In this document: positions 1 to 64,000 of the stretch, in pieces
How positions within the stretch are numbered: position 1 is the stretch's first letter
Layout of the letters: every line of letters begins with the position of its first letter
Virus record (IMG/VR): IMGVR_UViG_3300035180_001778
Coordinates: 186,001 to 250,000 of that record
DNA length: 64,000 bases
Strand: one strand, 5' to 3'
Notes under the pieces: generated by a model
The model's database searches: none
Told to the model about the DNA's origin: nothing
What the model saw: the letters and a program-made list of their open reading frames with translations, nothing else
Translations under genes and position numbers: made by a program

Positions 1-109
1 CTCTGCCCCGGGATGTCCTTGTCAAGAGACAAACCGCGAGGCGAAGGACCCCCACCAGGGAGCTTGGACTCTCCAGTGGGACCCACCCAAGAGGACACAG
101 AGTATCGAC

Positions 110-430
110 TCACCATGCCGGCGGAGGCTTGAACTTCCGTAGCTTGTCCGCCAGAACTTCAGCGGAGCGAAATGCTTGACCGATTTGATGGTCAAGCTCG
201 TAGAGAACATCGCGGGTATCCTGAACCTGACGGTCGCCCGGACCAGGGTATCCGCTGACACCCTGAAAGTCCTCCTTCAGAGCTTGAACGTGATCGTTCA
301 CATCACGAAGAGGGCGACGCAATTCGATGCGTTTCTTCACGAGAGCTTCAAGCTCTCCGGCAAGCTTGTCCGGAGACACAGCATCGGATGCTTGAAGAAA
401 TCGCGCACTGACACGATCTTCAATAGACAT
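110..430 (-). CDS. Small putative virion (internal head) protein with N-terminal RVSARF motif
   Basis: ATG at 430 directly follows the upstream stop. Starts MSIEDRVSARFLQAS, a motif shared with other head-module proteins. Confidence 0.55.
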   Translation of the reverse strand: MSIEDRVSARFLQASDAVSPDKLAGELEALVKKRIELRRPLRDVNDHVQALKEDFQGVSGYPGPGDRQVQDTRDVLYELDHQIGQAFRSAEVLADKLRKFKPPPAW

Positions 431-431
431 C

Positions 432-1862
432 TCAGTGCTTGTCCTTGACGACGTTCTTGTTCTTCTCCCACTGGTCGGCGGCCTTCTCGGCATCCTCATC
501 CGACATGCTGGGGTTGGCCTTCTGGAAGCCCTTCATGACGTCCTCGCGGGAGTTGGCCTGCTGAAAGATGGCGGACTGCATGGTCGCCGCATCCATCTGC
601 ATCGAGTCGGCGAGCACCTTCCGAAGGACGGACGCGAGCTGCGTCCGGCTCGGGTTCTTCTGCGTCGACAGGGTCGTTGCCGCCTGTTGGAAGAAGCGTG
701 AAGCCTTCTTCGAGATGTCCCCAGCCTGACGCTGGTTCCCCTCCAGGTGGGCGATGAGAGAGACGAGACGAGCCATCGGGACCTTGCCCGTGGCATCGGC
801 AATCTCTGCCATCTTGAGGAGTTCCGCAGCCGCTTCTTTCGTGTTCTTCATGATCGTGTGCCTTTCTTGGGGGTGGTAACTTGCTTGTCTCGGTCCTGCA
901 CAGGCCTCACCAACAGCCCGTGCGAGATCCACCACCTGATCTCCCACGTAACTCAAGATGTTTTCGACAACCGCCTGTTTACCCAGATTGCCTTCAATCT
1001 GGTCAAGCGCGTTCTCAATGTCGCGGATGGCTTTGGGGAGCTTATCTCGACGAGGATTGGGGCTTTCAAGTCCCTGGTTGAAAGCGTTACCCATCTCCCG
1101 GAATGTTGCCGAGCCTGCCTGTTTTGTAGCCATTGTCGTGCTCTCATCTCTTGCGAAAAGCCCCAAAAACTTCGGGGGATTGATAGGCTTCAAGGGTTCA
1201 GGCCCATTGAACGGAGGCGGATCCTTGTTCAAGGCAGCCGTCATGCCCATCATCGACGCCAGGTTGTAACAGGCGTTGGCGAGCTTGTTGAGAAGAGGCT
1301 TGGGCTCTGCCTTCGGAGCGTTCTTCTTGGCGAATGCTTCGACTTCATTCAACACCGAGGTGCCTTCAGAGATCACCCCTCGGATGTCGACGTTGTCGGA
1401 GCCAAACCGACCCCCCGAATGGACCCCGCCCTCGTAAGAGGCGATCAGCTCCCGGAGAATCTTCTCCCCAACTTGAGCTTCCTTGTCTGTGGACCGGCGC
1501 TTCAAATAGGGCAGACGGATGTCCTGAAGAACACCTTCAAGTTCCTCCGCCTTTTCAGGCTTGAGATTCTGCTTGATTTCTTCGTAGTCGAGGCGAGCGG
1601 CAGCCATGGCCGATGCGTCCAAAGCCTTGTCGAGCTTGAACAGCATGTCGGGAATCCCGTGGATCAAATGCCCCGCCACCTCGAAGAGCTGATCCCGATT
1701 TTCGGCCTTGTCGATGAGGTCGACGGCTTCTTGAACGTACTTCTTGAGTTGTGCTGTACGGAGACGGGCGTCTCCCAGCTCTTCAATGAGGTACACGACG
1801 ACGCCGGAAGCGTTCTTTTCGTGTCCTGATCGACTCAGACAACCGCCGCTAGATTCTGTCAT
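432..1862 (-). CDS. Hypothetical virion/head-associated protein
   Basis: 476-aa ORF with GGAG upstream, several (K/R)xA motifs, located in the head module. Confidence 0.6.
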   Translation of the reverse strand: MTESSGGCLSRSGHEKNASGVVVYLIEELGDARLRTAQLKKYVQEAVDLIDKAENRDQLFEVAGHLIHGIPDMLFKLDKALDASAMAAARLDYEEIKQNLKPEKAEELEGVLQDIRLPYLKRRSTDKEAQVGEKILRELIASYEGGVHSGGRFGSDNVDIRGVISEGTSVLNEVEAFAKKNAPKAEPKPLLNKLANACYNLASMMGMTAALNKDPPPFNGPEPLKPINPPKFLGLFARDESTTMATKQAGSATFREMGNAFNQGLESPNPRRDKLPKAIRDIENALDQIEGNLGKQAVVENILSYVGDQVVDLARAVGEACAGPRQASYHPQERHTIMKNTKEAAAELLKMAEIADATGKVPMARLVSLIAHLEGNQRQAGDISKKASRFFQQAATTLSTQKNPSRTQLASVLRKVLADSMQMDAATMQSAIFQQANSREDVMKGFQKANPSMSDEDAEKAADQWEKNKNVVKDKH

Positions 1863-1908
1863 GAGCCATCTCCATCACCGGGAGACGGCTCACAAGAGAA
1901 CTATGGTT

Positions 1909-3138
1909 TCAGCCCTCGAAAGCCTGGGGGAACTCCGAGAGAAGCATCTGCTTCATGTCGTCGCCCTCGGCTGCGAAGACGGCCTTGAGGACATCGTGAC
2001 GATCCTCGTAGTCGGCCTGGAGGCGAGCGAGCTTCTTCCGGGGGGACACCGTGAAGTCGTAGTTGTCGGGGAAGTCCGCGCAGAACTGCTTGGCAACCAT
2101 CCGACGAACAGCCGCGGGGGCTTCCTTGACCGACACAGCCGGCGAAGGGTTGAGCGAAGCGACCACCCGAGTGGGGGCTCCCGAAGCTTCGGCCGAGAAA
2201 TGGACATCCTTCCGGGGACCGTTGGTGGTCCTGAAAGTCATCCCATCCTGGGTGAGAACCGAGGAGCGAGCCGGGGCCTGATCATATCCCGACATGTCAG
2301 CCGTCTCGGTCCCGCCGCCCGTGAAGAGGCTGGCGGTGATCCCCTCACGAGTCTCCGACCCACGGTTCTGAACGCGGCCCACGACACGCGAACCGCCGTT
2401 GTCCAGCATCGTCGGCTGGGAAGGACGGGGTTCCGAGACGTACTGCGAACGACGCATCTCGATCTGCGCGAGATACTCATCCCTCTGTCGAGGACTCATG
2501 CGAGCCAAGTACTCCTCTTCGGAGATACCCTCTCCCGGAGCGATCTGTCCCACGTTGTTCGCGTGATGCAGAAGACCACCGATGTTGTTGCCCGTGAGGT
2601 GAGCCCTGTTGAGGGCGTGCCGGTTTGCTTCATCTCCAGAGGGAGTCTGGAAACCAGAGCGAACCTCGACGCCGTCTTGCGGCTCGATGATGACCTGCCC
2701 CGTCACCCGCTGGCCGGGGACATACCCATTGTTGCGATCCCGAATCGAGTTCGCGTGGGCCGTGACGTTCCCCACCTCACGCTCATCGACATCTTCGCTC
2801 GTGGCCCGTGCGAAGTTCGACTGGTTCGGCCGTAGGGGGTTGCCACCATCCGCCGCGTGCTTGACCTGTATGTTCGCCGAACGAGGACGCTCCGACGTCG
2901 TGTCGAACTCGTCGTAGCTCGCCGCACGGATGAGCCAGCCCGCCTTGAATGCCCCTCGGAGCTGCGGCATCGGGTAGCGGCCCCCATTCACTTCCGCCGT
3001 GGTCCCATCGAACAGGACGTCCGTTCCCTTCGAGAGGGTCAAGGGCTGCCCGTTGCCGATGTTGCCGAGCGTGAAGCCCCGGGTCGTGATGAAGTGCTGG
3101 AGTTCGCCGTGCCGAAATGCAATCTGTTCCGATGCCAT
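1909..3138 (-). CDS. Hypothetical protein (head module)
   Basis: 409-aa ORF with an AGGAGA Shine-Dalgarno before the ATG. Confidence 0.65.
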   Translation of the reverse strand: MASEQIAFRHGELQHFITTRGFTLGNIGNGQPLTLSKGTDVLFDGTTAEVNGGRYPMPQLRGAFKAGWLIRAASYDEFDTTSERPRSANIQVKHAADGGNPLRPNQSNFARATSEDVDEREVGNVTAHANSIRDRNNGYVPGQRVTGQVIIEPQDGVEVRSGFQTPSGDEANRHALNRAHLTGNNIGGLLHHANNVGQIAPGEGISEEEYLARMSPRQRDEYLAQIEMRRSQYVSEPRPSQPTMLDNGGSRVVGRVQNRGSETREGITASLFTGGGTETADMSGYDQAPARSSVLTQDGMTFRTTNGPRKDVHFSAEASGAPTRVVASLNPSPAVSVKEAPAAVRRMVAKQFCADFPDNYDFTVSPRKKLARLQADYEDRHDVLKAVFAAEGDDMKQMLLSEFPQAFEG

Positions 3139-3212
3139 GTGTCCGCTCTCCTGAAGAAGATGTAGGTCCCCATCAAGAGCAAACGGATAAGTGTACTACC
3201 GCGTCCGAGAGG

Positions 3213-3240
3213 TTGATCTTGGAGCTGGTCGAGGTGTAGG
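3213..3240 (+). promoter_or_regulatory. Phage promoter TTGATC-N16-TGTAGG
   Basis: Exact match to a motif seen 9 times in the window. Precedes the GTG at 3248. Confidence 0.7.
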
Positions 3241-3247
3241 TAGAGGC

Positions 3248-3547
3248 GTGACTACCCCCAAAAAGTTCGTTGGCTATTGCGACCCCACCTCCTTCCAGGT
3301 GTGCAAAGGGCAATGGGTGACCATCCCCAAGGGCACCCTGCTGGGCTCTACTGGTCCAGGGAAACACGGACCAGCCGGTCGGACCTACAAGGTCCGGATC
3401 CACTCCATTACCAACGGCTGGAGCCGAGAGCAAAGGCACCCCGGGGATCCCGAGGCTATGGTGGTGAACCCCACCGTGCAGTGGGCCGGCGCTGGGGGCT
3501 ACTGGACGTGGGCCGACATGAACGACATCCCGGAAGCGGTCGGTTGA
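3248..3547 (+). CDS. Hypothetical protein
   Basis: In-frame GTG just after the promoter motif; Trp-rich C-terminus. Confidence 0.55.
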   Translation: MTTPKKFVGYCDPTSFQVCKGQWVTIPKGTLLGSTGPGKHGPAGRTYKVRIHSITNGWSREQRHPGDPEAMVVNPTVQWAGAGGYWTWADMNDIPEAVG

Positions 3548-3571
3548 TCCTCAACCCCTTCGCTCTGTAGA
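3544..3571 (+). promoter_or_regulatory. Phage promoter TTGATC-N16-TGTAGA
   Basis: Motif match, just upstream of the ATG at 3578. Confidence 0.7.
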
Positions 3572-3577
3572 GGTGAG

Positions 3578-3778
3578 ATGGACGCTCTCGATACAGTTCA
3601 AGAAGTTGCTCAAGCTCAGCTCGATTGCCTTGGTCAAGGAGATCAAGCCCCTGCGATCGACGGCGTGGCCACCACCCTCGAACTCTTGCTCATCTGTCTG
3701 AAGTACATCAAGACCTCGACGGGACCGATCGACACCATCAGTCTGGAGAAAGACTTCCAGGCAGTGCTTCAAGCGTAG
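3578..3778 (+). CDS. Hypothetical protein
   Basis: ORF downstream of the promoter motif, with GAGG upstream. Confidence 0.5.
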   Translation: MDALDTVQEVAQAQLDCLGQGDQAPAIDGVATTLELLLICLKYIKTSTGPIDTISLEKDFQAVLQA

Positions 3779-3785
3779 GAAGACC

Positions 3786-4064
3786 ATGGACAGCCTCCTC
3801 ACCATCATGCAGAAGAAGCGAGCCGAGGGGATCGAGGATCTGCGCGAGCTGGGACGAGCAGTTGCCAAGGTGGTCCCAGGCAACTGGAAGATCACGCTCT
3901 ACGCGTGCATGCGATCTGGGATTGCGAAGGAAGACTGCATCACGGTGATCCGCTCCTTCATCGAAGAGCAGCGTCAGAAACCCGTGAAGTTCAAGAAGGG
4001 CAAGGGCTCGAAGAAGGACGCCGTCATCGACGACGGACCGGAGCAGCTCGAACTCTTGGAGTAG
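3786..4064 (+). CDS. Hypothetical protein
   Basis: AGGA upstream; continues the small plus-strand operon. Confidence 0.55.
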   Translation: MDSLLTIMQKKRAEGIEDLRELGRAVAKVVPGNWKITLYACMRSGIAKEDCITVIRSFIEEQRQKPVKFKKGKGSKKDAVIDDGPEQLELLE

Positions 4065-4065
4065 C

Positions 4066-4380
4066 TCAGGCCAAGGTCTGCAAGTGTGCCTTCAGCCGGC
4101 GAAGCTCATCAAGAAGCGACTGGAGCTTGGAGAAGACTTCGTCGGCTGACCGTTCCTCTTCGGGGACGGTCGCTAGAATCCTCTCCCCAAGAGCGATGTC
4201 CATGTCCGTCCCTTCGAGGGACATGCTGAGATCCAGCATCCTGGTATTCATCTCTCGGAACTCCAACCTCTGTCGAGTGGGGTAGAGGAAGGCGTTGCTG
4301 AGCTTGCTCCTTCCTTCCGGAGTGCGGGTGTACACCTGGAAGATTTGCTCTTTGAGAGCTGAGAGGTCTTGTTCGGGCAT
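4066..4380 (-). CDS. Hypothetical protein
   Basis: ATG at 4380 lies 10 nt after a GGTGTA motif. Its TPEGRSKLS segment resembles the capsid N-terminal TAAGRAKLA. Confidence 0.55.
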   Translation of the reverse strand: MPEQDLSALKEQIFQVYTRTPEGRSKLSNAFLYPTRQRLEFREMNTRMLDLSMSLEGTDMDIALGERILATVPEEERSADEVFSKLQSLLDELRRLKAHLQTLA

Positions 4381-4399
4381 GGCCCGAATATACACCAAA

Positions 4400-4443
4400 G
4401 AAAAAGGCTCCACCCGGTTTCCCGAGCAGGGCCTTTTCTTTTC
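4400..4443 (-). terminator. Likely intrinsic terminator after the major capsid gene
   Basis: Imperfect hairpin flanked by A- and T-rich tracts on both sides. Confidence 0.5.
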
Positions 4444-4468
4444 AGGCCCTTTCAGGCCAGCTCAGCGA

Positions 4469-5350
4469 CTAGAAGCGCTGAACCACGACGCGGGTGAGAG
4501 CCTTCGGGTTGAAGGCGCCGATGCCCACGTTCTCGAAGCACGAGAAGCCGATCGTGCGTGCCTTGGGATCGTCGGCCGAGAGGACCGTCAGCTCCGTGCG
4601 GACCGGGAAGCGACCGAAGTTCTCGGGTTCCGCGCAGATGTAGACGAACCCGACGGGGACGAGCCTCGACGTGATGATCTGCGCGCCCCAGAGGACGGCC
4701 TGGAGGCCGGTCTTGAGGAGGGTGGCCTGGCTCTCGATGTCCAGGATGTCACGGCCGAACTTGCGGATGTCCGCGTAGTCGACCGCGTTCATGTAGATCC
4801 GGGCAACCCGGAGGTCGTGACGCTCGATCTCGGCGAACGCGTCCGCGAGGACGGCCGGAGAGATGGGAGCCACCACCGCGACGTCAGGGTTCGACTGCCC
4901 GGGGAGGGTGTCGAAGCCGGAGACGGCGATCGAGTCGAGAACCGTGAAGACGCGCTCGTCTTCCGCGGCCTGGATCTGGGCCTTCGCGAGGTCCTGCGAA
5001 CGCTCGATGAGGTCGAAGCGACGCTCCTTGATCTGCGTGAGCGGGATCTCGGGGTTCGAGGCGATCTCGAACAGCGGGAAGATGACCCGACGCGGCTTCT
5101 GGATCGCGAGGATGTTCTGACCCTCTTCGCCGACCACGAAGGCCGTGACGTCGGGATCCTTGTCGTAGATGGGCAGCGCTCCATCCGGTAGCTGCTCGAC
5201 GAGGAAGGTCTTGCGACCGACCGCGGTGTAGTCACGACGCAGCCGAAGGGGCTGGATCATCGATGCAGCGAGCTTTGCACGGCCGGCGGCCGTCTTGATG
5301 TACTCGCTGATGATTTGCTGCTTCAGCTCGTTGGAAACCTGGTTGTTCAT
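4469..5350 (-). CDS. Major capsid protein (HK97-fold, jumbo-phage type)
   Basis: GRAKLAASMIQPLRLRRDY...GRKTFLVEQLPDGALPIYDKD pattern; follows protease, scaffold and decoration genes; strong codon bias; GAGGA Shine-Dalgarno. Confidence 0.85.
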   Translation of the reverse strand: MNNQVSNELKQQIISEYIKTAAGRAKLAASMIQPLRLRRDYTAVGRKTFLVEQLPDGALPIYDKDPDVTAFVVGEEGQNILAIQKPRRVIFPLFEIASNPEIPLTQIKERRFDLIERSQDLAKAQIQAAEDERVFTVLDSIAVSGFDTLPGQSNPDVAVVAPISPAVLADAFAEIERHDLRVARIYMNAVDYADIRKFGRDILDIESQATLLKTGLQAVLWGAQIITSRLVPVGFVYICAEPENFGRFPVRTELTVLSADDPKARTIGFSCFENVGIGAFNPKALTRVVVQRF

Positions 5351-5387
5351 GTCGTCCTCTTTTGCTCCTCAGAAGTCCGGTGTTTGA

Positions 5388-6017
5388 TCAGACCCGCAGG
5401 TCGATCACGAGGAGCGACGAGTTGGCGTCCGGAGCCACCTTCACGATGCCGATCAGGGTCACGAAAGGCAGGCTGTTCTGCCCCGAGACGTTGTACTCGT
5501 AGGCGTCCGCGAGGACGTTGGTGACGAGTCCGTTGACCGAAGCGTAGACCGCATCCCCAGCCGCGTAGACGACCGCGGTCCCGGGAGAGCTGATCTGGGT
5601 CTTCGTCTCGTAGATCGAGAGACCCGCCGTGGTGCCCGAGCCACAGGCGTAGGGCCCACGGTTCGAGGCGACACCAGGGGTGTTCTCGAAGGCGTTCCCG
5701 AGGCTGTCGTTCAGGTAGATGCCCAGCGGCTTGATCTTGGCGTCGTAGGCAGCCGAGACCTTGACAGGCCCACCGTGGAACCCATTGCCGTAGTCGTAGC
5801 GAGTGAAGGCGATGGATCCGCCAAGCACTCCGAGCTTGCTGATGTTCGAGAGGGTGGCGGACTTCTGCGTGGTGACGACGGGGGGATTGGCCTGTGTGAA
5901 CGAATCCGGCGTCAGAACACCCACGGCATTGCGCGTGACGATGTTGAGAAGCTGGACCCGTGACGCGGTCTCCTTGAAGTCACCCGAAGACTGTCCGCCG
6001 ATGGCGAAGGAACTCAT
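5388..6017 (-). CDS. Head decoration/cement-like protein
   Basis: Beta-rich 209 aa directly upstream of the capsid gene; AAGGAG Shine-Dalgarno. Confidence 0.6.
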   Translation of the reverse strand: MSSFAIGGQSSGDFKETASRVQLLNIVTRNAVGVLTPDSFTQANPPVVTTQKSATLSNISKLGVLGGSIAFTRYDYGNGFHGGPVKVSAAYDAKIKPLGIYLNDSLGNAFENTPGVASNRGPYACGSGTTAGLSIYETKTQISSPGTAVVYAAGDAVYASVNGLVTNVLADAYEYNVSGQNSLPFVTLIGIVKVAPDANSSLLVIDLRV

Positions 6018-6113
6018 TTTGTATCTACTCCCTTAGCGTGGCGTGATTTCGGGTGTTAATTCGATTCGATCCCGCCCGTGAGGGCGTACCAGAGGTCCTT
6101 TCGGACGGCTGGT

Positions 6114-7370
6114 TCACTTCATGTTGAAGGCGTCGCGAACATCGGGAGCCGAGGGCCAGAGGGCCGAGAGCTTGTCGATGTCGTTGCCAGAGCGATTGCC
6201 CGAGCCAGCCACCCCGCCGCCGACCCGCGAGACACCGCCCGTGGGACGAGTCCCGACCGTGCGAGTCGAAGCCGTGCGGCCCATGCCAGCCTGCTTCTGC
6301 TGTTGCGCGCCCTGCTGAGCCTGCTGAGCCTGCTCCGCGTCCTGCGACTCCTGAGTTGCGAAGAGGGTCTTGAGGACGTCGTCCTCCGGACCGAGCTGCA
6401 TCTCCCCGCCATCGCCGAGGTCCATCGGAGGAGCGTCCAGCTCAATGTCCGATTCAGACATGTCGCCGCCGCCCATCCCGCCGCCCATGAGGTCGTCGAG
6501 GAGAGCGTCATCCGACTGCTGTTGCATCGGCATCTGCTGTTGCGAGACCTGCTGCTGTTGCGGCATCTGCTGCGACTGCTGCATCTGGGGCATCTGCTGC
6601 TGAGCCTGTTGCTGCTGCGGCATCTGCTGATCGTTCGCGCGAAGGACACCCGCCTGCTTGAGAGCAGCGGTGACAGCCGCCTGGACAACCTGCATGATGT
6701 CCGGAGACATCGCGGGAGCCTGGGTGGTCTGCGTGGCCGCGGGCGCAGCGACACTGGTCGATGAGGCCCTCGCCATGTCGACAGGAGCCGGCATGGCGAG
6801 GGCCTCATCGAGAGCCAGCTTGGCTCCAGCGAGGTCGCCAGCCTGGAAGGCCTTCTGAGCGCGGAGCTGAAGGGCAGCCTGCTTCTGCTGAGCCTTCTCC
6901 TTGTCCTGATCGTCCTGCGACTGACCCTGCTGAGCGAGACGCTCAGAGAGGCTGGCGTAGGTCGCGATGAGGGCCGCGTCCGGCACATGCATCAGATTGA
7001 CCGCCTGATCCTCGATGGCCAACTCGGGAGCCGTGTTGCCGAGCATCATTCGAGCGAGCTTGACGGTGAAATCTGCCTTCTTCATGTAGAACTTTTCAGA
7101 CGCAGCCGTCTTCTCAGGGTGGTTGTAGGTTTCGGGGCGCTTCTCCGGCATGCCGATCTCGTCACGCTTGGTCTGCCCACCCGAGTACTCCTTCTCCCAC
7201 TCATTGGGGGAGTGAATGTCCTCCGCCCACGAAGACGGATCTCCGTTGGTGTACTTGTCCGCCGAAGGCTGTTGGCTGAGGTGGTCCTGATTCATGGACC
7301 GGGGGTCCTCTGCCGTCCGCGACGACCCCTGCTTGATCTGATCTCGGTTCCAGGTGGTGCGTGTACGCAT
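6114..7370 (-). CDS. Putative scaffolding protein (Gln-rich)
   Basis: Lies between the protease and capsid genes; low-complexity Q/M/P tracts; many KQA/RTA motifs. Confidence 0.6.
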   Translation of the reverse strand: MRTRTTWNRDQIKQGSSRTAEDPRSMNQDHLSQQPSADKYTNGDPSSWAEDIHSPNEWEKEYSGGQTKRDEIGMPEKRPETYNHPEKTAASEKFYMKKADFTVKLARMMLGNTAPELAIEDQAVNLMHVPDAALIATYASLSERLAQQGQSQDDQDKEKAQQKQAALQLRAQKAFQAGDLAGAKLALDEALAMPAPVDMARASSTSVAAPAATQTTQAPAMSPDIMQVVQAAVTAALKQAGVLRANDQQMPQQQQAQQQMPQMQQSQQMPQQQQVSQQQMPMQQQSDDALLDDLMGGGMGGGDMSESDIELDAPPMDLGDGGEMQLGPEDDVLKTLFATQESQDAEQAQQAQQGAQQQKQAGMGRTASTRTVGTRPTGGVSRVGGGVAGSGNRSGNDIDKLSALWPSAPDVRDAFNMK

Positions 7371-7459
7371 GTCTTGACTCCCTATCGGGACAGCCTCCGA
7401 AGACGATGAGAAGAAGTTCTCGACCGTGTTTTACGTAGGCTGACGAAATATAAACAGAA

Positions 7460-8947
7460 TCACGCACCCAACGAGAAGAGTTGACCCTTGACCAAGAGTG
7501 CCTTCTTCTCGTCCTCGGAGGGCTCACGTCCGAGGGCATGACAGCAAGCCGTCATGTATTGCGTGACATCACGGTAGCGGGACGTCCCCCCAACCGCGAC
7601 CACGGCCCGATAGATCCGGCCTTCCCCTGCCATCATGGTTCGCTTGCTTGCGAGGTCCACAATGCGGGAAACAGCCAGGATTTCACGTCCGCTGAGCCTT
7701 TTTGAAGCTTGCACAGCACCCCAACCACCCGTCTTGAGGAGGATGAGACCCAAAAGGGTTTGCCGTGCAGACCTACCACCCCCAACAGTCGCCACCAAGG
7801 AACGAGCCACCTCTTTCCAGACGGGATTCCGGAGAGCGGACTTGATGAGGGTATCGTTGTCGTTCGCGTCCCCAATCGGGGAATCGCTCTTGGCCATATC
7901 CCCACGCACCTTCTCCAGAGCCTTCTCCTGGAGAGTTGCGGCAAGGTCATCGACGGCCTTGTCGAAGGGAGCCTTCTCCGGGGCCTTGGGGGCGGGAGTG
8001 GGAGGCTTGGTGACATCCTCCTTTTCCTGAGAATCGTCACCCCCAAATTGAGCTTTCCGAATGAGGCTGTAGGCAGCCTTCTGGAAGAGATCCGGATTTG
8101 CCACCCGAGTACCCCCAGCGAATGCCGCCTGAATCTGACCCCCATAAGTGGCAATCTCTTCGGGGGATAGGATGCTGCGAAGGACGGCGCCCGTGAAAGC
8201 TGGGTTTGCAACCCAGCTCGCCTCGATGAATTTGACACTCCCGGGCTCGTCTGCGATGTGCCCGCACAGCTCTGCGATCCGACGTTTGTTGCCGAAGTCG
8301 TCAACCCACTCGTTGCCCTTGGCGTAGCGAATGTCGGGACAGAGCTGCGTCTCGTCGTAGGCGACGTTGCCGCACTTCGTGCAGACGGTGAACTCGACCT
8401 GGCACCCCATCGAGAGGGTCTGAAGCTGGCCGCTCGTGATGGCCGAGATGAGGGGGCGGTGCTTCCGATCCGTGGCCACGAGGATGTCCACATAGATGGA
8501 GTCCCCGATATCCCGAGCCGCAGCGTCGATGATCTTCCCGCGAGACATCTCTGGGATCTGAATGTGCTCGACGTAGTTCTCCCCGCCAATGAACGTACGG
8601 AAGCACGACAGAAGGAGCTTCCGCTCCCAGGCATCGTGGTTGTTGTTGATGTACTTCGACGTCTTGGGGGCGATCAGCCAGTCCTTGTACTTGCGGGTGA
8701 TCGGGAAGCCCGCGACAACCTGTTCCCCAAGCTCTGCCGGGCTCTCTTCCGTGTCGACCGAGGCGATGATCGTACAGTGGGAGAGCATGAAGCTCGAAGG
8801 GTCATACTTCTGGAAGACGACCTTGGCAGCGGCACGATCAGCGAAGGGGTTCCCCTTCATCTGACTCTTGCTCTTGACTTCATCCCAGCCCGCGAACTTG
8901 ATGTCCGGCTTGACGATGGCTGCGTTTGCGTAGCGTAGGAAGGCCAT
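7460..8947 (-). CDS. Prohead maturation protease
   Basis: NNNHDAW, YVEH, TLSMGC, CTKCGN and FIEASWVANPAF motifs typical of large-phage head proteases. Confidence 0.75.
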   Translation of the reverse strand: MAFLRYANAAIVKPDIKFAGWDEVKSKSQMKGNPFADRAAAKVVFQKYDPSSFMLSHCTIIASVDTEESPAELGEQVVAGFPITRKYKDWLIAPKTSKYINNNHDAWERKLLLSCFRTFIGGENYVEHIQIPEMSRGKIIDAAARDIGDSIYVDILVATDRKHRPLISAITSGQLQTLSMGCQVEFTVCTKCGNVAYDETQLCPDIRYAKGNEWVDDFGNKRRIAELCGHIADEPGSVKFIEASWVANPAFTGAVLRSILSPEEIATYGGQIQAAFAGGTRVANPDLFQKAAYSLIRKAQFGGDDSQEKEDVTKPPTPAPKAPEKAPFDKAVDDLAATLQEKALEKVRGDMAKSDSPIGDANDNDTLIKSALRNPVWKEVARSLVATVGGGRSARQTLLGLILLKTGGWGAVQASKRLSGREILAVSRIVDLASKRTMMAGEGRIYRAVVAVGGTSRYRDVTQYMTACCHALGREPSEDEKKALLVKGQLFSLGA

Positions 8948-9493
8948 TCAGGGGCTCTTTTCTGAGTAGGAGCTGTGTAGCTTGGTCAACTCCCTTGACA
9001 GAGTTGAGACGACATTCGTGTCTCCACCAAGAGACACGAATGTCGAACCCAGAGGCAAGAGAATCCGATTTAGCTCTTGGAAGACGTTGTCGATATCCCC
9101 ATGGTGAGCTGCTTTTGCAGCATGCTCAAAACAAGAGGCAACTGCCTCCAGGCTATCCTTCAGGTCCCGCTCAAGGTGCTTGCCATCCTTCGATTCGGCT
9201 TGGAAACGAGCAAAGACCCGAGTCGCCATGACCCCCGTCATATACTCGTACTTCATGAAGTCGGCCTTGGAGAGAGCCAGTTTCTTGGCTTCCAAGAGGG
9301 TGGGCTCTACCCCCAGCTTGTCTCCAGCCTGTTGGACATGGAACAGACCGTCCTTCGCGTAGAAGTCGATCACGATCCCATGGTCAAACGGGTAGCGGAT
9401 ACCATTACGACCGGCGAGGTTGTAAGAGTTCCCCTCTCCATCCCCCAAGTCCTTCAGGTCCTTGTGGAACCACCCTGCATCGACAGCACTCAC
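8948..9493 (-). CDS. Hypothetical virion protein (internal RVFARF motif)
   Basis: Coupled ORF in the head operon. Confidence 0.55.
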   Translation of the reverse strand: MSAVDAGWFHKDLKDLGDGEGNSYNLAGRNGIRYPFDHGIVIDFYAKDGLFHVQQAGDKLGVEPTLLEAKKLALSKADFMKYEYMTGVMATRVFARFQAESKDGKHLERDLKDSLEAVASCFEHAAKAAHHGDIDNVFQELNRILLPLGSTFVSLGGDTNVVSTLSRELTKLHSSYSEKSP

Positions 9494-9756
9494 TTGGAGC
9501 CCTCCCCCTCAAAGGGAGCCTCACGGTCCAAGGCCATGACATGCTCAGCACGTTCGAGCTTCTGACGGTAGTCTCGGATCTTGGATCGAAGGCCATCGGC
9601 CCTACCGAGTTGTCCCGAGGCCTCAGCTTTTGAAGCCTGTCTTTGGGCCTTCTCAATAGCGCTCAACAGATCCTTGATCTGTTGAGCGAGGTCAGCAGAT
9701 TCGGAGGCTGCCTTCTCTTGGTAGAAGCGCTGGAGAACACGAGCACCTGTCACCAT
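9490..9756 (-). CDS. Small coiled-coil virion protein (RVLQRF motif)
   Basis: Overlaps neighbouring starts and stops; N-terminal motif. Confidence 0.55.
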   Translation of the reverse strand: MVTGARVLQRFYQEKAASESADLAQQIKDLLSAIEKAQRQASKAEASGQLGRADGLRSKIRDYRQKLERAEHVMALDREAPFEGEGSK

Positions 9757-10481
9757 TCGATGGGTTCTCCCCCAGGTCCGAGAAGGTCTGTCTGCTTGAC
9801 GAGGAAGAGATCCTTGGGACAGGCGAAGAGACGCATCCGTGCGCCCTTGTCCATCTTGTAGGTGGTCTTCCTCATCAAGCTACCGCACCGAGGGCAGAGA
9901 GGCTTCTGGCTGTTGTGCTCCTCGCTCGTCACCCGATACTGCCGGTTCTGCGAGACCCAGTACGCCGCGGTTTTGGTGGCGTGTTGCTGAATCCGAAGCT
10001 CCACAAGAGTTGAGGCGACGGTGTAGAACTTCTGCACCTCACTCTGTAGAACGGCGTCCGAGACCGAGGAGCCGTACTTCTTCCACAGCTCGTCGTAAGC
10101 CAAAACGTCGCTCGCCTTGCGAGCCCAGAGCTGCGCGAGGTTCCGATGGAAATCGGGAGGGACCTCCAGCGTGCGCCAGGTCCCAGCGGAGGCTTGCTTT
10201 TGGGTGTCGTACGAGGAGTACGACTGGTCGAGCGTCGGAGGAAGATACACGGACAGACGAGGGTCGACCCGAACGATGTCGTCTGGAAACATCCTGTCCA
10301 CACCATACGGCCACTGGACATCAAGCACCCCAAGACCAGGATGAACATGCGTCACTCGTCCCATAAACGGAGACAAGGAGAGCCCACCTAGCCCAGGAAC
10401 AAATCGTTGTACCGTGTCGCCGACACGGTAGTCTTTTGTGAGACTCCAATAGTCGATGCTCACGTCAACATCCCCCGCCAC
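9750..10481 (-). CDS. Hypothetical virion protein with C-terminal zinc ribbon
   Basis: CPRC...CPKD motif; KQAS and KTAA motifs. Confidence 0.6.
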   Translation of the reverse strand: MAGDVDVSIDYWSLTKDYRVGDTVQRFVPGLGGLSLSPFMGRVTHVHPGLGVLDVQWPYGVDRMFPDDIVRVDPRLSVYLPPTLDQSYSSYDTQKQASAGTWRTLEVPPDFHRNLAQLWARKASDVLAYDELWKKYGSSVSDAVLQSEVQKFYTVASTLVELRIQQHATKTAAYWVSQNRQYRVTSEEHNSQKPLCPRCGSLMRKTTYKMDKGARMRLFACPKDLFLVKQTDLLGPGGEPIEW

Positions 10482-10900
10482 TTCATCAGATAAGCGGCTG
10501 CTTGTTCCAACAGATGAGGGTCGTCCGAGCTGGCCCCCAAAACCCTATTGCACTTGCTGTGTATCAACCCTCGAACACAAGTGCCGCACGACTTAGGGCC
10601 GGCACAACAATTGTGGTCATGGTCGACGGCCACTGACATGGGGTGCTTCCCATTTGGAAGCATTGGGGTACTGCAAACAGCACAGAGACCACGTTGCTGA
10701 GCCCACATGGAGTTGAAGTCAATGGCGTACCTACCACGGTTCAGTAGAGATTGTGTGCTCTTGTGTGTCTTGACACATAGTTTGCACCAACTGTACCGGC
10801 CGTTTTGGTTGCGCGGCTCTTTGTAGAAATCGGACAGATCCTTGGGGTCTCCGCACTTCGTGCAGATTTTATCTTGCCCAATCTTCTGTCCGGTTTCCAC
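10460..10900 (-). CDS. HNH/endonuclease VII-like free-standing endonuclease
   Basis: CAVC, VDHDH and VRGLIHSKCNRVLG motifs; N-terminal CTKC/CKLC; visibly AT-richer than its neighbours. Confidence 0.8.
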   Translation of the reverse strand: METGQKIGQDKICTKCGDPKDLSDFYKEPRNQNGRYSWCKLCVKTHKSTQSLLNRGRYAIDFNSMWAQQRGLCAVCSTPMLPNGKHPMSVAVDHDHNCCAGPKSCGTCVRGLIHSKCNRVLGASSDDPHLLEQAAAYLMKWRGMLT

Positions 10901-10905
10901 GAGGA

Positions 10906-11283
10906 TCAGTGACCCTGTGCGAGAGGCCGACCGTTCTCCGCCTTGCCGTGGATCACAGCCGACGACTGGTCATCCCCGTAGGCCTTCATGTACGGCTCGT
11001 CGGACTCCGTCTGAATGGGGTACATGGGGTTCTTGAACGTCCCCATGTACCCCTCATCGGGCTCCTTCTGGATCACCTCCGCCTGGCGGGCGGTGAACGA
11101 CTCCTTGCCGAAGGAGTCGATCTCGACACGATCGGCCACCGTGTCGAGATCGTTGACCATCCCCTTGGCATCCTCGAAGGAGAACCCGAAGTCGGCGTAC
11201 TTCTCCTGTATGGTCTTGGCGAGGACGTCGAGACGCCCGAGGATACGGCTGGCGTCCTTGGACGCGAACTTCATGTTGCTCAT
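10906..11283 (-). CDS. Hypothetical virion protein
   Basis: GGAGA Shine-Dalgarno; KFAS and RQAE motifs. Confidence 0.6.
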   Translation of the reverse strand: MSNMKFASKDASRILGRLDVLAKTIQEKYADFGFSFEDAKGMVNDLDTVADRVEIDSFGKESFTARQAEVIQKEPDEGYMGTFKNPMYPIQTESDEPYMKAYGDDQSSAVIHGKAENGRPLAQGH

Positions 11284-11340
11284 TGAGAATTCTCCGGGGG
11301 TGGAAGGGGGTCGCTCAGAGGATCTGAGCGACTCAGGCCC

Positions 11341-14310
11341 TCAGCCGAGGTTCTTGATGGTCTGGAGAATCGGCCGGATGTGGGGACGCATCGCCGGGTT
11401 CTTCGTGGCGAAGTCGATGATCGACGCCTTCAGAGCACGGTAGGAGGCAGCCTGCTTCTGCTGTTCCTGACCCTGGTCCTTGTCGTCCTTCTTCTCGTCC
11501 TTCTTGTCGTCCCCCTTGCCCTTCATGTGCTCAAGGAACTGGGGAGGCACCTGTCCACCCTGCTTCTGCTGTTCCTGGGACTGCTGAGCCTTCTCCTGTT
11601 GCTCTTCCTGAGCAACCTTGTCCGCGAGGACGATGAAGTCGTACGCGGCGGAGGGGTTGGTGTATGCCATTTCGGCGGCCTGCTTGCGGATTACGGCGGA
11701 TGCGCTCATGGGTTCTTCTCCTGTAGCAACATAAACGGATCCGTGAGCAGCGGCTTCATGGACCGTCAACAGCGTTTCGTCTTCGGACTTCCCAGCCAAC
11801 CGAGCGAGAAGGGAATTGTACGTCTTGTGGTCGAAACCCGCAGAGTACCTCCCGTCTTCGAGCGTTTGAATGGCGAGGTCAAGAGCGGCCCGTAGCTGGG
11901 TGTCCCGCTCAATTCCCTCCACAGACTTCGACAACACAGGGGCCTTGAGCCACTCCCTTGCCGATTTGAGGACCTTCGTGTAGTCCTTCTCCCCAAGGTC
12001 ACGATCGTGGACTTGATTCCACTTCGTATAGGGGGCGAAGCCCTCATGCCCCTTCGGGTAGGGGGCAACCCCCCAATAGACAGCCTGGCGGTTCTGAGGA
12101 CCCATCGACTTGCACCCTGAATAAGAAGAAAACGAGGCTGTCACCTGGCGATTTTGCTCGTCCCAGAGCCGTTCCCGCTCCTCTTCCTGGTCCTCACCCC
12201 CCAAACCATACCGGACCGGCTTCGCCGGGGGCTCAGGGAGTTCAGGTTCCGGAGGCAGCTCAGGAGCTTCAGGCAAGTCCAGATCCGGCGGAGGCTTCGG
12301 AGCCACGGGGGGCTTCGGCGGTTCCATGCCCTCTGTGGGGGACTCGCGATAGTCCCCCACAGAGGGCATGGCTTCTTGCACGAGCTTCTGGTACTTGACC
12401 TTCTCCTTGACGTACTTTCGGTACTCCTTGTCGAACGCCTTTGCCTGCTCCTTGTACTCGTCGATGGTCCCCTCATGCTTCGAGCGGAGCTTCTCGATGA
12501 TCTTGTCGTGCTTGTCGATGACCTTCTGAACAACCTTCTCGTACCGATCCATGGTCCGCGTCACGAGCTTCTCATGACGGGCAGTCTCAGAATCGAAGAG
12601 CTGGCGCTCGTACTTGTCGACATGGTTCCGAACGAAGGGGTACTTCTCCGGGTTGAGAGTCTGAACATGCTTCAGAATTCGGGTCCGAAATGCCCCCGCC
12701 GGATCCTGAGTAATAGCCGTTGGCGGGTATAGCCGAGAGCGATCCATGAGGAACCGGCTGCCGTCGACCACCCCACGAGCAATGTCCGTAGGCCCCTGAT
12801 GCTCCGAGATGTGCTCAGGAGAGGAGGGGTCTAGAAAACGAGCACGAGCCGTCTGGTAGTCGCGAGCCTGGAAGTAGGAGACCGCAAGACGCTCGGCTGC
12901 CGGGTTGCTCTTCGTGAACTCCAGGACGTTCTTGATCGTCCCGGGGGCGATCTTCTCATCCTTGCCTTCCGTCAGAACCTTCTGGAATACCTTCGCGGCC
13001 AGCTCCTTCGACTGGGCGTTGTCCTTCTCAGGGTCGACCTGCTCGCCTTCCTTCGGCGGCTTCTGCTGTAGAAGGAAGGCAGAGAGGAAGTCGGCCAACG
13101 CCGGGGGAGCCCCCAACGTGCGGGTGAGCGACCGGGTCACCTGGTCATGCGCAGCAAGGCTCAAAGCCACCGTTCGATTTCGGTGTTGAGCCCCAGCTTC
13201 AGCCTGCTCTTCAGGTGAAAGCTCGGTGAACGGGATCTCATTTCCAGCCTGGTCCTTCCCTGTCTTCGGAAGAGGGACCTTCGTGGGATCCGGCTGAAAC
13301 CAATGTTGGGCCTTCCCAACCAGCTTCTCCGCCGCCTTTGCCCCCATGTCACCCGAGCGGGCAGCGTGGTAGGTCGCAAGGATATCCGCCACATCATCCG
13401 GATGGAGGTTCGCATCGAGCAAGCCCTCCCGCATGGCACCGCGGGGAAGGTTTTCGAGAATGGCTGACTTCGCAGCCATTTGCTCCCACTCTTCCGCTTG
13501 ACGCCTCTTCGGCTCAGGGGTCTTGCCCTTTTCCTTCGGAGCCTCTTCAGGGGCCTTCTCAGGCTCTTTCTCGTCTTCCTTGGGCTCCTCGTTGCCCTCA
13601 TCAGGTTCCGGAGGCGTACCAGGGTCTTCCCCCTTCGGAGCCTCGTCAGGGACCTTCTCAGCTTCCGGGGCCTTGGGACTCTCGGGGTCTTTGGGCGCTT
13701 CTTGAGTCTTGGGGGGGTTCTTCTTCCCCTGGTTCAGGACCTTGACGAGCTGCCCAAGCGTCTTGACGCCTTCAGGAAGAGGGCGCCCCCGCATCATGAT
13801 CTCGGCGGGCAGATTGGGAGTGCTCTTCGCCACGTACCCGCCACCTTGCGAGGTCGGGTTGAGCAGGTCCTTGAAGACAGACGCCAGCTCGGGATCCGCC
13901 TTCGAGGCGTCCCATAGCTTCTTGCCCTGTGCGTAGGATTCGTGATCCTCGGGCGCCCATGCCGGTCCCGAGTCCCCCTCTTCGGGCAAGGAGTACTCGT
14001 CGGAGCGTTGCTTCAACGTCTCCGGCTTGATGTAGGTGGTCTCCCCTGTCTCCTTGCGGACAACCTTGACTTTCCCGTTGTCCTTCGCGGCTTCGAGGAA
14101 GCGATCGAGGATACGGCCCCCCAAAGAACCCTTGTAGTTGAGTGACAAGTCCTTGTCGGACTCCTTCAAGTCAGGGTCGGCTTCAGGACGCATGTCTTCC
14201 CGACGACGATCCCGCCGAGGAGGCTTGATCTTCGGGGCGGGACGGACAAGGCGCTCAGCCTCTTCCTCTTCCCGCTCATGCGTATCCTTCGTCGCCCAAT
14301 GCAACATCAC
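11341..14310 (-). CDS. Large multi-segment virion protein with Pro/Glu-rich linkers; possible internal starts
   Basis: 989-aa ORF; the internal ATG at 11709 has an AGGAGA Shine-Dalgarno. Confidence 0.65.
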   Translation of the reverse strand: MMLHWATKDTHEREEEEAERLVRPAPKIKPPRRDRRREDMRPEADPDLKESDKDLSLNYKGSLGGRILDRFLEAAKDNGKVKVVRKETGETTYIKPETLKQRSDEYSLPEEGDSGPAWAPEDHESYAQGKKLWDASKADPELASVFKDLLNPTSQGGGYVAKSTPNLPAEIMMRGRPLPEGVKTLGQLVKVLNQGKKNPPKTQEAPKDPESPKAPEAEKVPDEAPKGEDPGTPPEPDEGNEEPKEDEKEPEKAPEEAPKEKGKTPEPKRRQAEEWEQMAAKSAILENLPRGAMREGLLDANLHPDDVADILATYHAARSGDMGAKAAEKLVGKAQHWFQPDPTKVPLPKTGKDQAGNEIPFTELSPEEQAEAGAQHRNRTVALSLAAHDQVTRSLTRTLGAPPALADFLSAFLLQQKPPKEGEQVDPEKDNAQSKELAAKVFQKVLTEGKDEKIAPGTIKNVLEFTKSNPAAERLAVSYFQARDYQTARARFLDPSSPEHISEHQGPTDIARGVVDGSRFLMDRSRLYPPTAITQDPAGAFRTRILKHVQTLNPEKYPFVRNHVDKYERQLFDSETARHEKLVTRTMDRYEKVVQKVIDKHDKIIEKLRSKHEGTIDEYKEQAKAFDKEYRKYVKEKVKYQKLVQEAMPSVGDYRESPTEGMEPPKPPVAPKPPPDLDLPEAPELPPEPELPEPPAKPVRYGLGGEDQEEERERLWDEQNRQVTASFSSYSGCKSMGPQNRQAVYWGVAPYPKGHEGFAPYTKWNQVHDRDLGEKDYTKVLKSAREWLKAPVLSKSVEGIERDTQLRAALDLAIQTLEDGRYSAGFDHKTYNSLLARLAGKSEDETLLTVHEAAAHGSVYVATGEEPMSASAVIRKQAAEMAYTNPSAAYDFIVLADKVAQEEQQEKAQQSQEQQKQGGQVPPQFLEHMKGKGDDKKDEKKDDKDQGQEQQKQAASYRALKASIIDFATKNPAMRPHIRPILQTIKNLG

Positions 14311-14337
14311 CAGACATGCCTGATAGAAGGATACACG

Positions 14338-16176
14338 TCAACCAAATCGATCCTCACCCTCAGCTTCAGGCGCAGCCGTCATCTTGAGCTTGAGGTAGGT
14401 GGCGATCTTCTCCGCGACGTCCGTCGAGTCCGCCAGCTTTTGACCCACCGCACCGTAGATGCCGCGCATGACCTCGTTGAAGGTCGCGTCGTTGGTGGTG
14501 AACATGTCCTTCTCGATCTTGAGCTTGGTGTCGTTCGGGTCGATGTTGAACATTTCCAGGATGACGTCGATCGAAATCGAGCCCTTTTGATAGAGGTTGA
14601 AGAGTGCGTCGTACGTGTCTTGGCTGTCCCGAAGCGGAAGGCGGGTGAACGACAGACGAGGGTAGAGCACGACCTCTTCGCCCCATTCGTCCTTCTCGAC
14701 GAAGCCCATGCGACGGGCAACAGGCTTGAATAGGTACTCCTCGACGTACTCCTGAAGGATCTCCCGAAGGAACAAGTAGCGGGTGTTGATGACCTCCAGC
14801 TTGAGGCGGTCCCCCGAGTAGAGAGACTCCCCCGAGAGGAGCGATTCCGTGACGCCAAGCCCCGCATGGAGCTGGCGATCCGTGATCTCGTACTCTCCCG
14901 AGAGGTCCAAGAGACGGTCCTTCGACCCCATCTCTTCCCAGTGGATCTCGTAGTTGGCCACGATCGAGTAGTCGGGGTCGACCAACGAAAGGTCGACCTG
15001 CTCGCGGAGCTGCTCGCAATCGTCATCCGAGATGTCTTCGGCCCACACGATACGCTTCGGGGTCATCGCCCGGCTGGCGATCTGCGTCTGAGCCTGGCGG
15101 AGCTTCTCTCGGTAGTAGAGGGTCCGGAGGCAGCGATCCAGGATGCTCGCCCCCAGCTCTTCCCCTGCTTGTTTGCGCCCCGTCAGGATGAACGCAAAGC
15201 TCCCCTCATCAGGGTCCGTTCCAAGAGGGATGAGGCGCCCATCCTCGATGTGCTCCCGAACCTCATCCGGAATGTCCGACGCCATTTCCTCAGCGTCAGG
15301 GTCACCCATGCGAGCTTGCTCGACGATGGCCCGATCACGATCCGACGGGATCAGCTCCACACGAAAGCGATCAGAGAACGACCACGCCGTGACTCGGATC
15401 TGATCGACGGGGACGACGATCAGCCGGTCCCACCCCTTGTAGTTCTTCTGGTAGTGCGCGAGTTCCTGCTCTTCACGATCAGGCCGCTCGACCCAGATGT
15501 CTTCCTTCGTTTCGATCGGGTTGCCTTCGTCATCAATCGAGCTTCGAAGCTCGACTTGACGGTCATACCCAATTTCAGACGGCACCTGGACATCGGAGTC
15601 CTCAGCGAAGATGCAGCATGTCCCGTCGAGCCAGTAGTGGTGGACAGCCGTGATGAGCCGCTGGAAGAGCTTCACCTTCTTGCACATCTTCTCGAAGCGC
15701 GAGAGGATGTACTTGCCGTAGTCCTCGGGGCTCTTGAAACCCTTCGGGGTCGTGGTGGGCTTCGGAGTCGCCAGACGAACCTTCGAGAGGGGAAGCTCCG
15801 TGTGCAGGTCGATTGCCTGCCCCACGATCGGATCCGAGTTGTAGAAGTGCTTGTATATCTCCCGCTTCTCTTGGATCGACTGAGGAAGCTCCAGGAAGTC
15901 CGTGGACATCTGGACGGAGAAAGTCTGCTGTGCCCCAGCTTGGACCGTGTTGGAGCCCCCGATGTTGTCCACCGAGAACGCGCCATTCATCGCCGCGGTG
16001 CGGTTGTTTTGACGAAGGGCACGTTGCTGCCGCCGGGCTTCACGCTCGTTGGGGGTGAGGGGGGTTCGACCCCCACCTTCACCCTGCGCAATATGCGGAG
16101 TCGTATGCCGTCGATTTTGCGACGGCATCGAAGTGAAGCGAGTGGTGGCGTTGGAAATTCTACCGCGGGCGGGCAT
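14338..16176 (-). CDS. Portal protein
   Basis: FYNSDPIVGQAIDLHTELPLS and GASILDRC motifs; about 610 aa; located between terminase and protease. Confidence 0.8.
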   Translation of the reverse strand: MPARGRISNATTRFTSMPSQNRRHTTPHIAQGEGGGRTPLTPNEREARRQQRALRQNNRTAAMNGAFSVDNIGGSNTVQAGAQQTFSVQMSTDFLELPQSIQEKREIYKHFYNSDPIVGQAIDLHTELPLSKVRLATPKPTTTPKGFKSPEDYGKYILSRFEKMCKKVKLFQRLITAVHHYWLDGTCCIFAEDSDVQVPSEIGYDRQVELRSSIDDEGNPIETKEDIWVERPDREEQELAHYQKNYKGWDRLIVVPVDQIRVTAWSFSDRFRVELIPSDRDRAIVEQARMGDPDAEEMASDIPDEVREHIEDGRLIPLGTDPDEGSFAFILTGRKQAGEELGASILDRCLRTLYYREKLRQAQTQIASRAMTPKRIVWAEDISDDDCEQLREQVDLSLVDPDYSIVANYEIHWEEMGSKDRLLDLSGEYEITDRQLHAGLGVTESLLSGESLYSGDRLKLEVINTRYLFLREILQEYVEEYLFKPVARRMGFVEKDEWGEEVVLYPRLSFTRLPLRDSQDTYDALFNLYQKGSISIDVILEMFNIDPNDTKLKIEKDMFTTNDATFNEVMRGIYGAVGQKLADSTDVAEKIATYLKLKMTAAPEAEGEDRFG

Positions 16177-16585
16177 CGTTCACGACCTCCCCACCATAGA
16201 GGGACACAAGGTCTTCCATCGGATCATCGTCCTCGAACTCCGGGGCCAAGACTGGAAGAACAGCGGGTCGTTCCCTCTTGGGGGTCTCTTCGAGGTCGGG
16301 GGTGGTGTGCCGAGTGAAGACCCGATCGGTGCGTGCCATTCGCTGCACGCCATTCCGAAGAGAGCTGGACATCCTCGCCCACGAGTTCGCGAACACGATG
16401 TAGGGAACCGTATCCTTCGGCTCCTCTTGCCCGGGTAGGGCAAGCTTCCGACGGCGAGCCCTGCTGTAGAGGGACAGGGACAACTCCGAGATCCGCATGG
16501 TGTGCTGCTCGATTCCACTCTGAAGGGTTCGGATCTCGCGAACAATCTCCTCGGGAGCCATACGAGCGGGATTTTGGTGCGGCAT
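16160..16585 (-). CDS. Hypothetical protein
   Basis: Fills the gap between the paralog cluster and the portal gene. Confidence 0.5.
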   Translation of the reverse strand: MPHQNPARMAPEEIVREIRTLQSGIEQHTMRISELSLSLYSRARRRKLALPGQEEPKDTVPYIVFANSWARMSSSLRNGVQRMARTDRVFTRHTTPDLEETPKRERPAVLPVLAPEFEDDDPMEDLVSLYGGEVVNDARPR

Positions 16586-16591
16586 CGAAAC

Positions 16592-17125
16592 TCACATGCT
16601 CGTCTGAATGCCGAGCTGGAATTGGTTGTTGACCTTCGGAACTTGAACCACGAATCCCGTGAAGAAGCAGGGGGCCAGAGGGTCGGAAGACAGCGTCAGC
16701 TCATCCTCGTTCGTCCAGTACCCTCGAAGGGACAAGTACAAGATGTCGTGCGGCATGTAGACGATGGGAACGAGTGGGCCCATCAATCGACTTGCATACG
16801 TGTACTTTTCATAAGCAAGAGTCGAGATGAGCCCACGGCCCACCATCATCACAGCCGTCGAGTAGACGAGCTGTTGCTGGGTCATGGCTGTGTAGCGATC
16901 CGCCTGCTCATCGGACCCCCAAATGAGAATCCCTCCGTACAGACCCTTGGAATACGTGACGACGCGCTCATCCGTATCCGAGTCCACCCACTGTACACCT
17001 TGACCCCCAACCCACCCGTTCGCGAGCATGGCAGGGTCCACGGTCACAGCGTAGGTATCCCCCTTGATGAAGATCGTGCAGTCACGACCCCGGATGATAT
17101 TGATCCCTCGGAAGTTGATGTCCAT
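16592..17125 (-). CDS. Virion protein, tandem paralog 3 (decoration-like)
   Basis: Start MDINFRG at 17125; shares GWxGGQ, WGSxE, EKYTYASR and SLRGYxT motifs with the next two genes. Confidence 0.7.
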   Translation of the reverse strand: MDINFRGINIIRGRDCTIFIKGDTYAVTVDPAMLANGWVGGQGVQWVDSDTDERVVTYSKGLYGGILIWGSDEQADRYTAMTQQQLVYSTAVMMVGRGLISTLAYEKYTYASRLMGPLVPIVYMPHDILYLSLRGYWTNEDELTLSSDPLAPCFFTGFVVQVPKVNNQFQLGIQTSM

Positions 17126-17127
17126 GG

Positions 17128-17643
17128 TCAGATCGAGGTTTGAACCGTCAAGTAGTTCTTGGTGATGAGGCTCGGAGCTTGAGCAACATACCCGATGAAG
17201 TAGTCGTTGGGAGCACGAGGGTCCCCAGAGAGCGTCCACTCGTCCTCGGGTGTGAAGTACCCTCGAAGCGAGAAGGTCAACCGCCCCCCTTCAACGTACA
17301 GGTTCTCGACAAGAGGGCCAGCCATTCGACTCGCGTATGTATACTTCTCGAAGGTGGAAGTCGAGATGATCCAGGTCCCCGAGCACAGGGTCGCGTATCT
17401 GTAGATCGACTGTTGACCCGTCATCGCCGTGAGCTGGTCGGCCGCCTCGTTCGACCCCCACAGCAAGAAGCCTCCGTAGGTCCCGTCCGAAAACGTGACC
17501 ATGAAGGTGTCGTCAGGGCTGTCTTTCCACGTTACGGCTTGTCCCCCAGGCCAGCCTTGAGAGGCCATCTGGGCGTCAACGACCACGGGATTGGCTGTGC
17601 CTGAAACGAGAACGATGACGTCACGAGTTCGTTCGATTTCCAT
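17128..17643 (-). CDS. Virion protein, tandem paralog 2
   Basis: Same shared motifs. Confidence 0.7.
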   Translation of the reverse strand: MEIERTRDVIVLVSGTANPVVVDAQMASQGWPGGQAVTWKDSPDDTFMVTFSDGTYGGFLLWGSNEAADQLTAMTGQQSIYRYATLCSGTWIISTSTFEKYTYASRMAGPLVENLYVEGGRLTFSLRGYFTPEDEWTLSGDPRAPNDYFIGYVAQAPSLITKNYLTVQTSI

Positions 17644-17649
17644 AGCCCC

Positions 17650-18171
17650 TCAGACGGACACCTGGAGTGTCATGTACTCGTTTCGAGCCGGAGTAGGGCG
17701 TTGGATCAGGAAGCCGATGTAGTAGTTGTTGGCTCCCCGCGGGTCCCCTGAGAGAGTCCACTCATCCTCGTTCGTCCAGTACCCCCGAAGCGAGAACACC
17801 ATCCGGTCGCTGGCGTGGTAATCAATGGGCACGTAAGGAGGGCCTGCCATGCGAGAGGCATAGGTGTACTTCTCGTAGGTTGTCGTCATGATGACCCAAC
17901 CCCCAGCTCCAACGACCACGAACTTGTACGCCGGCTGGTTCTGCGTCATGGCCGTGAACTTGTCCGAAGACTCGTCCGACCCCCAAAGCATGAACCCTGC
18001 GTAGAGCCCGTCCGAGTAGTCGACCGTCACCTCATCCTTGGCAGAGGAGATGTACTGAACCCCCTGTCCGCCCTTCCAGCCACCCACAGCCATACGGTCC
18101 GTGATCGTGACGGTGAATGTATCCCCCTTCGAGAGGATGTAGGAGTCTCGGGTACGAGGTAGCTCAGGCAT
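17650..18171 (-). CDS. Virion protein, tandem paralog 1
   Basis: Same shared motifs. Confidence 0.7.
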   Translation of the reverse strand: MPELPRTRDSYILSKGDTFTVTITDRMAVGGWKGGQGVQYISSAKDEVTVDYSDGLYAGFMLWGSDESSDKFTAMTQNQPAYKFVVVGAGGWVIMTTTYEKYTYASRMAGPPYVPIDYHASDRMVFSLRGYWTNEDEWTLSGDPRGANNYYIGFLIQRPTPARNEYMTLQVSV

Positions 18172-18425
18172 CAGATTTCCCTGTCCGATTCCTTCTCACG
18201 GTCGGGCATCTGCCCCCATTCGACGACAATGTCCTTGAGGATCCCCAGGTCCTTCGTCGACCCTTCCCCAATCTCACTCCACGACCCCCCTTTGGCTCGG
18301 AAGGCCGTCCGCATGGTGAGGTAGTCCTCGGGCTCTGCGATCATGTCCTCCGCCAGCATGTGATCAATCATCTGCCGGATGACACGATTCGCAAAGACAC
18401 GAGGGGGATCGGGGCGGTCGTTCAC
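18171..18425 (-). CDS. Hypothetical protein
   Basis: Coupled ORF between the terminase and the paralog cluster. Confidence 0.5.
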   Translation of the reverse strand: MNDRPDPPRVFANRVIRQMIDHMLAEDMIAEPEDYLTMRTAFRAKGGSWSEIGEGSTKDLGILKDIVVEWGQMPDREKESDREI

Positions 18426-20462
18426 CTACCGGCCTCCTCGCGACCGAGTCCCCATGCCGCTGCCCCTCGGCACGACCCTCTGAGAGAACCCTCCATGGTT
18501 GCGGGCTCGGGCCATCTGGTAGCGAGCGAGAGACATCCCCATCCCCGTCTGACCTCGGCTGTCCGAAGGCCCAAGAGCAAGCCGGGTATTCGTCATGCGC
18601 TGAGCAGACAGCCACACAGCTCGAACGAAGGCGTCCGCCATGTCGTCGTGCTGGCCAACCGTCTCGGAAGCCGAGACGATGACCAGGTTCCGAGAGACCT
18701 GTTCAGCCTGGAGGCCCAGCAACTCTTGAATGAAAGGAGAGTGCCGGTTCCCGACCTTCGCCTTGGGCCAGTCATAGAGACGGAGCTTCCGATCGAACAT
18801 CATGAGCTTCGTGTTCTGGTAAATCTGGCTCGACAAGTCGCGCTTGAAGTGCTCCGACTTGAACTGCTTGAGGCCCTTCTTGTTGAGGGCTTGCTCCAGC
18901 GGGATACCGTTCCAACGGTCGAAGATACCAGCGGTGATGAAGAACCTCTTGGTCAGGTTCTCGATCCAGTTCCCGATCTCCTCGAAGTCCAGACGCTCGA
19001 CGTCCTTCAGGCCGCGGGCATAGGCCATCGAAGGGGACCCCCCAAGATGGTCATTCGTCTCACGCCAGTCCACGCCAGCATACCACGACTCGTGATAGTC
19101 CAGAACGATCTCGTTGTTCTCGACGTGAGTGATGAAAATCGACGTCCCGTCCCCCATGAGCCCGATGTCGATCCCCATCTGGTGAGGTTCGCGAGGACGG
19201 CCCGACTCCTTGGGCCGTAGGTTGGCGTCGATGCAGTCCAGGAGATCCACCTCCCGCTCGATCCAACCACGGACGCGGTCAGAGAACTGCGCCCCGTGCT
19301 CGGTCATGAAGACCAGAGGATCGGCGTGGTACTTCTGCCGGTAGTAGTCGGCGGGGATCGTGGGATTGATCTCCCAGGTGGGAGCCTGAATCGCCAAGAT
19401 GTTCTCGGAGCTGGGACCCCCGCTCATTGCTTGGTGGTACAGCTCGTAGAACTTCCCCTGCTTGTTGAGGGGCGACGAAATGGCGATGATCCGAGACTCG
19501 ACGGGGCCAATCGGCTTCGTCGTATCGTTGGGGTCCTTTGGAGAGAAGGCGGCGGTCGAGGGAGTGACGGCGTCGTAGATGTCCTTCGCGCTCGACTGCC
19601 CCGTGTCCTTGAAGTGGGCCATCTCGTCCATGATGACGACGGCGTTACCCGCTCCACGAAGACCCTTCGCGATACAGGACTTGAAGGTGACCCTCATGGT
19701 CGCCTTGCCGTTGAACGAGGTGAACTTGCCGTTCTCGTGCCGGCTCGTCTGCCCGTACTTCTCGATGTCGTGTGGGGTCCTGAACTGAATGTGGCTCAGG
19801 GTGTTGTTGGCGATGTAGGGCTTGAAGTACTCGCAACGGCTCAAGTGGGAGGTCACCTCGTTGAAGAGGAGACCTGCCTGGTCCTTGTCCGTCGCGATGC
19901 TGACGATCTGAATCCGGTTACCGCCGGGGAGCCCGTAGTATCCCTGGGGGTGATGAAGGTTCAGAAGCCGGTAGACTTCGTAGCTCGCGAAGATGCCCGA
20001 CAGCGTCGTCTTGCCCCCACGACGGCCGATGGCCAGAAGCAGCTCGCGACGCATGTGATCCTGAACGCCGATGTTACAGCGGCCGTCTTCGTACAGGAAC
20101 TTGAGGTACTCCACTTCCGTGAGAAAGTGCGTTTGCACCGTGTTGAACATGTCCGTGACCTTGATGGTCTTGACCTTGCTCTCCAACGGAAGATGGTAGT
20201 AGAGCTTGACGATGAACTTCTGGACGGGATAGAGAGTGATCCCCAACCCCCAGGGCTGTTCGATGTAGTCGAGGATGCTGAAGATACGAGCCAGGGCGGG
20301 CCGTACTTGAGCCGGGGGCTCTCCCTCGACGACCTCGATTTGGGAGAGGGCCTCCTTTTCGAGGTTCTCGACAACCGTTGTCTTTGCGTGCTGTCCGGCT
20401 GTCCGGACGAGCGCTGCAAGGCTCGTCCCGGCGTTCTCAGCTTTGGTTTTGGGGGAGGCCAT
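18426..20462 (-). CDS. terL: Terminase large subunit
   Basis: Walker A GRRGGKT, Walker B VIMDE, motif III ISSP, nuclease motifs GIDIG and HDDMADA. Confidence 0.92.
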   Translation of the reverse strand: MASPKTKAENAGTSLAALVRTAGQHAKTTVVENLEKEALSQIEVVEGEPPAQVRPALARIFSILDYIEQPWGLGITLYPVQKFIVKLYYHLPLESKVKTIKVTDMFNTVQTHFLTEVEYLKFLYEDGRCNIGVQDHMRRELLLAIGRRGGKTTLSGIFASYEVYRLLNLHHPQGYYGLPGGNRIQIVSIATDKDQAGLLFNEVTSHLSRCEYFKPYIANNTLSHIQFRTPHDIEKYGQTSRHENGKFTSFNGKATMRVTFKSCIAKGLRGAGNAVVIMDEMAHFKDTGQSSAKDIYDAVTPSTAAFSPKDPNDTTKPIGPVESRIIAISSPLNKQGKFYELYHQAMSGGPSSENILAIQAPTWEINPTIPADYYRQKYHADPLVFMTEHGAQFSDRVRGWIEREVDLLDCIDANLRPKESGRPREPHQMGIDIGLMGDGTSIFITHVENNEIVLDYHESWYAGVDWRETNDHLGGSPSMAYARGLKDVERLDFEEIGNWIENLTKRFFITAGIFDRWNGIPLEQALNKKGLKQFKSEHFKRDLSSQIYQNTKLMMFDRKLRLYDWPKAKVGNRHSPFIQELLGLQAEQVSRNLVIVSASETVGQHDDMADAFVRAVWLSAQRMTNTRLALGPSDSRGQTGMGMSLARYQMARARNHGGFSQRVVPRGSGMGTRSRGGR

Positions 20463-20465
20463 GGG

Positions 20466-21155
20466 TCACCGTGCCACGCTTGAAGCGCGGTCCTCCCAAC
20501 CATCCATCTTCGTTGCGAAGCGGTTGAAGAAGAGATCGATCTGCTCCGGCGAGAGGATCTCCTCAGCGATCTCCTGTAGAGTCGAAACCCACAGTTGGAA
20601 GACCTTCTGGAACCGCTCCCCGCGGAAGTCGACGACGTCCCCGCCGAGCTTCTTCATCTCCAGCTCGATGTTGGCGATCTTCGTGAGAGCTTCGATCCGG
20701 CGGCTGGAGACTTGTGCCGTGTCCTTGCCGTACTTCTCGGTCTCACTCCGCTGGAAGGCCAGTGCAGCCTGCTCCTTCGCGATCTCGGAGCGAATGACAC
20801 GGAGCATGACCATCGCCTCGCCATGCCCACTGGCGGCAATGACGACGGGGTCCGTGGCGATGTACTTCCGCTTCTCCTCGCTCATCTCGGCGTGGTATTC
20901 GAGGTCCGAGATGTCCGGCTTCCGATTAACGGTGCGCGGACGACCTCGGCTCCTCTTGACCTTGATGATGCCGTCCTTGTCGGCGAGCGAGTGCAGAGGG
21001 AGCTTCCGCACGTTGTCCGGTAGGACCTCGGCTTCTTCTTCCTCCGCATCATCCGGCTCGACCGGATCCGCCCCCGGATCCGTCTCGTCATAGGCCTCAT
21101 CAACGGCGTCTTCGAGCGTCGCGTCCTTGATGGTTTCGTCGGTTGCAGTTGCCAT
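20466..21155 (-). CDS. Probable terminase small subunit
   Basis: Directly upstream of terL; AT-hook-like RGRPR; helical. Confidence 0.5.
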   Translation of the reverse strand: MATATDETIKDATLEDAVDEAYDETDPGADPVEPDDAEEEEAEVLPDNVRKLPLHSLADKDGIIKVKRSRGRPRTVNRKPDISDLEYHAEMSEEKRKYIATDPVVIAASGHGEAMVMLRVIRSEIAKEQAALAFQRSETEKYGKDTAQVSSRRIEALTKIANIELEMKKLGGDVVDFRGERFQKVFQLWVSTLQEIAEEILSPEQIDLFFNRFATKMDGWEDRASSVAR

Positions 21156-21156
21156 T

Positions 21157-21558
21157 TTACTTCAGGTTCTTCCCGGCTGGAGGGGTGTCCCCGCCGCCTT
21201 CGGTCCGAATGAGGTACTGAGAGAGGTTCTTGACGGTGTCCCAACCCTTGTCCTTGTGGACCTGAGTACGAAGCACCTTGTCCTGGTCTTCGCCGGTCTC
21301 AGCGAAGTTGAGGACGCTCATGCTGCGAGGCGAAGGAGAAAAGACATCCGAAGGCCGGATGTCCCGTCGATCCGGCTCCACAGCATCATCGTGGCTGTCA
21401 TCCGTCCTCGCGTTGTCCTTTTGAATCTTCTCGTCAATCCCCCGTGTACGGTTGATGGGGGTCGCAAGCTCGCGATCCCGCTTCCGTTGCCCGGCGGGTT
21501 GATCCGCCTGAGCAAGGAAGCGAGCCACGACCCGCCTGACAAGAGCAGGGCCAATCAC
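21157..21558 (-). CDS. Small virion protein (RVVARF motif)
   Basis: Starts MIGPALVRRVVARFLAQA. Confidence 0.6.
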   Translation of the reverse strand: MIGPALVRRVVARFLAQADQPAGQRKRDRELATPINRTRGIDEKIQKDNARTDDSHDDAVEPDRRDIRPSDVFSPSPRSMSVLNFAETGEDQDKVLRTQVHKDKGWDTVKNLSQYLIRTEGGGDTPPAGKNLK

Positions 21559-23810
21559 AACCTGAACCCCTGGTTGGCCGTCCCCAGCTCGACATCGACG
21601 TCAGCCGCCGTCGTGACAGGGTTGAGGTCGATGTCCATCGCGCTGTGCTGCATCTCGTACTCGACCATCATCGACTGACCGTTGTTCATGATCTGGCTGA
21701 ACGGGATCTCGGTCGCCGCTCCCGAAGCCATAATCTCCCGCTGTTGAGCGAGCTTGTCGTAGTAGGGCGGCTCCTCAACCAGAGGCTTGTTGAGCTTCGA
21801 GCAGAAGCCCGAACGAGTCTGAAGAACACACGACCCACAGCGTGAGCCGGTCTTCACATACTCGACCAGGCGAGCCCGATGCAGCCGGGAGGCCTCATCG
21901 CACCCCTTGCCGTAATCGTCGTAGATGCTCGGGTCGACGAAGTAGATCCCCTGGAGACCCTGCTCCGCAATGACCGGCCTCAAGTCCTCCGCTGATGCCG
22001 CCAAGTCCCGCGAATCGAACCGCCCCTTGAGGGCCATGAGAAGGTCCTTCCCGTAGAGGCCCTCATTCATGAAGCGGGAGGCCACCTTCACGATGTCGCG
22101 ACGGACCAGCGCGCTGGTCCGTACCGCCTGAGACCGGCTGTGGAAGGCCTTGACAATCTCCATTCGAGTAGGTGTCGAGGTGGCCCCGCTCTTCAGAGAA
22201 GCCGACCGATGCATCTTCTGGAGAGCCTCCCGAGGAGAAGCACCCCATTCCGAAGCCGGGGGCCCCCACGGCTGAATACGCCCCGATGCCTTGTGCTCCT
22301 GGAGCTGGCGCTCTGCCGTATCCCAGGTGAGGACCGCTTCCGCGGACGCCACCAAGGGCTTCCCGTACAGGAGGCACCGACCGATCTTGTTGTAGATACA
22401 GCCACCACACTTGGAGCCGGCGACCATCACCTTGATGCCAGGGTTGTGCTTCGCGAGGAAGTCATGCCCAGTTCGGCAATCGTCGAAGCTCTCCTGTGTG
22501 GCGTAGAGCACCCCAAAGACACCCGCCTCACGGAAGATGGGACCCCAGTGGTCCTTGGTTGCCTGGAGGTCCGTCGATTGGAAGGACTGCTTCAAGATGC
22601 TCGCCACATCTTCCGCAGTTCGACCCTTGAGCATCTCCCTCCGAAGCAGCTCCACAACCGGCCGGGCTCGATCCGTGGACAGCATCATCTTGGTGGCCGC
22701 CTCCCTCTTCTTCGTGAGGTTGGCGACGGAGATGAGCTGTGCTTCCGCTTCGGTCCTGTCGATGAGCTGAGGTTTCGCCTGCTCTCCCATCCCCTGGTAG
22801 ACACGAGGAGCCAGCTCGACATCTGCGAGATCGGCCATGCGCTCCGCCATCTTGAGGAGGAAGCTCTCATCTTGAGAGTGAGCGATTGCGAAGAAGGTGT
22901 CTTGGGCTTGCGCGACCGTGAGCCCGCCCTTGGTAAAGGCCTTTGCCGCCGTCTCCCGAGCCGTTGCCCGGATGTAGGTGAGGTCCACCGGAAGCTGGAG
23001 CTGAGGCGTCTCTTCGATCGGACGAAGAAGACGGCCCGTTGCCTCTACAGGCTTCTGCTGAGGAGCCGGGCCTTCGAGACGGACGTTCGGAGCCAGCATG
23101 GCAAGACGCACACGTTCACGAGGAACGGAAGCCAAGTGCTGAATATCCTTCCCCTTTGCTCGCTGCATCTGCTCGACTTCCGCCGCGAGAGCATCCGAGT
23201 ACGGGACCTCGATCTGGATCTCCTTGTGGAAGACAGAGCAGGTCTGCGAAGCTCCCACAGGGCTCTTCTGGGAATGAATGCAGCCCGAGCACGCAGGCTT
23301 CGCAAGGACGAACTGAGCATCCCCTGCGAATTTGCGGACGAACTCGATGGGCTTCTTGGAGCCGCGATGGCAACCAGGGAAGTCCTCGGCAGAGATGTAG
23401 AGCTTGCCCAGAAGACCCCGCTCGGCGAGGACTCCAGCAATGACCGCACGATTCGCTCGAAGCGTGTTCTGGTCAAAGCGTCCCACAAGGGCCGCACGGA
23501 ACTTCTGGGTGTCGCTCGACTGCATCAGCGCGAGCCGAGCAACCTTCACGACATCCTCCGGCCCCGCCCGCAAGTTCCCTTGCGCGCTGAGATCGCCAAC
23601 CGTTCGAGGAGCATCCCCACGATTGGGGACGAAGCTCGTCGGATTCGACCCGTCATGCCCCCAGAGAGCCTCCAGGTCAGGAGACACGTCGAGGTTCTGC
23701 TTGGGGAGGTTGTCGAGATCCCGGTAGTCCGACTCATTGACGTTGAGCCAGTCGAGATTTGCGAGAGAACCATCCTTCAGAAATGAACCGAGATCGCCAA
23801 GATCACCCAC
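21555..23810 (-). CDS. Virion-module protein with three Cys-rich repeats
   Basis: Three GxxGxxY/F...C...CxxC...CxxxxKx(I/L) units. Confidence 0.7.
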   Translation of the reverse strand: MGDLGDLGSFLKDGSLANLDWLNVNESDYRDLDNLPKQNLDVSPDLEALWGHDGSNPTSFVPNRGDAPRTVGDLSAQGNLRAGPEDVVKVARLALMQSSDTQKFRAALVGRFDQNTLRANRAVIAGVLAERGLLGKLYISAEDFPGCHRGSKKPIEFVRKFAGDAQFVLAKPACSGCIHSQKSPVGASQTCSVFHKEIQIEVPYSDALAAEVEQMQRAKGKDIQHLASVPRERVRLAMLAPNVRLEGPAPQQKPVEATGRLLRPIEETPQLQLPVDLTYIRATARETAAKAFTKGGLTVAQAQDTFFAIAHSQDESFLLKMAERMADLADVELAPRVYQGMGEQAKPQLIDRTEAEAQLISVANLTKKREAATKMMLSTDRARPVVELLRREMLKGRTAEDVASILKQSFQSTDLQATKDHWGPIFREAGVFGVLYATQESFDDCRTGHDFLAKHNPGIKVMVAGSKCGGCIYNKIGRCLLYGKPLVASAEAVLTWDTAERQLQEHKASGRIQPWGPPASEWGASPREALQKMHRSASLKSGATSTPTRMEIVKAFHSRSQAVRTSALVRRDIVKVASRFMNEGLYGKDLLMALKGRFDSRDLAASAEDLRPVIAEQGLQGIYFVDPSIYDDYGKGCDEASRLHRARLVEYVKTGSRCGSCVLQTRSGFCSKLNKPLVEEPPYYDKLAQQREIMASGAATEIPFSQIMNNGQSMMVEYEMQHSAMDIDLNPVTTAADVDVELGTANQGFRL

Positions 23811-25002
23811 GGGGAACCCTCCTCATCATCGAATCGTCGAGCCTCTGATAAGGGTCGCGAATGTACGTTTCGTGTACCGGAGAATCCCAGTTGGGATGGG
23901 GGTTGCTGGGGTCTTGCCCACGAAGACTGGTGTTGGGGAGGTCGATGTCCTCCGTCGGAGGACCGCCATCCGCAGACGGAAGCTCGGACTCCGACACGGG
24001 CCCTGTAGCAACCCCATTGCCCTTCGGTCCCCGGTAGTAATCGGACCGATCGACTGCATCCTCCCCATCATTCGGGAGTTCCGAACCCCCTGACAGGTGC
24101 GGCAAAGTCGAAGCCGACCCGCCGGGTTGCCCCCTTTGGGCAATACCGTCACCGTGTGCTCCGAACCCCAAACCGTAGTCATTCGCATCGGTCGGAGTGA
24201 GGTCCATACCCGAGTCAGGCATCCCCGATTCGGCCACAGGGCCGCCCGTGTAGTCGTAGGAGTAGCGTGAAGACGCCTGCTTTTTGCTCGGAGGCTTGGG
24301 GCCTCCTCTATGCAAAGTCTCCTGGTCACCGCCGGCAGGAACCGCAGAGGCAGGTTCCTGCTTGTCGAAACGATCATCCCCTCCGGGCTTCCAGGAGACA
24401 TCCTTGCCTTCTCCGGGAGGCTTGCCCCCACCTTCCCCGTGCTCGACAGCCGCCATGTCCTCTTCAGCTTCCTCTTCGGGATTCTGGAGATTGTCTTCGG
24501 CGTCGGTGAGCAGGCGCTTCAGGTCGTCCGCCTCATCCTTCTCCAGCTCGGCAAGCCGGGGCTTCCAGTGGGGAGCGTTGATCTCGTCGTGAATCGTGTC
24601 GCAGATGGCCGACAGAGCTTCGGACGCCTCGTAGAGACGCTGCCGAATGTCCTTGACCCCCATGACATAGCCTCGGCCCCCCAACATCCCATCCGGGGAC
24701 ACCGTTGCAGACTTCACCCGGGCGAACTGACGGTGTGCCGTCAAGGTGTGGCCAAGGGAGATCGACAAGGCCCAGAGGGTCTGCGCAAGAGGCTTGAGCG
24801 AATGGGGGTCGAACTTGAAGTTCGCCGGGATGGTCCGCTTCGCATTGTCCGCGAAAGGAGAGGGCGCCATCCCGCCAGGCGGGGCTCCCGGAGGGGCCCC
24901 GGATGTGTCAGGAGGCAATACAGGACCCGCCGCGAGCCTCATACGCTCGGTCTTTGCGAGAGCCGCCAACGTCTTCTTGTACGCCACCATGGATCCTCTC
25001 AC
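23803..25002 (-). CDS. Hypothetical virion protein with disordered C-terminal half
   Basis: 399-aa coupled ORF; RLAA and KQAS motifs. Confidence 0.6.
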   Translation of the reverse strand: MRGSMVAYKKTLAALAKTERMRLAAGPVLPPDTSGAPPGAPPGGMAPSPFADNAKRTIPANFKFDPHSLKPLAQTLWALSISLGHTLTAHRQFARVKSATVSPDGMLGGRGYVMGVKDIRQRLYEASEALSAICDTIHDEINAPHWKPRLAELEKDEADDLKRLLTDAEDNLQNPEEEAEEDMAAVEHGEGGGKPPGEGKDVSWKPGGDDRFDKQEPASAVPAGGDQETLHRGGPKPPSKKQASSRYSYDYTGGPVAESGMPDSGMDLTPTDANDYGLGFGAHGDGIAQRGQPGGSASTLPHLSGGSELPNDGEDAVDRSDYYRGPKGNGVATGPVSESELPSADGGPPTEDIDLPNTSLRGQDPSNPHPNWDSPVHETYIRDPYQRLDDSMMRRVPRG

Positions 25003-25265
25003 CCCTTCACAGGCTCGACATCATCGAACAAGCGCTCGATGTAGAAAGAACCGTTCGATTCCTTGCGGATCGCCCAGAGGTCGTTGTCGCTCTTTCGGAC
25101 CAGAGTGTCCTCCGAAACCCTTTGAAACCCCTTGAGGTCCTGAAGGGAAGCCACCCGGCGCCGGGTGGTCTTGAGGGGCTTCACGATCTGCGGTTCTCGA
25201 TCGAACAGAGAGTCGAAGCCAGATGCCCCGGAGATCTGAATTTGGCTGAGATCAAAATTGGCCAT
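24999..25265 (-). CDS. Hypothetical protein
   Basis: GAGGA Shine-Dalgarno; RVAS motif. Confidence 0.6.
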   Translation of the reverse strand: MANFDLSQIQISGASGFDSLFDREPQIVKPLKTTRRRVASLQDLKGFQRVSEDTLVRKSDNDLWAIRKESNGSFYIERLFDDVEPVKG

Positions 25266-25271
25266 AGATCC

Positions 25272-26174
25272 TCACGAAATGACAAGAGTCACAACGACGT
25301 CTTGAGTGTAGTTCTGGCTGTACCCACTCACACGTAGGGTCTCTGTATAGGTCCCCGAACACAAGGTATCCGGAGGCTGAACCATGACCGTTGTTGTTTG
25401 AGAGGCCCCAGCGGCAAGAGTGTTGTAAGGAGGGTTGAAGGATACCAACCAATCGGTACAACCACAGAGCTTCTGGATCTGGTAATCGAGAAGAGACCCC
25501 GTAGGACCTGTGTTGGTGATCTGGAAGGTTTGGGTAGGAACCCCAGGGAACGGTCCGCTGATCGGCTTCGTCACAGCGAAGTTGAGAACAGTGGGGTTGA
25601 GGCTGATGATGGCCAACGGTCGAACCACAATCGCGATCGAGACTGTCTGCGGATTGTTCACCGCCGAGGGGTCTTGAATCAGGATCGTGGCTGCATACGG
25701 GCTGTTCGCAGACACGAGGGTCGTCGAGTCCACCGCAACACTCGACACGCCGGCAGAACCCGAGGCCAAACCCCCCACTCGTTGAGGGTCCATTGTGACC
25801 CAAGGAGCGGAGGTTGTGAGCACCGTGCCGAGGAGGGACCCGAAGACCCCGTTGTTGGTGATCTGAAGGTCTTGGGGGAGACTGAAGCCTCGACCCTCAT
25901 CAACCACAAAAGTCAGACTCGACAACCCCAACAGAATCGACGGAGCGAACTGTTGCTGGAGCAGCGTAATCGAGTTGCCCATCTCCTGAACGACAGCGCC
26001 AGGAAGCGGGATGGAGTCTCGAAGCAGCCCATAGGGGGTGGTGATGTCACGGATCTGGTAGGCAGGGGTTGCCTGCGAAAGATCGACGCGAGTTGTCCAC
26101 CGCCACAGACCGGAGGGGGTCTGGACTTTGAACTGGTATTCTTGGGTCTGAAGATTGGACGCAGAGATAGGCAA
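25272..26174 (-). CDS. Ig-like/BACON-type domain protein (two repeats)
   Basis: Two beta-sandwich-like repeats (LTF...QITN...WV and LNF...QITN...WL...GTYT). Confidence 0.6.
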   Translation of the reverse strand: MPISASNLQTQEYQFKVQTPSGLWRWTTRVDLSQATPAYQIRDITTPYGLLRDSIPLPGAVVQEMGNSITLLQQQFAPSILLGLSSLTFVVDEGRGFSLPQDLQITNNGVFGSLLGTVLTTSAPWVTMDPQRVGGLASGSAGVSSVAVDSTTLVSANSPYAATILIQDPSAVNNPQTVSIAIVVRPLAIISLNPTVLNFAVTKPISGPFPGVPTQTFQITNTGPTGSLLDYQIQKLCGCTDWLVSFNPPYNTLAAGASQTTTVMVQPPDTLCSGTYTETLRVSGYSQNYTQDVVVTLVIS

Positions 26175-26423
26175 GGCTCGGCCTCATCTCTGCGTAAACG
26201 ATAAAAGAAAACACTGATGTTTGCTGGAAAACAGCCGTGTTTCGAGATTTGCTGCCTCAGTGAGGCAAGGTGCCGCGACAAGAGCACCCTTCAGACGAAG
26301 CGAAATACGAAAATGCCAGGCTACCCCGAGACCTCGGGACCTGGCATAGGGTCTGCTTTGAGAAGGGCATGGATCGTGGAGGCGATGTTCCGATGCGTAC
26401 CTTCCGCCCTCTCGGGGGGCTAC

Positions 26424-27134
26424 CTACCCGTCGAGAGCATCGCCTCCACGATCCGCCCACTGAGGGAGCTTCACTTCACGGAGGATGTTGAACTTCTTGT
26501 TCGAGATGGCAGCGAAGACCTTGTGGTAGCGAAGGAAGCGACCATCCTTCCCCGAAGCCTCTCCAAGAAGCTTCACCGCCTTGAAGAACCGATGCCGGAC
26601 TCGACCTTGGGTCAAGCCAAGTCGCATCGCCACTTCGCTCTGACAGGTCGTCGACCACATCCCCACCAGAATGTCCACATCGATAGCCTTGAACGCAGGC
26701 TTGAGATGGCCATCTTGAATGAGGGGAAGGTCCCGCCGAAGCTCGGTCTCAGTGACTTGGGGGATTGACAGGAGGAACTTGATCCTCTGAAGACCTCGAT
26801 CAAGACGATAGGAGATGGCAGCTTGGGTGACGTCGAAGATCTCGGCGATATCCGCCTGACGCTTCTTTTGAATGTAGTAGAGGTAGATGAGATCGGCTTC
26901 CCTTTTGGGGATGCGATCTAGGAGCGGAGCCAGACGATCTTCGTAGTCCCCCGAGTAGAGGAACTCTGCGATGGGGTCGTCATCGTCCTCTTCTTGAATG
27001 AGGCCCGCGGCCGTATCCTCAAGAACCTGGAGACGATCGAGAAGGAGATCCTCCTCCTCGTTCCCTCGACCAGAAGGAAAGCGGTTGGCCAAAGTAGCCG
27101 GGTCTACCGAAATCACGTATCCAGTCGACATCAT
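26424..27134 (-). CDS. Sigma70 region-4-like transcription factor with two tandem HTH domains
   Basis: LDRIPKREADLIYLYY...QADIAEIFDVTQAAISYRLDRG plus a second QSEVAMRLGLTQGRVRHRF. Confidence 0.75.
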   Translation of the reverse strand: MMSTGYVISVDPATLANRFPSGRGNEEEDLLLDRLQVLEDTAAGLIQEEDDDDPIAEFLYSGDYEDRLAPLLDRIPKREADLIYLYYIQKKRQADIAEIFDVTQAAISYRLDRGLQRIKFLLSIPQVTETELRRDLPLIQDGHLKPAFKAIDVDILVGMWSTTCQSEVAMRLGLTQGRVRHRFFKAVKLLGEASGKDGRFLRYHKVFAAISNKKFNILREVKLPQWADRGGDALDG

Positions 27135-27145
27135 TTTCCTTCCGC

Positions 27146-29122
27146 CTACGTTGTATTCGTAGAGGACTCCGCCAGACGGAAGAACGCCGTCAGCATCGGC
27201 TCGACCTTCACATCAACATCTTGGAGGTGCTTCGAGGCTGCCTCCGGGTTCGTCATCGGGTGGACGAAAGTGAGATCCAGGTTCGAGACGAGGGCCATGA
27301 GTCCCACGTTCTTCCTGACCTGTGCCTCCGAGGCACGAATCTTCTCCTGCTGAGATTTTGTCAACTCTGGCAGAGAAGATGAAAAAACGCCATCAATGGA
27401 TCCGTATGTACGAATCAAATGCACGATGGTCTTCTCCTGGAGCCTGAAAACACCAGGAATCTTGTCCGAGCTGTCTCCCGACATGGCCCGGAAGTAGACC
27501 ATCTTGCCCGGAGGAACCCCGTATTCCTCCTTCACGGCATCGACATCGAAGAGCTTCTCGGGGCGAAGACCACTCGAAGGAGCGAGGACAGTCGTCGTTG
27601 CGGTCACGAGCTGGAGAAGATCCCGGTCGTTCGAGAGGATGACGTTCACATCCTCCTTGAGGCGCCCCGTGACGAGAGTCGCGATGGCATCGTCGGCCTC
27701 TTCCACCTCGTTGTAGGCCTGGACGACCCCAAAAGACGGTAGGGCCGCCTTCAGCCATTCGATCTGATCGCGACCCTCGAAGGGGATCCTCCCTGCCTTG
27801 TACCCGGGGAAGACGCTCATCCGACGCTGCGAGGAGTAGTCCCAGCACACGTAGATGGTGGCCTTGGGGAACCTCTTGCGAAGAGATATCAGGCTCCGAA
27901 GGAACCCCGTCACCACCCCAGAAGGACGCCCCTGCTTGTCCTTGAGCTGGTCGAGTCCCGGTGCCCGGCCACAGCGGACCGCGAGGTTGTTGCCGTCGAT
28001 GATGAGATTTTGGGTCATTGCAGGGTCTTCCACATCGTCTTCGATGTCCGTCAACTTGTCGCTCAAGGCCTTCAACCGGAGCTGAATGTCTTGGAGCCAC
28101 TCCAATTCGAGATACCGAGATTCGATGGGGGTGAGAGAGGGGGTGGTGTTGAAGGCTCGGACGACCGTCACCAACTGGTTGACGTCCGCAGTCCACCGAG
28201 AGAGACGTTGGACCTCCTCACCAAGCTGGAGCAGATGCTCCGTGGAAGAAGTCGAGGACATCGCCCGAAGGAAGTTCACCTGCTTCTGCCCCACCGAGAT
28301 CCACGTTGAAAGCTTGGCGTGCTCCCCCCACAACAGCTCCAACCGGATGGGTTCGAGGTCGAGCGCGTAACCAGCAACCAGGTCTTGATCGAGAAGGGCT
28401 CGCTCCTTGGTGGTCCACACATCAAGCATTGTGTAGGACGCCAATACATCAAGGAGCCCGTCAAAACCCTCCGAAGACCACTGCATGACAGGGAAAGCCG
28501 CCTCTCCCCATTGCTGAAGGGTCATCCATCGGGTCTGGTAGGTCAGAGAACTCTTCTCCCCCTTCGCAACAAGCCGGAGTCCAGCTCGGGGGAAGGTGAT
28601 GAGAGACTCCTTTGAGCGGAGCTGAATGTAGACCTGGACTTCATCCTTCTCCGGGATGTCCTCGATGACCTTCGCCTTGACCAGCCGGTAGGGCCCCGAG
28701 AGAATGAGCACGAGGTCCCCCACCTCGATCCCCTGGTTCTCTTCTGCTTCAATCTGACGACGAAGCTTGAGCACATCCCGATCTGGAACGTAGGCGATTC
28801 TGCGTGTCGACCGAAAACGACTCCGGTCGACGTGGCTGATGACCCCCTGTACGTATTTGCTTCCTTCGAGCCGGTAGTACTTCTCTTCGGCATGAGCCCG
28901 CCGAATGAAGGCGTACCCTTCGAGGAGGTACTTGATGACCCTGTCCCCACCCACCTGAGTGACGGACGCGGGGATGAACACGTCCGCATCTCGAAGATGG
29001 TGCCGGATGGACTGCTTGATGAGATCCGGATCTTCCCCATCCGCCTTGGGCCCAAGCTCAAGAGCAACCCACTCCGACGGCTTTGCGGGGTCAATGACAG
29101 GTTTGATTTGGCGTGATGCCAT
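27146..29122 (-). CDS. NusG (NGN+KOW) fused to a Pol I-type 5'-3' exonuclease/flap nuclease
   Basis: N-terminal VFIP...LLEGYAFI...GDLVLILSGPY; C-terminal LIIDGNN, EADDAIATL, SNDRDLLQL and GDSSDKIPGV. Confidence 0.8.
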   Translation of the reverse strand: MASRQIKPVIDPAKPSEWVALELGPKADGEDPDLIKQSIRHHLRDADVFIPASVTQVGGDRVIKYLLEGYAFIRRAHAEEKYYRLEGSKYVQGVISHVDRSRFRSTRRIAYVPDRDVLKLRRQIEAEENQGIEVGDLVLILSGPYRLVKAKVIEDIPEKDEVQVYIQLRSKESLITFPRAGLRLVAKGEKSSLTYQTRWMTLQQWGEAAFPVMQWSSEGFDGLLDVLASYTMLDVWTTKERALLDQDLVAGYALDLEPIRLELLWGEHAKLSTWISVGQKQVNFLRAMSSTSSTEHLLQLGEEVQRLSRWTADVNQLVTVVRAFNTTPSLTPIESRYLELEWLQDIQLRLKALSDKLTDIEDDVEDPAMTQNLIIDGNNLAVRCGRAPGLDQLKDKQGRPSGVVTGFLRSLISLRKRFPKATIYVCWDYSSQRRMSVFPGYKAGRIPFEGRDQIEWLKAALPSFGVVQAYNEVEEADDAIATLVTGRLKEDVNVILSNDRDLLQLVTATTTVLAPSSGLRPEKLFDVDAVKEEYGVPPGKMVYFRAMSGDSSDKIPGVFRLQEKTIVHLIRTYGSIDGVFSSSLPELTKSQQEKIRASEAQVRKNVGLMALVSNLDLTFVHPMTNPEAASKHLQDVDVKVEPMLTAFFRLAESSTNTT

Positions 29123-29125
29123 GGA

Positions 29126-30586
29126 CTATCCTCGGCTGGGCCAAGTTCGCTCGAACTCTCGCCGCCATTCATCCGGAGTCAACATACGAAGGTCGTCTGC
29201 CGGATCCCCACGTCGGGGAAAAGAAACCGGGACATGGACGTGATCGCGACCCCGAGCTTTGTTCACAGGGACGCCCTTGTGATCCAGCTCAGTCAGGGCA
29301 CAGACATCGCCAGAACCAATGGGACCCACCCCATCGAATCGAGTACCGTCGGGCTTCTTCTCCGGCTTCTTCACTTCCGGCAAGACCTGGACTGCCGGCG
29401 GAATATACCCAGCCGGGGCCACCACACTGGGAGTGATCGAAGGGTCAACCGTCAAGCTGATCACAGGAGCTTGAACAGGAGCCGGAGCCTGAACGGGAGC
29501 TGCCGTGACCACCTGAATGGGAGCCGCCATGGGGACCCCCGCGACCGACGGAGCAGGAATGCCCCCTGCCAGATTGAGGATGTCGCAGAAGAGATTCACC
29601 CTTGTGGTGTTCCTCCGCTGAAGGAAGTACTCCGAGAGCTTGAGGGTGTTCACGCCGAACGCTTCGTAGACCTTCTGACCGAGTGCGCGGTCGACGTAGA
29701 CGAAGTCAGCGAACATGTTGTTCGCCATTCGGTATGAATTCATGGCCGCTTCGGCGAGGCCATCAGCCACATCTTGAGGAGAGACCTGCTCACAAGCCTG
29801 TCCTACCAACTCGATCGCACGCTGAGGAGTCCCGAGTGAGAGCATGATCTCGTAGTACGTCGAGACGAGCGGGAGGCGGAGGTACTCCCGCACATTGGCG
29901 AGATTGACATCCCCCATTTGCCCGATCATCTCCAGCCGGTTGAGGACATCCCGAACGTGCCCCCCGGAGTAGTCGATGACAGTGAGCACAGCGTCATCCT
30001 CGAAGGAGACCCCTTCCGCCGTGAGGATGGACTTCATCCTTCCGAGGATGTCCTCTCGGGTCACCTTTCGAATGGCGTAGTCTTCGCACCGGGACCGAAT
30101 CGTCGCCCGGATCTTCTCCACTTCCGTCGTGCAGAAGATCCCGACGAGCTTGTTCTCCTCCAAAGGCTTGAGGAGAACATCCTGTGCATCCCGGGTCATG
30201 CGATGCGCCTCATCGAAGAGGTGGATCCGCTTCGAGGCCCCATAGACCGCGAAGGGCAGCTCCTCGACGAGGGCTCGCATGTGGTCGACAGTCCCGCAGC
30301 TCGCCGCATCTCGCTCGACGAATGCGAGCGAGGTTTCGGAGAGAATATACAGGCAGTTGTCGCACTCGTTACAAGGCTCAGGGTTGGCCAAGTCGATCGC
30401 CTGGCAGAGCATGGCCCTTGCCATGATCCGAGCAAGCGTCGTCTTCCCCTGACCGTGACCCCCAGCGAAGATGTAGTTCTTGCTGAGGGCCGTTCCGTCA
30501 CGAAGGCGTGTCTGGAGGATCTGGACAGTGCCTCGCTGGCCGAGGACGTCCGAGAACTTACGGGGCCTGTACTTGGTGTCCCACAC
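29126..30586 (-). CDS. dnaX: DNA polymerase III gamma/tau (clamp loader)
   Basis: KYRP, GGHGQGKTT, PCNECDNC, DEAH and TIRSRC motifs. Confidence 0.9.
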   Translation of the reverse strand: MWDTKYRPRKFSDVLGQRGTVQILQTRLRDGTALSKNYIFAGGHGQGKTTLARIMARAMLCQAIDLANPEPCNECDNCLYILSETSLAFVERDAASCGTVDHMRALVEELPFAVYGASKRIHLFDEAHRMTRDAQDVLLKPLEENKLVGIFCTTEVEKIRATIRSRCEDYAIRKVTREDILGRMKSILTAEGVSFEDDAVLTVIDYSGGHVRDVLNRLEMIGQMGDVNLANVREYLRLPLVSTYYEIMLSLGTPQRAIELVGQACEQVSPQDVADGLAEAAMNSYRMANNMFADFVYVDRALGQKVYEAFGVNTLKLSEYFLQRRNTTRVNLFCDILNLAGGIPAPSVAGVPMAAPIQVVTAAPVQAPAPVQAPVISLTVDPSITPSVVAPAGYIPPAVQVLPEVKKPEKKPDGTRFDGVGPIGSGDVCALTELDHKGVPVNKARGRDHVHVPVSFPRRGDPADDLRMLTPDEWRREFERTWPSRG

Positions 30587-30592
30587 AGGTTT

Positions 30593-31084
30593 TCAGTGCG
30601 CCGTAGCGGACTCCCCCTCAGAGGACGACATCACGATATCGTCCACCATGTCTTCGATCTCGATGGCCTTGGCGACGCTCGCGAACGCAGATAGGGTCTC
30701 GTTCCAGGCACCGTGCCGACGGAGAATCGAGGTGAACTCCTCGACATCCGGCGTACGGAGAACCCAGACCATGTCCCCGGTCTTGTCGTCTTCCTCTCCC
30801 GTGCAGTGCTCCAGGAGGTGATCGACGAGCGCCGTTCGCTTGTTCTCCGTCAGCTCATTCCAGGTGTCCTCGGCGACCTCGATGATGAAGTCGCAGTCGA
30901 TGAAGAACTGCGAGATGCCCGATAGCTTTCGGGCCTTGCCGAGGACGGGACGGCCAGACTTCGTCGAGCCCTTGTCCACGAAGGCGTACTTCAACCGTGC
31001 GGTGGCCAGCTCCGGGTGATACCCGGGGATCAGGTTCTTCGCAATGGTTGCGATCGTCTCACTCTCACTGTAAATCTTACCCAT
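30593..31084 (-). CDS. Phage putative metallopeptidase-family protein with degenerate active site
   Basis: ALVDHLLEHC...PDVEEF...RRHG pattern. Confidence 0.6.
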   Translation of the reverse strand: MGKIYSESETIATIAKNLIPGYHPELATARLKYAFVDKGSTKSGRPVLGKARKLSGISQFFIDCDFIIEVAEDTWNELTENKRTALVDHLLEHCTGEEDDKTGDMVWVLRTPDVEEFTSILRRHGAWNETLSAFASVAKAIEIEDMVDDIVMSSSEGESATAH

Positions 31085-31808
31085 AGGGAAACTCCATCAG
31101 GCTACCCGACCTCACATGAGATCGGAGGTACTCTCCAAGTCGGGCATCTCCCCAGGCCTCCCAGAGGTCTCCAGGATCCTTGACCAGCTTGCCGCCAACC
31201 AAAGTGACCCGGGGGTAAACTACCCGACGAACATCGAATTCCCGGCCGTACTGTTGGCGAAACCTATCGTACGCCCTATTTCCGGCGGAATCCATATCAT
31301 ATCCGATCCACACGCGACGTACAAGACGTCGTAGGATCCGAACAAATCCCTCCGTGACCCGAGCAGTCAGCGTCGAAGCAATACCAGGAAGGAACCTCTG
31401 GAGGGGTAGAAGATCGAAGCCACCCTCGACCAGAAGGATCTCCCCCGTCTCCCACACTGTGGGCATTGCCTGAGCGAGCCCGAACCCCACAGCCTCATCC
31501 TGCGCGAGGATGAAGTCCATGTAGCCCCCACGCTCCCTATCGACGTGCCGAAACTGGAGGCCTCGAATCTCGCCGATGGTGTTCGTAATCGGAAGGACGT
31601 AGCAATCGTCGAGCTTCCCCCCATCCCCCGACCAAGACACGAAGTCTTGGGGGTAGTTGATTGCCGGTAGAACCCGGTCAACGTACCCAATTTGAAATTG
31701 ACTGATCTGTTCGTCAGTGACCCCGCGTCCCCACAAGGACTCACGAACACGCTCGGGTAGCTCAGCTCCAGATTCAGATTCAGCGACGAACTCGTCAAGC
31801 CAGGTCAC
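31077..31808 (-). CDS. DnaG-like primase catalytic core (TOPRIM) without zinc-binding domain
   Basis: RGVT...FQIGY, LVEGGFD, YDMDSAG and KDP motifs. Confidence 0.8.
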   Translation of the reverse strand: MTWLDEFVAESESGAELPERVRESLWGRGVTDEQISQFQIGYVDRVLPAINYPQDFVSWSGDGGKLDDCYVLPITNTIGEIRGLQFRHVDRERGGYMDFILAQDEAVGFGLAQAMPTVWETGEILLVEGGFDLLPLQRFLPGIASTLTARVTEGFVRILRRLVRRVWIGYDMDSAGNRAYDRFRQQYGREFDVRRVVYPRVTLVGGKLVKDPGDLWEAWGDARLGEYLRSHVRSGSLMEFPYG

Positions 31809-32394
31809 GGCCGACCACCATGATCGTCTGGTTGGCTCGCTGGATCATGACCCCCACGTAATCGCGGACTCGCGTGTAGAACCCCAACTTCTCCGGTGAA
31901 GGAAGCACGAGAGCTGCCCCATCAGGAAGAGCAGCCACGAAGACACGGAGGTCGCCCTCCAAGGTCGTCACGAACCCCCCCTTCACAGATGCCGCCTTCT
32001 CCCCGCAGACTTCCTTGAGGGTGGACGACGAGAGGATGAGGGACTTCGGTTCGAGTCCTGATCTTCGGAGACGCTCAACTGCCACGGGGACCGAGCTACA
32101 CCGATTTCCCCACTGGCTTCGAGTCGAAAGATCCAGAACATCCCGGTAGAGAGCAAGGACGAGCACATCCGGGTCCCCTTCCTCGGAGAGAGGGGAGAAG
32201 CCGTACCTGGCGTCCCCCTCCTTGGAAGGCCGTGTGCCGACGAAGCCACCCCGGGCATTGGTGACCACCAAGGGAACCGAGCTGGGGTTCACCTTCGCAG
32301 CACACAGGTAGGGGGTAGAGAACCCCTGCTTACCCGAAGCCCTCTGCCGATGCCGGTCGACAACCAGCACTTGCTCCAGGATTGAGAAGCTCAT
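31795..32394 (-). CDS. Hypothetical protein, possible degenerate capsid-protein paralog
   Basis: ATGA-coupled start at 32394. The C-terminal half aligns by eye with the capsid C-terminal half. Confidence 0.5.
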   Translation of the reverse strand: MSFSILEQVLVVDRHRQRASGKQGFSTPYLCAAKVNPSSVPLVVTNARGGFVGTRPSKEGDARYGFSPLSEEGDPDVLVLALYRDVLDLSTRSQWGNRCSSVPVAVERLRRSGLEPKSLILSSSTLKEVCGEKAASVKGGFVTTLEGDLRVFVAALPDGAALVLPSPEKLGFYTRVRDYVGVMIQRANQTIMVVGRDLA

Positions 32395-32948
32395 TGCAGG
32401 GAGTTGGGGTCCGGGAGGTACTTCACGAGGTCCGTGGGGATTCGGATGGGCTCGGGTCGAATCTGAGTCAGGCGAAACCACAGACGGGCCCACCAAGGAA
32501 TCCGAGGCATTCCTTCTCCCAGGGCCCACGCGAGGCCATGAACCTCGGGCATGTTCTCTCGAAGCCAATCGGGGCTATCGATCTGCTCCGCGTACTCCGT
32601 CCACAACTGGTGCTTGTTGAGGGTGGGCTCGAACAAGGGACACTGCTGTGCATCGGAGGGATCTTCACAGATCCGGATCGCGGCTGAGGTGATGTCCTCG
32701 ACCCCATACATGCAGAGACCGATCGTCTGAAGGACAGGAAGGTGGCGACCCCCAGGACCCGAGCCCATCGTGATTCGGTTGTAGTTCGGGTTGGGCTCGT
32801 CATCGATGGTCCGACGAACATCGAGGGGCTGCCTGTAGTTGTACGTGCAGCGGTGAGGCAACCTCTCCCTGGCAGCCTTCACGCGATCCTCCAGCTCCTT
32901 CACGAGCAGAAAACGAATGCGGCCCATGATTTCAGATTGCGTTCTCAC
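32391..32948 (-). CDS. Hypothetical Cys-containing protein
   Basis: GTGA-coupled start; four spaced Cys residues. Confidence 0.5.
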   Translation of the reverse strand: MRTQSEIMGRIRFLLVKELEDRVKAARERLPHRCTYNYRQPLDVRRTIDDEPNPNYNRITMGSGPGGRHLPVLQTIGLCMYGVEDITSAAIRICEDPSDAQQCPLFEPTLNKHQLWTEYAEQIDSPDWLRENMPEVHGLAWALGEGMPRIPWWARLWFRLTQIRPEPIRIPTDLVKYLPDPNSLQ

Positions 32949-33604
32949 CGATGACTCCGAAGGCGGCGAATGTCTAGCCACGTCGTCTCATCCGCACCCA
33001 GCTCTTCAGACCCTTGGTACGCGATGTCCGCGTGTTCGAGGAAGGCTTGCTTGTGGGTGACAAACAAAATGTCGATGTTGGTCGATTCCGCGAGACGCTG
33101 AAGGAAACGTCCGGCTGCATCCACGTACTCATCCGAGACTGCCGCAAGCGTCTCGTCGAGTAGGAGCACAGGGAACCGCTTCAAGCGGAGAAGAAGAAGG
33201 AGACGGAGGATCAGGGAGACGATGCTCGCGGGTCCACCCCCAAAAGAATCAAGGGGGTGTCCTCGAACGCCCGTCTCCTCGTCTCCCTGTCGAATGAAGA
33301 AGTCGATGGAGACCCTGTTCCGCGCCTGTCCGATCGCTGCCTCGAAAGATAGCTTCTGATCGAAGAAGATGGTCTTCAACCCCTCGGAGACAAGAGCCTC
33401 CAAAGTTTTGACGCGATCCGTGACGAGCTTGTCCAGAAGAACGCGAAGAAGCTCCCCAACCTTGAAGAGCTTCTCGATCTGGGCCGAGAGGGTCAACACT
33501 TCCGCGCTTTTCGACTCCAAGTCCGCCCGCTTTTGATCGCGGAGGGCCTGGAGTCGAGCTGCTTTCAACGCGAGAGCTTCGGTCCTCGCAACCCAGTCCT
33601 TCAT
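32945..33604 (-). CDS. SbcC/Rad50-like ATPase, C-terminal half
   Basis: Coiled coil, signature-like SFGGG, Walker B LLLDE, H-loop FVTH. Confidence 0.8.
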   Translation of the reverse strand: MKDWVARTEALALKAARLQALRDQKRADLESKSAEVLTLSAQIEKLFKVGELLRVLLDKLVTDRVKTLEALVSEGLKTIFFDQKLSFEAAIGQARNRVSIDFFIRQGDEETGVRGHPLDSFGGGPASIVSLILRLLLLLRLKRFPVLLLDETLAAVSDEYVDAAGRFLQRLAESTNIDILFVTHKQAFLEHADIAYQGSEELGADETTWLDIRRLRSHR

Positions 33605-33633
33605 GCTTCTGTCCTACACCCGTCCGCCCCGAA

Positions 33634-34914
33634 TCAGTCCTTCGAGGGCATGTACCGGGTCACGCGGCACTCGTGCGACCCTTCCGGCCGGTTCTCCGCC
33701 GTGATGTCCCCGACCACCTTGCCGTTGTCGTCCATGAGGAACTCGTCGATGGTGCGGAACATGGCCCGTTCCTTGGGGGACTTGTCGTCGGCCTTGATGA
33801 CCGCGATCCGAAGCTGGACGTCCATGCCCTTCACGCCGTCGATGAGGTCGATGAGCCGATCGATGTTGACGTTGAAGGTGATCTCTTGCTCCTCGGAGCC
33901 GTCGATGACGACAGCCGGGAGCGGGAAGCTCCGAGCCTTGCCCTTCGTCTCCGCGACCCGGAAGAGCATCGTGGCCTGGCGTTGCACCTTCTCGCCCACC
34001 TCGACGTCACGGAACTCGTTGACGACCAGAGTGATCTTGTCTTCCTTGGAATCCAGCTCCGAGCGCATGAAGCGGAGGGCGTCCACCGTCAGCGACTTGG
34101 GGAGCCCAAGGATGAGCTTGTCCATCGTCTTCGAGTAGTACGAGAACTTCCCGTGAACGGCCTCGTGCTTCGCCCACCCAAGGGCGTTCCCCTTGGAGTC
34201 GACGGCGAAGATCATGTTGTCGCCCGTCACGAGCTTCACTTCCCCGTCCGACTTCGCGAGGAAGCTCGTGAAGAAAGACATGTGCTGGACGTGGATCGAG
34301 AAACCCTTGTCCACGAAGGCAGCGCTGTAGAACCAGAACGCCTGGAAGGTGTTCGCAGCGAAGAGGTGCCCTGAGCCCTTCTCCCACTCGTGCTTGGACT
34401 TGTCGAAGAGCTGGAGCGTCTTGAAGTGCTCCGGGATCCGCGTGTCGTCGGCCTTCCCGAGGAAGGGCTTGGCCAGCGTCATCGCCTCCTTGAATAGGCC
34501 CACGGGGAAGGACCGCTCATCCTTGGCTCCGGCGAGATCCCGATCACACGAGGCCATGAGCTTCGGGTCGAAGCTCGCGCGATCGGCCCCAGCTCCCGAG
34601 TTCGTGCTCCAGGAGACCGTGAAGTTGTCCGCTTCCACCTTGGACTCGATCGTGATCTCGTCATCCCGAAGGAAGCGAAAGCCGCTCGTGAACTCCGAGG
34701 GGAAGATGAAGGATCCCTCGGTGTCCGTCTCGTCACAGGAGATCGTGGCGCGAGCGACGTGGAGAGCATCGCGGGAGTAGATCGAGCAGAGGCCTCCCGT
34801 TCGGATGACGAAGAGGTAGCCGGCCCCGCCCGCGGGGGTCAGGGGACGCGGAGGGACGATCGAAACGATTGCGAGGGCCTTGATCAGGTCGGCGAGCTTG
34901 AGCGTGATTTTCAT
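33634..34914 (-). CDS. Divergent DNA polymerase III beta sliding clamp-like protein
   Basis: Start MKITLKLADLIKAL resembles the DnaN N-terminus; clamp-like size; complete clamp-loader set nearby. Confidence 0.6.
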   Translation of the reverse strand: MKITLKLADLIKALAIVSIVPPRPLTPAGGAGYLFVIRTGGLCSIYSRDALHVARATISCDETDTEGSFIFPSEFTSGFRFLRDDEITIESKVEADNFTVSWSTNSGAGADRASFDPKLMASCDRDLAGAKDERSFPVGLFKEAMTLAKPFLGKADDTRIPEHFKTLQLFDKSKHEWEKGSGHLFAANTFQAFWFYSAAFVDKGFSIHVQHMSFFTSFLAKSDGEVKLVTGDNMIFAVDSKGNALGWAKHEAVHGKFSYYSKTMDKLILGLPKSLTVDALRFMRSELDSKEDKITLVVNEFRDVEVGEKVQRQATMLFRVAETKGKARSFPLPAVVIDGSEEQEITFNVNIDRLIDLIDGVKGMDVQLRIAVIKADDKSPKERAMFRTIDEFLMDDNGKVVGDITAENRPEGSHECRVTRYMPSKD

Positions 34915-34936
34915 TCCATCCTCATTTGGAGAGTCG

Positions 34937-35209
34937 TTACTTCTTGTCGTAGCCGGCCAAGGAAGTCTCCACGGCCAGCAACTTGGTCTCGTACTCGGCA
35001 ATCTCCTGAAGGAGACTTGCCTCCGCCTTGTCCCTCTCCGCCGAGAGGTTCTTGGGGTCGTAGCCCGCAGCCTTCACTTCGGTGACCAGATCCGCGAGGT
35101 CTTCCTTGACCTTCTGGAGCTGCCCCTCGTACTGCGACTTCTTCTTCTGGGCGACTTCGGTTCGCCTCGATAGGTCGTCGATCTTCTTCTTGATCTCGTC
35201 CGGAGTCAT
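34937..35209 (-). CDS. Small coiled-coil protein (possible SbcC arm segment)
   Basis: Heptad-rich 90 aa; AAGGA Shine-Dalgarno. Confidence 0.6.
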   Translation of the reverse strand: MTPDEIKKKIDDLSRRTEVAQKKKSQYEGQLQKVKEDLADLVTEVKAAGYDPKNLSAERDKAEASLLQEIAEYETKLLAVETSLAGYDKK

Positions 35210-35219
35210 ACGTGTCCTT

Positions 35220-36125
35220 TCAATCCCCGATGCCCACGTCTTCTACACCCTCTCCAGCGTAGACGGGGATCTGATGTTTCGCTGTGAAGCTCTGACCTTC
35301 AGGGCAAAGCGCGAGGTAGGAGCAGAGCTTGCACTTGCCCTGTCCAGGTTGAGCCTGGAACACATCCTCCATCACCTTTTTCTGAACTTCCCTGCTCCCC
35401 GAGATGAAGGTGTTGATACCCTCATCAATCTTCCGCACCGTGTTGAGGACATGGGCTAGGAGCCCATCGAGGTCCGCCGCGGTGAAGTTGATCCAGTCCA
35501 GGCTCTCCTCCGGCTCATACCGCCAGAAGACGAACCCCAAACGATCGGGGGGATATCCATGACGAATTCGATGAAGCATCGCGTACCACACGAGCTGGCG
35601 ATCATCGACGTATTTCTCTCGATGACGGGACCCCTTCCCATCGAGTAGAACGAGGTCTCGATGAGGGGCGACTCGACGTAGAACGAAGTCAGCACGACCC
35701 CCAATCGTGTGCCCCTCGATCATTGTGTCGTACTTGACCTCTGCCGCTGCATCAGCACCGATCAGCCGGTGGTGCCTGATGATGGCAATTCCTCGGGGAA
35801 TCGCCGCTCGGATGTCCGCAACAAGGAGGTCACGGGATGCGTAGTTCGACCTCTTGTCCGTGTAGTCGATGACCCCATTCCGCCGCTCTTTTTGAATGGT
35901 GTCGTCCAGCTCGGGCTCGACCATCCCCAAAAGAGTCTCGATGGTGTTCGACTGTTTCCAAATCTGGTTGACGTAGAACAGCTCGAACAGACGGCCCACT
36001 GTGCTGCCGTAGAGGGAGTTGACCTTGTTCTCCGGCTCGGAGAGAGGGGTCTTGCCCACGTAGCGATACCAGTACGACTTGGGACAGGAATCGTACGACT
36101 TGAACCCAGAATACGACAGATACAT
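35220..36125 (-). CDS. PD-(D/E)XK RecB/Cas4-like nuclease with Fe-S staple
   Basis: N-terminal CP, GRAD, LLDGK, QLVWYA and C-terminal CKLCSYLALC. Confidence 0.8.
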   Translation of the reverse strand: MYLSYSGFKSYDSCPKSYWYRYVGKTPLSEPENKVNSLYGSTVGRLFELFYVNQIWKQSNTIETLLGMVEPELDDTIQKERRNGVIDYTDKRSNYASRDLLVADIRAAIPRGIAIIRHHRLIGADAAAEVKYDTMIEGHTIGGRADFVLRRVAPHRDLVLLDGKGSRHREKYVDDRQLVWYAMLHRIRHGYPPDRLGFVFWRYEPEESLDWINFTAADLDGLLAHVLNTVRKIDEGINTFISGSREVQKKVMEDVFQAQPGQGKCKLCSYLALCPEGQSFTAKHQIPVYAGEGVEDVGIGD

Positions 36126-37111
36126 CAGCCCACCTCCGCCCGCGCTCGCTCCAAATACCCTTGTGCGAGATCACGCACATCACGGGCATAGTCAAGACTA
36201 TTCAGCGATTCCTCAATCCCCAAAGAGGGGTCGAACATCGCGTCGGCCTTGATACGAGCTGCAAAGGCATCGATTGCCGTATCCTCGGCTTCTTCTCGTT
36301 CCTTGCGTTCGATGTCGAAGACATCCTCCGCCGGGGCAACGATCAGGGGGACAGGCCAGACCCGAAGCACACCGTTTTCAATCACGATGTGGGACACCTG
36401 GGGGGTCCTCAAGGTGTTCTCTCGAACGAGAGCACCTCGGCTCACAGCCCCTTGGTTGACGAACTGCTTGCCCCCCACGGTCACGATGCCCTGGTCCTTG
36501 TGCCAGTGCCCGAAGCACCAAGCATCCGGACCATTCTCAGTCACGAGGTCGCCGTACCGGAAGACTGGCTCCCCGAAGAAACCCTCGACATTGGGAGGGG
36601 GCTCTTGAGCTGCGAGGGCGTGGACAACCGCTATGATGAAGTCGTCCCCCGGCTTCTTCTGGATCCTCTTCAGCTCCGCCACGGTTCGATGCGGGCTGTA
36701 GGGAACCCCCACCACCCGAACTCGAACCCCACCATCTTCGAAGACCTGCTCTCGAAGATGGTGGAAGACCCCCGTTGCGAGGAGCACGCCGAGAGGCTGC
36801 TTCGCCAGGGTGTCCAGGTTGTTGTAGGCGATGTCGTGGTTGCCTTCGACAGACCACACAGGACAGGGGTAGGCCTGATGGATCCGAGCGGCCCTCTCAA
36901 CGAGAGCGTGAGGATTCCGGCTTGCTGCCTTGACGTGGAAGAAGTCTCCCCCGTCAAGAACAGCCGTCACCTCGAACTGCTTCGCGAACTGCCCGATCTG
37001 TTCGAGATTCGACCAAATCTCCGACGGGTAGTCCGCTTTCCACGACGCCGGGCTCCGATCCGCTACGTGGGTGTCGGTCCTAAAAAGGAAAGATAGTCGA
37101 GACATCCACAC
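36125..37111 (-). CDS. SbcD/Mre11-like metallophosphoesterase nuclease
   Basis: DTH, GGDFFH, GNHD and FGHWH motifs. Confidence 0.85.
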   Translation of the reverse strand: MWMSRLSFLFRTDTHVADRSPASWKADYPSEIWSNLEQIGQFAKQFEVTAVLDGGDFFHVKAASRNPHALVERAARIHQAYPCPVWSVEGNHDIAYNNLDTLAKQPLGVLLATGVFHHLREQVFEDGGVRVRVVGVPYSPHRTVAELKRIQKKPGDDFIIAVVHALAAQEPPPNVEGFFGEPVFRYGDLVTENGPDAWCFGHWHKDQGIVTVGGKQFVNQGAVSRGALVRENTLRTPQVSHIVIENGVLRVWPVPLIVAPAEDVFDIERKEREEAEDTAIDAFAARIKADAMFDPSLGIEESLNSLDYARDVRDLAQGYLERARAEVG

Positions 37112-37116
37112 TCACT

Positions 37117-38340
37117 CTACACCTGTTCGGGGTGAGAATCGGAATGAAAAGGACGAGAACATGTCGAACAGACCCCCAGCTCAGCCCACTCCCGATTGAG
37201 GGCCTCTTCCTCCAGATAGATGAGGCTGCATCCTCGTTCAAAGGTGGCGAGATTACGAAGAGTCACCTCGTAATCTCGCGCGAACTCGACCAGGTCTTCG
37301 TGTTTCTCGTAGGCCGCACGGACTGAGGCAAGGGCTGGCACCTCAAGGGTCCTCACATCCTTGAGACGGCCCATGCTCTCCTTGAACCCCCGAAGGCGAG
37401 CGATCCACCCTTCGAGGAGCTGGAAGGTCACCTCCGCGAAGGTCCGAAGATCCGTCACACTCGGGATCTCGATCTTGTCCACCCCGTCGAGAGAAGCCAG
37501 GGCCGCCCTCCGGGTGTTGTTCTGAAGACAGAGCCTCTGGAGAAGAGCGAAGGTCTTCTGGCCTTCCTGTAGGTCAGAAGGATTTGGGGGTGTTTGAGCA
37601 ACGACACCCTCAAGACCCATGACCCGAGCTTCGAGAGCAGCTCGACCGTCGATGAAGTAGTCGAGCTGTGTGACCTTGGCTTGAGTCGCCTGGACAACCC
37701 CCAACTTCGTCTTGACGGTCTTGACGTCGCGAAGGGCTGTGTCGAGCCCTTCGTACGCAGCGAGCTGTGTCGTTGCCTCAATGACGTCCTTCTCCCGAAC
37801 CTTCCGTGTAGCTGTTGCCTCCCTCCGGTCCTTCTCGACCATCCTCATGGCGAGATTGACCTGATCGAGCTTGGCCATGTCCGAGAGGACATCCGCGACA
37901 ACCCCAGGGGATTGGTCGAGCAGGAAGATGGGGTTGAATTGATCGGAGACTTGTAGGAGGACGTTCCTATCCCCCACCTTGACCTCGTTGAAAGCCGCGG
38001 TCAGAAAGTCCGGCATCCCACGCTCGGCAGCGGGGTACTCCGCTCCATTGAAGACGTAGCGATTGATCGAATCGCCCTTCTCCCAAAGGAGATCGAAGTC
38101 CGCAGACTGGAGATGCACGGAGACGTGGCACTTGCACGTCTTCTGCTTCTTCAGCTTGCGGGCACAAGAAGGCCCGTGACGTACGAATGACGCCACGGGC
38201 GCTCCAGTGAGAGCACAACGAATCGCCCGAATGAGCGCGCTCTTTCCGATGTTCGACCGGCCCACAAGAGCCGTGAAGCCGTCAATCTGGAAAGAAACCC
38301 GCTCGATCGATTGAAAGTTGCAGACCTCGACCGAGATCAT
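37117..38340 (-). CDS. SbcC/Rad50-like ATPase, N-terminal half
   Basis: NFQS, Walker A GRSNIGKS, coiled coil, terminal CSTC (zinc hook). Confidence 0.8.
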   Translation of the reverse strand: MISVEVCNFQSIERVSFQIDGFTALVGRSNIGKSALIRAIRCALTGAPVASFVRHGPSCARKLKKQKTCKCHVSVHLQSADFDLLWEKGDSINRYVFNGAEYPAAERGMPDFLTAAFNEVKVGDRNVLLQVSDQFNPIFLLDQSPGVVADVLSDMAKLDQVNLAMRMVEKDRREATATRKVREKDVIEATTQLAAYEGLDTALRDVKTVKTKLGVVQATQAKVTQLDYFIDGRAALEARVMGLEGVVAQTPPNPSDLQEGQKTFALLQRLCLQNNTRRAALASLDGVDKIEIPSVTDLRTFAEVTFQLLEGWIARLRGFKESMGRLKDVRTLEVPALASVRAAYEKHEDLVEFARDYEVTLRNLATFERGCSLIYLEEEALNREWAELGVCSTCSRPFHSDSHPEQV

Positions 38341-39650
38341 TCGCCGTCGGACTCGTCCTCAGCCGAATCTTCCACGATCGGATCGTCAGTGTCGATCGTG
38401 ATTTCCTGCGTCCCCCCAGACGCATCGTCATCATCGTCCCCCAGCTCGCCACTGAGGTCCGCCTGCATCGCGTCCTCATCCGAGATCTCCTCGTCAGGGA
38501 TCGCCGTCGGGATGGCCGAAGAGATGGCCTCGACAACCTTCCCCTTGATCTCCGCTGCCAGCTTGGGGTTGGCGATCAAGTGCGCGCGCAGCTTGTCCTT
38601 CCCCATGAAGGCCTCGCCTGCACAGGTGTACTTCGAGCCCTCGCGCTTGATGATCCCGTTGGCCTCGGCTGCCATGATGATGCTGTAGAGGTCGTCGATT
38701 CCAAAGCCGTACCGAATGAAGATCGTCGCTTCGTGTCCCTGCTTGGCGTCGGCCTTTGCCTTGATGACCTTCACGGAGGTGAGGTTGCCGAAGGGGTACT
38801 TCTTGATCTTCCCCGTGGCGGGGTCCTTCCGCTCGACACGCTCCGAGAGAATCCGAGCGAGTCGCAGCCGAACGTAGGCGAAGTACTTGAGAGCCTTTCC
38901 ACCGGCCGTGTTGGCTTCCGGAGCACCGTGACCCCCACCCGTGCTGATGGTGGCTCGCTCCTGGTTGAGCAGGATGAGTGCCGTCCCGAGACGCTCGGGG
39001 TCGGAAATCTTGCTCTCCCCTGCTCCCTTCGTCGGGTACTTGGCGAGCCACAAGACGAGCTTGGGTAGGGTCTCGCTCATCTTCTTCGCCACAGCACCGA
39101 TCTTGGCGGTGTCCTCGATCTTCTTCTCCAGCTCCAGAGCAGGAACCATCGAGGCGACCGAGTCGACGACGATGATATCCACGCCGGCCATGATGCCGAC
39201 GAGAATCATCTTGAAACCATCTTCCATCGTGTCGGGAGCGTAGAGAAGGAGGTCTTCGAACTGAACCCCAATCTGCTTCGCGTAGCCGTGGTGAAGAGCG
39301 TGCTCGAAGTCGAGGAACATCGCCGTCCCCCCGTTCTTCTGGACGTTCGCGATGGCCGTGAGAGCCACCGTCGTCTTGCCACTCGACTCAGGACCGTAGA
39401 TTTCCGTGATGCGACGCCGGGGGTAGCCAGGGCAAACGAAGCCCTTCCCATCTGCCGTTCGCGAACCACCGATGCTCGTGTCGAGAATGACCGAGCCCGA
39501 AGGAACGTGAGGTAGGGTCGTTTGCTGGGCCGTCATCGGCCGCTGCTTGGTGGTCTTGAGGATCATGGCCCTGGCAAGGGTCGCCACTGCCGATGCATTG
39601 GTGACATGTGCCTTGGCCTTCTTGTCTTTCGTGGTCGTCGCAGTCGTCAT
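38337..39650 (-). CDS. recA: RecA recombinase
   Basis: EIYGPESSGKTT, VVDSVA and GGKALKY motifs; acidic tail. Confidence 0.93.
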   Translation of the reverse strand: MTTATTTKDKKAKAHVTNASAVATLARAMILKTTKQRPMTAQQTTLPHVPSGSVILDTSIGGSRTADGKGFVCPGYPRRRITEIYGPESSGKTTVALTAIANVQKNGGTAMFLDFEHALHHGYAKQIGVQFEDLLLYAPDTMEDGFKMILVGIMAGVDIIVVDSVASMVPALELEKKIEDTAKIGAVAKKMSETLPKLVLWLAKYPTKGAGESKISDPERLGTALILLNQERATISTGGGHGAPEANTAGGKALKYFAYVRLRLARILSERVERKDPATGKIKKYPFGNLTSVKVIKAKADAKQGHEATIFIRYGFGIDDLYSIIMAAEANGIIKREGSKYTCAGEAFMGKDKLRAHLIANPKLAAEIKGKVVEAISSAIPTAIPDEEISDEDAMQADLSGELGDDDDDASGGTQEITIDTDDPIVEDSAEDESDGE

Positions 39651-40108
39651 TTAGACTCCAGTTGGGAGAAGCTTGGCCATGCGTGTCTGCGTCGATGACA
39701 GGTTGCGCACAGCAAAACACATTTCAGAACCTCAGCTCGAACTTGCTCTTGGTTCTTTTTCAGAAGCATGGGACCTATCTCCATATCCTTGGCTTCTACC
39801 CCAAGATGATGGAAATCGAACACGTCAATAGGCCACTCACTACCAGGGGCAATCCCACAGTCTCTACACCGCCCTCCGAGGAGAGTTATGTATTCGTGTT
39901 TCCGTGCATCCCGAGTGTTTTTCATCCGAACTAGAATATTTGTTCGGCGCCTCTGGTAACTATCGCGTCCTTTTTGAGGGTCGTATGTTCCACGGCCTTT
40001 ATCACTGATGCACTGCTTACAGGTGACGCCAACCCCCAATTTCGTACGAGGGTGAGCGTAGAAAGCCTCCAGAGGCTTCCCCTCTCCACAAGACTTGCAA
40101 GTCTTCAC
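39647..40108 (-). CDS. HNH endonuclease (free-standing)
   Basis: CKSC/CKQC, LGGRCRDC, FDFHH and CVLLCATCHRRRH motifs; AT-richer. Confidence 0.8.
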   Translation of the reverse strand: MKTCKSCGEGKPLEAFYAHPRTKLGVGVTCKQCISDKGRGTYDPQKGRDSYQRRRTNILVRMKNTRDARKHEYITLLGGRCRDCGIAPGSEWPIDVFDFHHLGVEAKDMEIGPMLLKKNQEQVRAEVLKCVLLCATCHRRRHAWPSFSQLESK

Positions 40109-40758
40109 TTGGGGGTGTCAAGTTGAGAGAATCGGAAGAAACGACGATTCTCTTTGAAAGCCGCCCCCTGCATCACCGTTTGACCCGCCCGATCCCCTTT
40201 TGTGAAGGTGTGTATCTTGGCGAATGCTTGGTATTCTGCTGGAGATAGGCTGTCTTCGAGGATGGCCCCTTTGAGAAAGAGCCAGAAACGAGCGGCAAAC
40301 CGAGCCACATGATAGGCATCTGCTTCATCATGTGTGATACGCCCTTTGAGACCAGTGTCCGCTTTGGCAGCGTCCACCATATCTGCTTTGAACATCTTCC
40401 CCAATCTGATCTTGGGGTCGACCTTCGTGAGCATTTTCAAAGTGCCGGGATCGAAGTACACCACATCCTTGCGTCGAGTGTAGATCGCCTCGTTCACCAT
40501 GATGAAAAGGGCATAAGCCCCTGGAGACCACTGCTCTCCGAATGCAGGGGATTCCACGCCCACGGCTTCAATAGCGGAGTATCTGTCGAGCAGATCACCC
40601 ACGCCCTCACGAAGCGTCATGTAGCGTTGAACGAAGATGTCCTTCGCGACGGTCGAGATCAAACCTCGACCGACAATGCGTGCGGGACCTTCAGCCTCGG
40701 AGTCGTGGACACACCACCCGAGATTCGTCAGGGATGGGTCGAGCCCGAGGGTAATCAT
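40105..40758 (-). CDS. ruvC: RuvC-like Holliday junction resolvase
   Basis: LGLDPS, VGVE and HDEADA motifs. Confidence 0.8.
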   Translation of the reverse strand: MITLGLDPSLTNLGWCVHDSEAEGPARIVGRGLISTVAKDIFVQRYMTLREGVGDLLDRYSAIEAVGVESPAFGEQWSPGAYALFIMVNEAIYTRRKDVVYFDPGTLKMLTKVDPKIRLGKMFKADMVDAAKADTGLKGRITHDEADAYHVARFAARFWLFLKGAILEDSLSPAEYQAFAKIHTFTKGDRAGQTVMQGAAFKENRRFFRFSQLDTPK

Positions 40759-40763
40759 AAAGA

Positions 40764-40797
40764 GGACGGGGGAGGAACCGAAGCCCCTCCCCGTCTC
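40764..40797 (-). terminator. Hairpin, probable terminator after the SSB gene
   Basis: GAGACGGGGAGG-(ggc ttcg gtt)-CCTCCCCCGTCCTC followed by TTT. Confidence 0.5.
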
Positions 40798-40808
40798 CTA
40801 CCAGGGTA

Positions 40809-41699
40809 TCAGACCTGATCCAGAAGGTCGGTGAAGTCCCCGCCGCTGGCGTTGGCCGCACCGAGAGCCCCTGCCCCGATGTCCGACACCGACGACCCGC
40901 CCATCCCGAGCTTCGCACGGACCGCGTCCGTGGTCATGTCCCGGAACGGCATCAGCTTGTCGTACATGCTGACAGCCTTGTCCAGGACCGCAGCCTGGAA
41001 CTTGGGAACCTTCCGCCAGATGGCCTGACCGACGAACGAGACGTCGATGTTCTGGTACTGCGCGTCCTTGCACTCCAGCTTGAGATCCTGGGTGTGAAGG
41101 CCCATGCCGTTCTCGCGCAGACCCGCGTTCAGCTTCCAGATCATCTCGTAGGTCTTCTGGCCGAAGCGCCAGGGGATGATCTGCCAGTCGGTCGCGAGTG
41201 CGGGCTTGTTGATCTCACCCTTCCGATCGGTCGGGTAGAGAATCAGGAGGGTGGTGTACGCCGTCTTCGGCGCCTCCAGCCGCTTCCACACCGTATCCGC
41301 CTCCGACCCATCGAGGCCGAGACGGCTCAGCACGTAGCCCATGCCCTGCTGATAGTGGAACGACATGCGCTTGAACTTGCACTCGTCGAGGAAGAGCTTG
41401 TCGACCTGCGTGAGCTGATCGACGCTCTTGCCCAGACTCTCGGCACGCTCCGCCAGGATCTTCTGGCCGATCGCCCGCATCTGGTCGGGGGTGTTCTTCT
41501 CCCCCTTGTCCTTGGCGGCCTTGTTGGCCCGCTGGACCCCGACGATGTCGGCAGCGTGGAAGTACACGAAGGAGCCCCGTAGGACCTGACCCTTCGTCAT
41601 CTTCAGCCACTCTTCGCGCTGCTTGAAGTTGTTCTTGTCCTCCTCGCCCAGACCCACGTCATCGTCGAAGGACTCGTAAGAAACCGGATCGTTGCTCAT
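40809..41699 (-). CDS. Probable single-stranded DNA-binding protein
   Basis: Located in the recombination cluster; about 300 aa; flexible Gly-rich tail ending DFTDLLDQV; strong codon bias. Confidence 0.55.
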   Translation of the reverse strand: MSNDPVSYESFDDDVGLGEEDKNNFKQREEWLKMTKGQVLRGSFVYFHAADIVGVQRANKAAKDKGEKNTPDQMRAIGQKILAERAESLGKSVDQLTQVDKLFLDECKFKRMSFHYQQGMGYVLSRLGLDGSEADTVWKRLEAPKTAYTTLLILYPTDRKGEINKPALATDWQIIPWRFGQKTYEMIWKLNAGLRENGMGLHTQDLKLECKDAQYQNIDVSFVGQAIWRKVPKFQAAVLDKAVSMYDKLMPFRDMTTDAVRAKLGMGGSSVSDIGAGALGAANASGGDFTDLLDQV

Positions 41700-41851
41700 C
41701 GCTCTGCACTCTTTCGGTGTGAAATCGCCTTCACTGCTACATGTGTCGGTTACGACGGGTAGCGAAGGACGACGTTGGAACCCTTGATGTCGCCGACTCC
41801 GACTGAGAAGACTCAGTTTTTGCCGGTCGCCGATTGTACGCTACTGACGTA

Positions 41852-42625
41852 TCAAAGTCCTGAAAATACGTCCTCGTAATCGTCTTCAGTGACGATTGCC
41901 GGGGAGGCTCCGAGGAAGTTCTGAATGGCTTGCTCGTCGGAGGTCTCTGTGGCCGTGACCGAGGGGAGAACAGGAGACCGATTCGTCGTAGGAACCACGA
42001 CCACGGGCTCGGGCTCATCTGCTTCGGGCTCCACAGCCTTTGCAGTATCCCCCTCCAAGAGAAGAAGCAGCTCCTCTTCGTTGACGTCATCTCCCCCGAG
42101 AGGGGATGACGATCCACCACCGCTCCCAGGCAGCTTGTTGATCCGCTCGTCCCCGTAGAAGGACTTCGTATCAAGCTCATCCCTGATAAGCGATCGTTGC
42201 ACTTTGACGGCAGCCATGGTGTCCGACAGCTCCTTGTGGCGATGTCGGACGACCTTCTCCATCGACTCCAGGTCCTTCTGCTCAGCTTCGAGCCGAGCGA
42301 TGGCCTGGCGATCTTCACGAAGCATCACGTTGGCCGTCGCCTTGCGATCCTCGATGTTCGGGAGCCGGCTGACATGCTGGTTGTTTGCCAGAAGATCATC
42401 GAAGGAGACCTGGTAGGCAGACAGCCGTGTCTGAAGCTCTCGGGTGACGAGATGCTTCTGTTGCAGCAACTGAATGAGGATCCCCGAGACCTCATTCTTG
42501 TAGTTGTTGCAGGTAGCCGTGACGTCCTGTAGGTACTTCGGCCCCAGCGACGAAGGGTCCGAGTGGAGATCGATCGTCAACCTGGAGACGGTGCTGTAGA
42601 TGACCTTGATTTGCTCGGGTGTCAT
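41852..42625 (-). CDS. Coiled-coil protein (possible recombination mediator)
   Basis: Helical N-terminus, acidic tail, adjacent to the SSB candidate. Confidence 0.5.
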   Translation of the reverse strand: MTPEQIKVIYSTVSRLTIDLHSDPSSLGPKYLQDVTATCNNYKNEVSGILIQLLQQKHLVTRELQTRLSAYQVSFDDLLANNQHVSRLPNIEDRKATANVMLREDRQAIARLEAEQKDLESMEKVVRHRHKELSDTMAAVKVQRSLIRDELDTKSFYGDERINKLPGSGGGSSSPLGGDDVNEEELLLLLEGDTAKAVEPEADEPEPVVVVPTTNRSPVLPSVTATETSDEQAIQNFLGASPAIVTEDDYEDVFSGL

Positions 42626-43047
42626 GCCTTGGGCTCGTTGGGGGTGAGGATCTTGACGAGGGCCTCATCGTAGGAGTTGAGGATGGCCTCCGCTGCCTGC
42701 TTGCGACCAAGGATCCCTCGCTTGATCGCGTCGTCGTAGGTGACCGCCACGACGTGCTTGGCGAGAATGCACCGGACCACCCGAACCTCTTCGAGGTTGA
42801 AGCCCACCGAAGGGGAGTCGTCATGGAGCTGGGTCAACTCAGCTCCGTGTCCCCAGCTGGCCGTCGCGGAGTAGAAGGTGCTCTTCTTCCCGTTTTGAGT
42901 GCGTTCCTCGATCGAGAAGGAAGTCGTGAGCTTGTTGAGAGAGACTTCGGACTGAAGCTTCGTCAGTTTTGCCCTCAGCTCAGGAGTGAGGCTGTCCAGG
43001 GGGCTTCTCTGCTTCTGCGAGTCCGGTTCCGTCTTCGTTTCGTTCAT
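42622..43047 (-). CDS. Hypothetical protein
   Basis: GGTGTA-N10-ATG upstream. Confidence 0.55.
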   Translation of the reverse strand: MNETKTEPDSQKQRSPLDSLTPELRAKLTKLQSEVSLNKLTTSFSIEERTQNGKKSTFYSATASWGHGAELTQLHDDSPSVGFNLEEVRVVRCILAKHVVAVTYDDAIKRGILGRKQAAEAILNSYDEALVKILTPNEPKA

Positions 43048-43072
43048 GGCCCACAGCTACACCAACGAAAGC

Positions 43073-45262
43073 TCAAACAGCTTCAGCCACGGCGTTGCCG
43101 AAAACCGTGTTGCGGAAGACCACGCGATCGTTCGCCACAGCCCGCTCAACGGCATTGGCTTCCCCGATGAGCCACACCTTCCGCTTCGCTCGCGTGATGG
43201 CCGTGTAGAACAGCTCGCGTTGCAGCATCCTCCCCTGGCTCTTCACCACAGGAAGAATCACCGTGTCGTACTCCGAGCCCTGGCTCTTGTGGACCGTGGT
43301 CGCGTAGGCAAGCCGGAGCATCTCAGGAGCCTTCTCCTTCGGGATGTCGACGTACATATACACGCTGCCAGCTCCCACCCCATGGATCCGAACAACCAGC
43401 TCGTCTTTACGGACGTCATGGAGCTTGCCCATGTCGCCGTTGTAGACACTCAAGTCGTAGTTGTTCCGAATGACCATGAGACGATCCCCAACACGAAAAT
43501 GGGTATCGAAGAGCTTGTACTCCTTCTTGTTGTCATCCGCCGGGTTGAGGGCTTCCCTCAAGCAAGAGTTCAAGTTGTCGACTCCCACAGGGCCGGCATA
43601 CTTGGGGGACAACACCTGGAAATTGGCGTCTCGTTCCTTGAGCTTGACTGCCATCCTCACGATGAGGTCCGCGATCGTGCTCTCATCGGAGCAGTTCACG
43701 AACTGAAACTCAGACGGCGTGCTGTTGAGGGTCGGGGTCTCTCCCCGGTTGACCTTGTGGGCCGCCTGCACAATCTCACTCGTCAAAGCCTGACGATGGA
43801 TCTGCGTGAGCCGCACATGAGGGATCGCCGGACACGAGAGAAGCTCTCGTAGAACGTTGCCCGCCCCCACCGAAGGAAGCTGTGCGTCGTCACCCACAAG
43901 AACGAGCATGGCACTCGGGTCAAGGGCATCCAGGAGCCGATAGAACAGCTCTTGATCCACCATGCTCATCTCGTCGACAACCACGGCTCCGACGAGGAGC
44001 TTGTTGTAGCTGTTGTACCCCCAGCCCTCCCCATCGTACCGGAGCGATCGATGAATGGTCATTGCATCGGTCCCCGTGACGGCTGCCAGACGCTTCGCAG
44101 CAATCCCCGTGGGGGCCATGAGCATGTGGGAAAGCCCGGCCGCCTTGAAGAGGTGGACGAACGAGCGGACCAGCGTCGTCTTGCCCGTACCAGGGAGTCC
44201 CGTGAGAACCAGGACACGATTCTGAATGAGCTGGAAAACGCCCGCCTTTTGCGCCTCCGACAACCCAATCCGCTGATTCTTCTCGTACGTTTCGAGGAAT
44301 CCCCCAAGATCAATCTGGAGGTCGACGGGCGTCTTGAATCGAGCGAGCTTGTTCGCCGCCTCCCGTTCGTAGAGGAACGACTGAGGAAGGTAGACCCCAA
44401 CGCCCGGGTCAACGCGAACCGTCTTGCGGGCCTCCAGGCGAAGGAGACCCTCTGCCACGGTCGTGGGTAGGTCCTGCCCCTCAAAAGGCTCAGCATGCTC
44501 TTCCTGGAGCATCTCGTGAATGCTCTGGGGGATGTCTCCCCGGCGAAGAAAGAGGTGCCCCTGGTTCAGGGCCTTGCGAAGAACCCACAGGATGGCCCCC
44601 TCAACCCGGCGAGGATCCCCCATCGAGATCCCCAACCGAAGAGCGAAACGATCCGCTTTTGCGAAGTCGAAGCCCGCGATTTCGAGGAGGCGGTAGGGAT
44701 CCTGTAGAATCGTCTCCAGCGCCCCAACCCCAAAGGCTCGCGAAATCTGCTCCACGAGCTGGGAAGGGAGGTCGTAGTCCTTGAGGAAGGCCGCGAGCCC
44801 GCTCAACGAGCGGGACTGTGCCCACAAGAGTAGGGCGCGATCGAGCTTCTCTCGTAGGGGGTCGTCTTCCCCCGCGAGTAGGCGAACCCTGTCCGGTTCG
44901 TTCGAGAGGACCTGGTAGGTATCCATCCCGAAGCGATCCGAGACGAGCTTCGCAAGGCCCGGCTCAGCAAAGCCCTCGATGCAATCGGAGAGAAACCTCT
45001 CCACATCTTGGACTTGCCTCGTGTAGGGGAGCCACCCCGAAGGGACGAACTGACGGCCGTGCTTTTGATGAGACTTCCACTCACCTTGAAACCCGACCGT
45101 CGTTCCCGGACGCACCTGGACAAGACCGAACAGACGACCAGCAACCGTTGCCGTGGTCTCGGGGATACTGGGCTCCGCGTCGTTCACCACCATCTTGAAG
45201 ACCCAGAACCCGTTCTCTCCCCTGCATCGCATGGAGAGAACCACGCCACTGATCGTTGCCAT
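43073..45262 (-). CDS. recD2: RecD2-like SF1B helicase
   Basis: GLPGTGKTT, VVDEMSM, GDDAQLPSV, LAYATTVHKSQGSE and YTAITRA motifs. Confidence 0.92.
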   Translation of the reverse strand: MATISGVVLSMRCRGENGFWVFKMVVNDAEPSIPETTATVAGRLFGLVQVRPGTTVGFQGEWKSHQKHGRQFVPSGWLPYTRQVQDVERFLSDCIEGFAEPGLAKLVSDRFGMDTYQVLSNEPDRVRLLAGEDDPLREKLDRALLLWAQSRSLSGLAAFLKDYDLPSQLVEQISRAFGVGALETILQDPYRLLEIAGFDFAKADRFALRLGISMGDPRRVEGAILWVLRKALNQGHLFLRRGDIPQSIHEMLQEEHAEPFEGQDLPTTVAEGLLRLEARKTVRVDPGVGVYLPQSFLYEREAANKLARFKTPVDLQIDLGGFLETYEKNQRIGLSEAQKAGVFQLIQNRVLVLTGLPGTGKTTLVRSFVHLFKAAGLSHMLMAPTGIAAKRLAAVTGTDAMTIHRSLRYDGEGWGYNSYNKLLVGAVVVDEMSMVDQELFYRLLDALDPSAMLVLVGDDAQLPSVGAGNVLRELLSCPAIPHVRLTQIHRQALTSEIVQAAHKVNRGETPTLNSTPSEFQFVNCSDESTIADLIVRMAVKLKERDANFQVLSPKYAGPVGVDNLNSCLREALNPADDNKKEYKLFDTHFRVGDRLMVIRNNYDLSVYNGDMGKLHDVRKDELVVRIHGVGAGSVYMYVDIPKEKAPEMLRLAYATTVHKSQGSEYDTVILPVVKSQGRMLQRELFYTAITRAKRKVWLIGEANAVERAVANDRVVFRNTVFGNAVAEAV

Positions 45263-45267
45263 TCAGC

Positions 45268-45447
45268 TCATCCTTGTCGGTAACTGCCCTCGGGTTTATC
45301 GAAGGCTTTCTTCTCGTCCCTTGCCTTCAATTCAGCAAGAGCTTCATCCGCTTTCTCAGCGGCATCTTTGAGGGAGTGGGAATGCCTTGCGTAATACCCC
45401 GAAATGATAGCGGCGTAAAACTGGCACCAGAGATCGCGGTCGCTCAT
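45268..45447 (-). CDS. Small hypothetical protein
   Basis: ATGA-coupled to the ligase stop (MSDRDLWCQFY...). Confidence 0.5.
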   Translation of the reverse strand: MSDRDLWCQFYAAIISGYYARHSHSLKDAAEKADEALAELKARDEKKAFDKPEGSYRQG

Positions 45448-47432
45448 CGGCCAGCCATCTTGAGGAAGGCCTCTTCCGAGATGCACGAGACCCCCGCCTT
45501 CCGAGCTGCAACGGCCTTGGTGCTCGTCGAGTCCGGGTCGGCGATGACGAGGTAAGTGACCCCCTTGCCAGCCGAAGACTTTACCACACCGCCGTTGTCG
45601 GTGACGAGGGTTTCCAGCTCTTTTCGAGGAAGAGTGCTCTTGCCCGTGAAGCAGAAAGACTGCCCCGTGAGAGTCCCCTTGACCCGACCCCGAATCTCGA
45701 TTCCGAGGGTCAGAATCTCCTGGAGCATTGCTTCGTTCGTGGGGTTGGTGAACCACTTGGCGAGGTCGCCTGCCTTCACCGGACCGATGCCCGCGATGGA
45801 GTGGAAGGGGCCCGTACGGTTCCCCGCGATGGCCTTCGACGTCTCCAAGCTCCCCGCCTGAATCGCAGCCATCGTGTCGTAGCCCGCGTCCATCAACAGG
45901 AGGAAGGTCGAAGACCCGCAGCCCGAGATCGACATGGCCCCCAAGAACTCCTCCAGGGGGATCGGGTTCTTGGCCCAGAGGAGCTTGTGGACCTTGGCCG
46001 CGCTCTTGTCCCCCATGCGATCGATGCTGGAGAGCTGCTCGACCGTGAGCTTGTAGAGGTCCATGACCGTCTTGACGTGACCCCCATCCACGAGCTTCTC
46101 GATGAGGCCGTCACCCCATTCCTTGATGTCGAGGACCTGGACGTAGCGCTTGATCCGGCCCGCCGACTGAGCGGAGCATTCGAGGGTGTTCGGACAGATG
46201 AGGTACTCCCCCTCCATCTCCGTGCTCGTCCCGCACACAGGACACTTGAGCGGACCCTCCTCGACCTTCTCGGGCTTCTGGTGAACCGCAGCGACCCGCG
46301 GGATGACGTCGTTGGCCCTGACGATCATGACCTCGGCCCCGACGCCGATCCCCAGGTCTCGGATGTACTTGAGGTTGTAGACGCTCGCGTTGGTGATCGT
46401 CGCGCCCATGACGTGGACGGGAAGGAAGATGGCCACGGGCGTCACTCGACCCGTCCCCCCAACCTGCCACTCGATCTTGGTGATCGTCGTGAGCTTCCCC
46501 TCCGCCTCGAACTTGAAGGCGACAGCACCCTTGGGACGGCCGTCCTTCTCCCCCAGCTCGTGTTGCTTGGCGAGGTTGTTGATGCGGATCACGAGCCCGT
46601 CGATCTCGTAATCGAGACGAGCCCGCTCCGTCTCCTGGTAGACCTTCCAGTACTCGACCGGGCCCCGCGCGTCAGACCCGGGGGCGTAGGTGTTGTAGGG
46701 AGGCGTCACGAACCCCATCATCCGGAGCATCTTGAACTGCTCGTCTTCGGTCACGGGCTGGACGTTGCCTTCGACGATCTCGTAGGCCATGACCGAGAGG
46801 TGCTCGGAGCCGGTCCCATCGAACCGTTTCGAGATCCCCGAGGCTGCGTTCCTGGGGTTGGCGTAGGAGGGGAAGTGCTTCTTGAGGTCGCTCTTCAGGA
46901 GGACGATCTCCGCCCGAATCGCTCCCGTGAAGGGATGCTCGCTCCCCAGGGTGATGGAGCGATACACGGCCGACTTCGAGACGCCCTTCATACGCTGGAC
47001 GTTGGATGTAATGTCCTCGCCCTCGATTCCATCCCCACGGGTGATCGCCTGGATCAGCTTCCCGTCCTCGTACTTGAGGTCGATGCTGATCCCGTCCAGC
47101 TTCTCCGTGATGAACAGGACCTCGCTCTTGCCCGCCGTGGTGGCTGCCCAGAGCCTCATCTCGACCGGCGTGTTCACCTTGTCGAGGCTGCCCATCACGT
47201 ACCCGTGGGAAGCCTTCTTCCACTCCGAGACGACCGGCACGGGGGCTCCGATGGCCGTGATCGCTGTGCTATCGGGCTTGATCTCCCGAAGCTCGGCGAT
47301 CCAGCCATCGAAGACGGCGTCGAGGACCGTGGGGGTTCCGTTGAAGTAGTCGAGCCGGGCCTGGTTGATCTTCTTCTCCAGAGCGCCGGCCGCGAGGTCC
47401 TTCGCCTGGTCCATCATCTCGTCGAAATCCAT
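45444..47432 (-). CDS. ligA: NAD-dependent DNA ligase
   Basis: EKLDG, TRGDG, NPRN, DGLV, zinc finger, HhH and C-terminal BRCT (FCFTG). Confidence 0.93.
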   Translation of the reverse strand: MDFDEMMDQAKDLAAGALEKKINQARLDYFNGTPTVLDAVFDGWIAELREIKPDSTAITAIGAPVPVVSEWKKASHGYVMGSLDKVNTPVEMRLWAATTAGKSEVLFITEKLDGISIDLKYEDGKLIQAITRGDGIEGEDITSNVQRMKGVSKSAVYRSITLGSEHPFTGAIRAEIVLLKSDLKKHFPSYANPRNAASGISKRFDGTGSEHLSVMAYEIVEGNVQPVTEDEQFKMLRMMGFVTPPYNTYAPGSDARGPVEYWKVYQETERARLDYEIDGLVIRINNLAKQHELGEKDGRPKGAVAFKFEAEGKLTTITKIEWQVGGTGRVTPVAIFLPVHVMGATITNASVYNLKYIRDLGIGVGAEVMIVRANDVIPRVAAVHQKPEKVEEGPLKCPVCGTSTEMEGEYLICPNTLECSAQSAGRIKRYVQVLDIKEWGDGLIEKLVDGGHVKTVMDLYKLTVEQLSSIDRMGDKSAAKVHKLLWAKNPIPLEEFLGAMSISGCGSSTFLLLMDAGYDTMAAIQAGSLETSKAIAGNRTGPFHSIAGIGPVKAGDLAKWFTNPTNEAMLQEILTLGIEIRGRVKGTLTGQSFCFTGKSTLPRKELETLVTDNGGVVKSSAGKGVTYLVIADPDSTSTKAVAARKAGVSCISEEAFLKMAGR

Positions 47433-47846
47433 CCTCGACGAGTACACCAAGGACGCCTAATCCTCGAAGGAATCGTCGAGGTGTTCCCATGCAACTCTGT
47501 ACGAAACCTGTACTTGAGGGTCATGTTTTGGGGCCTCGATAGGAGGCGAAACCATGGGTGCCATCAACTGCTCTGCAAGCCGTGTTCTCCCTTCTACTGT
47601 ACGAAGAAAGTCGTGCAGTAGATCCCCTGCTGTCAGGGATATATTAGGGATGGATATGGTGGCCTGATAGGTTATTTCCCCAGGCTCCCCATTCACAGCA
47701 AGGGGCCCACGCCGCGTACCCCAAAAGGGGCGGGTCATCAGCGGGGATGACCTGCGCTCCAGGGTGAAGGACGACAAATGCTCGAACATCTACGAGCATT
47801 TGTCTGACGTCCGTATGTGTTGCAGGCATACGGACGTCTACACCAC

Positions 47847-50102
47847 CTAGATCAGGCAGGCACCGCCAGCACAGGCGAGTTCACTGCTGAGGGTGGTGTC
47901 GTCCGTGTTCTCGACGATCATCGTGTAGTCGACGGGCTTGTAGCCAGCCAAGATGGCATTCCACCTCGCCTCATCAACAGGCGTCGTGACAGCCTCGTTG
48001 GGGGCAAACGCGTAGTCCTTGTCTCCCGTGGCCGCGAGCATCGAGACCCCAGTGAAGTACTCCCGGTGCTCCCACACGTACTCCGCGACCTTGTCCCACT
48101 CCTCGGGGAGGACCGTCACCGTGTTGGAGACGTTGTGGGTCAGACCAGGTGAAGACTCGGGACGCGCCGTTCCAGGGATGACCCAGTTCTGTTGCGTCGA
48201 CCGGATCATGTCGAGGAAGGGTAGGGCCGTGATGTCGTCCTTCACCGTTGCCAGAGCAGGCGCCTCGACAGGGAACTCGATCACCCACTTCCCATCGGGC
48301 TTCCTCACACACATGTGGGGATTGATCGCCCGGAAGGCCTGGAAGACGTACTCCATCTCGTCCGCAGTCACCCGGCGGATGTAGCGGCGGGCGTGATGAG
48401 CGTGATGCCCAGAGGCAACGCAACCCAGCTCCAGGGAGGTCGTGCCCGAAGGCTTGACACACGTCGTTCGGGCCGCGGGCTCGATCCCCAGACGAGCCGC
48501 ATACTCGGCGTTCCACTGGACGACCTTCAGCGCCACTTCCCGCTGGTATTCCGGGTTGCAGGCGATGTGGGGAGCATCGAGCATCCCCGTCATCCCAATG
48601 CCAAGAAGAGCATCCCTCTTGGCAATCAGCTCGGAAATGGGCCCAAGGTAGGGCATGTTCGTGTAGGTGGCCTGAAGCGTCCCGATGAGGGTTGCTGCCT
48701 TTGCCGCTGCCAGGAAGTCTTCGAGACTCGTGAACTTGGCGGCATTGAGTTCACAGAGGTTGCAGAAGGCCCACCCCGTGACGGTGTCCCCCACTTCCTT
48801 GAAGGTGAACACACGGGCAAGGAGTTCTTGGATCGCGGGCGTGATCACGAGAAGGGGGTTGAGGCCGATCTCACAGCAGGGATTGGTCCCGTAGTCGTAG
48901 TCGCTCGTGAAGTAGAAGCCGGGCTCGCCCCATTGCTTCGTCATTTGGAAGATGCGCTTGAAGCTCTTCTTCCGGACATCATCCCTCTTGAGGACGACCG
49001 AGTTGTTGGAGTTCGCGAGCCAGGGCTCACGGACATACCAGTCACCCGTCTTGACGTTGATCATCTCCGAGTCGTCCAGGGAGAAGAGACAGATCATCGC
49101 CGATCGACGGATGCCCCCCGAGAGGACAGCATCCGCGGCGTGACACATGATCATGTGACACTCGACAGGACGCAGCTTCCGCCCCTGCACGGAGTTCAGA
49201 ACCCCACGGATGTACTCCAGGGAGGCCTTGAGCTTCACATGGCCGGGAGCACGTCCCCCAGAGGTCCGGAGAGGCGTCCCCGCCGGCCGGATCTTGTAGT
49301 AGCTGAGTTCGAGGTAGACCCCATCGATGTAGCTCCGAAGCAGAGCCTTGAGAGCGTCGGCCCAGCCCTCGATGGTATCCTCGACGACGTGATGCCGGAT
49401 CTTGGTGGGATCGATGTACGGGATCGTCGGGAGCTTCTCGACGTGATCGAACTGAACCGAGTAGCCCACACCACACCCCGAAAGGAGTAGGAAGAGAGCT
49501 TCGGAGAAGACGTCGAGCCGATCCACGAGGGAGAAGCTGCAATTGTAGATGCGGTTGTGGTTGGCCAGAATGGCGTCACCCCCAAACTGCATCGAGCGCA
49601 TCGACGGGAGCACACGCTTCTCCCGAACGAGGTCGAAGGCCTCCTTGATCTCCTCGGCGAAAGCAGGGTGCTGTTGGCTGTGCATGCCTTCCACCCGGGC
49701 CACCGTCTCAGCGTAGACTTCTCGCCGCCGTTGCTCCGGGAGATACCGAGCGTACTTGCTGGCGTGAATGTACCCTGAGATGGCCAGAGGATCCGGGCCC
49801 GTATGCTGGCGAGCCAGACGAGCCTCTGCCCGCTGATGCCGGTAGAGAATGAACGACTTTGCCACGGCGAACTGACTGTGGCGCATGAGGGCGGTCTCCA
49901 CAGCATCCTGAACCGTTTCGACGTCGACCGTCTCCTCGGTCAGAGCATCGGTCACGGTGTTCAAGACCTTGTTGAGGGCCTTCTCGTCCGTGGAGCCCGT
50001 GCTCTCTTTCCATGCTCGGCTGATGGCATTTTTCAGCTTCGAGACATCGAAGGGCTGAAGGGTCTTGCCATCCCGCTTCCGAGTTGTCTGCGTACGAATC
50101 AT
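47847..50102 (-). CDS. nrdJ: Class II (B12-dependent) ribonucleotide reductase with ATP cone
   Basis: N-terminal ATP cone KRDG, NPCCEI, CNLCE, KPSGT and C-terminal ACAGGAC; no small subunit in the window. Confidence 0.85.
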   Translation of the reverse strand: MIRTQTTRKRDGKTLQPFDVSKLKNAISRAWKESTGSTDEKALNKVLNTVTDALTEETVDVETVQDAVETALMRHSQFAVAKSFILYRHQRAEARLARQHTGPDPLAISGYIHASKYARYLPEQRRREVYAETVARVEGMHSQQHPAFAEEIKEAFDLVREKRVLPSMRSMQFGGDAILANHNRIYNCSFSLVDRLDVFSEALFLLLSGCGVGYSVQFDHVEKLPTIPYIDPTKIRHHVVEDTIEGWADALKALLRSYIDGVYLELSYYKIRPAGTPLRTSGGRAPGHVKLKASLEYIRGVLNSVQGRKLRPVECHMIMCHAADAVLSGGIRRSAMICLFSLDDSEMINVKTGDWYVREPWLANSNNSVVLKRDDVRKKSFKRIFQMTKQWGEPGFYFTSDYDYGTNPCCEIGLNPLLVITPAIQELLARVFTFKEVGDTVTGWAFCNLCELNAAKFTSLEDFLAAAKAATLIGTLQATYTNMPYLGPISELIAKRDALLGIGMTGMLDAPHIACNPEYQREVALKVVQWNAEYAARLGIEPAARTTCVKPSGTTSLELGCVASGHHAHHARRYIRRVTADEMEYVFQAFRAINPHMCVRKPDGKWVIEFPVEAPALATVKDDITALPFLDMIRSTQQNWVIPGTARPESSPGLTHNVSNTVTVLPEEWDKVAEYVWEHREYFTGVSMLAATGDKDYAFAPNEAVTTPVDEARWNAILAGYKPVDYTMIVENTDDTTLSSELACAGGACLI

Positions 50103-50115
50103 CTAGGGGAACTCC

Positions 50116-51084
50116 TCAAGCAGAAATCGACAGGACCGCGAGTTCGACATGTGTACGTTTGGAGCGCGCCGAACTCTTGACGTCAGCGTCCAATTTGCAG
50201 AGACGGCTCATGTGCCCGATGAGCTTCACCATCTCGTGCCGTCGCACGAGGGGGAGAAAGTGATTCTTGAATCGCCAGGGGTGCATCCCAAGAGCACCCG
50301 CGATGTCTTCTTCAGAAGCTCGTTGATCCAGCATCCGGCGAGCAACAACGAGCTTCTCGACCTGCTTCATGAGGGCATAGGTCAAGGGCACGTTGACCTC
50401 CTCACCCTGGTTCCGGTACAGAACCGAGAGGAGGTTCATCGCCTTCTTGGTGTTCTTCTCGATCGCAGCTTCAGCCACTTGCCAGGGCTCCGCAGCCGGC
50501 GAAGGAGAGACCACGATGTTGAGGTGTGCCCCTGTGACGGTCTCCCCTTTTTTGGTGATGACCCGGAGCTTCTCCAGCTCATTCGCCAAGCGGTGAAGGT
50601 CAGGCCCCACAAGCTGGAAGAGACCCGGAGCGATCCCCTTATCCAGGGTCAACCCCAACCTCTTCGCTTCACCCTCGACCCACTTGACGACCTCGTTGTT
50701 GGTGTCGAAGGTCTTGAGCTTCTTGTGCTCGATGAGGCGACCCTTCTTTGCCGCTGTGGCCCACAGCTCAGGAAGCTTTTCCCCTCGAATGATCGCCACA
50801 AGGACCACAGAGGTGTCCCCCGGGACCTTGTCCGCGATGTACCTCTTGAGGTACTTGTCCCCCTTGATCTTCCCTGCATCGTCAACGACGACAACTCGAT
50901 CTAGACCGTCGAAGGATCGTGACTCACAAAAAGACACGAGGTCATGATCAAGAAGGCCATCTCCGTCAAGAAGAGCAACGGACTTCCCTTCCCAATGCCG
51001 TGCTCGTTCGAGGTCCTTGTCCAGGAAGTAGGGCTCTCCCCCATAGGAGACAATGAATGACGCGACGTTCTTTGCGGCGGCCAT
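50116..51084 (-). CDS. holA: DNA polymerase III delta subunit
   Basis: YGGEPYFLD, LVGPDLHRLANELEKL and GMHPWR motifs. Confidence 0.8.
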   Translation of the reverse strand: MAAAKNVASFIVSYGGEPYFLDKDLERARHWEGKSVALLDGDGLLDHDLVSFCESRSFDGLDRVVVVDDAGKIKGDKYLKRYIADKVPGDTSVVLVAIIRGEKLPELWATAAKKGRLIEHKKLKTFDTNNEVVKWVEGEAKRLGLTLDKGIAPGLFQLVGPDLHRLANELEKLRVITKKGETVTGAHLNIVVSPSPAAEPWQVAEAAIEKNTKKAMNLLSVLYRNQGEEVNVPLTYALMKQVEKLVVARRMLDQRASEEDIAGALGMHPWRFKNHFLPLVRRHEMVKLIGHMSRLCKLDADVKSSARSKRTHVELAVLSISA

Positions 51085-51085
51085 G

Positions 51086-52048
51086 TCAGACTCCGAAGAC
51101 GTCGAGGAACAGAGACTTGACGTGAAAAGAGAGGTTGATAGACGTCGTCCAATGAAGAGTCTGAATCTCCCTCAACCCTTGCCGGAGCTTCTGCCAGACA
51201 GCATCACTCGACGCAGCGCGGATCTTCCCCAAGGTCTCCAGGATATCGGAGTTGATAGTGCTTTGGGGGTCCAAACGAAGCATGAGGATATCGTGCAGCA
51301 ATTGCCCTAGAAAACGGAGCGCCAAAACGAAGTCTTTGTCAATGGCGTCCACCATCGAGAACAAGCGAGGGTAGTCTTTTTCAAGACCCGTTTGAAGGAG
51401 CACAACGACTTTGTCGCGAAGCGCAAGTCGGCCAGCCCCGCAGAAGCGGACCGAACGACCCAACGATCCTTCACCCATCCGGGCATATACAAGAGCTTTA
51501 GTGGGGTCCTCCTCGAACTTCTGAACCACAGACAGCACGTAGGCCTCGGACAATCGCTTGTAGCGGATAAGGCCGCAGCGCGAACGGATCGTGGGGATGA
51601 CGTGATGAGCCTCTTCCGCGAGGAGAAAGAAACGCGCTCGACTCGGGGGCTCCTCCAGAGTCTTGAGGAGCGCGTTCGCGGCAGCATCCGTCAGACGGTC
51701 GGCCCCATCGATCATGAATACCCGATAGGGTGCCATGGTCGGGTAGGAGCCGGCGTTCACGATCATCTCCCGAATGGCGTCGATCCCGATGTCTCGATCA
51801 TCAATGGGAGCGAGAACCATGAAATCAGGGTGATTGCCCTGATCGATCTGCGTGCAGTCGAGACAGGTACAACCCGTGCGTTGGGTCCCCGTACAAAATA
51901 TCTCCTTGACTGCCTGGAGGACAGAGAAGCGACGTCCCACCCCTTCTTCCCCCACAAGAAGGAGCGGGGACGTCAACTTCCTTTCAACTGAGCGCCGGAG
52001 GTATAGAACCCCCTCGGTCTGCTCCCGTACCTCCTCCAACATCCTCAT
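51086..52048 (-). CDS. holB: DNA polymerase III delta' subunit
   Basis: Degenerate Walker A GEEGVGR, CTCLDC, NHPD, ANALLKTLEEP and TIRSRC. Confidence 0.88.
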   Translation of the reverse strand: MRMLEEVREQTEGVLYLRRSVERKLTSPLLLVGEEGVGRRFSVLQAVKEIFCTGTQRTGCTCLDCTQIDQGNHPDFMVLAPIDDRDIGIDAIREMIVNAGSYPTMAPYRVFMIDGADRLTDAAANALLKTLEEPPSRARFFLLAEEAHHVIPTIRSRCGLIRYKRLSEAYVLSVVQKFEEDPTKALVYARMGEGSLGRSVRFCGAGRLALRDKVVVLLQTGLEKDYPRLFSMVDAIDKDFVLALRFLGQLLHDILMLRLDPQSTINSDILETLGKIRAASSDAVWQKLRQGLREIQTLHWTTSINLSFHVKSLFLDVFGV

Positions 52049-52223
52049 GCTCCATCAGGGCAGCTCGCCGTAGAGGCTCGACAGGTTCGAGCCTCATGGC
52101 AGCGAGGAAGTTCTGCCCGCAGTCCTCGCAGATGAATCGATAGGGTTCTTGGCCACTCGGGCTCAACGTCCCACGGCATCGACTACACCGCATAAAACCG
52201 ACGGGCACTGAATCTTCAGGCAT
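51984..52223 (-). CDS. Small zinc-ribbon protein
   Basis: CSRC...CEDC motif. Confidence 0.45.
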   Translation of the reverse strand: MPEDSVPVGFMRCSRCRGTLSPSGQEPYRFICEDCGQNFLAAMRLEPVEPLRRAALMEHEDVGGGTGADRGGSIPPALS

Positions 52224-52227
52224 GGGC

Positions 52228-52446
52228 TCAGCCGAGGTTGAAGTTGCCACCCGTGGCAATACCCCACGTCGTCTTGCAAGCGACGCAGGCATACATGTGA
52301 GCCCCGACAGGATACCCAGGCGGAGTCACCTCCGTCACCTGGATCGAAGGGCAGTTCGGGGCCTTGCACTTCATGTGGACGACCTTCGGCTTCTCGTGCT
52401 CGACGGGGGGAAGTCCAGGAGTCGTTCCAGTGTAATCGATGGGCAT
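52228..52446 (-). CDS. Small zinc-ribbon protein
   Basis: CKAPNC...CVAC motif; TGTAGGAC upstream. Confidence 0.55.
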   Translation of the reverse strand: MPIDYTGTTPGLPPVEHEKPKVVHMKCKAPNCPSIQVTEVTPPGYPVGAHMYACVACKTTWGIATGGNFNLG

Positions 52447-52842
52447 GCTCGTCCTACAAATTTGAGAGAGGGAAAGCCGTGGTGAAGATCCCCTGAAGCG
52501 TCCTCAAGACCAGAGCGTAGAAAACGGGATCTTGAAAGTCCGCCACCGAAGCGTCTGAAACCATGGCCGAAGAAACAGCCGTGGGTTTGAACGTACCGTC
52601 TTGAAGGAAGGGGACGATGAGCTTCCAGTCCTCATTCAAAACGGTAACATCCACACCCAAGCCGACCAGGCGCACAAATCCTACACCATGGCGAAAGTAT
52701 TGTGCCGCTTTCGCTTTGCCCCGGACCTGAGCCACGATGGCCAAAGCCACCCCAGGCAGATCCGATGTTCGAAGCCTTGCCGGCAGTCGCCCATGTACGA
52801 AGAAGAGCCGCTCGTCCACGCCTGAGCTGGAGCACAAATGAA

Positions 52843-52876
52843 AAAGGCCGGACCCCCTTTCGGGAGCCCGGCCTTT
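52843..52876. terminator. Intrinsic terminator-like hairpin
   Basis: AAAGGCCGG...CCGGCCTTT with flanking A/T tracts. Confidence 0.6.
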
Positions 52877-52904
52877 GCTGGGGTCGATCAAAGAAACGAA
52901 AGGT

Positions 52905-53099
52905 CTACGGGAAGACCTGCGTCAGCGACGTCATCGAGAAGATGGCGTAGTAGTTCCCGTCCAGCTCGCTGGACTCGTGGGTGCCGCCGCCGGTATACGT
53001 GCTCCATTGAGCGTCCGCTTCCGGGCGGGTGAGAGGGTCAGTGGAAAGGACAGTCCACCCGTCGTAGATGTCCCAGTAGTAGATGGCAAAGGTTTCCAT
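52905..53099 (-). CDS. Small hypothetical protein
   Basis: ORF ends just before the terminator hairpin. Confidence 0.45.
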   Translation of the reverse strand: METFAIYYWDIYDGWTVLSTDPLTRPEADAQWSTYTGGGTHESSELDGNYYAIFSMTSLTQVFP

Positions 53100-53165
53100 G
53101 CTCTACGTGAGCTATAAAACCTTCCGTGATCTCGACTGAGAAATCAAGAATTTGCCACCCAGCAC

Positions 53166-53492
53166 TTAGGTCCATCGAGGGTCGTTCAGCTCAACCTTGT
53201 CTTCCGGCTCATGTTGGCAAGTCGAGAGCCCCGTGAACGTGGTCAGGCTCTCCTGTTGCGCATTCATGTGCGCTCCGAACTGCACTTGAATTTTGCGAAG
53301 AGCACCACCCTTGTAGATGGCCGCCAGCTTGTTCACATACGCGCCGTACTCACGAAGAAAAGCCTCGTCGTGGTAGAAATCGTCATGGTCCACAACATTA
53401 CGGACCACGATGTGTTGCACAGCGGTTTCGCTGTGCTTGCCCTTCTTGCCGTAGGTAGGGACGCGAAAACTGAATCGTAGGGAGATGTTCAT
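53166..53492 (-). CDS. Hypothetical protein
   Basis: Promoter motif and AGGAG directly upstream. Confidence 0.6.
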   Translation of the reverse strand: MNISLRFSFRVPTYGKKGKHSETAVQHIVVRNVVDHDDFYHDEAFLREYGAYVNKLAAIYKGGALRKIQVQFGAHMNAQQESLTTFTGLSTCQHEPEDKVELNDPRWT

Positions 53493-53498
53493 GTCTCT

Positions 53499-53526
53499 CC
53501 TACAAAGCGAAGAAGTCCCTGATCAA
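53499..53526 (-). promoter_or_regulatory. Phage promoter TTGATC-N16-TGTAGG
   Basis: Exact motif and spacing. Confidence 0.7.
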
Positions 53527-53753
53527 CCCCTTCTTTTCGTCCCTCTCCGCTTCATCCGGGCGGCAGCCGAAACAGCATCGGCCGCTGCGTACAGCTCGTG
53601 AAGGTCCTCAAACGCCAAGTATGTATCGGCAGCCCGCTCGGCACTCTCGGCGAACGCGTCCAGGTCCTCTTGCTCGAAAGAGGCGGCGAGATCAGGGGTT
53701 CTATGCCGGTAGGATGAGCGTGCTTCGCCCACCTCCGGCTGGAGATGGTTCAT
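53523..53753 (-). CDS. Hypothetical protein
   Basis: Promoter motif and AGGAG upstream. Confidence 0.55.
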   Translation of the reverse strand: MNHLQPEVGEARSSYRHRTPDLAASFEQEDLDAFAESAERAADTYLAFEDLHELYAAADAVSAAARMKRRGTKRRG

Positions 53754-53759
53754 GCCTCT

Positions 53760-53787
53760 CCTACATGAGCACCATGAACGGGATCAA
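53760..53787 (-). promoter_or_regulatory. Phage promoter TTGATC-N16-TGTAGG
   Basis: Exact motif and spacing. Confidence 0.7.
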
Positions 53788-54254
53788 CCGAGGGGAAGCG
53801 AGGCCACCCGAAGACAGGCCGTCGTGAGCTTCCGCACCCCTTCGAGAAGAGTCTCGGGGGTGAACGGCATGGGTCCGAGGTGAAGGAGCCCCAAGGGGTC
53901 GATCTCAACCCCAAATTCTCGAAGGACCACCATGGTGCCGGAAGGAAATGCCCAGGTCAAGCCATTGATGTTCCGGCGGTTGACCGCTGCTTGATTCGTC
54001 TCGGGCTCGACGAGGTGCAACAGGCCGTCCTCAACCCTTGCTTCGAGGTCGAGCCAGGCGCCTTGGGGGTACTTGCTGTGGGTGCGGATCGTCACCGGCC
54101 CGCCAGGTACGGCAGCCTCAAGCAGGCGGATTTGGGGGTGTTGGCAGATGACTGCTCTCTCTTTGCTGGAGAGAAAGCCTACCGGACCGACGCGAAGATC
54201 GTTGGTCCGGTGCGTGGGGAGGAAGAAGGAACGGAGAGCGTGTCCAAATCCCAT
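53784..54254 (-). CDS. Hypothetical protein
   Basis: GGTGTA-N9-ATG upstream. Confidence 0.55.
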   Translation of the reverse strand: MGFGHALRSFFLPTHRTNDLRVGPVGFLSSKERAVICQHPQIRLLEAAVPGGPVTIRTHSKYPQGAWLDLEARVEDGLLHLVEPETNQAAVNRRNINGLTWAFPSGTMVVLREFGVEIDPLGLLHLGPMPFTPETLLEGVRKLTTACLRVASLPLG

Positions 54255-54296
54255 ACCCCCAAATACACCGATTTGGAGATATGGGACGGAAGACGG

Positions 54297-56015
<1,719 letters not shown>

Positions 56016-56399
56016 TCAATTTCTCCGGTTGGTCTGCCCCGACCTATACACCACGGCGATCTCATCAGGGTCAAGATCCGCCGGGTCAGGCACAGGGATA
56101 CCAGGATGAGACATCGGACCGGGTTTCGGAGGGGGCGTCTCGAAGTGTCGAGGCCTCCAGAAGGGACGCGAGGCCTCATTCTTCCGCGCCCAGAGCCACC
56201 CATACGCATCGAGCAACACGATACGAAGGTCGGGGTTCTCGCGAGCCCAGACAACCTTCTCATCCGCGTCCGTGTAGGAGGCCCAGTAGAAGCTCTCAAC
56301 CAGCTCGAAGCTGAACCGCCAACCAGGAGGGAGGGCGGTATGTACCGCAGCCTCGATCTCCCCCGGAGTCCAGGCGGTCATCTCCTGGAGTGAGAACAT
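56016..56399 (-). CDS. Hypothetical protein
   Basis: ORF abuts the groEL start. Confidence 0.5.
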
Positions 56400-56623
56400 C
56401 TACTTCCAACGTCCGCGTTTTTCGCGAGGCACAGGCCAGAGTCCTTGTGCCTCCAAAACAGAACGAAGCTCCAAGATCCGGATCTTGGAGCTTCGTCTCC
56501 AACGTCGAAGTGACCAGCGTAGCTTCAGAGCTAGACGATGCGCTCGTGACTTCCCAATCGACAGAGCCCACTCGGCTTCGTGCTCTTTTGAGACTGCCCG
56601 AGATTTACGACTGGGGGTCATTT

Positions 56624-56698
56624 TGGAGCTGACGAGGGGAGTCGAACCCCTAACCAACAGTTTACAAAACTGCTGCACTTCCATTGTGCTACGCCAGC
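56624..56698 (-). tRNA. tRNA-Thr(UGU)
   Basis: Canonical cloverleaf, anticodon loop UUUGUAA, CCA encoded. Confidence 0.9.
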
Positions 56699-56775
56699 AT
56701 AGACCTCGCCCCACCTCGACCTAACATCTCTTTGATATGGTTTGTCGCCCCTTTGGGGAATGTGTGAAGAAAGGT

Positions 56776-56860
56776 TGGCGGAAGAAGGAGGATTCGAACC
56801 CCGAGGTTTTTAGGCCCCAACTGTTTAGCAAACAGCCCCCAGCCCTGCTGGTCATCTTCC
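56776..56860 (-). tRNA. tRNA-Ser(GCU), 8/4 fold
   Basis: Acceptor GGAAGAUG/CUUCUUCC, 4-bp T-stem, long variable region, G73, CCA encoded. Confidence 0.85.
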
Positions 56861-56934
56861 AAGTCCCATCCCGCAGACCGTACCAAGGGCCCGCTTGCTT
56901 TTTGGTGGAAAGCCAGGCCGATGGGGAGCCTGAG

Positions 56935-57021
56935 CGGAAGAAGGAGGTCTTGATCCCCACCCCCATTTCTGGGAGCACACTGTTTTCGAGGCAGGTCCGA
57001 CCCCCGGTCGGTTCTTCTTCC
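56935..57021 (-). tRNA. tRNA-Ser(CGA), 8/4 fold, atypical T-loop
   Basis: Perfect 8-bp acceptor, T-loop AUCAAGA, CCA not encoded. Confidence 0.7.
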
Positions 57022-57037
57022 AAAGTGACCTCCCTCT

Positions 57038-57065
57038 GTTACACCGAAGTGTGAGGGACGGTCAA
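57038..57065 (-). promoter_or_regulatory. Phage promoter TTGACC-N16-TGTAAC upstream of the tRNA cluster
   Basis: Motif variant with identical spacing. Confidence 0.65.
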
Positions 57066-57072
57066 GGGTTTT

Positions 57073-57300
57073 CTACTTCCCGGCGTCGAGAAGCATCTTG
57101 CCCGTGGAGCTGGACGAAGACGAGCTGGAGGCCGTCGAGCTACCCGAGCTGGACGAGACCGAGCTGGAAGCCGAGCCGCCCGTTCCCGTGCTGGTCGTCG
57201 CGGTCGGTTGAACCGACGAGCAGGCGGACAGGATGATGGCACAAGCCAGAAGAGCGAGGGACTGCGTGAAACCCTTGAAAAGCATCGGGAAAGTCTCCAA
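57073..57300 (-). CDS. Small Ser/Thr-rich lipoprotein
   Basis: Signal peptide with lipobox LSAC; poly-Ser body. Confidence 0.55.
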   Translation of the reverse strand: METFPMLFKGFTQSLALLACAIILSACSSVQPTATTSTGTGGSASSSVSSSSGSSTASSSSSSSSTGKMLLDAGK

Positions 57301-57321
57301 TTCCGTTCCAATAGAAGCGAA

Positions 57322-57407
57322 TGGCGGAAGGCGGAGGAGTCGAACCCCAACGTGTCTAGCGCTCCCTGGCGTTCAAAACCAGTTTGCCTCCAATGGCGGC
57401 GCCTTCC
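57322..57407 (-). tRNA. tRNA-Ser(UGA), 8/4 fold
   Basis: Acceptor GGAAGGCG/CGCCUUCC, T-stem GGGG/CCUC, G73, CCA encoded. Confidence 0.85.
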
Positions 57408-57444
57408 AAGCGGACGTACTACCTACGTCCTTTCTACAAATCGA

Positions 57445-58026
57445 TCAAGGGTTTGTAGACGGAATCTCGATGTAGCCCCGGAAGGTAAGAGAGATCCTCT
57501 CACCACACTGCACGGGGCTCTTGGGGATCCTGTGCATGTGCGTGTTCTGCATCCCGGGGGCCATGAGGGCGAGGGACCCGTGCTGGAGCTTCAGCCGCTC
57601 GGGATCGAGCTGAACCGGAAGCTCAGGGCGAGCTTCCATGATCTGCTTGAACCAAATCTCGCGCTCGAATACAAGCGACACGATCCCGATGGGACGGGCG
57701 TCGTCCATCTCGGGCGAGTCATCGGCGTGCCACCCAAGCTGGTCCTTCTGATCCAGGTAGCGGTTGAGGAAGCAGACCTCGAAGGTCGCCCCCGTGAGCG
57801 CTTCGAGGTCCTTCCTGATCTCCCGGATGACGGGATGGTACGGACGAGGCTCGTACAGCCGGCGTCCCTTGCCCCGTCCGTAGACGTAGGGGGTCGGGGT
57901 GTCGTTGCAGTAGTACTCGCACCTGGGAGCGTCACCACGGCGCTCCCAGTCCAGATCATTCCGAAGAGCCGCGAACGCCTTGTCAGGGTCCGAGACGAAC
58001 TTGTAGGTGACGGGGGCCTTTTCCAT
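57445..58026 (-). CDS. AlkB-family 2OG-Fe(II) dioxygenase
   Basis: LNRY, GWHAD, H and RISLTFR motifs. Confidence 0.88.
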   Translation of the reverse strand: MEKAPVTYKFVSDPDKAFAALRNDLDWERRGDAPRCEYYCNDTPTPYVYGRGKGRRLYEPRPYHPVIREIRKDLEALTGATFEVCFLNRYLDQKDQLGWHADDSPEMDDARPIGIVSLVFEREIWFKQIMEARPELPVQLDPERLKLQHGSLALMAPGMQNTHMHRIPKSPVQCGERISLTFRGYIEIPSTNP

Positions 58027-58044
58027 GGGGTCTAGATACACCGA

Positions 58045-58224
58045 AGCGCTCCCCTTTGGGAGGGAGCTTGGACTCGGCGTTTGGGGGTCGTGGCGAGGTG
58101 AAGCGCGAGATCCCCATCCTATGGTCGGGCGGAGAATCCTGTTCGAGGCCTTCCGCGCGACACCGACCGGGGTTCCTGGTTGAGGACTCCCGGCTGTCCA
58201 AGCTCCCTTCCAGAAGGGAGCGCT
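58045..58224 (-). ncRNA. Structured ncRNA A: 180-nt rod with 29-nt closing stem (6S-like shape)
   Basis: 58045-58073 pairs with 58196-58224 (26/29 Watson-Crick); nested inner helices; own promoter. Confidence 0.6.
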
Positions 58225-58232
58225 GTGATCAT

Positions 58233-58260
58233 CCTACAGGTTGATGCCGCTGGGGATCAA
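58233..58260 (-). promoter_or_regulatory. Phage promoter TTGATC-N16-TGTAGG (ncRNA A)
   Basis: Exact motif, ending a few nt before the 5' end of the closing stem. Confidence 0.7.
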
Positions 58261-58264
58261 CCCG

Positions 58265-58545
58265 TTCGTTCGTATTCTGAGAAGAGTCCCCGAACAACCC
58301 CTTGGGACCAGCCTCAAGGCTGTTCGGGACACCGGGATCTCACCCCCAATGCTCTCTTGCCACGTTTTTCCGTCAGAACACCTGGTCGCGTCCTTGCGGC
58401 ACTCTTCGGAAGTCAGCTCGGTTTACGCCGAGCTGCTCCTCTCCGTGGGGACTGCCTTGTATGGCTCCCATCCCCATTCGAGAGCATTTCATGCTGACCG
58501 TGGGGTTTCCACAGTCGAGAGGACTCTTCTCAGAATACGAACGAA
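58265..58545 (-). ncRNA. Structured ncRNA B: multi-hairpin domain closed by a perfect 25-bp stem
   Basis: 58265-58289 is the exact reverse complement of 58521-58545; several hairpins with GNRA-like loops inside. Confidence 0.6.
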
Positions 58546-58547
58546 AC

Positions 58548-58626
58548 AACCAAGGGCGGATTCGAACCGCCTACCAATGGCGACCCTTTTGGAGAGTGCC
58601 CACCGCACCATGCGATGTCCTTGGTT
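58548..58626 (-). ncRNA. Atypical tRNA-like RNA, identity unclear
   Basis: Acceptor AACCAAG/CUUGGUU, perfect T-arm GGCGG-UUCGAAU-CCGCC, long D-stem, irregular anticodon arm. Confidence 0.55.
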
Positions 58627-58632
58627 AAAAAA

Positions 58633-58695
58633 CTGGGCGTCCTATCACTTAGACGACTCTCGTGAGAGAGGAAGGTGTCGAACCTTCATACCCAA
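58633..58695 (-). ncRNA. Circularly permuted tRNA-like module (T-arm, capped acceptor, D-arm)
   Basis: UUGGG-UAU-GAAGG UUCGACA CCUUC-CUCUC UCAC GAGAG-UC-GUCU AAGUGAUA GGAC-G-CCCAG. Confidence 0.6.
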
Positions 58696-58829
58696 CGGGG
58701 TGCCCGATACCAACGGACAGATGGGACTCGAACCCACCTCGACCCCTACTCTAAGAAGTCCGAACACGTTGGAAATTCACAGGTCTGCTTTCCACCGCAG
58801 AGCAAGCTTTAATCGTGTTCAGTCTTCGG

Positions 58830-58914
58830 TCGCAAGCCAGGGAGTCGAACCCCGCTTCACATCGATCACCTTGGAAGGCTGGCCGCCCGGCCACTTTTCG
58901 TCGATGCCCTGCGA
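58830..58914 (-). ncRNA. tRNA-like RNA with acceptor-like stem, T-arm and branched arm, lacking a D-arm
   Basis: UCGCAGG/CUUGCGA closing stem and CGGGG-UUCGACU-CCCUG arm; begins right after a promoter motif. Confidence 0.5.
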
Positions 58915-58921
58915 TGAGGGT

Positions 58922-58949
58922 CCTACAACGGGAGGACCTGCCCGATCAA
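58922..58949 (-). promoter_or_regulatory. Phage promoter TTGATC-N16-TGTAGG
   Basis: Exact motif and spacing. Confidence 0.7.
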
Positions 58950-58961
58950 CCTCAAAGACTT

Positions 58962-59348
58962 CTGAATAGTCGATCTGTGTGGCCGCTCAGGTGCAATCAC
59001 GGTAGTCATGTACCGGAGGATTGCCGATCCCGCCGCCTGGGTCTTCGGTCCGGGGGTGCCAGTTCGCCCTCTACGCTGGCACCCTTGTCCTTCCACACAG
59101 AATCAGAAACCTCAAGTCAGACCTACGTGGTCTTGACGTTGGCCGTTCCGGTGAGTCATGTCACCGAGGCTGCTCCCGCGTTGGCGTTGGGGTCTTGGGT
59201 CAGTGTTGGCGTCGAGTATCTTACCCACCTTGGAGGCATGGGTACCTTCTGAGCGCGCTTCTGACTTGTCCCTGCCACGCAGGCCTGACTTGAGGCGTCG
59301 TACTATTCAGTTGTCAATGACCGAGTCGGCTTTCGTTCTCCGTCTCGT
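58962..59348 (-). ncRNA. Structured ncRNA C (about 390 nt)
   Basis: 21-bp helix 59110-59130/59275-59295 with two G-U pairs on the minus strand; closing helix 58962-58970/59302-59310; twin CAUGAC-loop hairpins. Confidence 0.6.
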
Positions 59349-59354
59349 AGTAGT

Positions 59355-59382
59355 TCTACAGTCTGAGTCGTTCCCTGATCAA
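59355..59382 (-). promoter_or_regulatory. Phage promoter TTGATC-N16-TGTAGA (ncRNA C)
   Basis: Exact motif and spacing. Confidence 0.7.
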
Positions 59383-59402
59383 CCTCGGGGTGTTTTTTCT
59401 TG

Positions 59403-59551
59403 AGGTTCGGGTTGAGCAGAGCACAACCTTCGTGCTGACTCGAACAGCCACACCCAACCTTGGGATACCGGACTCGAACCGGAATACAGAGGCTTATGCT
59501 GCCCCTGTGAGATACCCTTCTCTCCAGTTGTGCTCTGCTCAACCCGAACCT
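59403..59551 (-). ncRNA. Structured ncRNA D: perfect 25-bp stem enclosing tRNA-like arms
   Basis: 59403-59427 is the exact reverse complement of 59527-59551; two UUCGAGU T-loops inside. Confidence 0.6.
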
Positions 59552-59553
59552 AG

Positions 59554-59638
59554 CGGAAGATAGAGGCGTCGAACCCCGGCAGATAAATCCGCCACACCGT
59601 TTTCCAAACGGGCCTCGCTCCGAGCGAGAATATCTTCC
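59554..59638 (-). tRNA. tRNA-Ser(GGA), 8/4 fold
   Basis: Acceptor GGAAGAUA/UAUCUUCC, 6-bp D-stem, long variable arm. Confidence 0.8.
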
Positions 59639-59644
59639 AAAACG

Positions 59645-59762
59645 TGGGGGAGTGTCCAGGAATCGAACCTGGCTAGCTTTTCAGCAGGTCATTGAGAGAA
59701 GGAGCATGTGGCCACATGCTCAAACCTCATAAAAACCCTCGTCTTCCAAGACGAACACTCCC
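59645..59762 (-). ncRNA. tRNA-His-like RNA with greatly extended anticodon arm
   Basis: G-1:C73-type acceptor with CCA, perfect T-arm, 118 nt long. Confidence 0.55.
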
Positions 59763-59764
59763 TT

Positions 59765-59834
59765 TTTGCCGAGGGGAGTTGAACCCCCAACCTTCCCCTT
59801 GTGGGGGATGTTCTACCATTGGAACTACGGCTAC
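59765..59834 (-). pseudogene. Degenerate tRNA
   Basis: Intact D- and T-arms, only a 4-bp acceptor, 5-nt anticodon loop CACAA. Confidence 0.55.
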
Positions 59835-60186
59835 ATCTTGAGGGGGAAGCGACTCTGGCCTTACCCGCGGCCCCCAAGGGGGCGGGCCAGAGTCTTTTCA
59901 CCAAGGCCGGCGACCCTGGACTTCACGGCCCCGCTGCCTTTGGCAGATTCGGGGTAGTCTTACTCGCCTTCATCAGGGGAGCCCGTTTGAGTTTTCCTGT
60001 GGAGGGGTAACTCAGAAACCCAGGGATGTTTTGGACGGCCTTATCCCACCGAGCCGCCAAGCCTCGCATTGTAGCCCGGTATCACCCGGGGGCTTGGTCT
60101 ACGCGGTCTTTGTCCCGCATGGTCATCTGCATGTTTTCACTGTATCTCCTTCCGTCTCCTTTTCGTTTCAGCGTCTCGATGTAACC

Positions 60187-60214
60187 TCTACAGGCCGACC
60201 CCCAAGACGATCAA
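60187..60214 (-). promoter_or_regulatory. Phage promoter TTGATC-N16-TGTAGA at the head of the RNA island
   Basis: Exact motif and spacing. Confidence 0.7.
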
Positions 60215-60230
60215 CCGAATCGGATCTTTT

Positions 60231-61156
60231 CTACTGCGTCTCGGAAATGACGCGGAGCGTATGGTAGAACTGCGGTGCGTCATTCTCGTTCGGGATCCCG
60301 GCGGAGTTGCCGTCGTTGACCTCGATCACCCACCACTTCCCCTCGACATCCTGTGCAATGTCCAGGGCAGCGAAGGGGGTGCCCAGACGAGCCCCCACAG
60401 CTTGGAGCCAGGAAGCCGGGGATGCGCGTCGATGCTCTCGATGTAGGTAGCCCCCTCCGTCCAGTACCGATAGGTCGCGAAGGGCTGCCCCCTCAAGAAG
60501 AAGGTGCGGAACTCCTGAACCAGGGGCATCCGGCTCTTCGTGTGAATGCCCACTTGCTTGAGGTTCAAGAACTCGCGGAAGACCAAGCCTCCGTAGAAGT
60601 CGTCACCCTGCAACCGGATGAAGTTCGAAGCGACTCGGGTCACCTCCGTGGCGTCGCTCGCATCACGGATGAAGCAGGCGTCGAACCACTCGTGCTTCCG
60701 GCTCTTGAGGAAGTCCTTCACCATCACCGGCTTCGGGCCGAAGTTCATCTCCACAAGTGCGGCGACCTGCTCCATGGTCGGAGGCTTCTTCCACGAGATG
60801 ATCGAAGACCTCGGCGTCAGCTCCTTCAGATCGGCGTACCACCGAGGGAGGTCGTGCGACCACATGTAGTTCTCGGGGGTCGTGAGAAGACCCGGGACCA
60901 GCTCGACGAGCTGCTCGAACTCTTGGGGCTTGAGAATACACCCCCGGTAGAGAGCCGGACCCTTGATGCCGCTCCAGTGCTGTCGGTTGAGTGCCTCGTT
61001 TTCGGGAGTCACTCGGAAGGGCTCCCCGAAGACCCCGCCGCTCAAGAACGCGATCTGAAATCCAACCGAACGCGCAACTTCGATCTCGCCCACCCAGGAC
61101 GGGTCAGGAGTTCGGATCGTTCCGGGTTGTGCGGGGAATACCAGAGTGCAGTCCAT
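60231..61156 (-). pseudogene. ATP-grasp (R2K-like) protein, frameshifted near 60420
   Basis: VKDFLKSRKHEW and EFRTFF are in frame; the conserved tail LDIAQ...WWVIEVNDG is in the -1 frame and ends at TAG 60231-60233. Confidence 0.75.
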
Positions 61157-61163
61157 GGGAGCC

Positions 61164-61778
61164 TCAGCGGGGGTTCAGATTCTCGCAGAGCATGTTCATG
61201 AACATCTCGCCCTGCTCGATCGCATCGTCAATAGCGACGTGCGTGTGCCTCTTCTTCGAGAACCAGCGCTTCGGCATGGTCCTCTTGGTCGTCCCGCGGT
61301 AGGGCAGGCGTAGGACAGCGCTCGCGTAGGACTTCACGTCCATGGCCGAGAAGCTGAACGGGCTCATCCCACCGAAGTACATGAGGTACCAGTACACGAA
61401 CAGGAAGTCGAAGCCCGCCGGATACCCAACGAACACGAGGTTCGTCGAGGTCCCAGACGGAACCAAGAGGTTGACTCCCGGTAGCTTCTGGAGCCAGGTG
61501 CAATACCTGCCCATGGCCTCAAGAGGTTCCTCCTGATCCTTCTGGCAGGCATCCCACGCCGCGGGTTGCGTCTTCCACCAGGCCATCGTATCAGGATGGC
61601 CCGCAGCACCCAGTAGGGGTTTCAGGTTCGCGGAGAAGCCTCCGAGGAAAACCTTCTCGTAACGTCCGTTGGTCTCTCGAAGCACAAAGGCAGCGGAGCC
61701 GATGCTCAGCATCGAGTGAGGCCCGGGAATGGGGCCATCGGCCTCGATGTCGGTGCTGACGTAAATCTCAGTAGTCAT
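61164..61778 (-). CDS. DEDDh 3'-5' exoribonuclease (RNase AS/Rv2179c-like)
   Basis: STDIEADGP, GFDF and HVAIDDA motifs. Confidence 0.8.
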   Translation of the reverse strand: MTTEIYVSTDIEADGPIPGPHSMLSIGSAAFVLRETNGRYEKVFLGGFSANLKPLLGAAGHPDTMAWWKTQPAAWDACQKDQEEPLEAMGRYCTWLQKLPGVNLLVPSGTSTNLVFVGYPAGFDFLFVYWYLMYFGGMSPFSFSAMDVKSYASAVLRLPYRGTTKRTMPKRWFSKKRHTHVAIDDAIEQGEMFMNMLCENLNPR

Positions 61779-61785
61779 TGACCTG

Positions 61786-62064
61786 TCAGTACACCAAAAC
61801 ACCCGCCGCCTGAGCAAGCGCGATCAGAGCTTCATCGACCGTCCCAGCATGCTCGTGCGTCAGAACGATGGTCTCCGACTTGGGGGTGTTGAAGTCAGAG
61901 CCGTAGAGCCGCTCCTTCCGGACCACGGACGCGGACACAGTGTCACAGCCGTCGAAGTTCAGGGGGTGGGGTTCGCACTCAACACGAACGACATAATCTT
62001 CCGACCGCTCGCGCTTCAGGTAGAATGCGTTGACGATCTTTCGGCACAAAGCCATGTATTCCAT
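61786..62064 (-). CDS. Hypothetical protein
   Basis: GGTGTA-N9-ATG; the longer ORF would overlap a tRNA. Confidence 0.5.
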   Translation of the reverse strand: MEYMALCRKIVNAFYLKRERSEDYVVRVECEPHPLNFDGCDTVSASVVRKERLYGSDFNTPKSETIVLTHEHAGTVDEALIALAQAAGVLVY

Positions 62065-62081
62065 GGCTAGCCATACACCAG

Positions 62082-62168
62082 CGGAAGAAGGAGGAGTCGA
62101 ACCCCGGGCAGGTTTCCCCACCCACTTCGCTTTCCAAGCGAGCCCCGCTCCGAGCAGGAACATCTTCC
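62082..62168 (-). tRNA. tRNA-Ser(GGA), 8/4 fold (second copy)
   Basis: Acceptor GGAAGAUG/CUUCUUCC, T-stem GGGG/CCUC, long variable arm. Confidence 0.8.
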
Positions 62169-62243
62169 AAGTCTGCAACTACTGAATCCGTAACTGAAAT
62201 TCCCTACTGAGGCTCTTTCTATCCCCACTTTCAAGTGGGGGGT

Positions 62244-62504
62244 ATGACCATGAAACGCAGCAAGTCTCAAGACCGTCTACGCCTTCGAGCGACTCTCCCC
62301 CGAGAGCGCCAGGAGACCCTTCTTCCTTGCCCCGCGTGCGCTGGCAACAAGCTCCTCTTGAAAGAGACTCCCGACGGTCTCTACAAGATGAAGCCGTGCC
62401 GTTGGTGCGACGGTACAGGAGCGGTTGATCGCATCATTCAGCGCATGTGGGCCCGCTGGACCAAGATGCTCGCGTACAACCGCAACAAGGGTCACTGCGG
62501 CTAG
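62244..62504 (+). CDS. Small DnaJ-type zinc-finger protein
   Basis: CPACAG and CRWCDGTG motifs. Confidence 0.55.
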   Translation: MTMKRSKSQDRLRLRATLPRERQETLLPCPACAGNKLLLKETPDGLYKMKPCRWCDGTGAVDRIIQRMWARWTKMLAYNRNKGHCG

Positions 62505-62920
62505 TCGTCGTCAGCCAGGAGGTGCTCTTGCCAGGGACGACCCTCTACACGAGGAACATGCGGCCAGAGAAGAGCGAAGACACTCGGGCTGCACGTTGCC
62601 TTGCCGATGTCCCCGGTTGTGGCTGCCAACAAGTTCTTCTTCACCACGGCATCCCCATCCGAGTACACCTCTTCGATGTAGTACGCATGGTACAGCATGA
62701 CCTTGGGCAAGTTGACTCCAGGTCGCCTCCAGATTTGAAGACGACACAGATCGGGGTGTACACCCCAGTACACCCCCGAAAACATCTTGTTGAGCTTCTC
62801 GACTGCCTCAACTCGAAGGGGGGAGTCATAGGGAGTCTGCTCTTCTGGTCTTGAAAGAATGCTCAGAAGCACCCCCGCGCGCTTCGCTTTCTCTGCGTAC
62901 TGGACAGGATCTTCGGACAT
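62501..62920 (-). CDS. Hypothetical protein
   Basis: GGTGTA-N10-ATG upstream. Confidence 0.55.
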   Translation of the reverse strand: MSEDPVQYAEKAKRAGVLLSILSRPEEQTPYDSPLRVEAVEKLNKMFSGVYWGVHPDLCRLQIWRRPGVNLPKVMLYHAYYIEEVYSDGDAVVKKNLLAATTGDIGKATCSPSVFALLWPHVPRVEGRPWQEHLLADDD

Positions 62921-62964
62921 GAAAAAGGGGTACACCGACCCGAGAGTCAGCGTACCCCTTTCAG

Positions 62965-63525
62965 TCAGCCCGAGGCCTGGTTCTGCTGGAACCCCACGAG
63001 GAAGGGTTCCCAGAGGTCCGACTTGACGTCATGCCGGATCTGGGGAGCCCCCAACGGCAGAGTCTTCGGAGCGTGCGGATGCGCGATGCCCTTCCACGTT
63101 GCCGGGGGCTTGAGCCTCATGCCCGCTTCTGCCGGCGTGCGACCAGCCTTGCGGCCGTTGCACGGGTAGCAGCTCGTCACGATGTTCTCCCACACCGTCT
63201 TCCCACCCTGGCGCCTCGGAACCACATGGTCGTAGTTCAGGTCCTTCCGCGACTTGGTGGTGCCGCAGTAGCAGCACATGAAGTTGTCGCGAGCGAAGAC
63301 GTTCTCCCGTGAGAACTTGACGCCCCGCTTGCGATACGGGACGACCTTCTTGAGCATGGCGACCGCGGGCATCTTGACGACCTGCCCATCACGCTCGCAG
63401 AGGACCTCGTCGTACTCTTCCAGGATTTGGATTTTGCCGTTGCAGAAGTCGACCATTGCGACCTGCCACGGCACGACTCTGTGTGGGGCCATCCACGAGT
63501 TCAAGATCAGCGTATGCGAGTTCAT
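62965..63525 (-). CDS. HNH endonuclease (McrA-like)
   Basis: Start MNSH at 63525; FSRENVFARDNFMCCYCG, DHVVP and WENIVTSCYPCN motifs. Confidence 0.88.
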   Translation of the reverse strand: MNSHTLILNSWMAPHRVVPWQVAMVDFCNGKIQILEEYDEVLCERDGQVVKMPAVAMLKKVVPYRKRGVKFSRENVFARDNFMCCYCGTTKSRKDLNYDHVVPRRQGGKTVWENIVTSCYPCNGRKAGRTPAEAGMRLKPPATWKGIAHPHAPKTLPLGAPQIRHDVKSDLWEPFLVGFQQNQASG

Positions 63526-63577
63526 GGGACACCTTCGTGATGCGCCCCAACTTGGAGCGGCTACCGTTTCAATTGCA

Positions 63578-63654
63578 TGGTGCCCGCCGGGGGATTCGAA
63601 CCCCCAACCTTCCGTTTTTGAGGCGGACGCCGCTGCCAGTTGGGCTAGACGGGC
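63578..63654 (-). tRNA. tRNA-Leu(CAA) with short variable loop
   Basis: Acceptor GCCCGUC/GGCGGGC, A73, CCA, loop CUCAAAA, 5-nt variable region. Confidence 0.75.
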
Positions 63655-63708
63655 ATAATACAGGAAGGCCCTGGTTGCGATCAACCAAGGCCTTCCAATT
63701 CGAGAATT

Positions 63709-64000
63709 TGGAGCTGCCGGGAATCGAACCCGGGTCCGCAAAGCTTCCGTTCCGCTTTCGTTTACGTGCGTAGCCGCCATATCCCTGGCGGCTGGGTTCG
63801 CGGATTTGGCCGCGAACTATCTCGTCTGCTTGTCTCGAAGGGGTAGCCGCCGAGCACGCTTCCCCTTCCAGCCCTGTGGGTTGACACCGGAAATCCAGCT
63901 ACTAGGACGATCTTGCTGGCCGATGGTCACTACGCAGCCATCTGCATGGGGACGAGAGCGTTGTCGTTCGCAGGTATACGTCTCGATTGATTACGGCGGG
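63709..64000 (-). ncRNA. ssrA: tmRNA (5' end outside the window); tag ANDNALVPMQMAA
   Basis: 3' end GCGGACCCGGGUUCGAUUCCCGGCAGCUCCA; tag ORF 63971-63930 ends in AA followed by stop. Confidence 0.9.

What the first reader, a model, noticed from the sequence alone, without database searches (positions are those of the whole stretch)
58962..59348. ncRNA C: twin CAUGAC-loop hairpins and repeated GCCAAC motifs
Seen: hairpins CGGUGA-CAUGAC-UCACCG (59149-59166) and CGGUA-CAUGAC-UACCG (59000-59015) have identical loops on slightly different stems. GCCAAC occurs three times and CAAGACC twice in an A/C-rich segment inside a 21-bp helix whose two mismatches are G-U only on the minus strand. Inference: a multivalent protein sponge, or an RNA using kissing loops (CAUG is self-complementary).
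Basis: partly seen in the sequence, partly recalled or inferred. Interest (0 to 1): 0.65.

Follow-up and report, generated by a model that had tools for sequence, protein, structure and literature searches.

The report
Phage RNA with twin conserved hairpins
A giant environmental phage carries, among its tRNA genes, a separately promoted, non-coding RNA of about 390 bases made of two copies of a folded module whose hairpin loop (A-CAUGAC-U) is identical in a distant relative while its stem changes by compensating mutations, so it is a real but very rare new RNA family whose function is still unknown.

Summary
The window is part of a 350-kb uncultured jumbo phage. The element lies in a minus-strand island of tRNAs and structured RNAs.

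- **Own promoter.** It has a copy of the phage's promoter, GGTTGATC-N16-TGTAGN. There are about 94 copies genome-wide against about 1 in shuffles, and 78% sit just before a leaderless ATG. This copy predicts a start at 59348.
- **Fold.** A terminal helix encloses two homologous modules. Each is a long stem, a three-way junction, a variable arm, a conserved C/A-rich linker and a hairpin with the loop A-CAUGAC-U.
- **Homolog.** A covariance model of module 2 finds module 1. It also finds a single-module homolog in a second phage (GroEL 75% identical), at the same position and with its own promoter.
- **Covariation.** Across the three copies, 13 of 13 tested pairs stay paired and 7 show compensatory double changes. 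The loop and junction strands do not change.
- **Gain and loss.** The nearest relative of each carrier lacks the unit exactly between two promoter copies, so it behaves as a gained or lost cassette.
- **Databases.** There is no Rfam match and no other homolog in four sequence collections.
- **Not tested.** No RNA run holds the stretch, so expression is untested. The mechanism (partner decoy or scaffold versus CAUG kissing-loop self-association) is inferred.
- **Sponge motifs.** The repeated GCCAAC copies are not conserved.

The parts
59355..59384 (-). Promoter of the RNA: GGTTGATC (59384-59377), 16-nt spacer, TGTAGA (59360-59355)
   Evidence: Same motif at about 94 sites in the genome against 0-2 in shuffles. 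73 of them have an ATG 4-10 nt after the hexamer.
59348..59348 (-). Predicted transcription start (an A, seven bases after the last base of TGTAGA, as at the leaderless ATGs)
   Evidence: Inferred from the promoter consensus, where +1 is the A of ATG at position 13 counted from the T of TGTA. Not measured.
59316..59347 (-). 5' leader with a small hairpin. It loosely resembles the start of the downstream tRNA-like gene.
   Evidence: Fold. Alignment score z about 3.4 against shuffles, partly driven by the promoter repeat.
59302..59315 (-). Terminal helix, 5' strand (GAC..CUGAAUAGU)
   Evidence: Pairs with 58970-58957 in the minimum-energy and centroid folds. Inverted repeat I16.
58957..58970 (-). 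Terminal helix, 3' strand (ACUAUUCAG..GUC). Probable 3' end region of the RNA.
   Evidence: The next promoter starts at 58951.
59109..59296 (-). Module 1 (D1): a 22-bp stem (59296-75 with 59130-09) topped by a three-way junction
   Evidence: Fold. Found by the module-2 model at 18.4 bits and by the three-copy model at 120.7 bits.
59265..59272 (-). D1 junction strand GGGACAAG (GGACAAG conserved)
   Evidence: Kept in all three copies.
59191..59201 (-). D1 linker motif GACCCAAGACC (GACCNAAGAC conserved)
   Evidence: Kept in all three copies. The variant in run X6 has A to U at 59196.
59148..59167 (-). D1 hairpin UCGGUGA-CAUGAC-UCACCGG (loop 59160-59155)
   Evidence: The stem covaries and the loop does not change.
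58971..59105 (-). Module 2 (D2): a 12-bp stem (59105-59093 with 58982-58971) topped by a three-way junction
   Evidence: Fold. Source of model R1.
59083..59089 (-). D2 junction strand GGACAAG
59040..59050 (-). D2 linker motif GACCGAAGACC
58993..59024 (-). D2 arm 2: GCAAUC/GAUUGC helix, internal loop, then hairpin CGGUA-CAUGAC-UACCG (loop 59010-59005)
58922..58951 (-). Next promoter copy (GGTTGATC..TGTAGG), which drives the downstream tRNA-like gene. It marks the 3' limit of the cassette.
   Evidence: In L006 this is the only promoter copy and the RNA is absent.

Best explanation
It is an independently transcribed, stable, structured non-coding RNA of about 390 nt (59348 to about 58957, minus strand). 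It is carried as a self-contained cassette (promoter plus RNA) in the tRNA and RNA-repair island of an uncultured jumbo phage.

The working unit is one module of 140-190 nt: a long stem, a three-way junction with conserved junction strands (GGACAAG, GACCNAAGAC, CGGCC), a variable arm, and a short hairpin with the unchanging loop A-CAUGAC-U. This phage carries two such modules fused in tandem inside one terminal helix. A relative carries one.

Most likely mechanism (inferred, not shown): each module is a recognition surface for one copy of a partner acting in trans. I think a host or phage RNA-binding or RNA-processing protein is the most likely partner, so the tandem form would be a bivalent decoy or scaffold during infection. 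Paired 5' and 3' ends would protect the RNA from exonucleases.

Shown here: strand, promoter, module homology, covariation, loop invariance, presence or absence as a cassette, and no coding signal.

Inferred: that it is expressed, where it ends, and what it binds.
For: - Promoter: 94 copies of TTGATC-N15-17-TGTA against about 1 in shuffles. One copy lies just upstream, with no ATG after it, as at four neighbouring RNA genes.
- Fold: z = -3.8 against shuffles. 7 G-U pairs among 127 pairs on the minus strand.
- Module homology and a homolog in L012 at the same locus with its own promoter.
- Covariation: 39 of 39 cells paired and 7 of 13 pairs with compensatory double changes, against 28-38% paired when the partner columns are slid.
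- A 96%-identical fragment from a wood-decay metagenome has 4 of 5 listed changes at unpaired positions (35% of positions there are unpaired) and the fifth at a loop-closing pair.
- The cassette is present or absent exactly between two promoter copies in two pairs of related phages.
- Overlapping ORFs match no Pfam or PHROG family above threshold.
- The same sequence is in four sequencing runs, at least two of them not marked as the source, so it is not an assembly artefact.
Against: - No transcript evidence: none of the listed runs is RNA.
- Only three module copies from two phages, plus one short variant. The covariation alignment was fitted to the model, which favours pairing.
- No candidate partner protein is identified.
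- There is no recognisable terminator, so the 3' end is a guess.
- The closest relatives do without the RNA, so it is dispensable.
- The plus strand folds almost as well (z = -3.7), so the strand call rests on the promoter and the G-U pairs.
Confidence: 0.72

Rival explanations
1. Self-associating RNA. The CAUG core of the loop is a palindrome, so two loops can kiss through 4 base pairs. Single-module RNAs would form homodimers or larger assemblies. The two-module RNA of this phage would be the fused form, with kissing inside one molecule or chains between molecules. The RNA-only assembly would itself be the functional object, as in ROOL and GOLLD.
For: - The loop is identical in three copies on three different stems. 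A palindromic contact must change two bases at once, which would explain why it does not change.
- One module in L012 against two fused modules here resembles a homodimer turned into a tandem fusion.
- Phage RNAs near tRNA islands (ROOL, GOLLD) do form homo-oligomers through kissing loops (PMC12286853). RNAs under 200 nt can also form large assemblies (bioRxiv 10.64898/2026.07.01.735769).
Against: - Four base pairs (two G-C, two A-U) is a weak contact.
- An unchanging loop is explained just as well by a protein or another RNA partner.
- No covariation can be seen in a contact that never varies.
- No experiment, and no RNA 3D tool was available here.
Confidence: 0.2
2. Multivalent sponge for a protein that binds short C/A-rich motifs (GCCAAC, CAAGACC), in the manner of CsrB or RsmZ.
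For: The motifs are present and lie mostly in predicted single strands. One C/A-rich motif, GACCNAAGAC, is conserved in every module.
Against: - The extra GCCAAC copies are confined to module 1. Two of them are one local tandem duplication, and they are absent from module 2 and from L012.
- The second CAAGACC aligns with GCGGCC in module 2.
- An environmental variant changes the conserved CAAGACC to CUAGACC.
- That leaves only one or two sites per RNA, against many in known sponges. The only RsmZ-like hit in the area is elsewhere, at E = 7.8.
Confidence: 0.07
3. RNA-RNA decoy or guide. The loop presents AUGA, a start codon plus a purine, to the anticodon loop of tRNA-Met or initiator tRNA (UCAU). 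Alternatively, the junction strands (A/G)GGAC(C) and the loop CAUGA imitate the -10 and start region of the phage's own promoters (TGTAGGA..CATGA), titrating RNA polymerase the way 6S RNA does.
For: The RNA lies in a tRNA island. The phage's mRNAs are mostly leaderless and begin C|ATGA (33 of 90 promoters). AGGAC(C) occurs both in the junction strands and in the promoter's -10 region.
Against: The resemblances are 4-7 nt long and were noticed after the fact. There is no Rfam 6S or T-box signal. No complementary GUCAUG target lies in neighbouring RNAs of either phage. The shape is not the 6S rod with a central bubble.
Confidence: 0.06
4. Not a functional RNA of its own: a decaying duplicate of neighbouring tRNA-like genes, a mobile intron remnant, or a chance fold in a spacer.
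For: The closest relative lacks it. The 5' leader loosely resembles the start of the downstream tRNA-like gene. The family is tiny.
Against: Compensatory changes and unchanged loops between phages whose GroEL is only 75% identical. Its own promoter is kept in both phages. The presence or absence boundaries are promoter copies, not exon junctions. No intron or tRNA model matches.
Confidence: 0.05

Closest known systems
ROOL and GOLLD RNAs (large ornate phage and prophage RNAs)
   Same: Encoded by phages, often beside tRNA islands. Highly structured, with no known protein partner and unknown function. Conserved kissing loops hold their multimers together (PMC12286853).
   Different: No match to any Rfam model, these two included, even at E up to 10. 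This RNA is 390 nt (185 nt in the relative) against about 580-800 nt or more. The architecture differs: repeated three-way-junction modules. Multimerisation is not shown here.
Phage T4 species 1 and species 2 stable RNAs (rnaC, rnaD) in the T4 tRNA cluster
   Same: Small stable RNAs of unknown function encoded among phage tRNA genes (from my own knowledge, not tested here).
   Different: No sequence or structure comparison was possible with these tools. The T4 RNAs are about 120-140 nt and are processed from the tRNA precursor, whereas this RNA has its own promoter.
Bacterial Y RNAs (YrlA) with Ro/Rsr
   Same: Modular RNAs with a long terminal stem, found near tRNA-like elements and RNA-repair genes, some of them in phages (my own knowledge). 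Neighbouring units in this island do have long stems around tRNA-like cores.
   Different: No Y RNA or YrlA match was listed. No TROVE/Ro gene in the 350-kb record, while the same search found the family in two control genomes. The VWA proteins of relatives have the domain at the N-terminus and no TROVE domain. The module here has no T-arm.
CsrB/RsmZ-type protein sponges
   Same: A non-coding RNA with repeated short motifs, proposed to titrate a protein.
   Different: The defining many GGA motifs in hairpin loops are absent. The repeated motifs here are not conserved. No Rfam match in the element.
Phage 'morons' (independent promoter-gene cassettes inserted between phage genes)
   Same: A self-contained transcription unit, present or absent between close relatives at the same site.
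   Different: The cargo is a structured RNA, not a protein gene. No terminator is recognisable. The cassette is bounded by two copies of the phage's own promoter.

Membership tests
Any Rfam 15 family (including GOLLD, ROOL, 6S, Y RNA/YrlA, RNase P, group I intron, hammerhead, T-box, CsrB/RsmZ) | Score against the family covariance model | tested here: not met
   No match in 58900-59420 on either strand at E up to 10 with permissive filters. None for the L012 homolog at 4768-4950 either.
tRNA / tRNA-like | Cloverleaf with T-arm and acceptor stem | tested here: not met
   ARAGORN and the Rfam tRNA models find nothing in the element. The hairpins have a 6-nt loop, not a 7-nt anticodon loop, and there is no T-loop motif.
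Y RNA with Ro/Rsr | A Ro (TROVE) protein partner encoded nearby or in the genome | tested here: not met
   PF05731 has no match in the 350-kb record. The same search found it in the control genomes Deinococcus radiodurans and Bacteroides thetaiotaomicron. The record is only about 73% complete, and a host Ro cannot be excluded.
CsrB/RsmZ-type sponge | Many GGA motifs displayed in hairpin loops | tested here: not met
   GGA occurs in junction strands only. The loops are CAUGAC, CCA and AGAGG.
Group I / mobile intron | Insertion that interrupts a host gene, with exon junctions restoring the uninterrupted sequence | tested here: not met
   Compared with L006 and L007, the extra DNA is one whole promoter-plus-RNA unit lying between two promoter copies, not an interruption of a gene.
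ROOL/GOLLD-like self-assembling phage RNA (works like, not member) | Homo-oligomerisation through conserved intermolecular kissing loops | not testable with these tools
   Only the precondition is met: an unchanging loop with the palindrome CAUG. Native gels or cryo-EM are needed.
New family proposed here (CAUGAC-loop three-way-junction module) | Closing stem, GGACAAG, variable arm, GACCNAAGAC linker, hairpin with A-CAUGAC-U, CGGCC, closing stem | tested here: met
   All three copies (window D1, window D2, L012) have every element in the same order. Stems covary.
Phage promoter-driven transcription unit | GGTTGATC-N16-TGTAGN upstream on the same strand | tested here: met
   59384-59355 matches exactly. 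The motif is about 90-fold over chance in the genome. L012 has GGTTGATC-N16-TGTACA before its copy.

The most novel reading that the evidence does not exclude
The module is a small self-assembling RNA. Palindromic CAUG loops join modules into dimers or larger RNA-only assemblies, and this phage has fused two modules into one transcript. That would make it a compact relative, in principle only, of the ROOL and GOLLD nanocages found beside phage tRNA islands. It would be a natural case in which a homodimeric RNA and its tandem-fused form can be compared directly.
Probability: 0.18. Interest if true: 0.72.

Novelty: new variant of a known kind. Interest (0 to 1): 0.5.

Why it matters
Phage tRNA islands keep turning up structured RNAs of unknown function, such as GOLLD, ROOL and the T4 stable RNAs. 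This one is a clean, small and tractable example:
- it has a defined promoter;
- its module is 140-190 nt;
- one 8-nt loop does not change;
- natural one-module and two-module forms exist;
- close relatives that lack it can serve as natural controls.

If the loop mediates RNA-RNA assembly, it would extend RNA quaternary structure to a much smaller phage RNA. If it binds a host factor, it would be a new RNA-based tool in the contest between phage and host over tRNA and RNA repair. The rarity of the family and the lack of a cultured host limit its immediate impact.

Tried and rejected
**Looking for more homologs**
- Four pattern scans of IMG/VR contigs built on the element's own motifs. Only the same phage (a 100%-identical second assembly) or chance hits turned up. 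The chance hits were AT-rich coding DNA or were rejected by the covariance model.
- A pattern scan of JGI metagenome contigs found nothing.
- A pattern scan of 185,579 species genomes gave one Methanosarcina hit whose helices do not form.
- Anchoring on the conserved neighbouring tRNA-like gene brought three more contigs, none with the RNA.
- Protein-guided fetching through GroEL brought loci L006-L009, L012-L015 and L020-L022. Only L012 carries the RNA.
- A search with a neighbouring L012 protein found just one relative.
- BLAST against GenBank phages found nothing. The closest isolated phage GroEL is about 45% identical.
- Whole records of the relatives could not be searched.

**Expression**
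- No RNA run holds the stretch.

**Ideas dropped**
- Y RNA with Ro.
- Transposon with target-site duplication: the flanking 'direct repeats' are promoter copies.
- Group I intron, tRNA, RNase P, 6S and ribozymes.
- A small protein.
- Loop pairing with a GUCAUG site in neighbouring RNAs.
- A second paralog elsewhere in the genome.

Full report
**Where it is.** The window is bases 186001-250000 of a 350,469-bp IMG/VR virus record, estimated 73% complete. It is an uncultured jumbo phage of about 59% G+C. The finding lies in a minus-strand island that holds tRNAs, tRNA-like RNAs and a tmRNA, from 56.6 to 64 kb. RNA-metabolism genes surround it: an R2K ATP-grasp protein, an Rv2179c-like 3'-5' exoribonuclease, an AlkB-like 2OG oxygenase, an HNH nuclease and a GroEL. 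Relatives add RtcB, an RNA ligase and a tRNA-binding protein.

The helix's non-Watson-Crick positions are G-U on the minus strand. The whole genome has about 1370 hairpins, both strands, with a Watson-Crick stem of at least 5 bp and a 6-nt loop. Only these two, 150 nt apart, have the loop CATGAC.

**Strand and transcription.** The sequence I first took for direct repeats flanking the element, GAGGTTGATC(A/G)GG, is the phage's promoter.
- TTGATC-N15-17-TGTA occurs 94 times in the genome, against 0-2 in shuffles. Its consensus is GGTTGATC-N16-TGTAGGA-N4-CATGA.
- At 73 sites an ATG follows 4-10 nt after the hexamer, so most of this phage's mRNAs are probably leaderless.
- Twenty-one sites have no such ATG. 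Five of these lie in this island: before tRNA-Leu (63684), before three other non-coding units (60214, 58949, 58260) and before this element (59382).
- By the consensus spacing, the transcript starts at the A at 59348 on the minus strand.
- This start is inferred. No public RNA run holds the sequence.

**Anatomy.** The minus strand folds with z = -3.8 against shuffles.
- A terminal helix (59315-59302 with 58970-58957) encloses two domains.
- D1 (59296-59109) is a 22-bp stem topped by a three-way junction.
- D2 (59105-58971) is a 12-bp stem topped by a three-way junction.
- Both run in the same order: closing stem, GGACAAG, a variable hairpin arm, a C/A-rich linker with GACCNAAGACC, a hairpin with the loop CAUGAC closed by A-U, CGGCC (AGACC in D1), closing stem.
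- No terminator is evident. The next promoter begins at 58951.
- ORFs overlapping the region match no Pfam or PHROG family above threshold.

**Homologs.** A covariance model built from D2 alone finds D1 at 18.4 bits. It also finds one region in another phage contig, L012 4798-4937, at 21 bits and E = 0.003.
- L012's GroEL is 75% identical to this phage's.
- In L012 the RNA has a single module and its own promoter (GGTTGATC at 4732, TGTACA at 4756), with a predicted start near 4768.
- It has a terminal helix (CAGAUUGA with UCAAUCUG) and sits directly upstream of the same conserved tRNA-like gene as in the window.
- On the three-copy alignment, the 8-bp closing stem and the 5-bp loop hairpin are paired in 39 of 39 cells. 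Seven of 13 pairs show changes on both sides. Sliding the partner columns gives 28-38% pairing.
- The alignment was fitted to the model and has only three rows, so this is good but not overwhelming support.
- The eight bases A-CAUGAC-U, GGACAAG, GACCNAAGAC and CGGCC do not change.
- The hairpins of D1 and L012 are both 7 bp, so D2 looks like the derived duplicate.

**Independent variant.** Four sequencing runs hold the identical sequence. Two may be the source sample and two are not marked as such. Their contigs cover the whole stretch in overlapping pieces, so the tandem form is not an assembly artefact. A wood-decay metagenome has a 162-nt contig over 59149-59310 at 96% identity. Four of its five listed changes fall on positions that are unpaired in the fold, where only 35% of positions are unpaired (about P = 0.05). 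The fifth is a loop-closing pair. One change turns the conserved CAAGACC into CUAGACC.

**A cassette that comes and goes.** The closest relative, L006 (GroEL 92% identical, same gene order), lacks the unit precisely. Window 59551-59403 matches L006 6956-7103 and window 58955-58002 matches L006 7110-8002, with a single promoter copy at the joint. L007 is close to L012 (neighbouring protein 83% identical). It likewise has one promoter and goes straight into the tRNA-like gene, where L012 has promoter, RNA, promoter. L009 also lacks it. The unit is therefore gained or lost between promoter copies, most simply by recombination between them, and it is dispensable.

**Rarity.** The following searches found no further homolog:
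- the three-copy model, over all fetched loci;
- the single-module model, over the rest of the genome;
- motif patterns, over IMG/VR, JGI metagenome contigs and 185,579 species genomes;
- Rfam, which has no match even at E up to 10.

**What it does.** This part is inference. An unchanging loop on covarying stems, together with long conserved junction strands, points to a specific recognition surface in each module.
- I rank a protein or other trans partner (a bivalent decoy or scaffold in the RNA-repair island) slightly ahead of RNA-only self-association through the CAUG palindrome.
- Self-association remains attractive. One phage has one module and the other has two fused modules. Phage RNAs beside tRNA islands (ROOL, GOLLD) are known to multimerise through kissing loops (PMC12286853).
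- Ideas based on resemblance to the promoter and start region, or on pairing with the tRNA-Met anticodon, rest on 4-7-nt similarities. No complementary target lies nearby.

**Verdict.** This is a real, new and very small family of phage structured RNA. Mechanism and expression are untested.

Noticed in passing
whole genome; e.g. window 53789, 53528, 58262, 58951, 59384, 60216, 63686 (minus strand): The phage's promoter motif is GGTTGATC-N16-TGTAGGA-N4-CATGA. There are about 94 copies against about 1 in shuffles. About 78% place an ATG at the predicted start, so most mRNAs of this phage are probably leaderless.
   Followed up: yes
window 58828-58915 (minus); L006 7150-7237, L007 4539-4627, L009 5484-5571, L012 4993-5082: A tRNA-like gene with its own promoter, conserved in all five related phages. 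It has a 7-bp acceptor stem, a stacked 7-bp stem holding two hairpins, and a canonical T-arm. There is no conserved anticodon loop. Four pairs carry compensatory changes. No tRNA model detects it.
   Followed up: partly
window 59403-59551 (minus); L006 6956-7103: A perfect 25-bp stem encloses a tRNA-like core with a T-arm. In L006 roughly ten stem positions differ (by eye) and all are compensated, so a perfect 24-bp stem is kept. It could be an RNase III processing stem or a Y-RNA-like design. No Ro gene was found.
   Followed up: partly
window 58265-58545 and 58045-58224 (minus): Two more long stems. One is 25 bp and perfect, around 231 nt, where L006 has a 71-aa ORF. The other is 29 bp and 90% complementary, around 122 nt, with its own promoter at 58262.
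   Followed up: no
window 59840-60180 (minus): Another promoter-driven unit of about 340 nt with no convincing ORF lies upstream of the tRNA at 59834-59764. It is 78% conserved in L006. Its 5' end (AUCGAGACGC..GAAACGAAAAGG) resembles the 5' leader of the RNA studied here.
   Followed up: no
window 56779-56861, 57326-57407, 58547-58627, 59555-59638, 62083-62168 (minus): Several tRNAs with long variable arms score best against the Rfam selenocysteine-tRNA model, but below its threshold. ARAGORN calls three of them Ser, Trp(cca) and Ser. At least three further T-arm motifs in the island (near 58680, 58730, 59665) belong to RNAs that no tRNA tool recognises.
   Followed up: no
window 63708-64000 (minus) and 62965-63780 (minus): A phage-encoded tmRNA runs off the window end. 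An HNH endonuclease ORF overlaps its 3' part by about 70 nt.
   Followed up: no
L013 6110-7231, L014 6594-7715: More distant relatives carry an IS605 OrfB/TnpB-like gene and an N6/N4 methyltransferase at the place where this phage has its RNA island.
   Followed up: no
L020 15544-19941: In one relative the ribonucleotide reductase gene carries an intein with a LAGLIDADG endonuclease.
   Followed up: no

Follow-up and report, generated by a model that had tools for sequence, protein, structure and literature searches.

The locus analysed here raises the question of what kind of gene is represented by a short element, assembled from recognisable tRNA arms and closed off by a long perfect helix, that lies within the tRNA array of a jumbo phage. 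The element, designated element D, occupies 149 bases of the window, the term used here for the whole analysed stretch of 64,000 nucleotides, which corresponds to bases 186001-250000 of a 350,469-bp IMG/VR virus record (about 59% G+C; estimated completeness 73%). The window genes, for which the minus strand is the coding strand, include those for a GroEL-type chaperonin, clamp-loader subunits, ribonucleotide reductase, an NAD-ligase and a RecD2 helicase. The phage itself is uncultured and, since the closest cultured relatives of its GroEL are only about 45% identical, the same may be said of its lineage. The sequence was found in four metagenome runs, from sediment and microbial mat and all of DNA, with zero variants inside element D; no run of RNA contained it.

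A tRNA island starts at about 56.6 kb of the window and runs onward from there; ARAGORN locates 40 tRNA genes and a tmRNA gene, all on the minus strand, at genome positions 242.6-265.7 kb, the tmRNA gene being 4 kb from element D. Genes adjoining this RNA cluster encode an AlkB-like oxygenase, a DEDDh exoribonuclease of the Rv2179c type and an R2K ATP-grasp enzyme, and a gene of the RNA-ligase family is present elsewhere in the phage record. Element D falls within a 2.3-kb spacer of the island that contains no convincing open reading frame; to our knowledge, such unannotated spacers of phage tRNA arrays are rarely looked at. The spacer and its borders are laid out as follows.

57445-58041, AlkB-like 2OG-Fe(II) oxygenase gene, forming one border of the spacer
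58045-58224, minus strand, element A, with 29-bp arms that are 90% complementary and so imperfectly paired (z -6.2)
58265-58545, minus strand, element B, with 25 perfect pairs and 27 uninterrupted (z -9.2)
59110-59295, minus strand, element C, with a 22-bp helix (z -5.6)
59403-59551, minus strand, element D, with 25 perfect pairs and 26 uninterrupted (z -8.8)
59555-59638, minus strand, Ser(GGA)-like tRNA gene upstream of element D, with no encoded CCA and an 8-bp acceptor
60326-61156, R2K ATP-grasp gene, forming the other border of the spacer

The four structured RNAs with long helices, element D among them, all lie within 1.5 kb on the minus strand and have z-scores from -5.6 to -9.2. On the native stretch, ARAGORN calls a tRNA-Ser(gga) at the gene immediately upstream of it; the same gene scores 35.6 bits with the Rfam tRNA-Sec model, which is under threshold.

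In the minimum free energy (MFE) fold, a perfect 25-bp helix encloses five hairpins, giving a six-helix junction overall, and the body comprises two T arms, two GG loops and one anticodon-like arm. From the 5' end the parts are these.

59527-59551, minus strand, 5' strand of the terminal helix, 25 nt (inverted repeat I3; positions 1-25 pair with 125-149 in the MFE fold)
59523-59526, minus strand, linker UGGA
59509-59522, minus strand, hairpin 1, D-arm-like, GAGAA-GGGU-AUCUC (MFE fold)
59486-59508, minus strand, hairpin 2, an anticodon-like arm of 8 bp with the 7-nt loop AGCAUAA (MFE fold)
59468-59482, minus strand, T arm 1, CCGG-UUCGAGU-CCGG (MFE fold)
59453-59464, minus strand, hairpin 3, CCCA-AGGU-UGGG, interpretable either as a variable arm or as another D arm (MFE fold)
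59434-59448, minus strand, T arm 2, GCUG-UUCGAGU-CAGC (MFE fold)
59428-59433, minus strand, 6-nt linker after T arm 2
59403-59427, minus strand, 3' strand of the terminal helix, 25 nt (inverted repeat, covariation)

This architecture had been anticipated in the preliminary description, every part of which is present on the minus strand. The perfect stem it reported was confirmed as 25 Watson-Crick pairs, to which one inner U-G pair is added to give 26 uninterrupted pairs; the 8-bp arm with its 7-nt loop, both T-loop arms and the capped hairpin between them were all recovered; and there is, as it had stated, no acceptor end, the RNA having no single-stranded 3' tail and both ends being closed in the helix. 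The D-like arm had been read as GAGA-AGGGUA-UCUC. A hairpin is indeed formed there, and the homologue described below favours the five-position register given above over the canonical D-arm geometry of a 4-bp stem with an 8-nt loop.

The MFE of element D is -84.2 kcal/mol, compared with -48.8 +/- 4.0 for 200 dinucleotide shuffles (z = -8.8), none of which folded as well. The helix being a perfect palindrome, the opposite strand folds nearly as well, but only on the minus strand, where the tRNAs also lie, are the T-loop and GG motifs meaningful. Just two inverted repeats of the 350-kb genome are perfect over 25 bp and have a loop of 30 nt or more, both in this spacer, and the arms of element D occur nowhere else in the genome, the element being present in single copy.

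A search for homologues, which the preliminary description had proposed, produced one diverged relative. The flanking R2K protein has a single 87%-identical relative, encoded on a JGI contig of 24.5 kb that comes from a related metagenomic phage and is referred to here as L175; on it the gene order is as in the window and a homologue of element D lies at the same locus (L175:11491-11638; 102 bits, E = 3.5e-23). Homologues of the R2K protein with less than 50% identity sit in other gene contexts. In IMG/VR there is one other copy of element D, on a contig 100% identical over 8 kb and hence of no comparative value, and conservation is judged here from two diverged sequences only, the window copy and that of L175.

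Between these two sequences the fold is kept (z = -10.3 for L175) while 10 pairs are changed on both sides, a result matched by 0 of 500 shuffles and by no slid control. The terminal helix of L175 is perfect too, and is extended outward to 30-33 pairs. Within the shared 25 pairs, seven are changed on both sides and none on one side (slid controls give 0-1); no G-U pair has arisen, and the middle 11 bp are invariant. Hairpin 1 reads GAGGC-GGGU-GCCUC in L175, so that an A-U pair has become G-C and an A.A mismatch C-G around an unchanged GGGU loop, and in hairpin 3, where the NGGU loop persists, U-A has replaced an A-U pair. T arm 1 is identical save for loop position 6, and T arm 2 retains its loop and three of its four stem pairs. 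Hairpin 2 is the least conserved arm: only CAUAA is kept, the loop that contains it having 9 nt and the stem, which is bulged, about 5 bp. The z-scores and the double changes place the structure of element D far beyond chance and argue that it is under selection. The element diverges much faster than its neighbour element A, which shows about 8 differing columns of 181 between the window and L175, and such fast change with the fold retained would fit an arms-race molecule. Element D was not found in the relatives G001 and G002 (GroEL 51-57% identical) or L271-L275 (70-75%), in all of which the array and the tmRNA are present; its absence from relatives in this 51-75% range suggests that it is dispensable and young.

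Element D possesses the T arms (G53-C61, UUCRANY) and GG D-loops expected of a tRNA, two of each and conserved in L175, both T arms fitting the tRNA consensus G53-UUCGANU-C61. In other respects it is not built as a tRNA. In place of a free 7-bp acceptor with discriminator and CCA end, its termini are locked in a closed helix of 25 bp (30-33 bp in L175); the canonical anticodon arm, with 5 bp, a 7-nt loop and U33, is replaced by an arm of 8 bp with G33 in the window copy and by a 9-nt loop in L175; and its arms do not make up a four-arm cloverleaf, a tRNA being called only after deletion of arms in silico. ARAGORN does not call the intact element a tRNA. After removal of hairpin 3 and T arm 2, the window copy is reported as tRNA-Met(CAU) at default settings, a call that fails for L175; after removal of hairpin 2 and the linker, both copies are reported as a class-II tRNA-Ser(CGA), the defaults being enough for the window copy and relaxed settings being needed for L175. 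Rfam 15, searched at the gathering threshold and at E <= 10, gave nothing on element D, its GOLLD and ROOL models included, and megablast against cultured phages gave no match to the DNA of the element. Local alignment of the body with the phage's own tRNAs returned only T-loop matches and a resemblance of hairpin 3 to the D arm of tRNA-Gly(GCC); no parental tRNA-Met was found. The earlier view of element D as an unchargeable tRNA-like RNA is borne out by its location on the tRNA strand, the T-arm consensus, the GG loops and the lack of any tRNA call from ARAGORN or Rfam. Together these results show that element D is a conserved structured RNA gene within a tRNA operon, tRNA-like and non-chargeable. 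It is regarded here as derived from tRNA, though not from tRNA-Met in particular, and as carrying one protruding arm beside two possible D/T "elbow" modules.

Several further identities were considered and discarded. A retron ncRNA, with its a1/a2 closing stem, would call for a cognate reverse transcriptase gene, and no reverse transcriptase (PF00078) was found in the phage record. Terminal repeats of a MITE or insertion sequence do not account for an element that is single-copy, with locally unrelated arms and no flanking duplication, and that recurs at the same locus in L175 with covarying arms. An intrinsic terminator is not supported, as the stretch 3' of the helix is A-rich on the minus strand and a promoter and terminator scan, otherwise uninformative, reports no minus-strand terminator at element D. 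A protein-coding reading (a 79-aa ORF at 59303-59542) was set aside in view of the non-triplet indels by which L175 differs; no gene is called there.

The remaining long-helix RNAs of the spacer provide some context. Element B starts at the base immediately past tRNA-Trp, just as the helix of element D starts 2 nt past the discriminator of the Ser(GGA)-like tRNA upstream of it and, in L175, immediately past that of a tRNA-like gene; in both the window and L175 copies of element D, and likewise in element B, helix onset is 0-2 nt after the discriminator of a tRNA or tRNA-like gene. RNAs of the B type are also present in L271 and L273, with 26-bp uninterrupted helices, so that an uninterrupted helix of 26-27 bp is kept in three phages, and the G-U pairs that these helices contain on the tRNA strand argue that they are helices at the RNA level. 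The arm sequences of elements A, B, C and D are unrelated, which argues against their being copies of a mobile element. At least two of the four spacer RNAs have been conserved in another phage. A closing helix of 22-33 bp is a recurrent design in this tRNA island.

The reading that we tentatively favour is that element D may be a selected, tRNA-derived ncRNA gene, processed by way of its helix and acting through mimicry of tRNA shape, and neither a tRNA nor a pseudogene. It would be transcribed within a polycistronic tRNA precursor, and its 5' end would be made by the cut that generates the 3' end of the upstream tRNA (cleavage of the RNase Z/E type). The perfect helix of 25-33 bp would then serve as a module for maturation and stability. 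Helices of at least 25 bp are a type of RNase III substrate, as in rRNA processing stalks, and element D has the uninterrupted double-stranded RNA, of at least about two helical turns, that such a stem demands (26 pairs in the window copy, 33 in L175). Host RNase III might cut the helix in the way that it cuts those stalks; or 3' exonucleases might trim the precursor as far as the helix and halt. Either route would leave a closed, nuclease-resistant RNA. Two points weigh against this reading: no RNase III was found in the phage record, and a perfect Watson-Crick helix in which all changes are double might equally be maintained by quasipalindrome correction of the DNA.

In tRNA, the GG of the D loop pairs with the T loop. 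By analogy, the two GG(G)U loops of element D might dock on its two T loops to form two tRNA-type elbows beside the protruding anticodon-like arm. Lacking an acceptor end, the RNA is not chargeable and would have to act by being bound; it is most likely a stable tRNA look-alike bound by some partner. As a mimic or decoy it could engage a factor, of the host or of the phage, by which tRNA shape is recognised, and candidate targets would be a tRNA-directed defence nuclease or an enzyme of tRNA processing or modification. Phage tRNA arrays are now viewed as weapons against tRNA-cutting bacterial defences, and the fast evolution of element D with retention of its fold, together with its location among phage tRNAs, would fit a decoy in a conflict over tRNA. 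The elbow pairing is thus putative and the decoy role a conjecture; no partner protein could be identified nearby or elsewhere in the phage record.

Among the alternatives, an unlikely one that fares comparatively well is that element D is purely a cis-acting processing element, an RNase III site or exonuclease stop for the maturation of the odd tRNAs next to it, its body being a remnant with no function in trans. This would agree with the positions of the 22-33-bp helices, which abut tRNA 3' ends, with the sharing of the spacer region by several unrelated long-helix elements, and with the absence of element D from close relatives that still have the array. A plain hairpin would be enough for a cleavage site, however, and a spacer would not require the T arms, the GG loops and the compensatory changes in hairpins 1 and 3 that have been kept.

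A more specific and rather improbable version of the decoy idea is the one put forward in the preliminary description, in which the target is an activity specific for tRNA-Met. Here the CAUAA of hairpin 2 would be bait for a CAU-specific anticodon nuclease, for MetRS or for TilS, the rest of the RNA acting as scaffold; VapC-type enzymes are known to cut initiator tRNA. CAUAA corresponds to positions 34-38 of the anticodon loops of Met, fMet and Ile2 tRNAs, and in L175 it is the sole part of hairpin 2 to have survived, its flanks having been altered by substitutions and indels. Also in its favour, the window copy, once trimmed of hairpin 3 and T arm 2, was taken by ARAGORN for tRNA-Met(CAU) at default settings, and only one CAU tRNA was found by that program in the phage. 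Yet position 33 is G, and the stem has 8 bp in place of 5; in L175, with its 9-nt loop and bulged stem of about 5 bp, the tRNA-Met call fails. A look-alike discussed below (L228) has UUAGCUU in the corresponding loop, and five conserved nucleotides in two sequences carry little weight. Of the loop conservation on which this proposal had been made to depend, then, the pentamer stood in one homologue and the geometry of stem and loop did not, so that a Met-specific decoy finds weak support beside the broader reading of element D as a mimic of tRNA shape.

It is very unlikely that element D is non-functional debris or an element acting at the level of DNA, such as a scar of tRNA-gene recombination, a quasipalindrome, a MITE or a protein-binding inverted repeat. 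The helix is purely Watson-Crick and all its changes are double, as expected of quasipalindrome correction, so this DNA-level process could, instead of selection on the RNA, have produced the pattern seen in the terminal helix; in addition, stray T arms are many in metagenome tRNA arrays. Against this, the compensatory changes reach the internal hairpins as well, the loops that are specific to RNA tertiary structure are invariant, and the L175 homologue lies at the same locus; moreover, the arms of element D are found nowhere else in the genome and those of the four elements are unrelated.

It is no more credible that element D is the precursor of an unusual chargeable tRNA, in which the helix would be trimmed to 7 bp plus CCA to give a class-II Ser-like tRNA. 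Hairpin 1 would then be the D arm, T arm 1 the anticodon arm (CGA), hairpin 3 the variable arm, T arm 2 the T arm, and hairpin 2 an extra. Such a reading draws on the tRNA-Ser(CGA) call obtained for both copies (L175 at relaxed settings) when hairpin 2 and the linker are removed, on the Ser-type odd tRNAs in the neighbourhood, and on L228, in which the last T arm is 1 nt from the closing stem. But T arm 1 has the exact T-arm consensus, and as any T loop reads CGA the Ser anticodon is uninformative. Position 37 would be U in L175, a spacer of 5-6 nt separates T arm 2 from the helix, the closed helix of 25-33 bp blocks RNase P and RNase Z, and a CCA-adding enzyme was not found in the phage record.

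The least probable alternative is a Y-RNA-like scaffold, in which the long stem would bind the host Ro60/Rsr ring and the tRNA-like module would recruit an effector such as PNPase, as for Yrn1: the design of terminal stem and tRNA-like domain with a T arm is the same, the order D-like, anticodon-like, T is that of Yrn1 of D. radiodurans, and phage Y RNAs beside phage Ro60 genes are known (PMC4201824), but neither a TROVE/Ro60 gene (PF05731; control genomes matched) nor RtcB was found in the 350-kb phage record, which is about 73% complete and does not speak to an Rsr of the host, no Rfam family matches, and the helix is perfect, without a bulge, and lacks a GNCGAA-type motif on the 5' strand in both copies.

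Returning to the preferred reading of element D as a tRNA-shape mimic, relatives were sought by scanning viral and metagenome contigs for two T loops 20-40 nt apart. Many loci were recovered, most of them ordinary tRNAs with a stray T arm or an acceptor/T minihelix after them, or matches due to chance; no standard tRNA-Ser(CGA) is among them. Across the set as a whole, hairpins with a GG loop between the T arms show no enrichment (20%, compared with 14% in shuffles), and for this reason a wider class is not claimed. The architecture of element D does recur at a small number of loci, most of which lie in tRNA arrays.

L228:3961-4082, 37 bits, with a 19-bp closing stem containing G-U, then a GGGU hairpin, a small hairpin, a T arm, a GGGGU hairpin and a T arm
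L179, a look-alike scoring 34 bits
L198, L199, L216 and L245, a group with the order hairpin(UAGCU)-T-hairpin(GG)-T
L180 and L210/L225, with three T arms

None of the look-alike loci checked against Rfam was recognised, the only matches being weak, sub-threshold ones to tRNA and RAGATH-36. Their homology to element D is unproven, part of the score stemming from the search pattern itself, and they are best regarded as leads. It is a more speculative proposal, and on balance a doubtful one, that element D and the neighbouring long-helix RNAs exemplify an undescribed class of phage RNAs situated in tRNA islands, closed, nuclease-resistant "double-elbow" tRNA mimics that would serve as anti-defence decoys or as inhibitors of host enzymes recognising tRNA, with L228, L179, L198/L199/L216/L245, L180 and L210, from unrelated metagenomic tRNA arrays, as further members.

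Binding of element D to a tRNA-processing enzyme or to a defence nuclease, if it occurs, would make it a new RNA-based counter-defence and a compact natural decoy of the tRNA elbow. Even if it only guides processing, it would show how a jumbo phage matures tRNAs that are non-canonical and lack CCA. In either case it supplies a search image, namely a pair of T loops, 24 nt apart, enclosed by a long helix in a tRNA array.

Element D constitutes a new family of a kind that has precedents, namely ncRNAs that mimic tRNA and are mounted on a terminal stem. The T4 tRNA cluster encodes two small stable RNAs, and these, like GOLLD and ROOL, resemble element D in being structured phage RNAs beside tRNA genes. 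Compared with GOLLD and ROOL, element D is far smaller and is made of recognisable tRNA arms, and neither in sequence nor at the level of models was a similarity found. Phages are also known to use RNA decoys in anti-defence, in the form of pseudo-ToxI and RNA anti-CRISPR repeats; the concept of an RNA mimic that titrates a defence protein would be shared, which for element D is conjecture only.

The Y-RNA-like design suggested in the preliminary description holds as an analogy of long stem plus tRNA mimic, and the arm order, partly that of Yrn1, speaks for it, whereas membership of the Y-RNA family is not supported. Bacterial Y RNAs (Yrn1, and YrlA of Salmonella, Mycobacterium and phages) are, like element D, non-chargeable RNAs that measure about 100-150 nt, pair their two ends into a terminal stem and have a tRNA-like module with a canonical T arm and a D-like loop. 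In contrast to them, element D has two T arms and two GG hairpins where Y RNAs have one of each, lies in a tRNA array and not at an rsr locus, and has a perfect stem without a Ro-binding bulge. The arms of YrlA are arranged in the order T, acceptor-like stem-loop, D, and its Ro-binding motif on the 5' strand, GNCGAAN0-1G, is set in an imperfect, bulged helix (PMC4201824). The order in element D (D-like, anticodon-like, T, hairpin, T) is thus unlike that of YrlA and partly like that of Yrn1.

Two other systems join a tRNA or its parts to a long helix. The TMERs of MHV68 are tRNA-linked hairpin transcripts, and as with element D a long perfect hairpin proceeds from the 3' end of a tRNA or tRNA-like sequence, so that 3' processing of the tRNA would free the hairpin; element D differs in belonging to a bacterial system and in having a hairpin that encloses a folded tRNA-like body in place of a simple loop. 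The tRNA-like domain of tmRNA likewise connects a long helix with a D-like loop and a T arm. In tmRNA, however, the acceptor end is present and charged and the long helix replaces the anticodon arm, whereas in element D, which contains no reading frame, it is the acceptor end that the helix replaces.

Three other structured RNAs with long helices accompany element D, the tRNA-like RNA on a 25-bp helix, in the spacer of the tRNA island. Their window positions are as follows.

58045–58224, (-): element A, a structured RNA of 180 nt with a 29-bp imperfect helix
58265–58545, (-): element B, a multi-hairpin RNA of 281 nt with a perfect 25-bp closing helix
59110–59295, (-): element C, a structured RNA of 186 nt with a 22-bp helix

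The first base of element B lies directly 3' of tRNA-Trp, and its closing helix runs to 27 uninterrupted pairs (fold z = -9.2); a single population SNP falls within it (58418 T>C). In L175, the related metagenomic contig that holds the element D homologue, element A has a near-identical counterpart (L175:12316–12495), a 71-aa ORF stands in place of element B, and element C is absent. Among the more distant relatives, L271 and L273 carry B-type RNAs with 26-bp helices (L271:5111–5334 and L273:5082–5313), and an RNA resembling element C is present at L273:4775–4960. In L274 and L275 the interval that holds the RNA cluster in this phage is occupied, upstream of GroEL, by two genes, one of IS605 OrfB/TnpB type and the other for a DNA methylase (L274:6110–7231, L275:6594–7715).

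Upstream of element D lie a tRNA-like gene and a tRNA gene.

59640–59760, (-): tRNA-like gene, counterpart at L175:11370–11486
59764–59834, (-): tRNA called by Rfam at 37 bits

The first carries a large insertion besides its 8-bp acceptor-type stem, UGGAA-loop hairpin and canonical T arm, and is kept in L175, there directly upstream of element D. The anticodon loop of the second is apparently only 5 nt long; its L175 homologue (11297–11367) was called by ARAGORN as tRNA-Ser(GGA).

Tandem and interrupted tRNA forms also recurred in other contigs. In several viral contigs (L137, L138, L133, L143, L150, L164 and others) a canonical tRNA-Met(CAU) gene has, within ~20 nt of its end, an acceptor/T-arm minihelix that terminates in CCA, an arrangement that recurs in phage contigs. 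Separately, metagenome contigs L182, L201, L192, L238 and L219 carry tRNA genes whose anticodon-loop region is interrupted by an insert of roughly 85 nt that itself holds a T-arm-like hairpin; such genes are found repeatedly across several tRNA arrays.

Further RNA-related genes of the phage are these.

Window 63708–64000, continuing to genome position 250060, (-): tmRNA gene, tag ANDNALVPMQMAA
G000:C1:74436–74891 of the whole record, (-): RNA-ligase-family gene (PF09414)
G000:C1:302161–302233, (+): 73-nt tRNA, anticodon UCA, labelled SeC by ARAGORN

Tags of the ANDNA type also occur in relatives, and may hint at a proteobacterial host. Nearby, an HNH endonuclease ORF (window 62965–63780) overlaps tRNA-Leu (63578–63654). 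An RNA-ligase-family gene also lies just downstream of GroEL in L271 and L273; together, the RNA ligase, AlkB-like and DEDDh exonuclease genes suggest a capacity for RNA repair or processing. The UCA tRNA, which lies outside the window, distant from the array and on the opposite strand to it, could be an opal suppressor.

Within the island, five tRNAs resemble the tRNA-Sec model.

56776–56860, (-): tRNA-Sec-model-like tRNA
57326–57407, (-): the same
58546–58627, (-): the same
59555–59638, (-): the same
62081–62168, (-): the same

They fit this model better than the general tRNA model and are marked by long acceptor and D stems. ARAGORN assigned a four-base anticodon, UCCA, to the Trp-like gene of L271 (4835–4916). 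The anticodons of the five are those of Trp (CCA) or Ser (GGA, GCU), a combination reminiscent of the allo-tRNAs.

What the first reader, a model, noticed from the sequence alone, without database searches (positions are those of the whole stretch)
59645..59762. His-identity acceptor with CCA on a 118-nt tRNA-like RNA with a palindromic giant anticodon arm
Seen: G-GGAGUGU/ACACUCC-C-CCA, a perfect T-arm, a long D-hairpin, and an anticodon arm of roughly 55 nt tipped by the perfect 20-nt palindrome GAGCATGTGGCCACATGCTC, which contains UGUGG (the His anticodon GUG). Known: G-1:C73 is the main HisRS identity element. Inference: it may be histidylated without decoding, may dimerise through the palindrome, or may be processed further.
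Basis: partly seen in the sequence, partly recalled or inferred. Interest (0 to 1): 0.6.

Follow-up and report, generated by a model that had tools for sequence, protein, structure and literature searches.

The report
Non-decoding tRNA-shaped RNA in huge phage
A 350-kb phage carries, inside its tRNA gene cluster, a conserved 118-nt RNA gene that has the top half of a tRNA with a histidine-type end, but a rigid 53-nt helix where the anticodon arm should be, so it almost certainly cannot read codons and its role is unknown.

Summary
Every described feature is present: the G-1:C73 8-bp acceptor helix with encoded CCA, a 6-bp D stem with a 4-nt loop, a perfect T arm, a small GAAA-capped variable hairpin, and a 53-nt arm tipped by the 20-nt palindrome.

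The window belongs to a 350-kb IMG/VR phage with about 41 tRNAs and a tmRNA. One diverged orthologue exists (L009, 82% identical, no indels). Six base pairs change on both sides and stay paired: two in the acceptor stem and four in the long arm. The tRNA-like body is about 91% identical, like ordinary tRNAs of the two phages. The arm interior is about 67% identical but keeps its length and pairing. So this is a selected structured RNA, not a pseudogene.

It is not a decoder. No conserved 7-nt anticodon loop exists, with or without removing an insert. The GUG sits inside a helix. A genuine tRNA-His(GUG) with A73 lies elsewhere in the genome.

The His-type end is rare in this genome and conserved. 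However, the phage's own A73 tRNA-His suggests a host whose HisRS ignores G-1:C73, so histidylation is plausible but doubtful. No RNA data exist and the function is unknown.

The parts
59645..59762 (-). Whole tRNA-like RNA gene (118 nt, from G-1 to the encoded CCA)
   Evidence: Sequence. Fold z = -4.66. Orthologue at L009:11370-11487, 82% identical with no indels. Model R1 scores about 145 bits on the two copies only.
59755..59762 (-). 5' strand of the 8-pair acceptor helix (G-1 plus positions 1-7)
   Evidence: Pairs with 59648-59655. Two pairs change on both sides in L009 (G:C to A:U, U:A to C:G). G at -1 occurs in only 1 of 40 ordinary tRNAs.
59648..59655 (-). 3' strand of the acceptor helix, ending in C73
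   Evidence: C73 is rare in this genome.
59645..59647 (-). Encoded 3' CCA
   Evidence: Invariant CCCCCA in both phages. CCA is encoded in 14 of 40 tRNAs of the genome.
59739..59754 (-). D arm: 6-bp stem and 4-nt loop UGGA carrying the G18-G19 equivalents
   Evidence: Invariant between the two phages. The phage's tRNA-His(GUG) has the same 6-bp/4-nt design.
59686..59738 (-). 53-nt extended arm replacing the anticodon arm: closing helix 5 bp, internal loop, middle helix 5 bp (one mismatch in L009), internal loop, apical 8-9 bp hairpin
   Evidence: Pair probabilities 0.56-1.0 (mostly >=0.8) for the closing helix, against 0.0 for a short anticodon hairpin. It is 9-12 kcal/mol more stable than the five-way-junction alternative. 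Four pairs changed on both sides and one G.U to G:C change.
59702..59721 (-). Apical hairpin, equal to the 20-nt palindrome (8-bp stem, GGCC loop)
   Evidence: Three compensatory pairs and one G:C to G.U in L009. The tip UGUGGCCACA is invariant. It occurs once in the genome.
59676..59685 (-). Variable-arm hairpin GCU-GAAA-AGC (GNRA tetraloop)
   Evidence: Invariant between the two phages.
59656..59672 (-). T arm (5-bp stem, loop UUCGAUU)
   Evidence: One loop substitution in L009 and an invariant stem.

Best explanation
This is a gene for a non-decoding, tRNA-shaped small RNA.

Inferred biogenesis: it is transcribed with the phage's minus-strand tRNA cluster. It is matured like a tRNA, because its acceptor helix, D/T elbow and CCA end are those of a tRNA. 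RNase P is expected to cut 5' of G-1, because G-1 pairs with C73.

Shown by comparative analysis: in place of the 17-nt anticodon stem-loop it has a continuous, irregular 53-nt helix of about 19-20 bp. Its shape and length, but not its sequence, are under selection.

Inferred consequences: the RNA cannot place an anticodon in the ribosomal decoding centre. It most likely acts as a tRNA mimic that engages proteins recognising the acceptor end and elbow, while the long arm presents a conserved self-complementary tip (UGUGGCCACA) for a partner or for self-association. Its end carries the canonical His identity set, so a standard G-1-type HisRS would probably charge it. Whether its natural host does so is uncertain.
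For: - Structure: z = -4.66. The same fold is predicted independently for the orthologue, z = -4.55.
- Covariation: six pairs are compensated, two in the acceptor helix and four in the long arm. 98.7% of cells are paired, and slid controls give 0-1.
- Long arm: it is 9-12 kcal/mol more stable than a short anticodon hairpin, whose pairs have probability 0.0.
- Constraint: the body has 7 differences in 75 nt (about 91% identical), against a median of 92% for 23 orthologous tRNA/tmRNA pairs. The arm interior has 14 differences in 43 nt and no indel.
- Retention: the element is kept while the neighbouring tRNA-Ser unit is present in one phage only.
- Population: it is identical in four metagenomes and no insert-free form was seen.
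- No decoding loop: the candidate loop UUUAUGA becomes UAUAGGC in L009, losing U33 and changing the triplet.
- Not needed for His decoding: a real tRNA-His(GUG) is at genome 257253-257324. L009 has its own tRNA-Ile(UAU).
- Acceptor end: G-1 plus C73 plus CCA is rare here and conserved.
- Precedents: T4 species 1 RNA in the T4 tRNA cluster has a perfect T arm plus extra hairpins. G-1 irregular tRNAs are charged by HisRS but not used for translation (PMC5389517).
Against: - Only two distinct sequences exist, so the covariation cannot be tested statistically.
- No RNA-level evidence of expression, ends or size is available.
- No function is shown and no partner is identified.
- The D arm, T stem, V hairpin and the G-1:C73 pair do not vary, so they are uninformative.
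- The middle helix has one broken pair in L009, and its register is ambiguous because of the UCUCUC repeat.
- The phage record is about 73% complete, so absences of enzymes are weak evidence.
Confidence: 0.6

Rival explanations
1. One reading: the RNA is histidylated by the host HisRS through G-1:C73 and serves as a non-decoding His acceptor (donor, sink or sensor). This is a sub-case of the best explanation.
For: G-1:C73 plus CCA is present, rare in the genome and conserved. In bacteria with G-1-type HisRS, C73 is specific to tRNA-His, and minihelices and viral tRNA-like structures are histidylated (PMC3064791). Irregular G-1 tRNAs with a non-His anticodon were charged by E. coli HisRS better than tRNA-His (PMC5389517).
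Against: The phage's own tRNA-His has A73, and its Ser tRNAs are of the 8/4 type. This is the pattern reported for phages of alpha-proteobacteria, whose tRNA-His lacks G-1. In that clade HisRS depends on the anticodon, A73 and U72, and charges G-1:C73 tRNA more than 250-fold worse. No HisRS or Thg1 is encoded in the record. The host is not identified.
Confidence: 0.25
2. It is a precursor of a decoding tRNA. The middle of the long arm is an intervening sequence that is cut out and the halves are ligated. ARAGORN at a lowered threshold calls tRNA-Ile(UAU) with a 36-nt intron.
For: ARAGORN with -i and -ps90 makes this call. The window copy happens to read UUUAUGA right after the closing helix. 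This phage lacks the canonical tRNA-Ile(UAU) that L009 has.
Against: - The putative loop is UAUAGGC in L009, with no U33 and a different triplet, and no other excision gives a conserved 7-nt loop.
- U34 of the 'anticodon' is in a covarying pair, 34:70.
- There is no bulge-helix-bulge geometry.
- 43 nt is far too short for a group I intron.
- No tRNA-splicing endonuclease or RtcB is found.
- The insert's helices are maintained by four compensatory pairs.
Confidence: 0.07
3. It is a decaying tRNA gene hit by an insertion: a pseudogene with no function of its own.
For: Standard tRNA finders reject it. The cluster gains and loses tRNA units and holds several other irregular tRNA-like bodies.
Against: Six compensated pairs against one broken pair. 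No indel in 118 nt at 18% divergence. The body is as conserved as working tRNAs. The element is retained in both lineages while a neighbouring tRNA is not.
Confidence: 0.08
4. The palindrome works at the DNA level, as an operator, a recombination site or a terminator, and only happens to lie in a tRNA-like gene.
For: The same 23-nt stretch occurs in an unrelated viral contig just downstream of a tyrosine-integrase gene (L007). Symmetric sites would also evolve symmetrically.
Against: In L009 one pair is G.U, which keeps an RNA helix but breaks DNA symmetry. The palindrome is the tip of a longer covarying RNA arm embedded in a conserved tRNA body. It occurs once in the genome. No T-run follows it.
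Confidence: 0.04

Closest known systems
Irregular G-1 tRNAs in polycistronic tRNA-like clusters (Mukai et al. 2017, Nucleic Acids Res, PMC5389517)
   Same: Non-standard tRNA-like genes packed among other tRNA genes. [quoted passage not shown]
   Different: Those RNAs keep a normal anticodon arm (GGU anticodon), often have an 8/4 acceptor/T geometry, and come from acidobacterial loci near toxin-antitoxin genes. Here the anticodon arm is replaced by a 53-nt helix, the geometry is 7/5 plus G-1, and the gene is in a huge phage. No sequence homology was shown.
Phage T4 species 1 RNA (rnaC) and species 2 RNA (rnaD), stable RNAs of the T4 tRNA cluster
   Same: Small stable RNAs of 139 and 119 nt, annotated without a known function inside a phage tRNA gene cluster. 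rnaC has a perfect T arm next to its 3' end plus extra long hairpins, z = -4.57.
   Different: There is no detectable homology: model R1 gives 19.7 bits, the same as ordinary tRNAs. The arrangement of helices differs, rnaD shows no tRNA shape, and neither has a His-type end.
Bacterial tRNA-His (G-1 type)
   Same: G-1:C73 pair, 7-bp acceptor stem, CCA, T arm, and an elbow-forming GG in the D loop.
   Different: There is no 7-nt anticodon loop and no accessible GUG. The D loop has 4 nt. The phage's real tRNA-His is a different gene with A73.
tRNA-Sec and allo-tRNAs (8/5, 8/4, 9/3 cloverleaves)
   Same: A 13-bp acceptor/T branch if the first G is counted, a 6-bp D stem with a 4-nt loop, and an extra arm in the variable region. 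Neighbouring genes in the window are 8/4 tRNA-Ser types.
   Different: No UCA or other conserved anticodon. The variable arm has only 3 bp. No Rfam tRNA-Sec hit was found. The CCA follows the eighth pair directly, which fits G-1:C73 better than an 8-bp stem plus a discriminator base.
tmRNA and viral tRNA-like structures (e.g. histidine-accepting TLS of plant RNA viruses)
   Same: A tRNA-like acceptor/T domain joined to a non-tRNA module. TLS-His elements are charged without decoding (cites this).
   Different: It is not at a genome 3' end. The short reading frame in the arm is not conserved. There is no G3:U70. A genuine tmRNA lies 4 kb away.

Membership tests
Canonical elongator tRNA (Rfam RF00005) | Acceptor stem of 7 bp and T arm with a UUCRANY loop | tested here: met
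   Two acceptor pairs covary.
Canonical elongator tRNA (Rfam RF00005) | 5-bp anticodon stem closing a 7-nt loop with U33 and a conserved anticodon | tested here: not met
   The loop candidate is not conserved. The short hairpin has pair probability 0.0 and is 9-12 kcal/mol worse.
Canonical elongator tRNA (Rfam RF00005) | Score above the family threshold, or a call by a tRNA finder at default settings | tested here: not met
   No RF00005 match even at E<=10 in a 1-kb search. ARAGORN default makes no call.
Bacterial tRNA-His, G-1 type | Encoded G-1 paired with C73, followed by CCA | tested here: met
Bacterial tRNA-His, G-1 type | GUG anticodon in the anticodon loop | tested here: not met
   GUG lies in the apical helix of the long arm.
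Bacterial tRNA-His, G-1 type | RNase P leaves G-1; the RNA is charged by HisRS | not testable with these tools
   No RNA runs are available. This needs biochemistry.
tRNA-Sec / allo-tRNA | 8/5, 8/4 or 9/3 acceptor-T branch with an unpaired discriminator base | tested here: inconclusive
   8+5 pairs are present, but CCA follows the eighth pair directly. The outermost pair does not vary.
tRNA-Sec / allo-tRNA | Functional anticodon loop and long variable arm; Rfam RF01852 match | tested here: not met
   No conserved loop. The V hairpin has 3 bp. There is no RF01852 hit on the element, although its neighbours are hit.
Intron-containing tRNA (archaeal/eukaryal type) | Bulge-helix-bulge at the exon-intron junctions, a splicing endonuclease and a ligase | tested here: not met
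   The internal loops are 4x2 and 3x4 nt, not 3-nt bulges flanking a 4-bp helix. PF01974 and PF01139 are absent from the record (record about 73% complete).
Group I intron in a bacterial or phage tRNA | Catalytic core of about 200 nt or more inserted in the anticodon loop | tested here: not met
   The extra sequence is about 43 nt. No Rfam intron match was found.
tmRNA | tRNA-Ala-like domain plus a conserved tag reading frame | tested here: not met
   The 13-codon frame in the arm loses its AUG, and 7 of 13 residues differ in L009. The real tmRNA is at 63708 onward.
T4 species 1 RNA (rnaC) | Sequence or structure homology to rnaC | tested here: not met
   R1 scores 19.7 bits on rnaC, within the range of ordinary tRNAs.
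Bacterial Y RNA (YrlA-type) | tRNA-like module distal to a long stem formed by the 5' and 3' ends | tested here: not met
   Here the ends form the acceptor stem and the long helix is distal. There is no Rfam hit.

The most novel reading that the evidence does not exclude
The element, together with the other over-long tRNA-like genes of this phage (including a second one with G-1:C73), represents a new class of phage-encoded tRNA mimics. Such an RNA would be matured by tRNA enzymes and possibly aminoacylated. Its elongated arm and self-complementary tip would let it dimerise or dock on a partner. It could then act as a decoy or sponge for host tRNA-binding factors such as tRNA-targeting defence nucleases or synthetases, or as a non-ribosomal aminoacyl donor.
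Probability: 0.15. Interest if true: 0.75.

Novelty: new variant of a known kind. Interest (0 to 1): 0.5.

Why it matters
Huge phages carry large tRNA sets, usually explained as codon supply or as escape from host tRNA-cleaving defences. A conserved RNA that keeps everything needed for tRNA processing and acceptor-end recognition, yet has lost the ability to decode, points to uses of the tRNA shape beyond translation.

It also shows that standard tRNA and Rfam annotation misses a string of structured RNA genes in such clusters. At least three conserved non-standard RNAs lie within 600 nt here.

If the RNA is charged with histidine, it would be a natural aminoacylated non-decoding RNA in a phage. 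If it is not, the paired discriminator base could be a device that blocks charging. Either outcome can be tested with a simple transcript.

Tried and rejected
- Homologue hunts. I ran exact and gapped patterns from the T arm/acceptor, the palindrome, the D arm plus V hairpin, the arm core and the D arm alone. In IMG/VR these returned only the near-identical phage L006, plus one unrelated palindrome in L007. In JGI metagenomes there were four chance hits inside coding sequence. In 185k species genomes there were zero hits for one pattern, and six chance hits inside long ORFs with no T loop for the other. Megablast and blastn against GenBank phages found nothing.
- Model R1 found no paralogue in the phage and no homologue in the 45%-related huge-phage loci L010-L012.
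- Mini-ORF idea. The arm of the window copy reads AUG plus 12 codons plus UGA. In L009 the AUG is lost and 7 of 13 residues differ, following the compensatory RNA changes. I rejected it.
- The terminator-like hit (D hairpin plus U-run) is not conserved: the U-run is broken in L009.
- GAAA tetraloop/receptor idea: the receptor-like UAUG...CUCAAUG in the window copy is not conserved in L009.
- Polymorphism mining: the four metagenomes carry identical copies, so they gave no extra variants.
- Host identification through GroEL and clamp-loader tblastn gave no close cultured phage.
- The supplement of PMC5389517 is not held.
- The large representative protein search, structure prediction and complex prediction were not used, because no protein question was open.

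Full report
WHAT IS THERE. The T-loop motif reads on the minus strand, so the element runs from window 59762 down to 59645. In the 5' to 3' direction it has these parts:
- an 8-pair terminal helix (GGGAGUGU with ACACUCCC);
- with no linker, a 6-bp hairpin with loop UGGA in the D-arm position;
- a 53-nt arm;
- a 3-bp hairpin capped by GAAA in the variable-arm position;
- a textbook T arm (CCAGG-UUCGAUU-CCUGG);
- the 3' strand of the terminal helix, followed directly by CCA.

The 20-nt palindrome (59702-59721) is the tip of the long arm. The fold is far more stable than shuffles (-50.8 kcal/mol, z = -4.66). ARAGORN at default settings and Rfam do not call it. ARAGORN with short introns allowed and a lowered threshold calls tRNA-Ile(UAU) with a 36-nt intron.

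CONTEXT. The window is part of a single 350,469-bp IMG/VR virus record with a CheckV completeness of about 73%. This huge phage carries 40 ARAGORN tRNAs and a tmRNA. All but one of these genes lie on the minus strand between 242.6 and 265.7 kb. Nearby genes encode an R2K ATP-grasp protein, a 3'-5' exoribonuclease-like protein, an AlkB-type 2OG oxygenase, GroEL, clamp-loader subunits and an HNH endonuclease. No ORF of note overlaps the element. The phage occurs in four sediment or microbial-mat DNA metagenomes with an identical copy of the element and no insert-free form. No RNA runs hold it.

COMPARATIVE EVIDENCE. The neighbouring R2K protein has an 87%-identical relative on a 24.5-kb JGI contig (L009). 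That contig is syntenic and carries 32 tRNAs and the same tmRNA. L009 holds an orthologue of the element at 11370-11487, with 21 substitutions in 118 nt and no indel.
- Acceptor helix: two pairs change on both sides (G:C to A:U, U:A to C:G).
- Apical hairpin: three pairs change on both sides, and one G:C becomes G.U.
- Closing helix of the long arm: one G.U becomes G:C.
- Middle helix: RNAalifold places it at 34-38 with 66-70 and finds a sixth compensated pair there (U:A to G:C).
- Controls: slid controls give 0-1 compensated pairs, and 98.7% of cells are paired.
- Invariant parts: the D arm, the V hairpin, the T stem, the tip UGUGGCCACA, a UUCUCUC run and the CCCCCA end.

Divergence is informative. 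The tRNA-like body has 7 changes in 75 nt (about 91% identical). That is close to the median of 92% (range 71-100%) for 23 orthologous canonical tRNA/tmRNA pairs of the two phages. The interior of the arm has 14 changes in 43 nt, yet it keeps its length and pairing. A neighbouring tRNA-Ser unit is present in one phage only, so the element is retained while whole units turn over. This pattern argues for a selected structured RNA and against a pseudogene. Two sequences do not allow a statistical covariation test.

IT DOES NOT DECODE.
- The only 7-nt stretch that resembles an anticodon loop, UUUAUGA, becomes UAUAGGC in L009. U33 is lost and the triplet changes. Its last base sits in the covarying 34:70 pair.
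- A short anticodon hairpin (25-29 with 37-41) would consist of five G.U pairs in the window copy. It is 9-12 kcal/mol less stable than the long arm and has pair probability 0.0.
- No way of excising part of the arm gives a conserved 7-nt loop in both copies.
- There is no bulge-helix-bulge geometry, the extra 43 nt are far too short for a group I intron, and no splicing endonuclease or RtcB is found in the record.
- The GUG inside the palindrome is paired (pair probabilities 0.87-1.0). It lies about 14 bp further from the elbow than an anticodon would.
- The 13-codon reading frame in the window copy is not conserved.

THE HIS QUESTION. The acceptor end is unusual for this genome. G at -1 occurs in 1 of 40 ordinary tRNAs (T is usual), C73 in at most 5, and CCA is encoded in 14. 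Only two tRNA-like bodies combine G-1 and C73: this element and another uncalled, 108-nt tRNA-like gene at genome 264901-265008. In bacteria with standard HisRS, G-1 and C73 are the main identity elements, and acceptor minihelices and viral tRNA-like structures are histidylated (PMC3064791). Mukai et al. showed that irregular G-1 tRNAs with a Thr anticodon are charged by E. coli HisRS better than tRNA-His, yet do not insert His.

Against it, the phage has a genuine tRNA-His(GUG) at genome 257253-257324 (Rfam 50.8 bits, ARAGORN misses it), and that tRNA has A73. The Ser-type genes in the window have the 8/4 geometry: for example, 59555-59638 has an 8-bp acceptor and a 4-bp T stem. Mukai et al. 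report exactly this combination, 8/4 tRNA-Ser plus a tRNA-His lacking G-1 with A73, for phages of alpha-proteobacteria. In that clade HisRS relies on the anticodon, A73 and U72, and charges E. coli G-1:C73 tRNA-His more than 250-fold worse. The phage record encodes no HisRS or Thg1. The host inference is indirect, because I could not identify the host. I therefore rate histidylation in the natural host at about one in four. An alternative reading is that a paired discriminator base in such a host keeps the RNA uncharged.

DIMERISATION. Any perfect hairpin with a self-complementary tetraloop is a palindrome, so the palindrome by itself adds nothing beyond 'hairpin with a GGCC loop'. Still, the 10-nt tip is invariant while three of the five pairs below it have changed. 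In silico, an extended-duplex homodimer is about 21 kcal/mol more stable than two monomers in both orthologues. That is true of all such hairpins and says nothing about kinetics. The idea is allowed but untested. The same 23-nt stretch occurs in an unrelated 15-kb viral contig just downstream of an integrase gene (L007). I take that as coincidence or an unrelated hairpin.

COMPARISON WITH KNOWN THINGS. The element fails the tests for canonical tRNA, tRNA-Sec/allo-tRNA, intron-containing tRNA, tmRNA and YrlA-type Y RNA (see the membership table). It works most like two known oddities:
- The irregular G-1 tRNAs of Mukai et al. These have a His-type end and do not decode, but they keep a normal anticodon arm.
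- The stable species 1 RNA (rnaC) of the phage T4 tRNA cluster. This is annotated as a small stable RNA. It has a perfect T arm plus extra hairpins, but no homology: R1 scores 19.7 bits, like any tRNA.

I found no description of a tRNA body whose anticodon arm is replaced by a conserved helix of about 20 bp. The library is not exhaustive.

BROADER PICTURE. The element is one of a string of non-standard RNA genes in this cluster.
- A 24-26-bp stem encloses two T-arm-like hairpins at 59396-59552, with nine compensated pairs.
- A helix-rich RNA lies at 59836-59940, with three compensated pairs.
- A 176-nt tRNA-like body lies at 58714-58889, about 90% conserved in L009.
- Two tRNA-like genes with normal anticodon arms carry variable regions of about 60 nt, at genome 257434-257568 and 257700-257829.
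- Standard annotation misses all of these.

VERDICT. The element is best described as a conserved, non-decoding tRNA-shaped small RNA of a huge phage with a His-type acceptor end and an elongated arm. It is a new variant of the known but poorly understood kind 'irregular or stable tRNA-like RNAs in tRNA clusters'. Its function is unknown, and expression, ends, charging and dimerisation all remain to be tested.

Noticed in passing
window 59396-59552 (-); orthologue L009:11489-11643: A conserved structured RNA directly downstream. A closing stem of about 26 bp encloses two T-arm-like hairpins (CCGGUUCGAGUCCGG and GCUGUUCGAGUCAGC). Nine pairs change on both sides between the two phages. There is no Rfam match.
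   Followed up: partly
window 59836-59940 (-); orthologue L009:11187-11294: A conserved helix-rich RNA segment upstream of the tRNA at 59764-59834. Three pairs are compensated. Some motifs (GAAGUCCAGGG, GCGGGUAAG) vaguely recall RNase P RNA, but no Rfam hit was found.
   Followed up: partly
window 59764-59834 (-): A tRNA (Rfam 37.3 bits) that abuts the element with a 1-nt spacer and has an abnormally short anticodon loop region (CCCCCACAAGGGG). The L009 orthologue reads CCCCUCGGAAGGGG, and ARAGORN calls it Ser(GGA). The anticodon is not conserved here either.
   Followed up: partly
window 59555-59638 (-): An 8/4-type tRNA-Ser(GGA), with an 8-bp acceptor and a 4-bp T stem. It looks like a second Ser(GGA) gene beside the one at 62081-62168, and it is cleanly absent from L009. 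tRNA units are gained and lost in this cluster.
   Followed up: partly
window 58546-58627 (-): The 'tRNA-Trp(CCA)' has a 9-pair acceptor helix, a 6-bp D stem and an extra arm, and matches the tRNA-Sec model at 40.6 bits. It looks like an allo-tRNA-type cloverleaf with a Trp anticodon. It is 94% conserved in L009.
   Followed up: no
window 58714-58889 (-) (genome 244714-244889): A 176-nt body with a perfect acceptor stem and T arm that also contains an internal second T-arm-like hairpin. It is about 90% conserved in L009 (11645-11848).
   Followed up: no
genome G000:C1:257253-257324 (-) = L018:7253-7324: A genuine tRNA-His(GUG), Rfam 50.8 bits, with A73, a 6-bp D stem and a 4-nt D loop. ARAGORN default misses it. 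A73 suggests a host with the deltaG-1 type of HisRS.
   Followed up: yes
genome G000:C1:257434-257568 and 257700-257829 (-): Two uncalled tRNA-like genes of 135 and 130 nt. They have normal-looking anticodon arms (loops CUUCCAC and CACAUAA) but variable regions of about 60-66 nt containing several hairpins.
   Followed up: partly
genome G000:C1:264901-265008 (-): The only other body in the genome with G at -1 and C73. It is a 108-nt uncalled tRNA-like gene with an enlarged D region and a GCAA-capped hairpin. Its 3' tail is ACA rather than CCA. It may belong to the same functional class as the finding.
   Followed up: partly
genome G000:C1:302161-302233 (+): A 73-nt tRNA with anticodon UCA, which ARAGORN labels SeC. 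It lies far from the cluster and on the other strand. It could be an opal-suppressor-type tRNA.
   Followed up: no
L007:5286-5308 (IMGVR_UViG_2861259193_000002): The same 23-nt palindromic stretch as the tip of the long arm, found in an unrelated 15-kb viral contig about 60 nt downstream of a tyrosine-integrase gene. It is either chance or a shared hairpin/binding site.
   Followed up: partly
window 62965-63780 (-) and 63708-64000 (-): An HNH endonuclease ORF lies inside the tRNA cluster and overlaps the start of a one-piece tmRNA gene (tag ANDNALVPMQMAA). This recalls the homing endonuclease segB in the T4 tRNA cluster.
   Followed up: no
genome G000:C1:257042-257114 (-) = L018:7042-7114: A near-perfect long hairpin between tRNA genes. 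It gives spurious microRNA-family matches in Rfam (mir-145, 37.6 bits).
   Followed up: no
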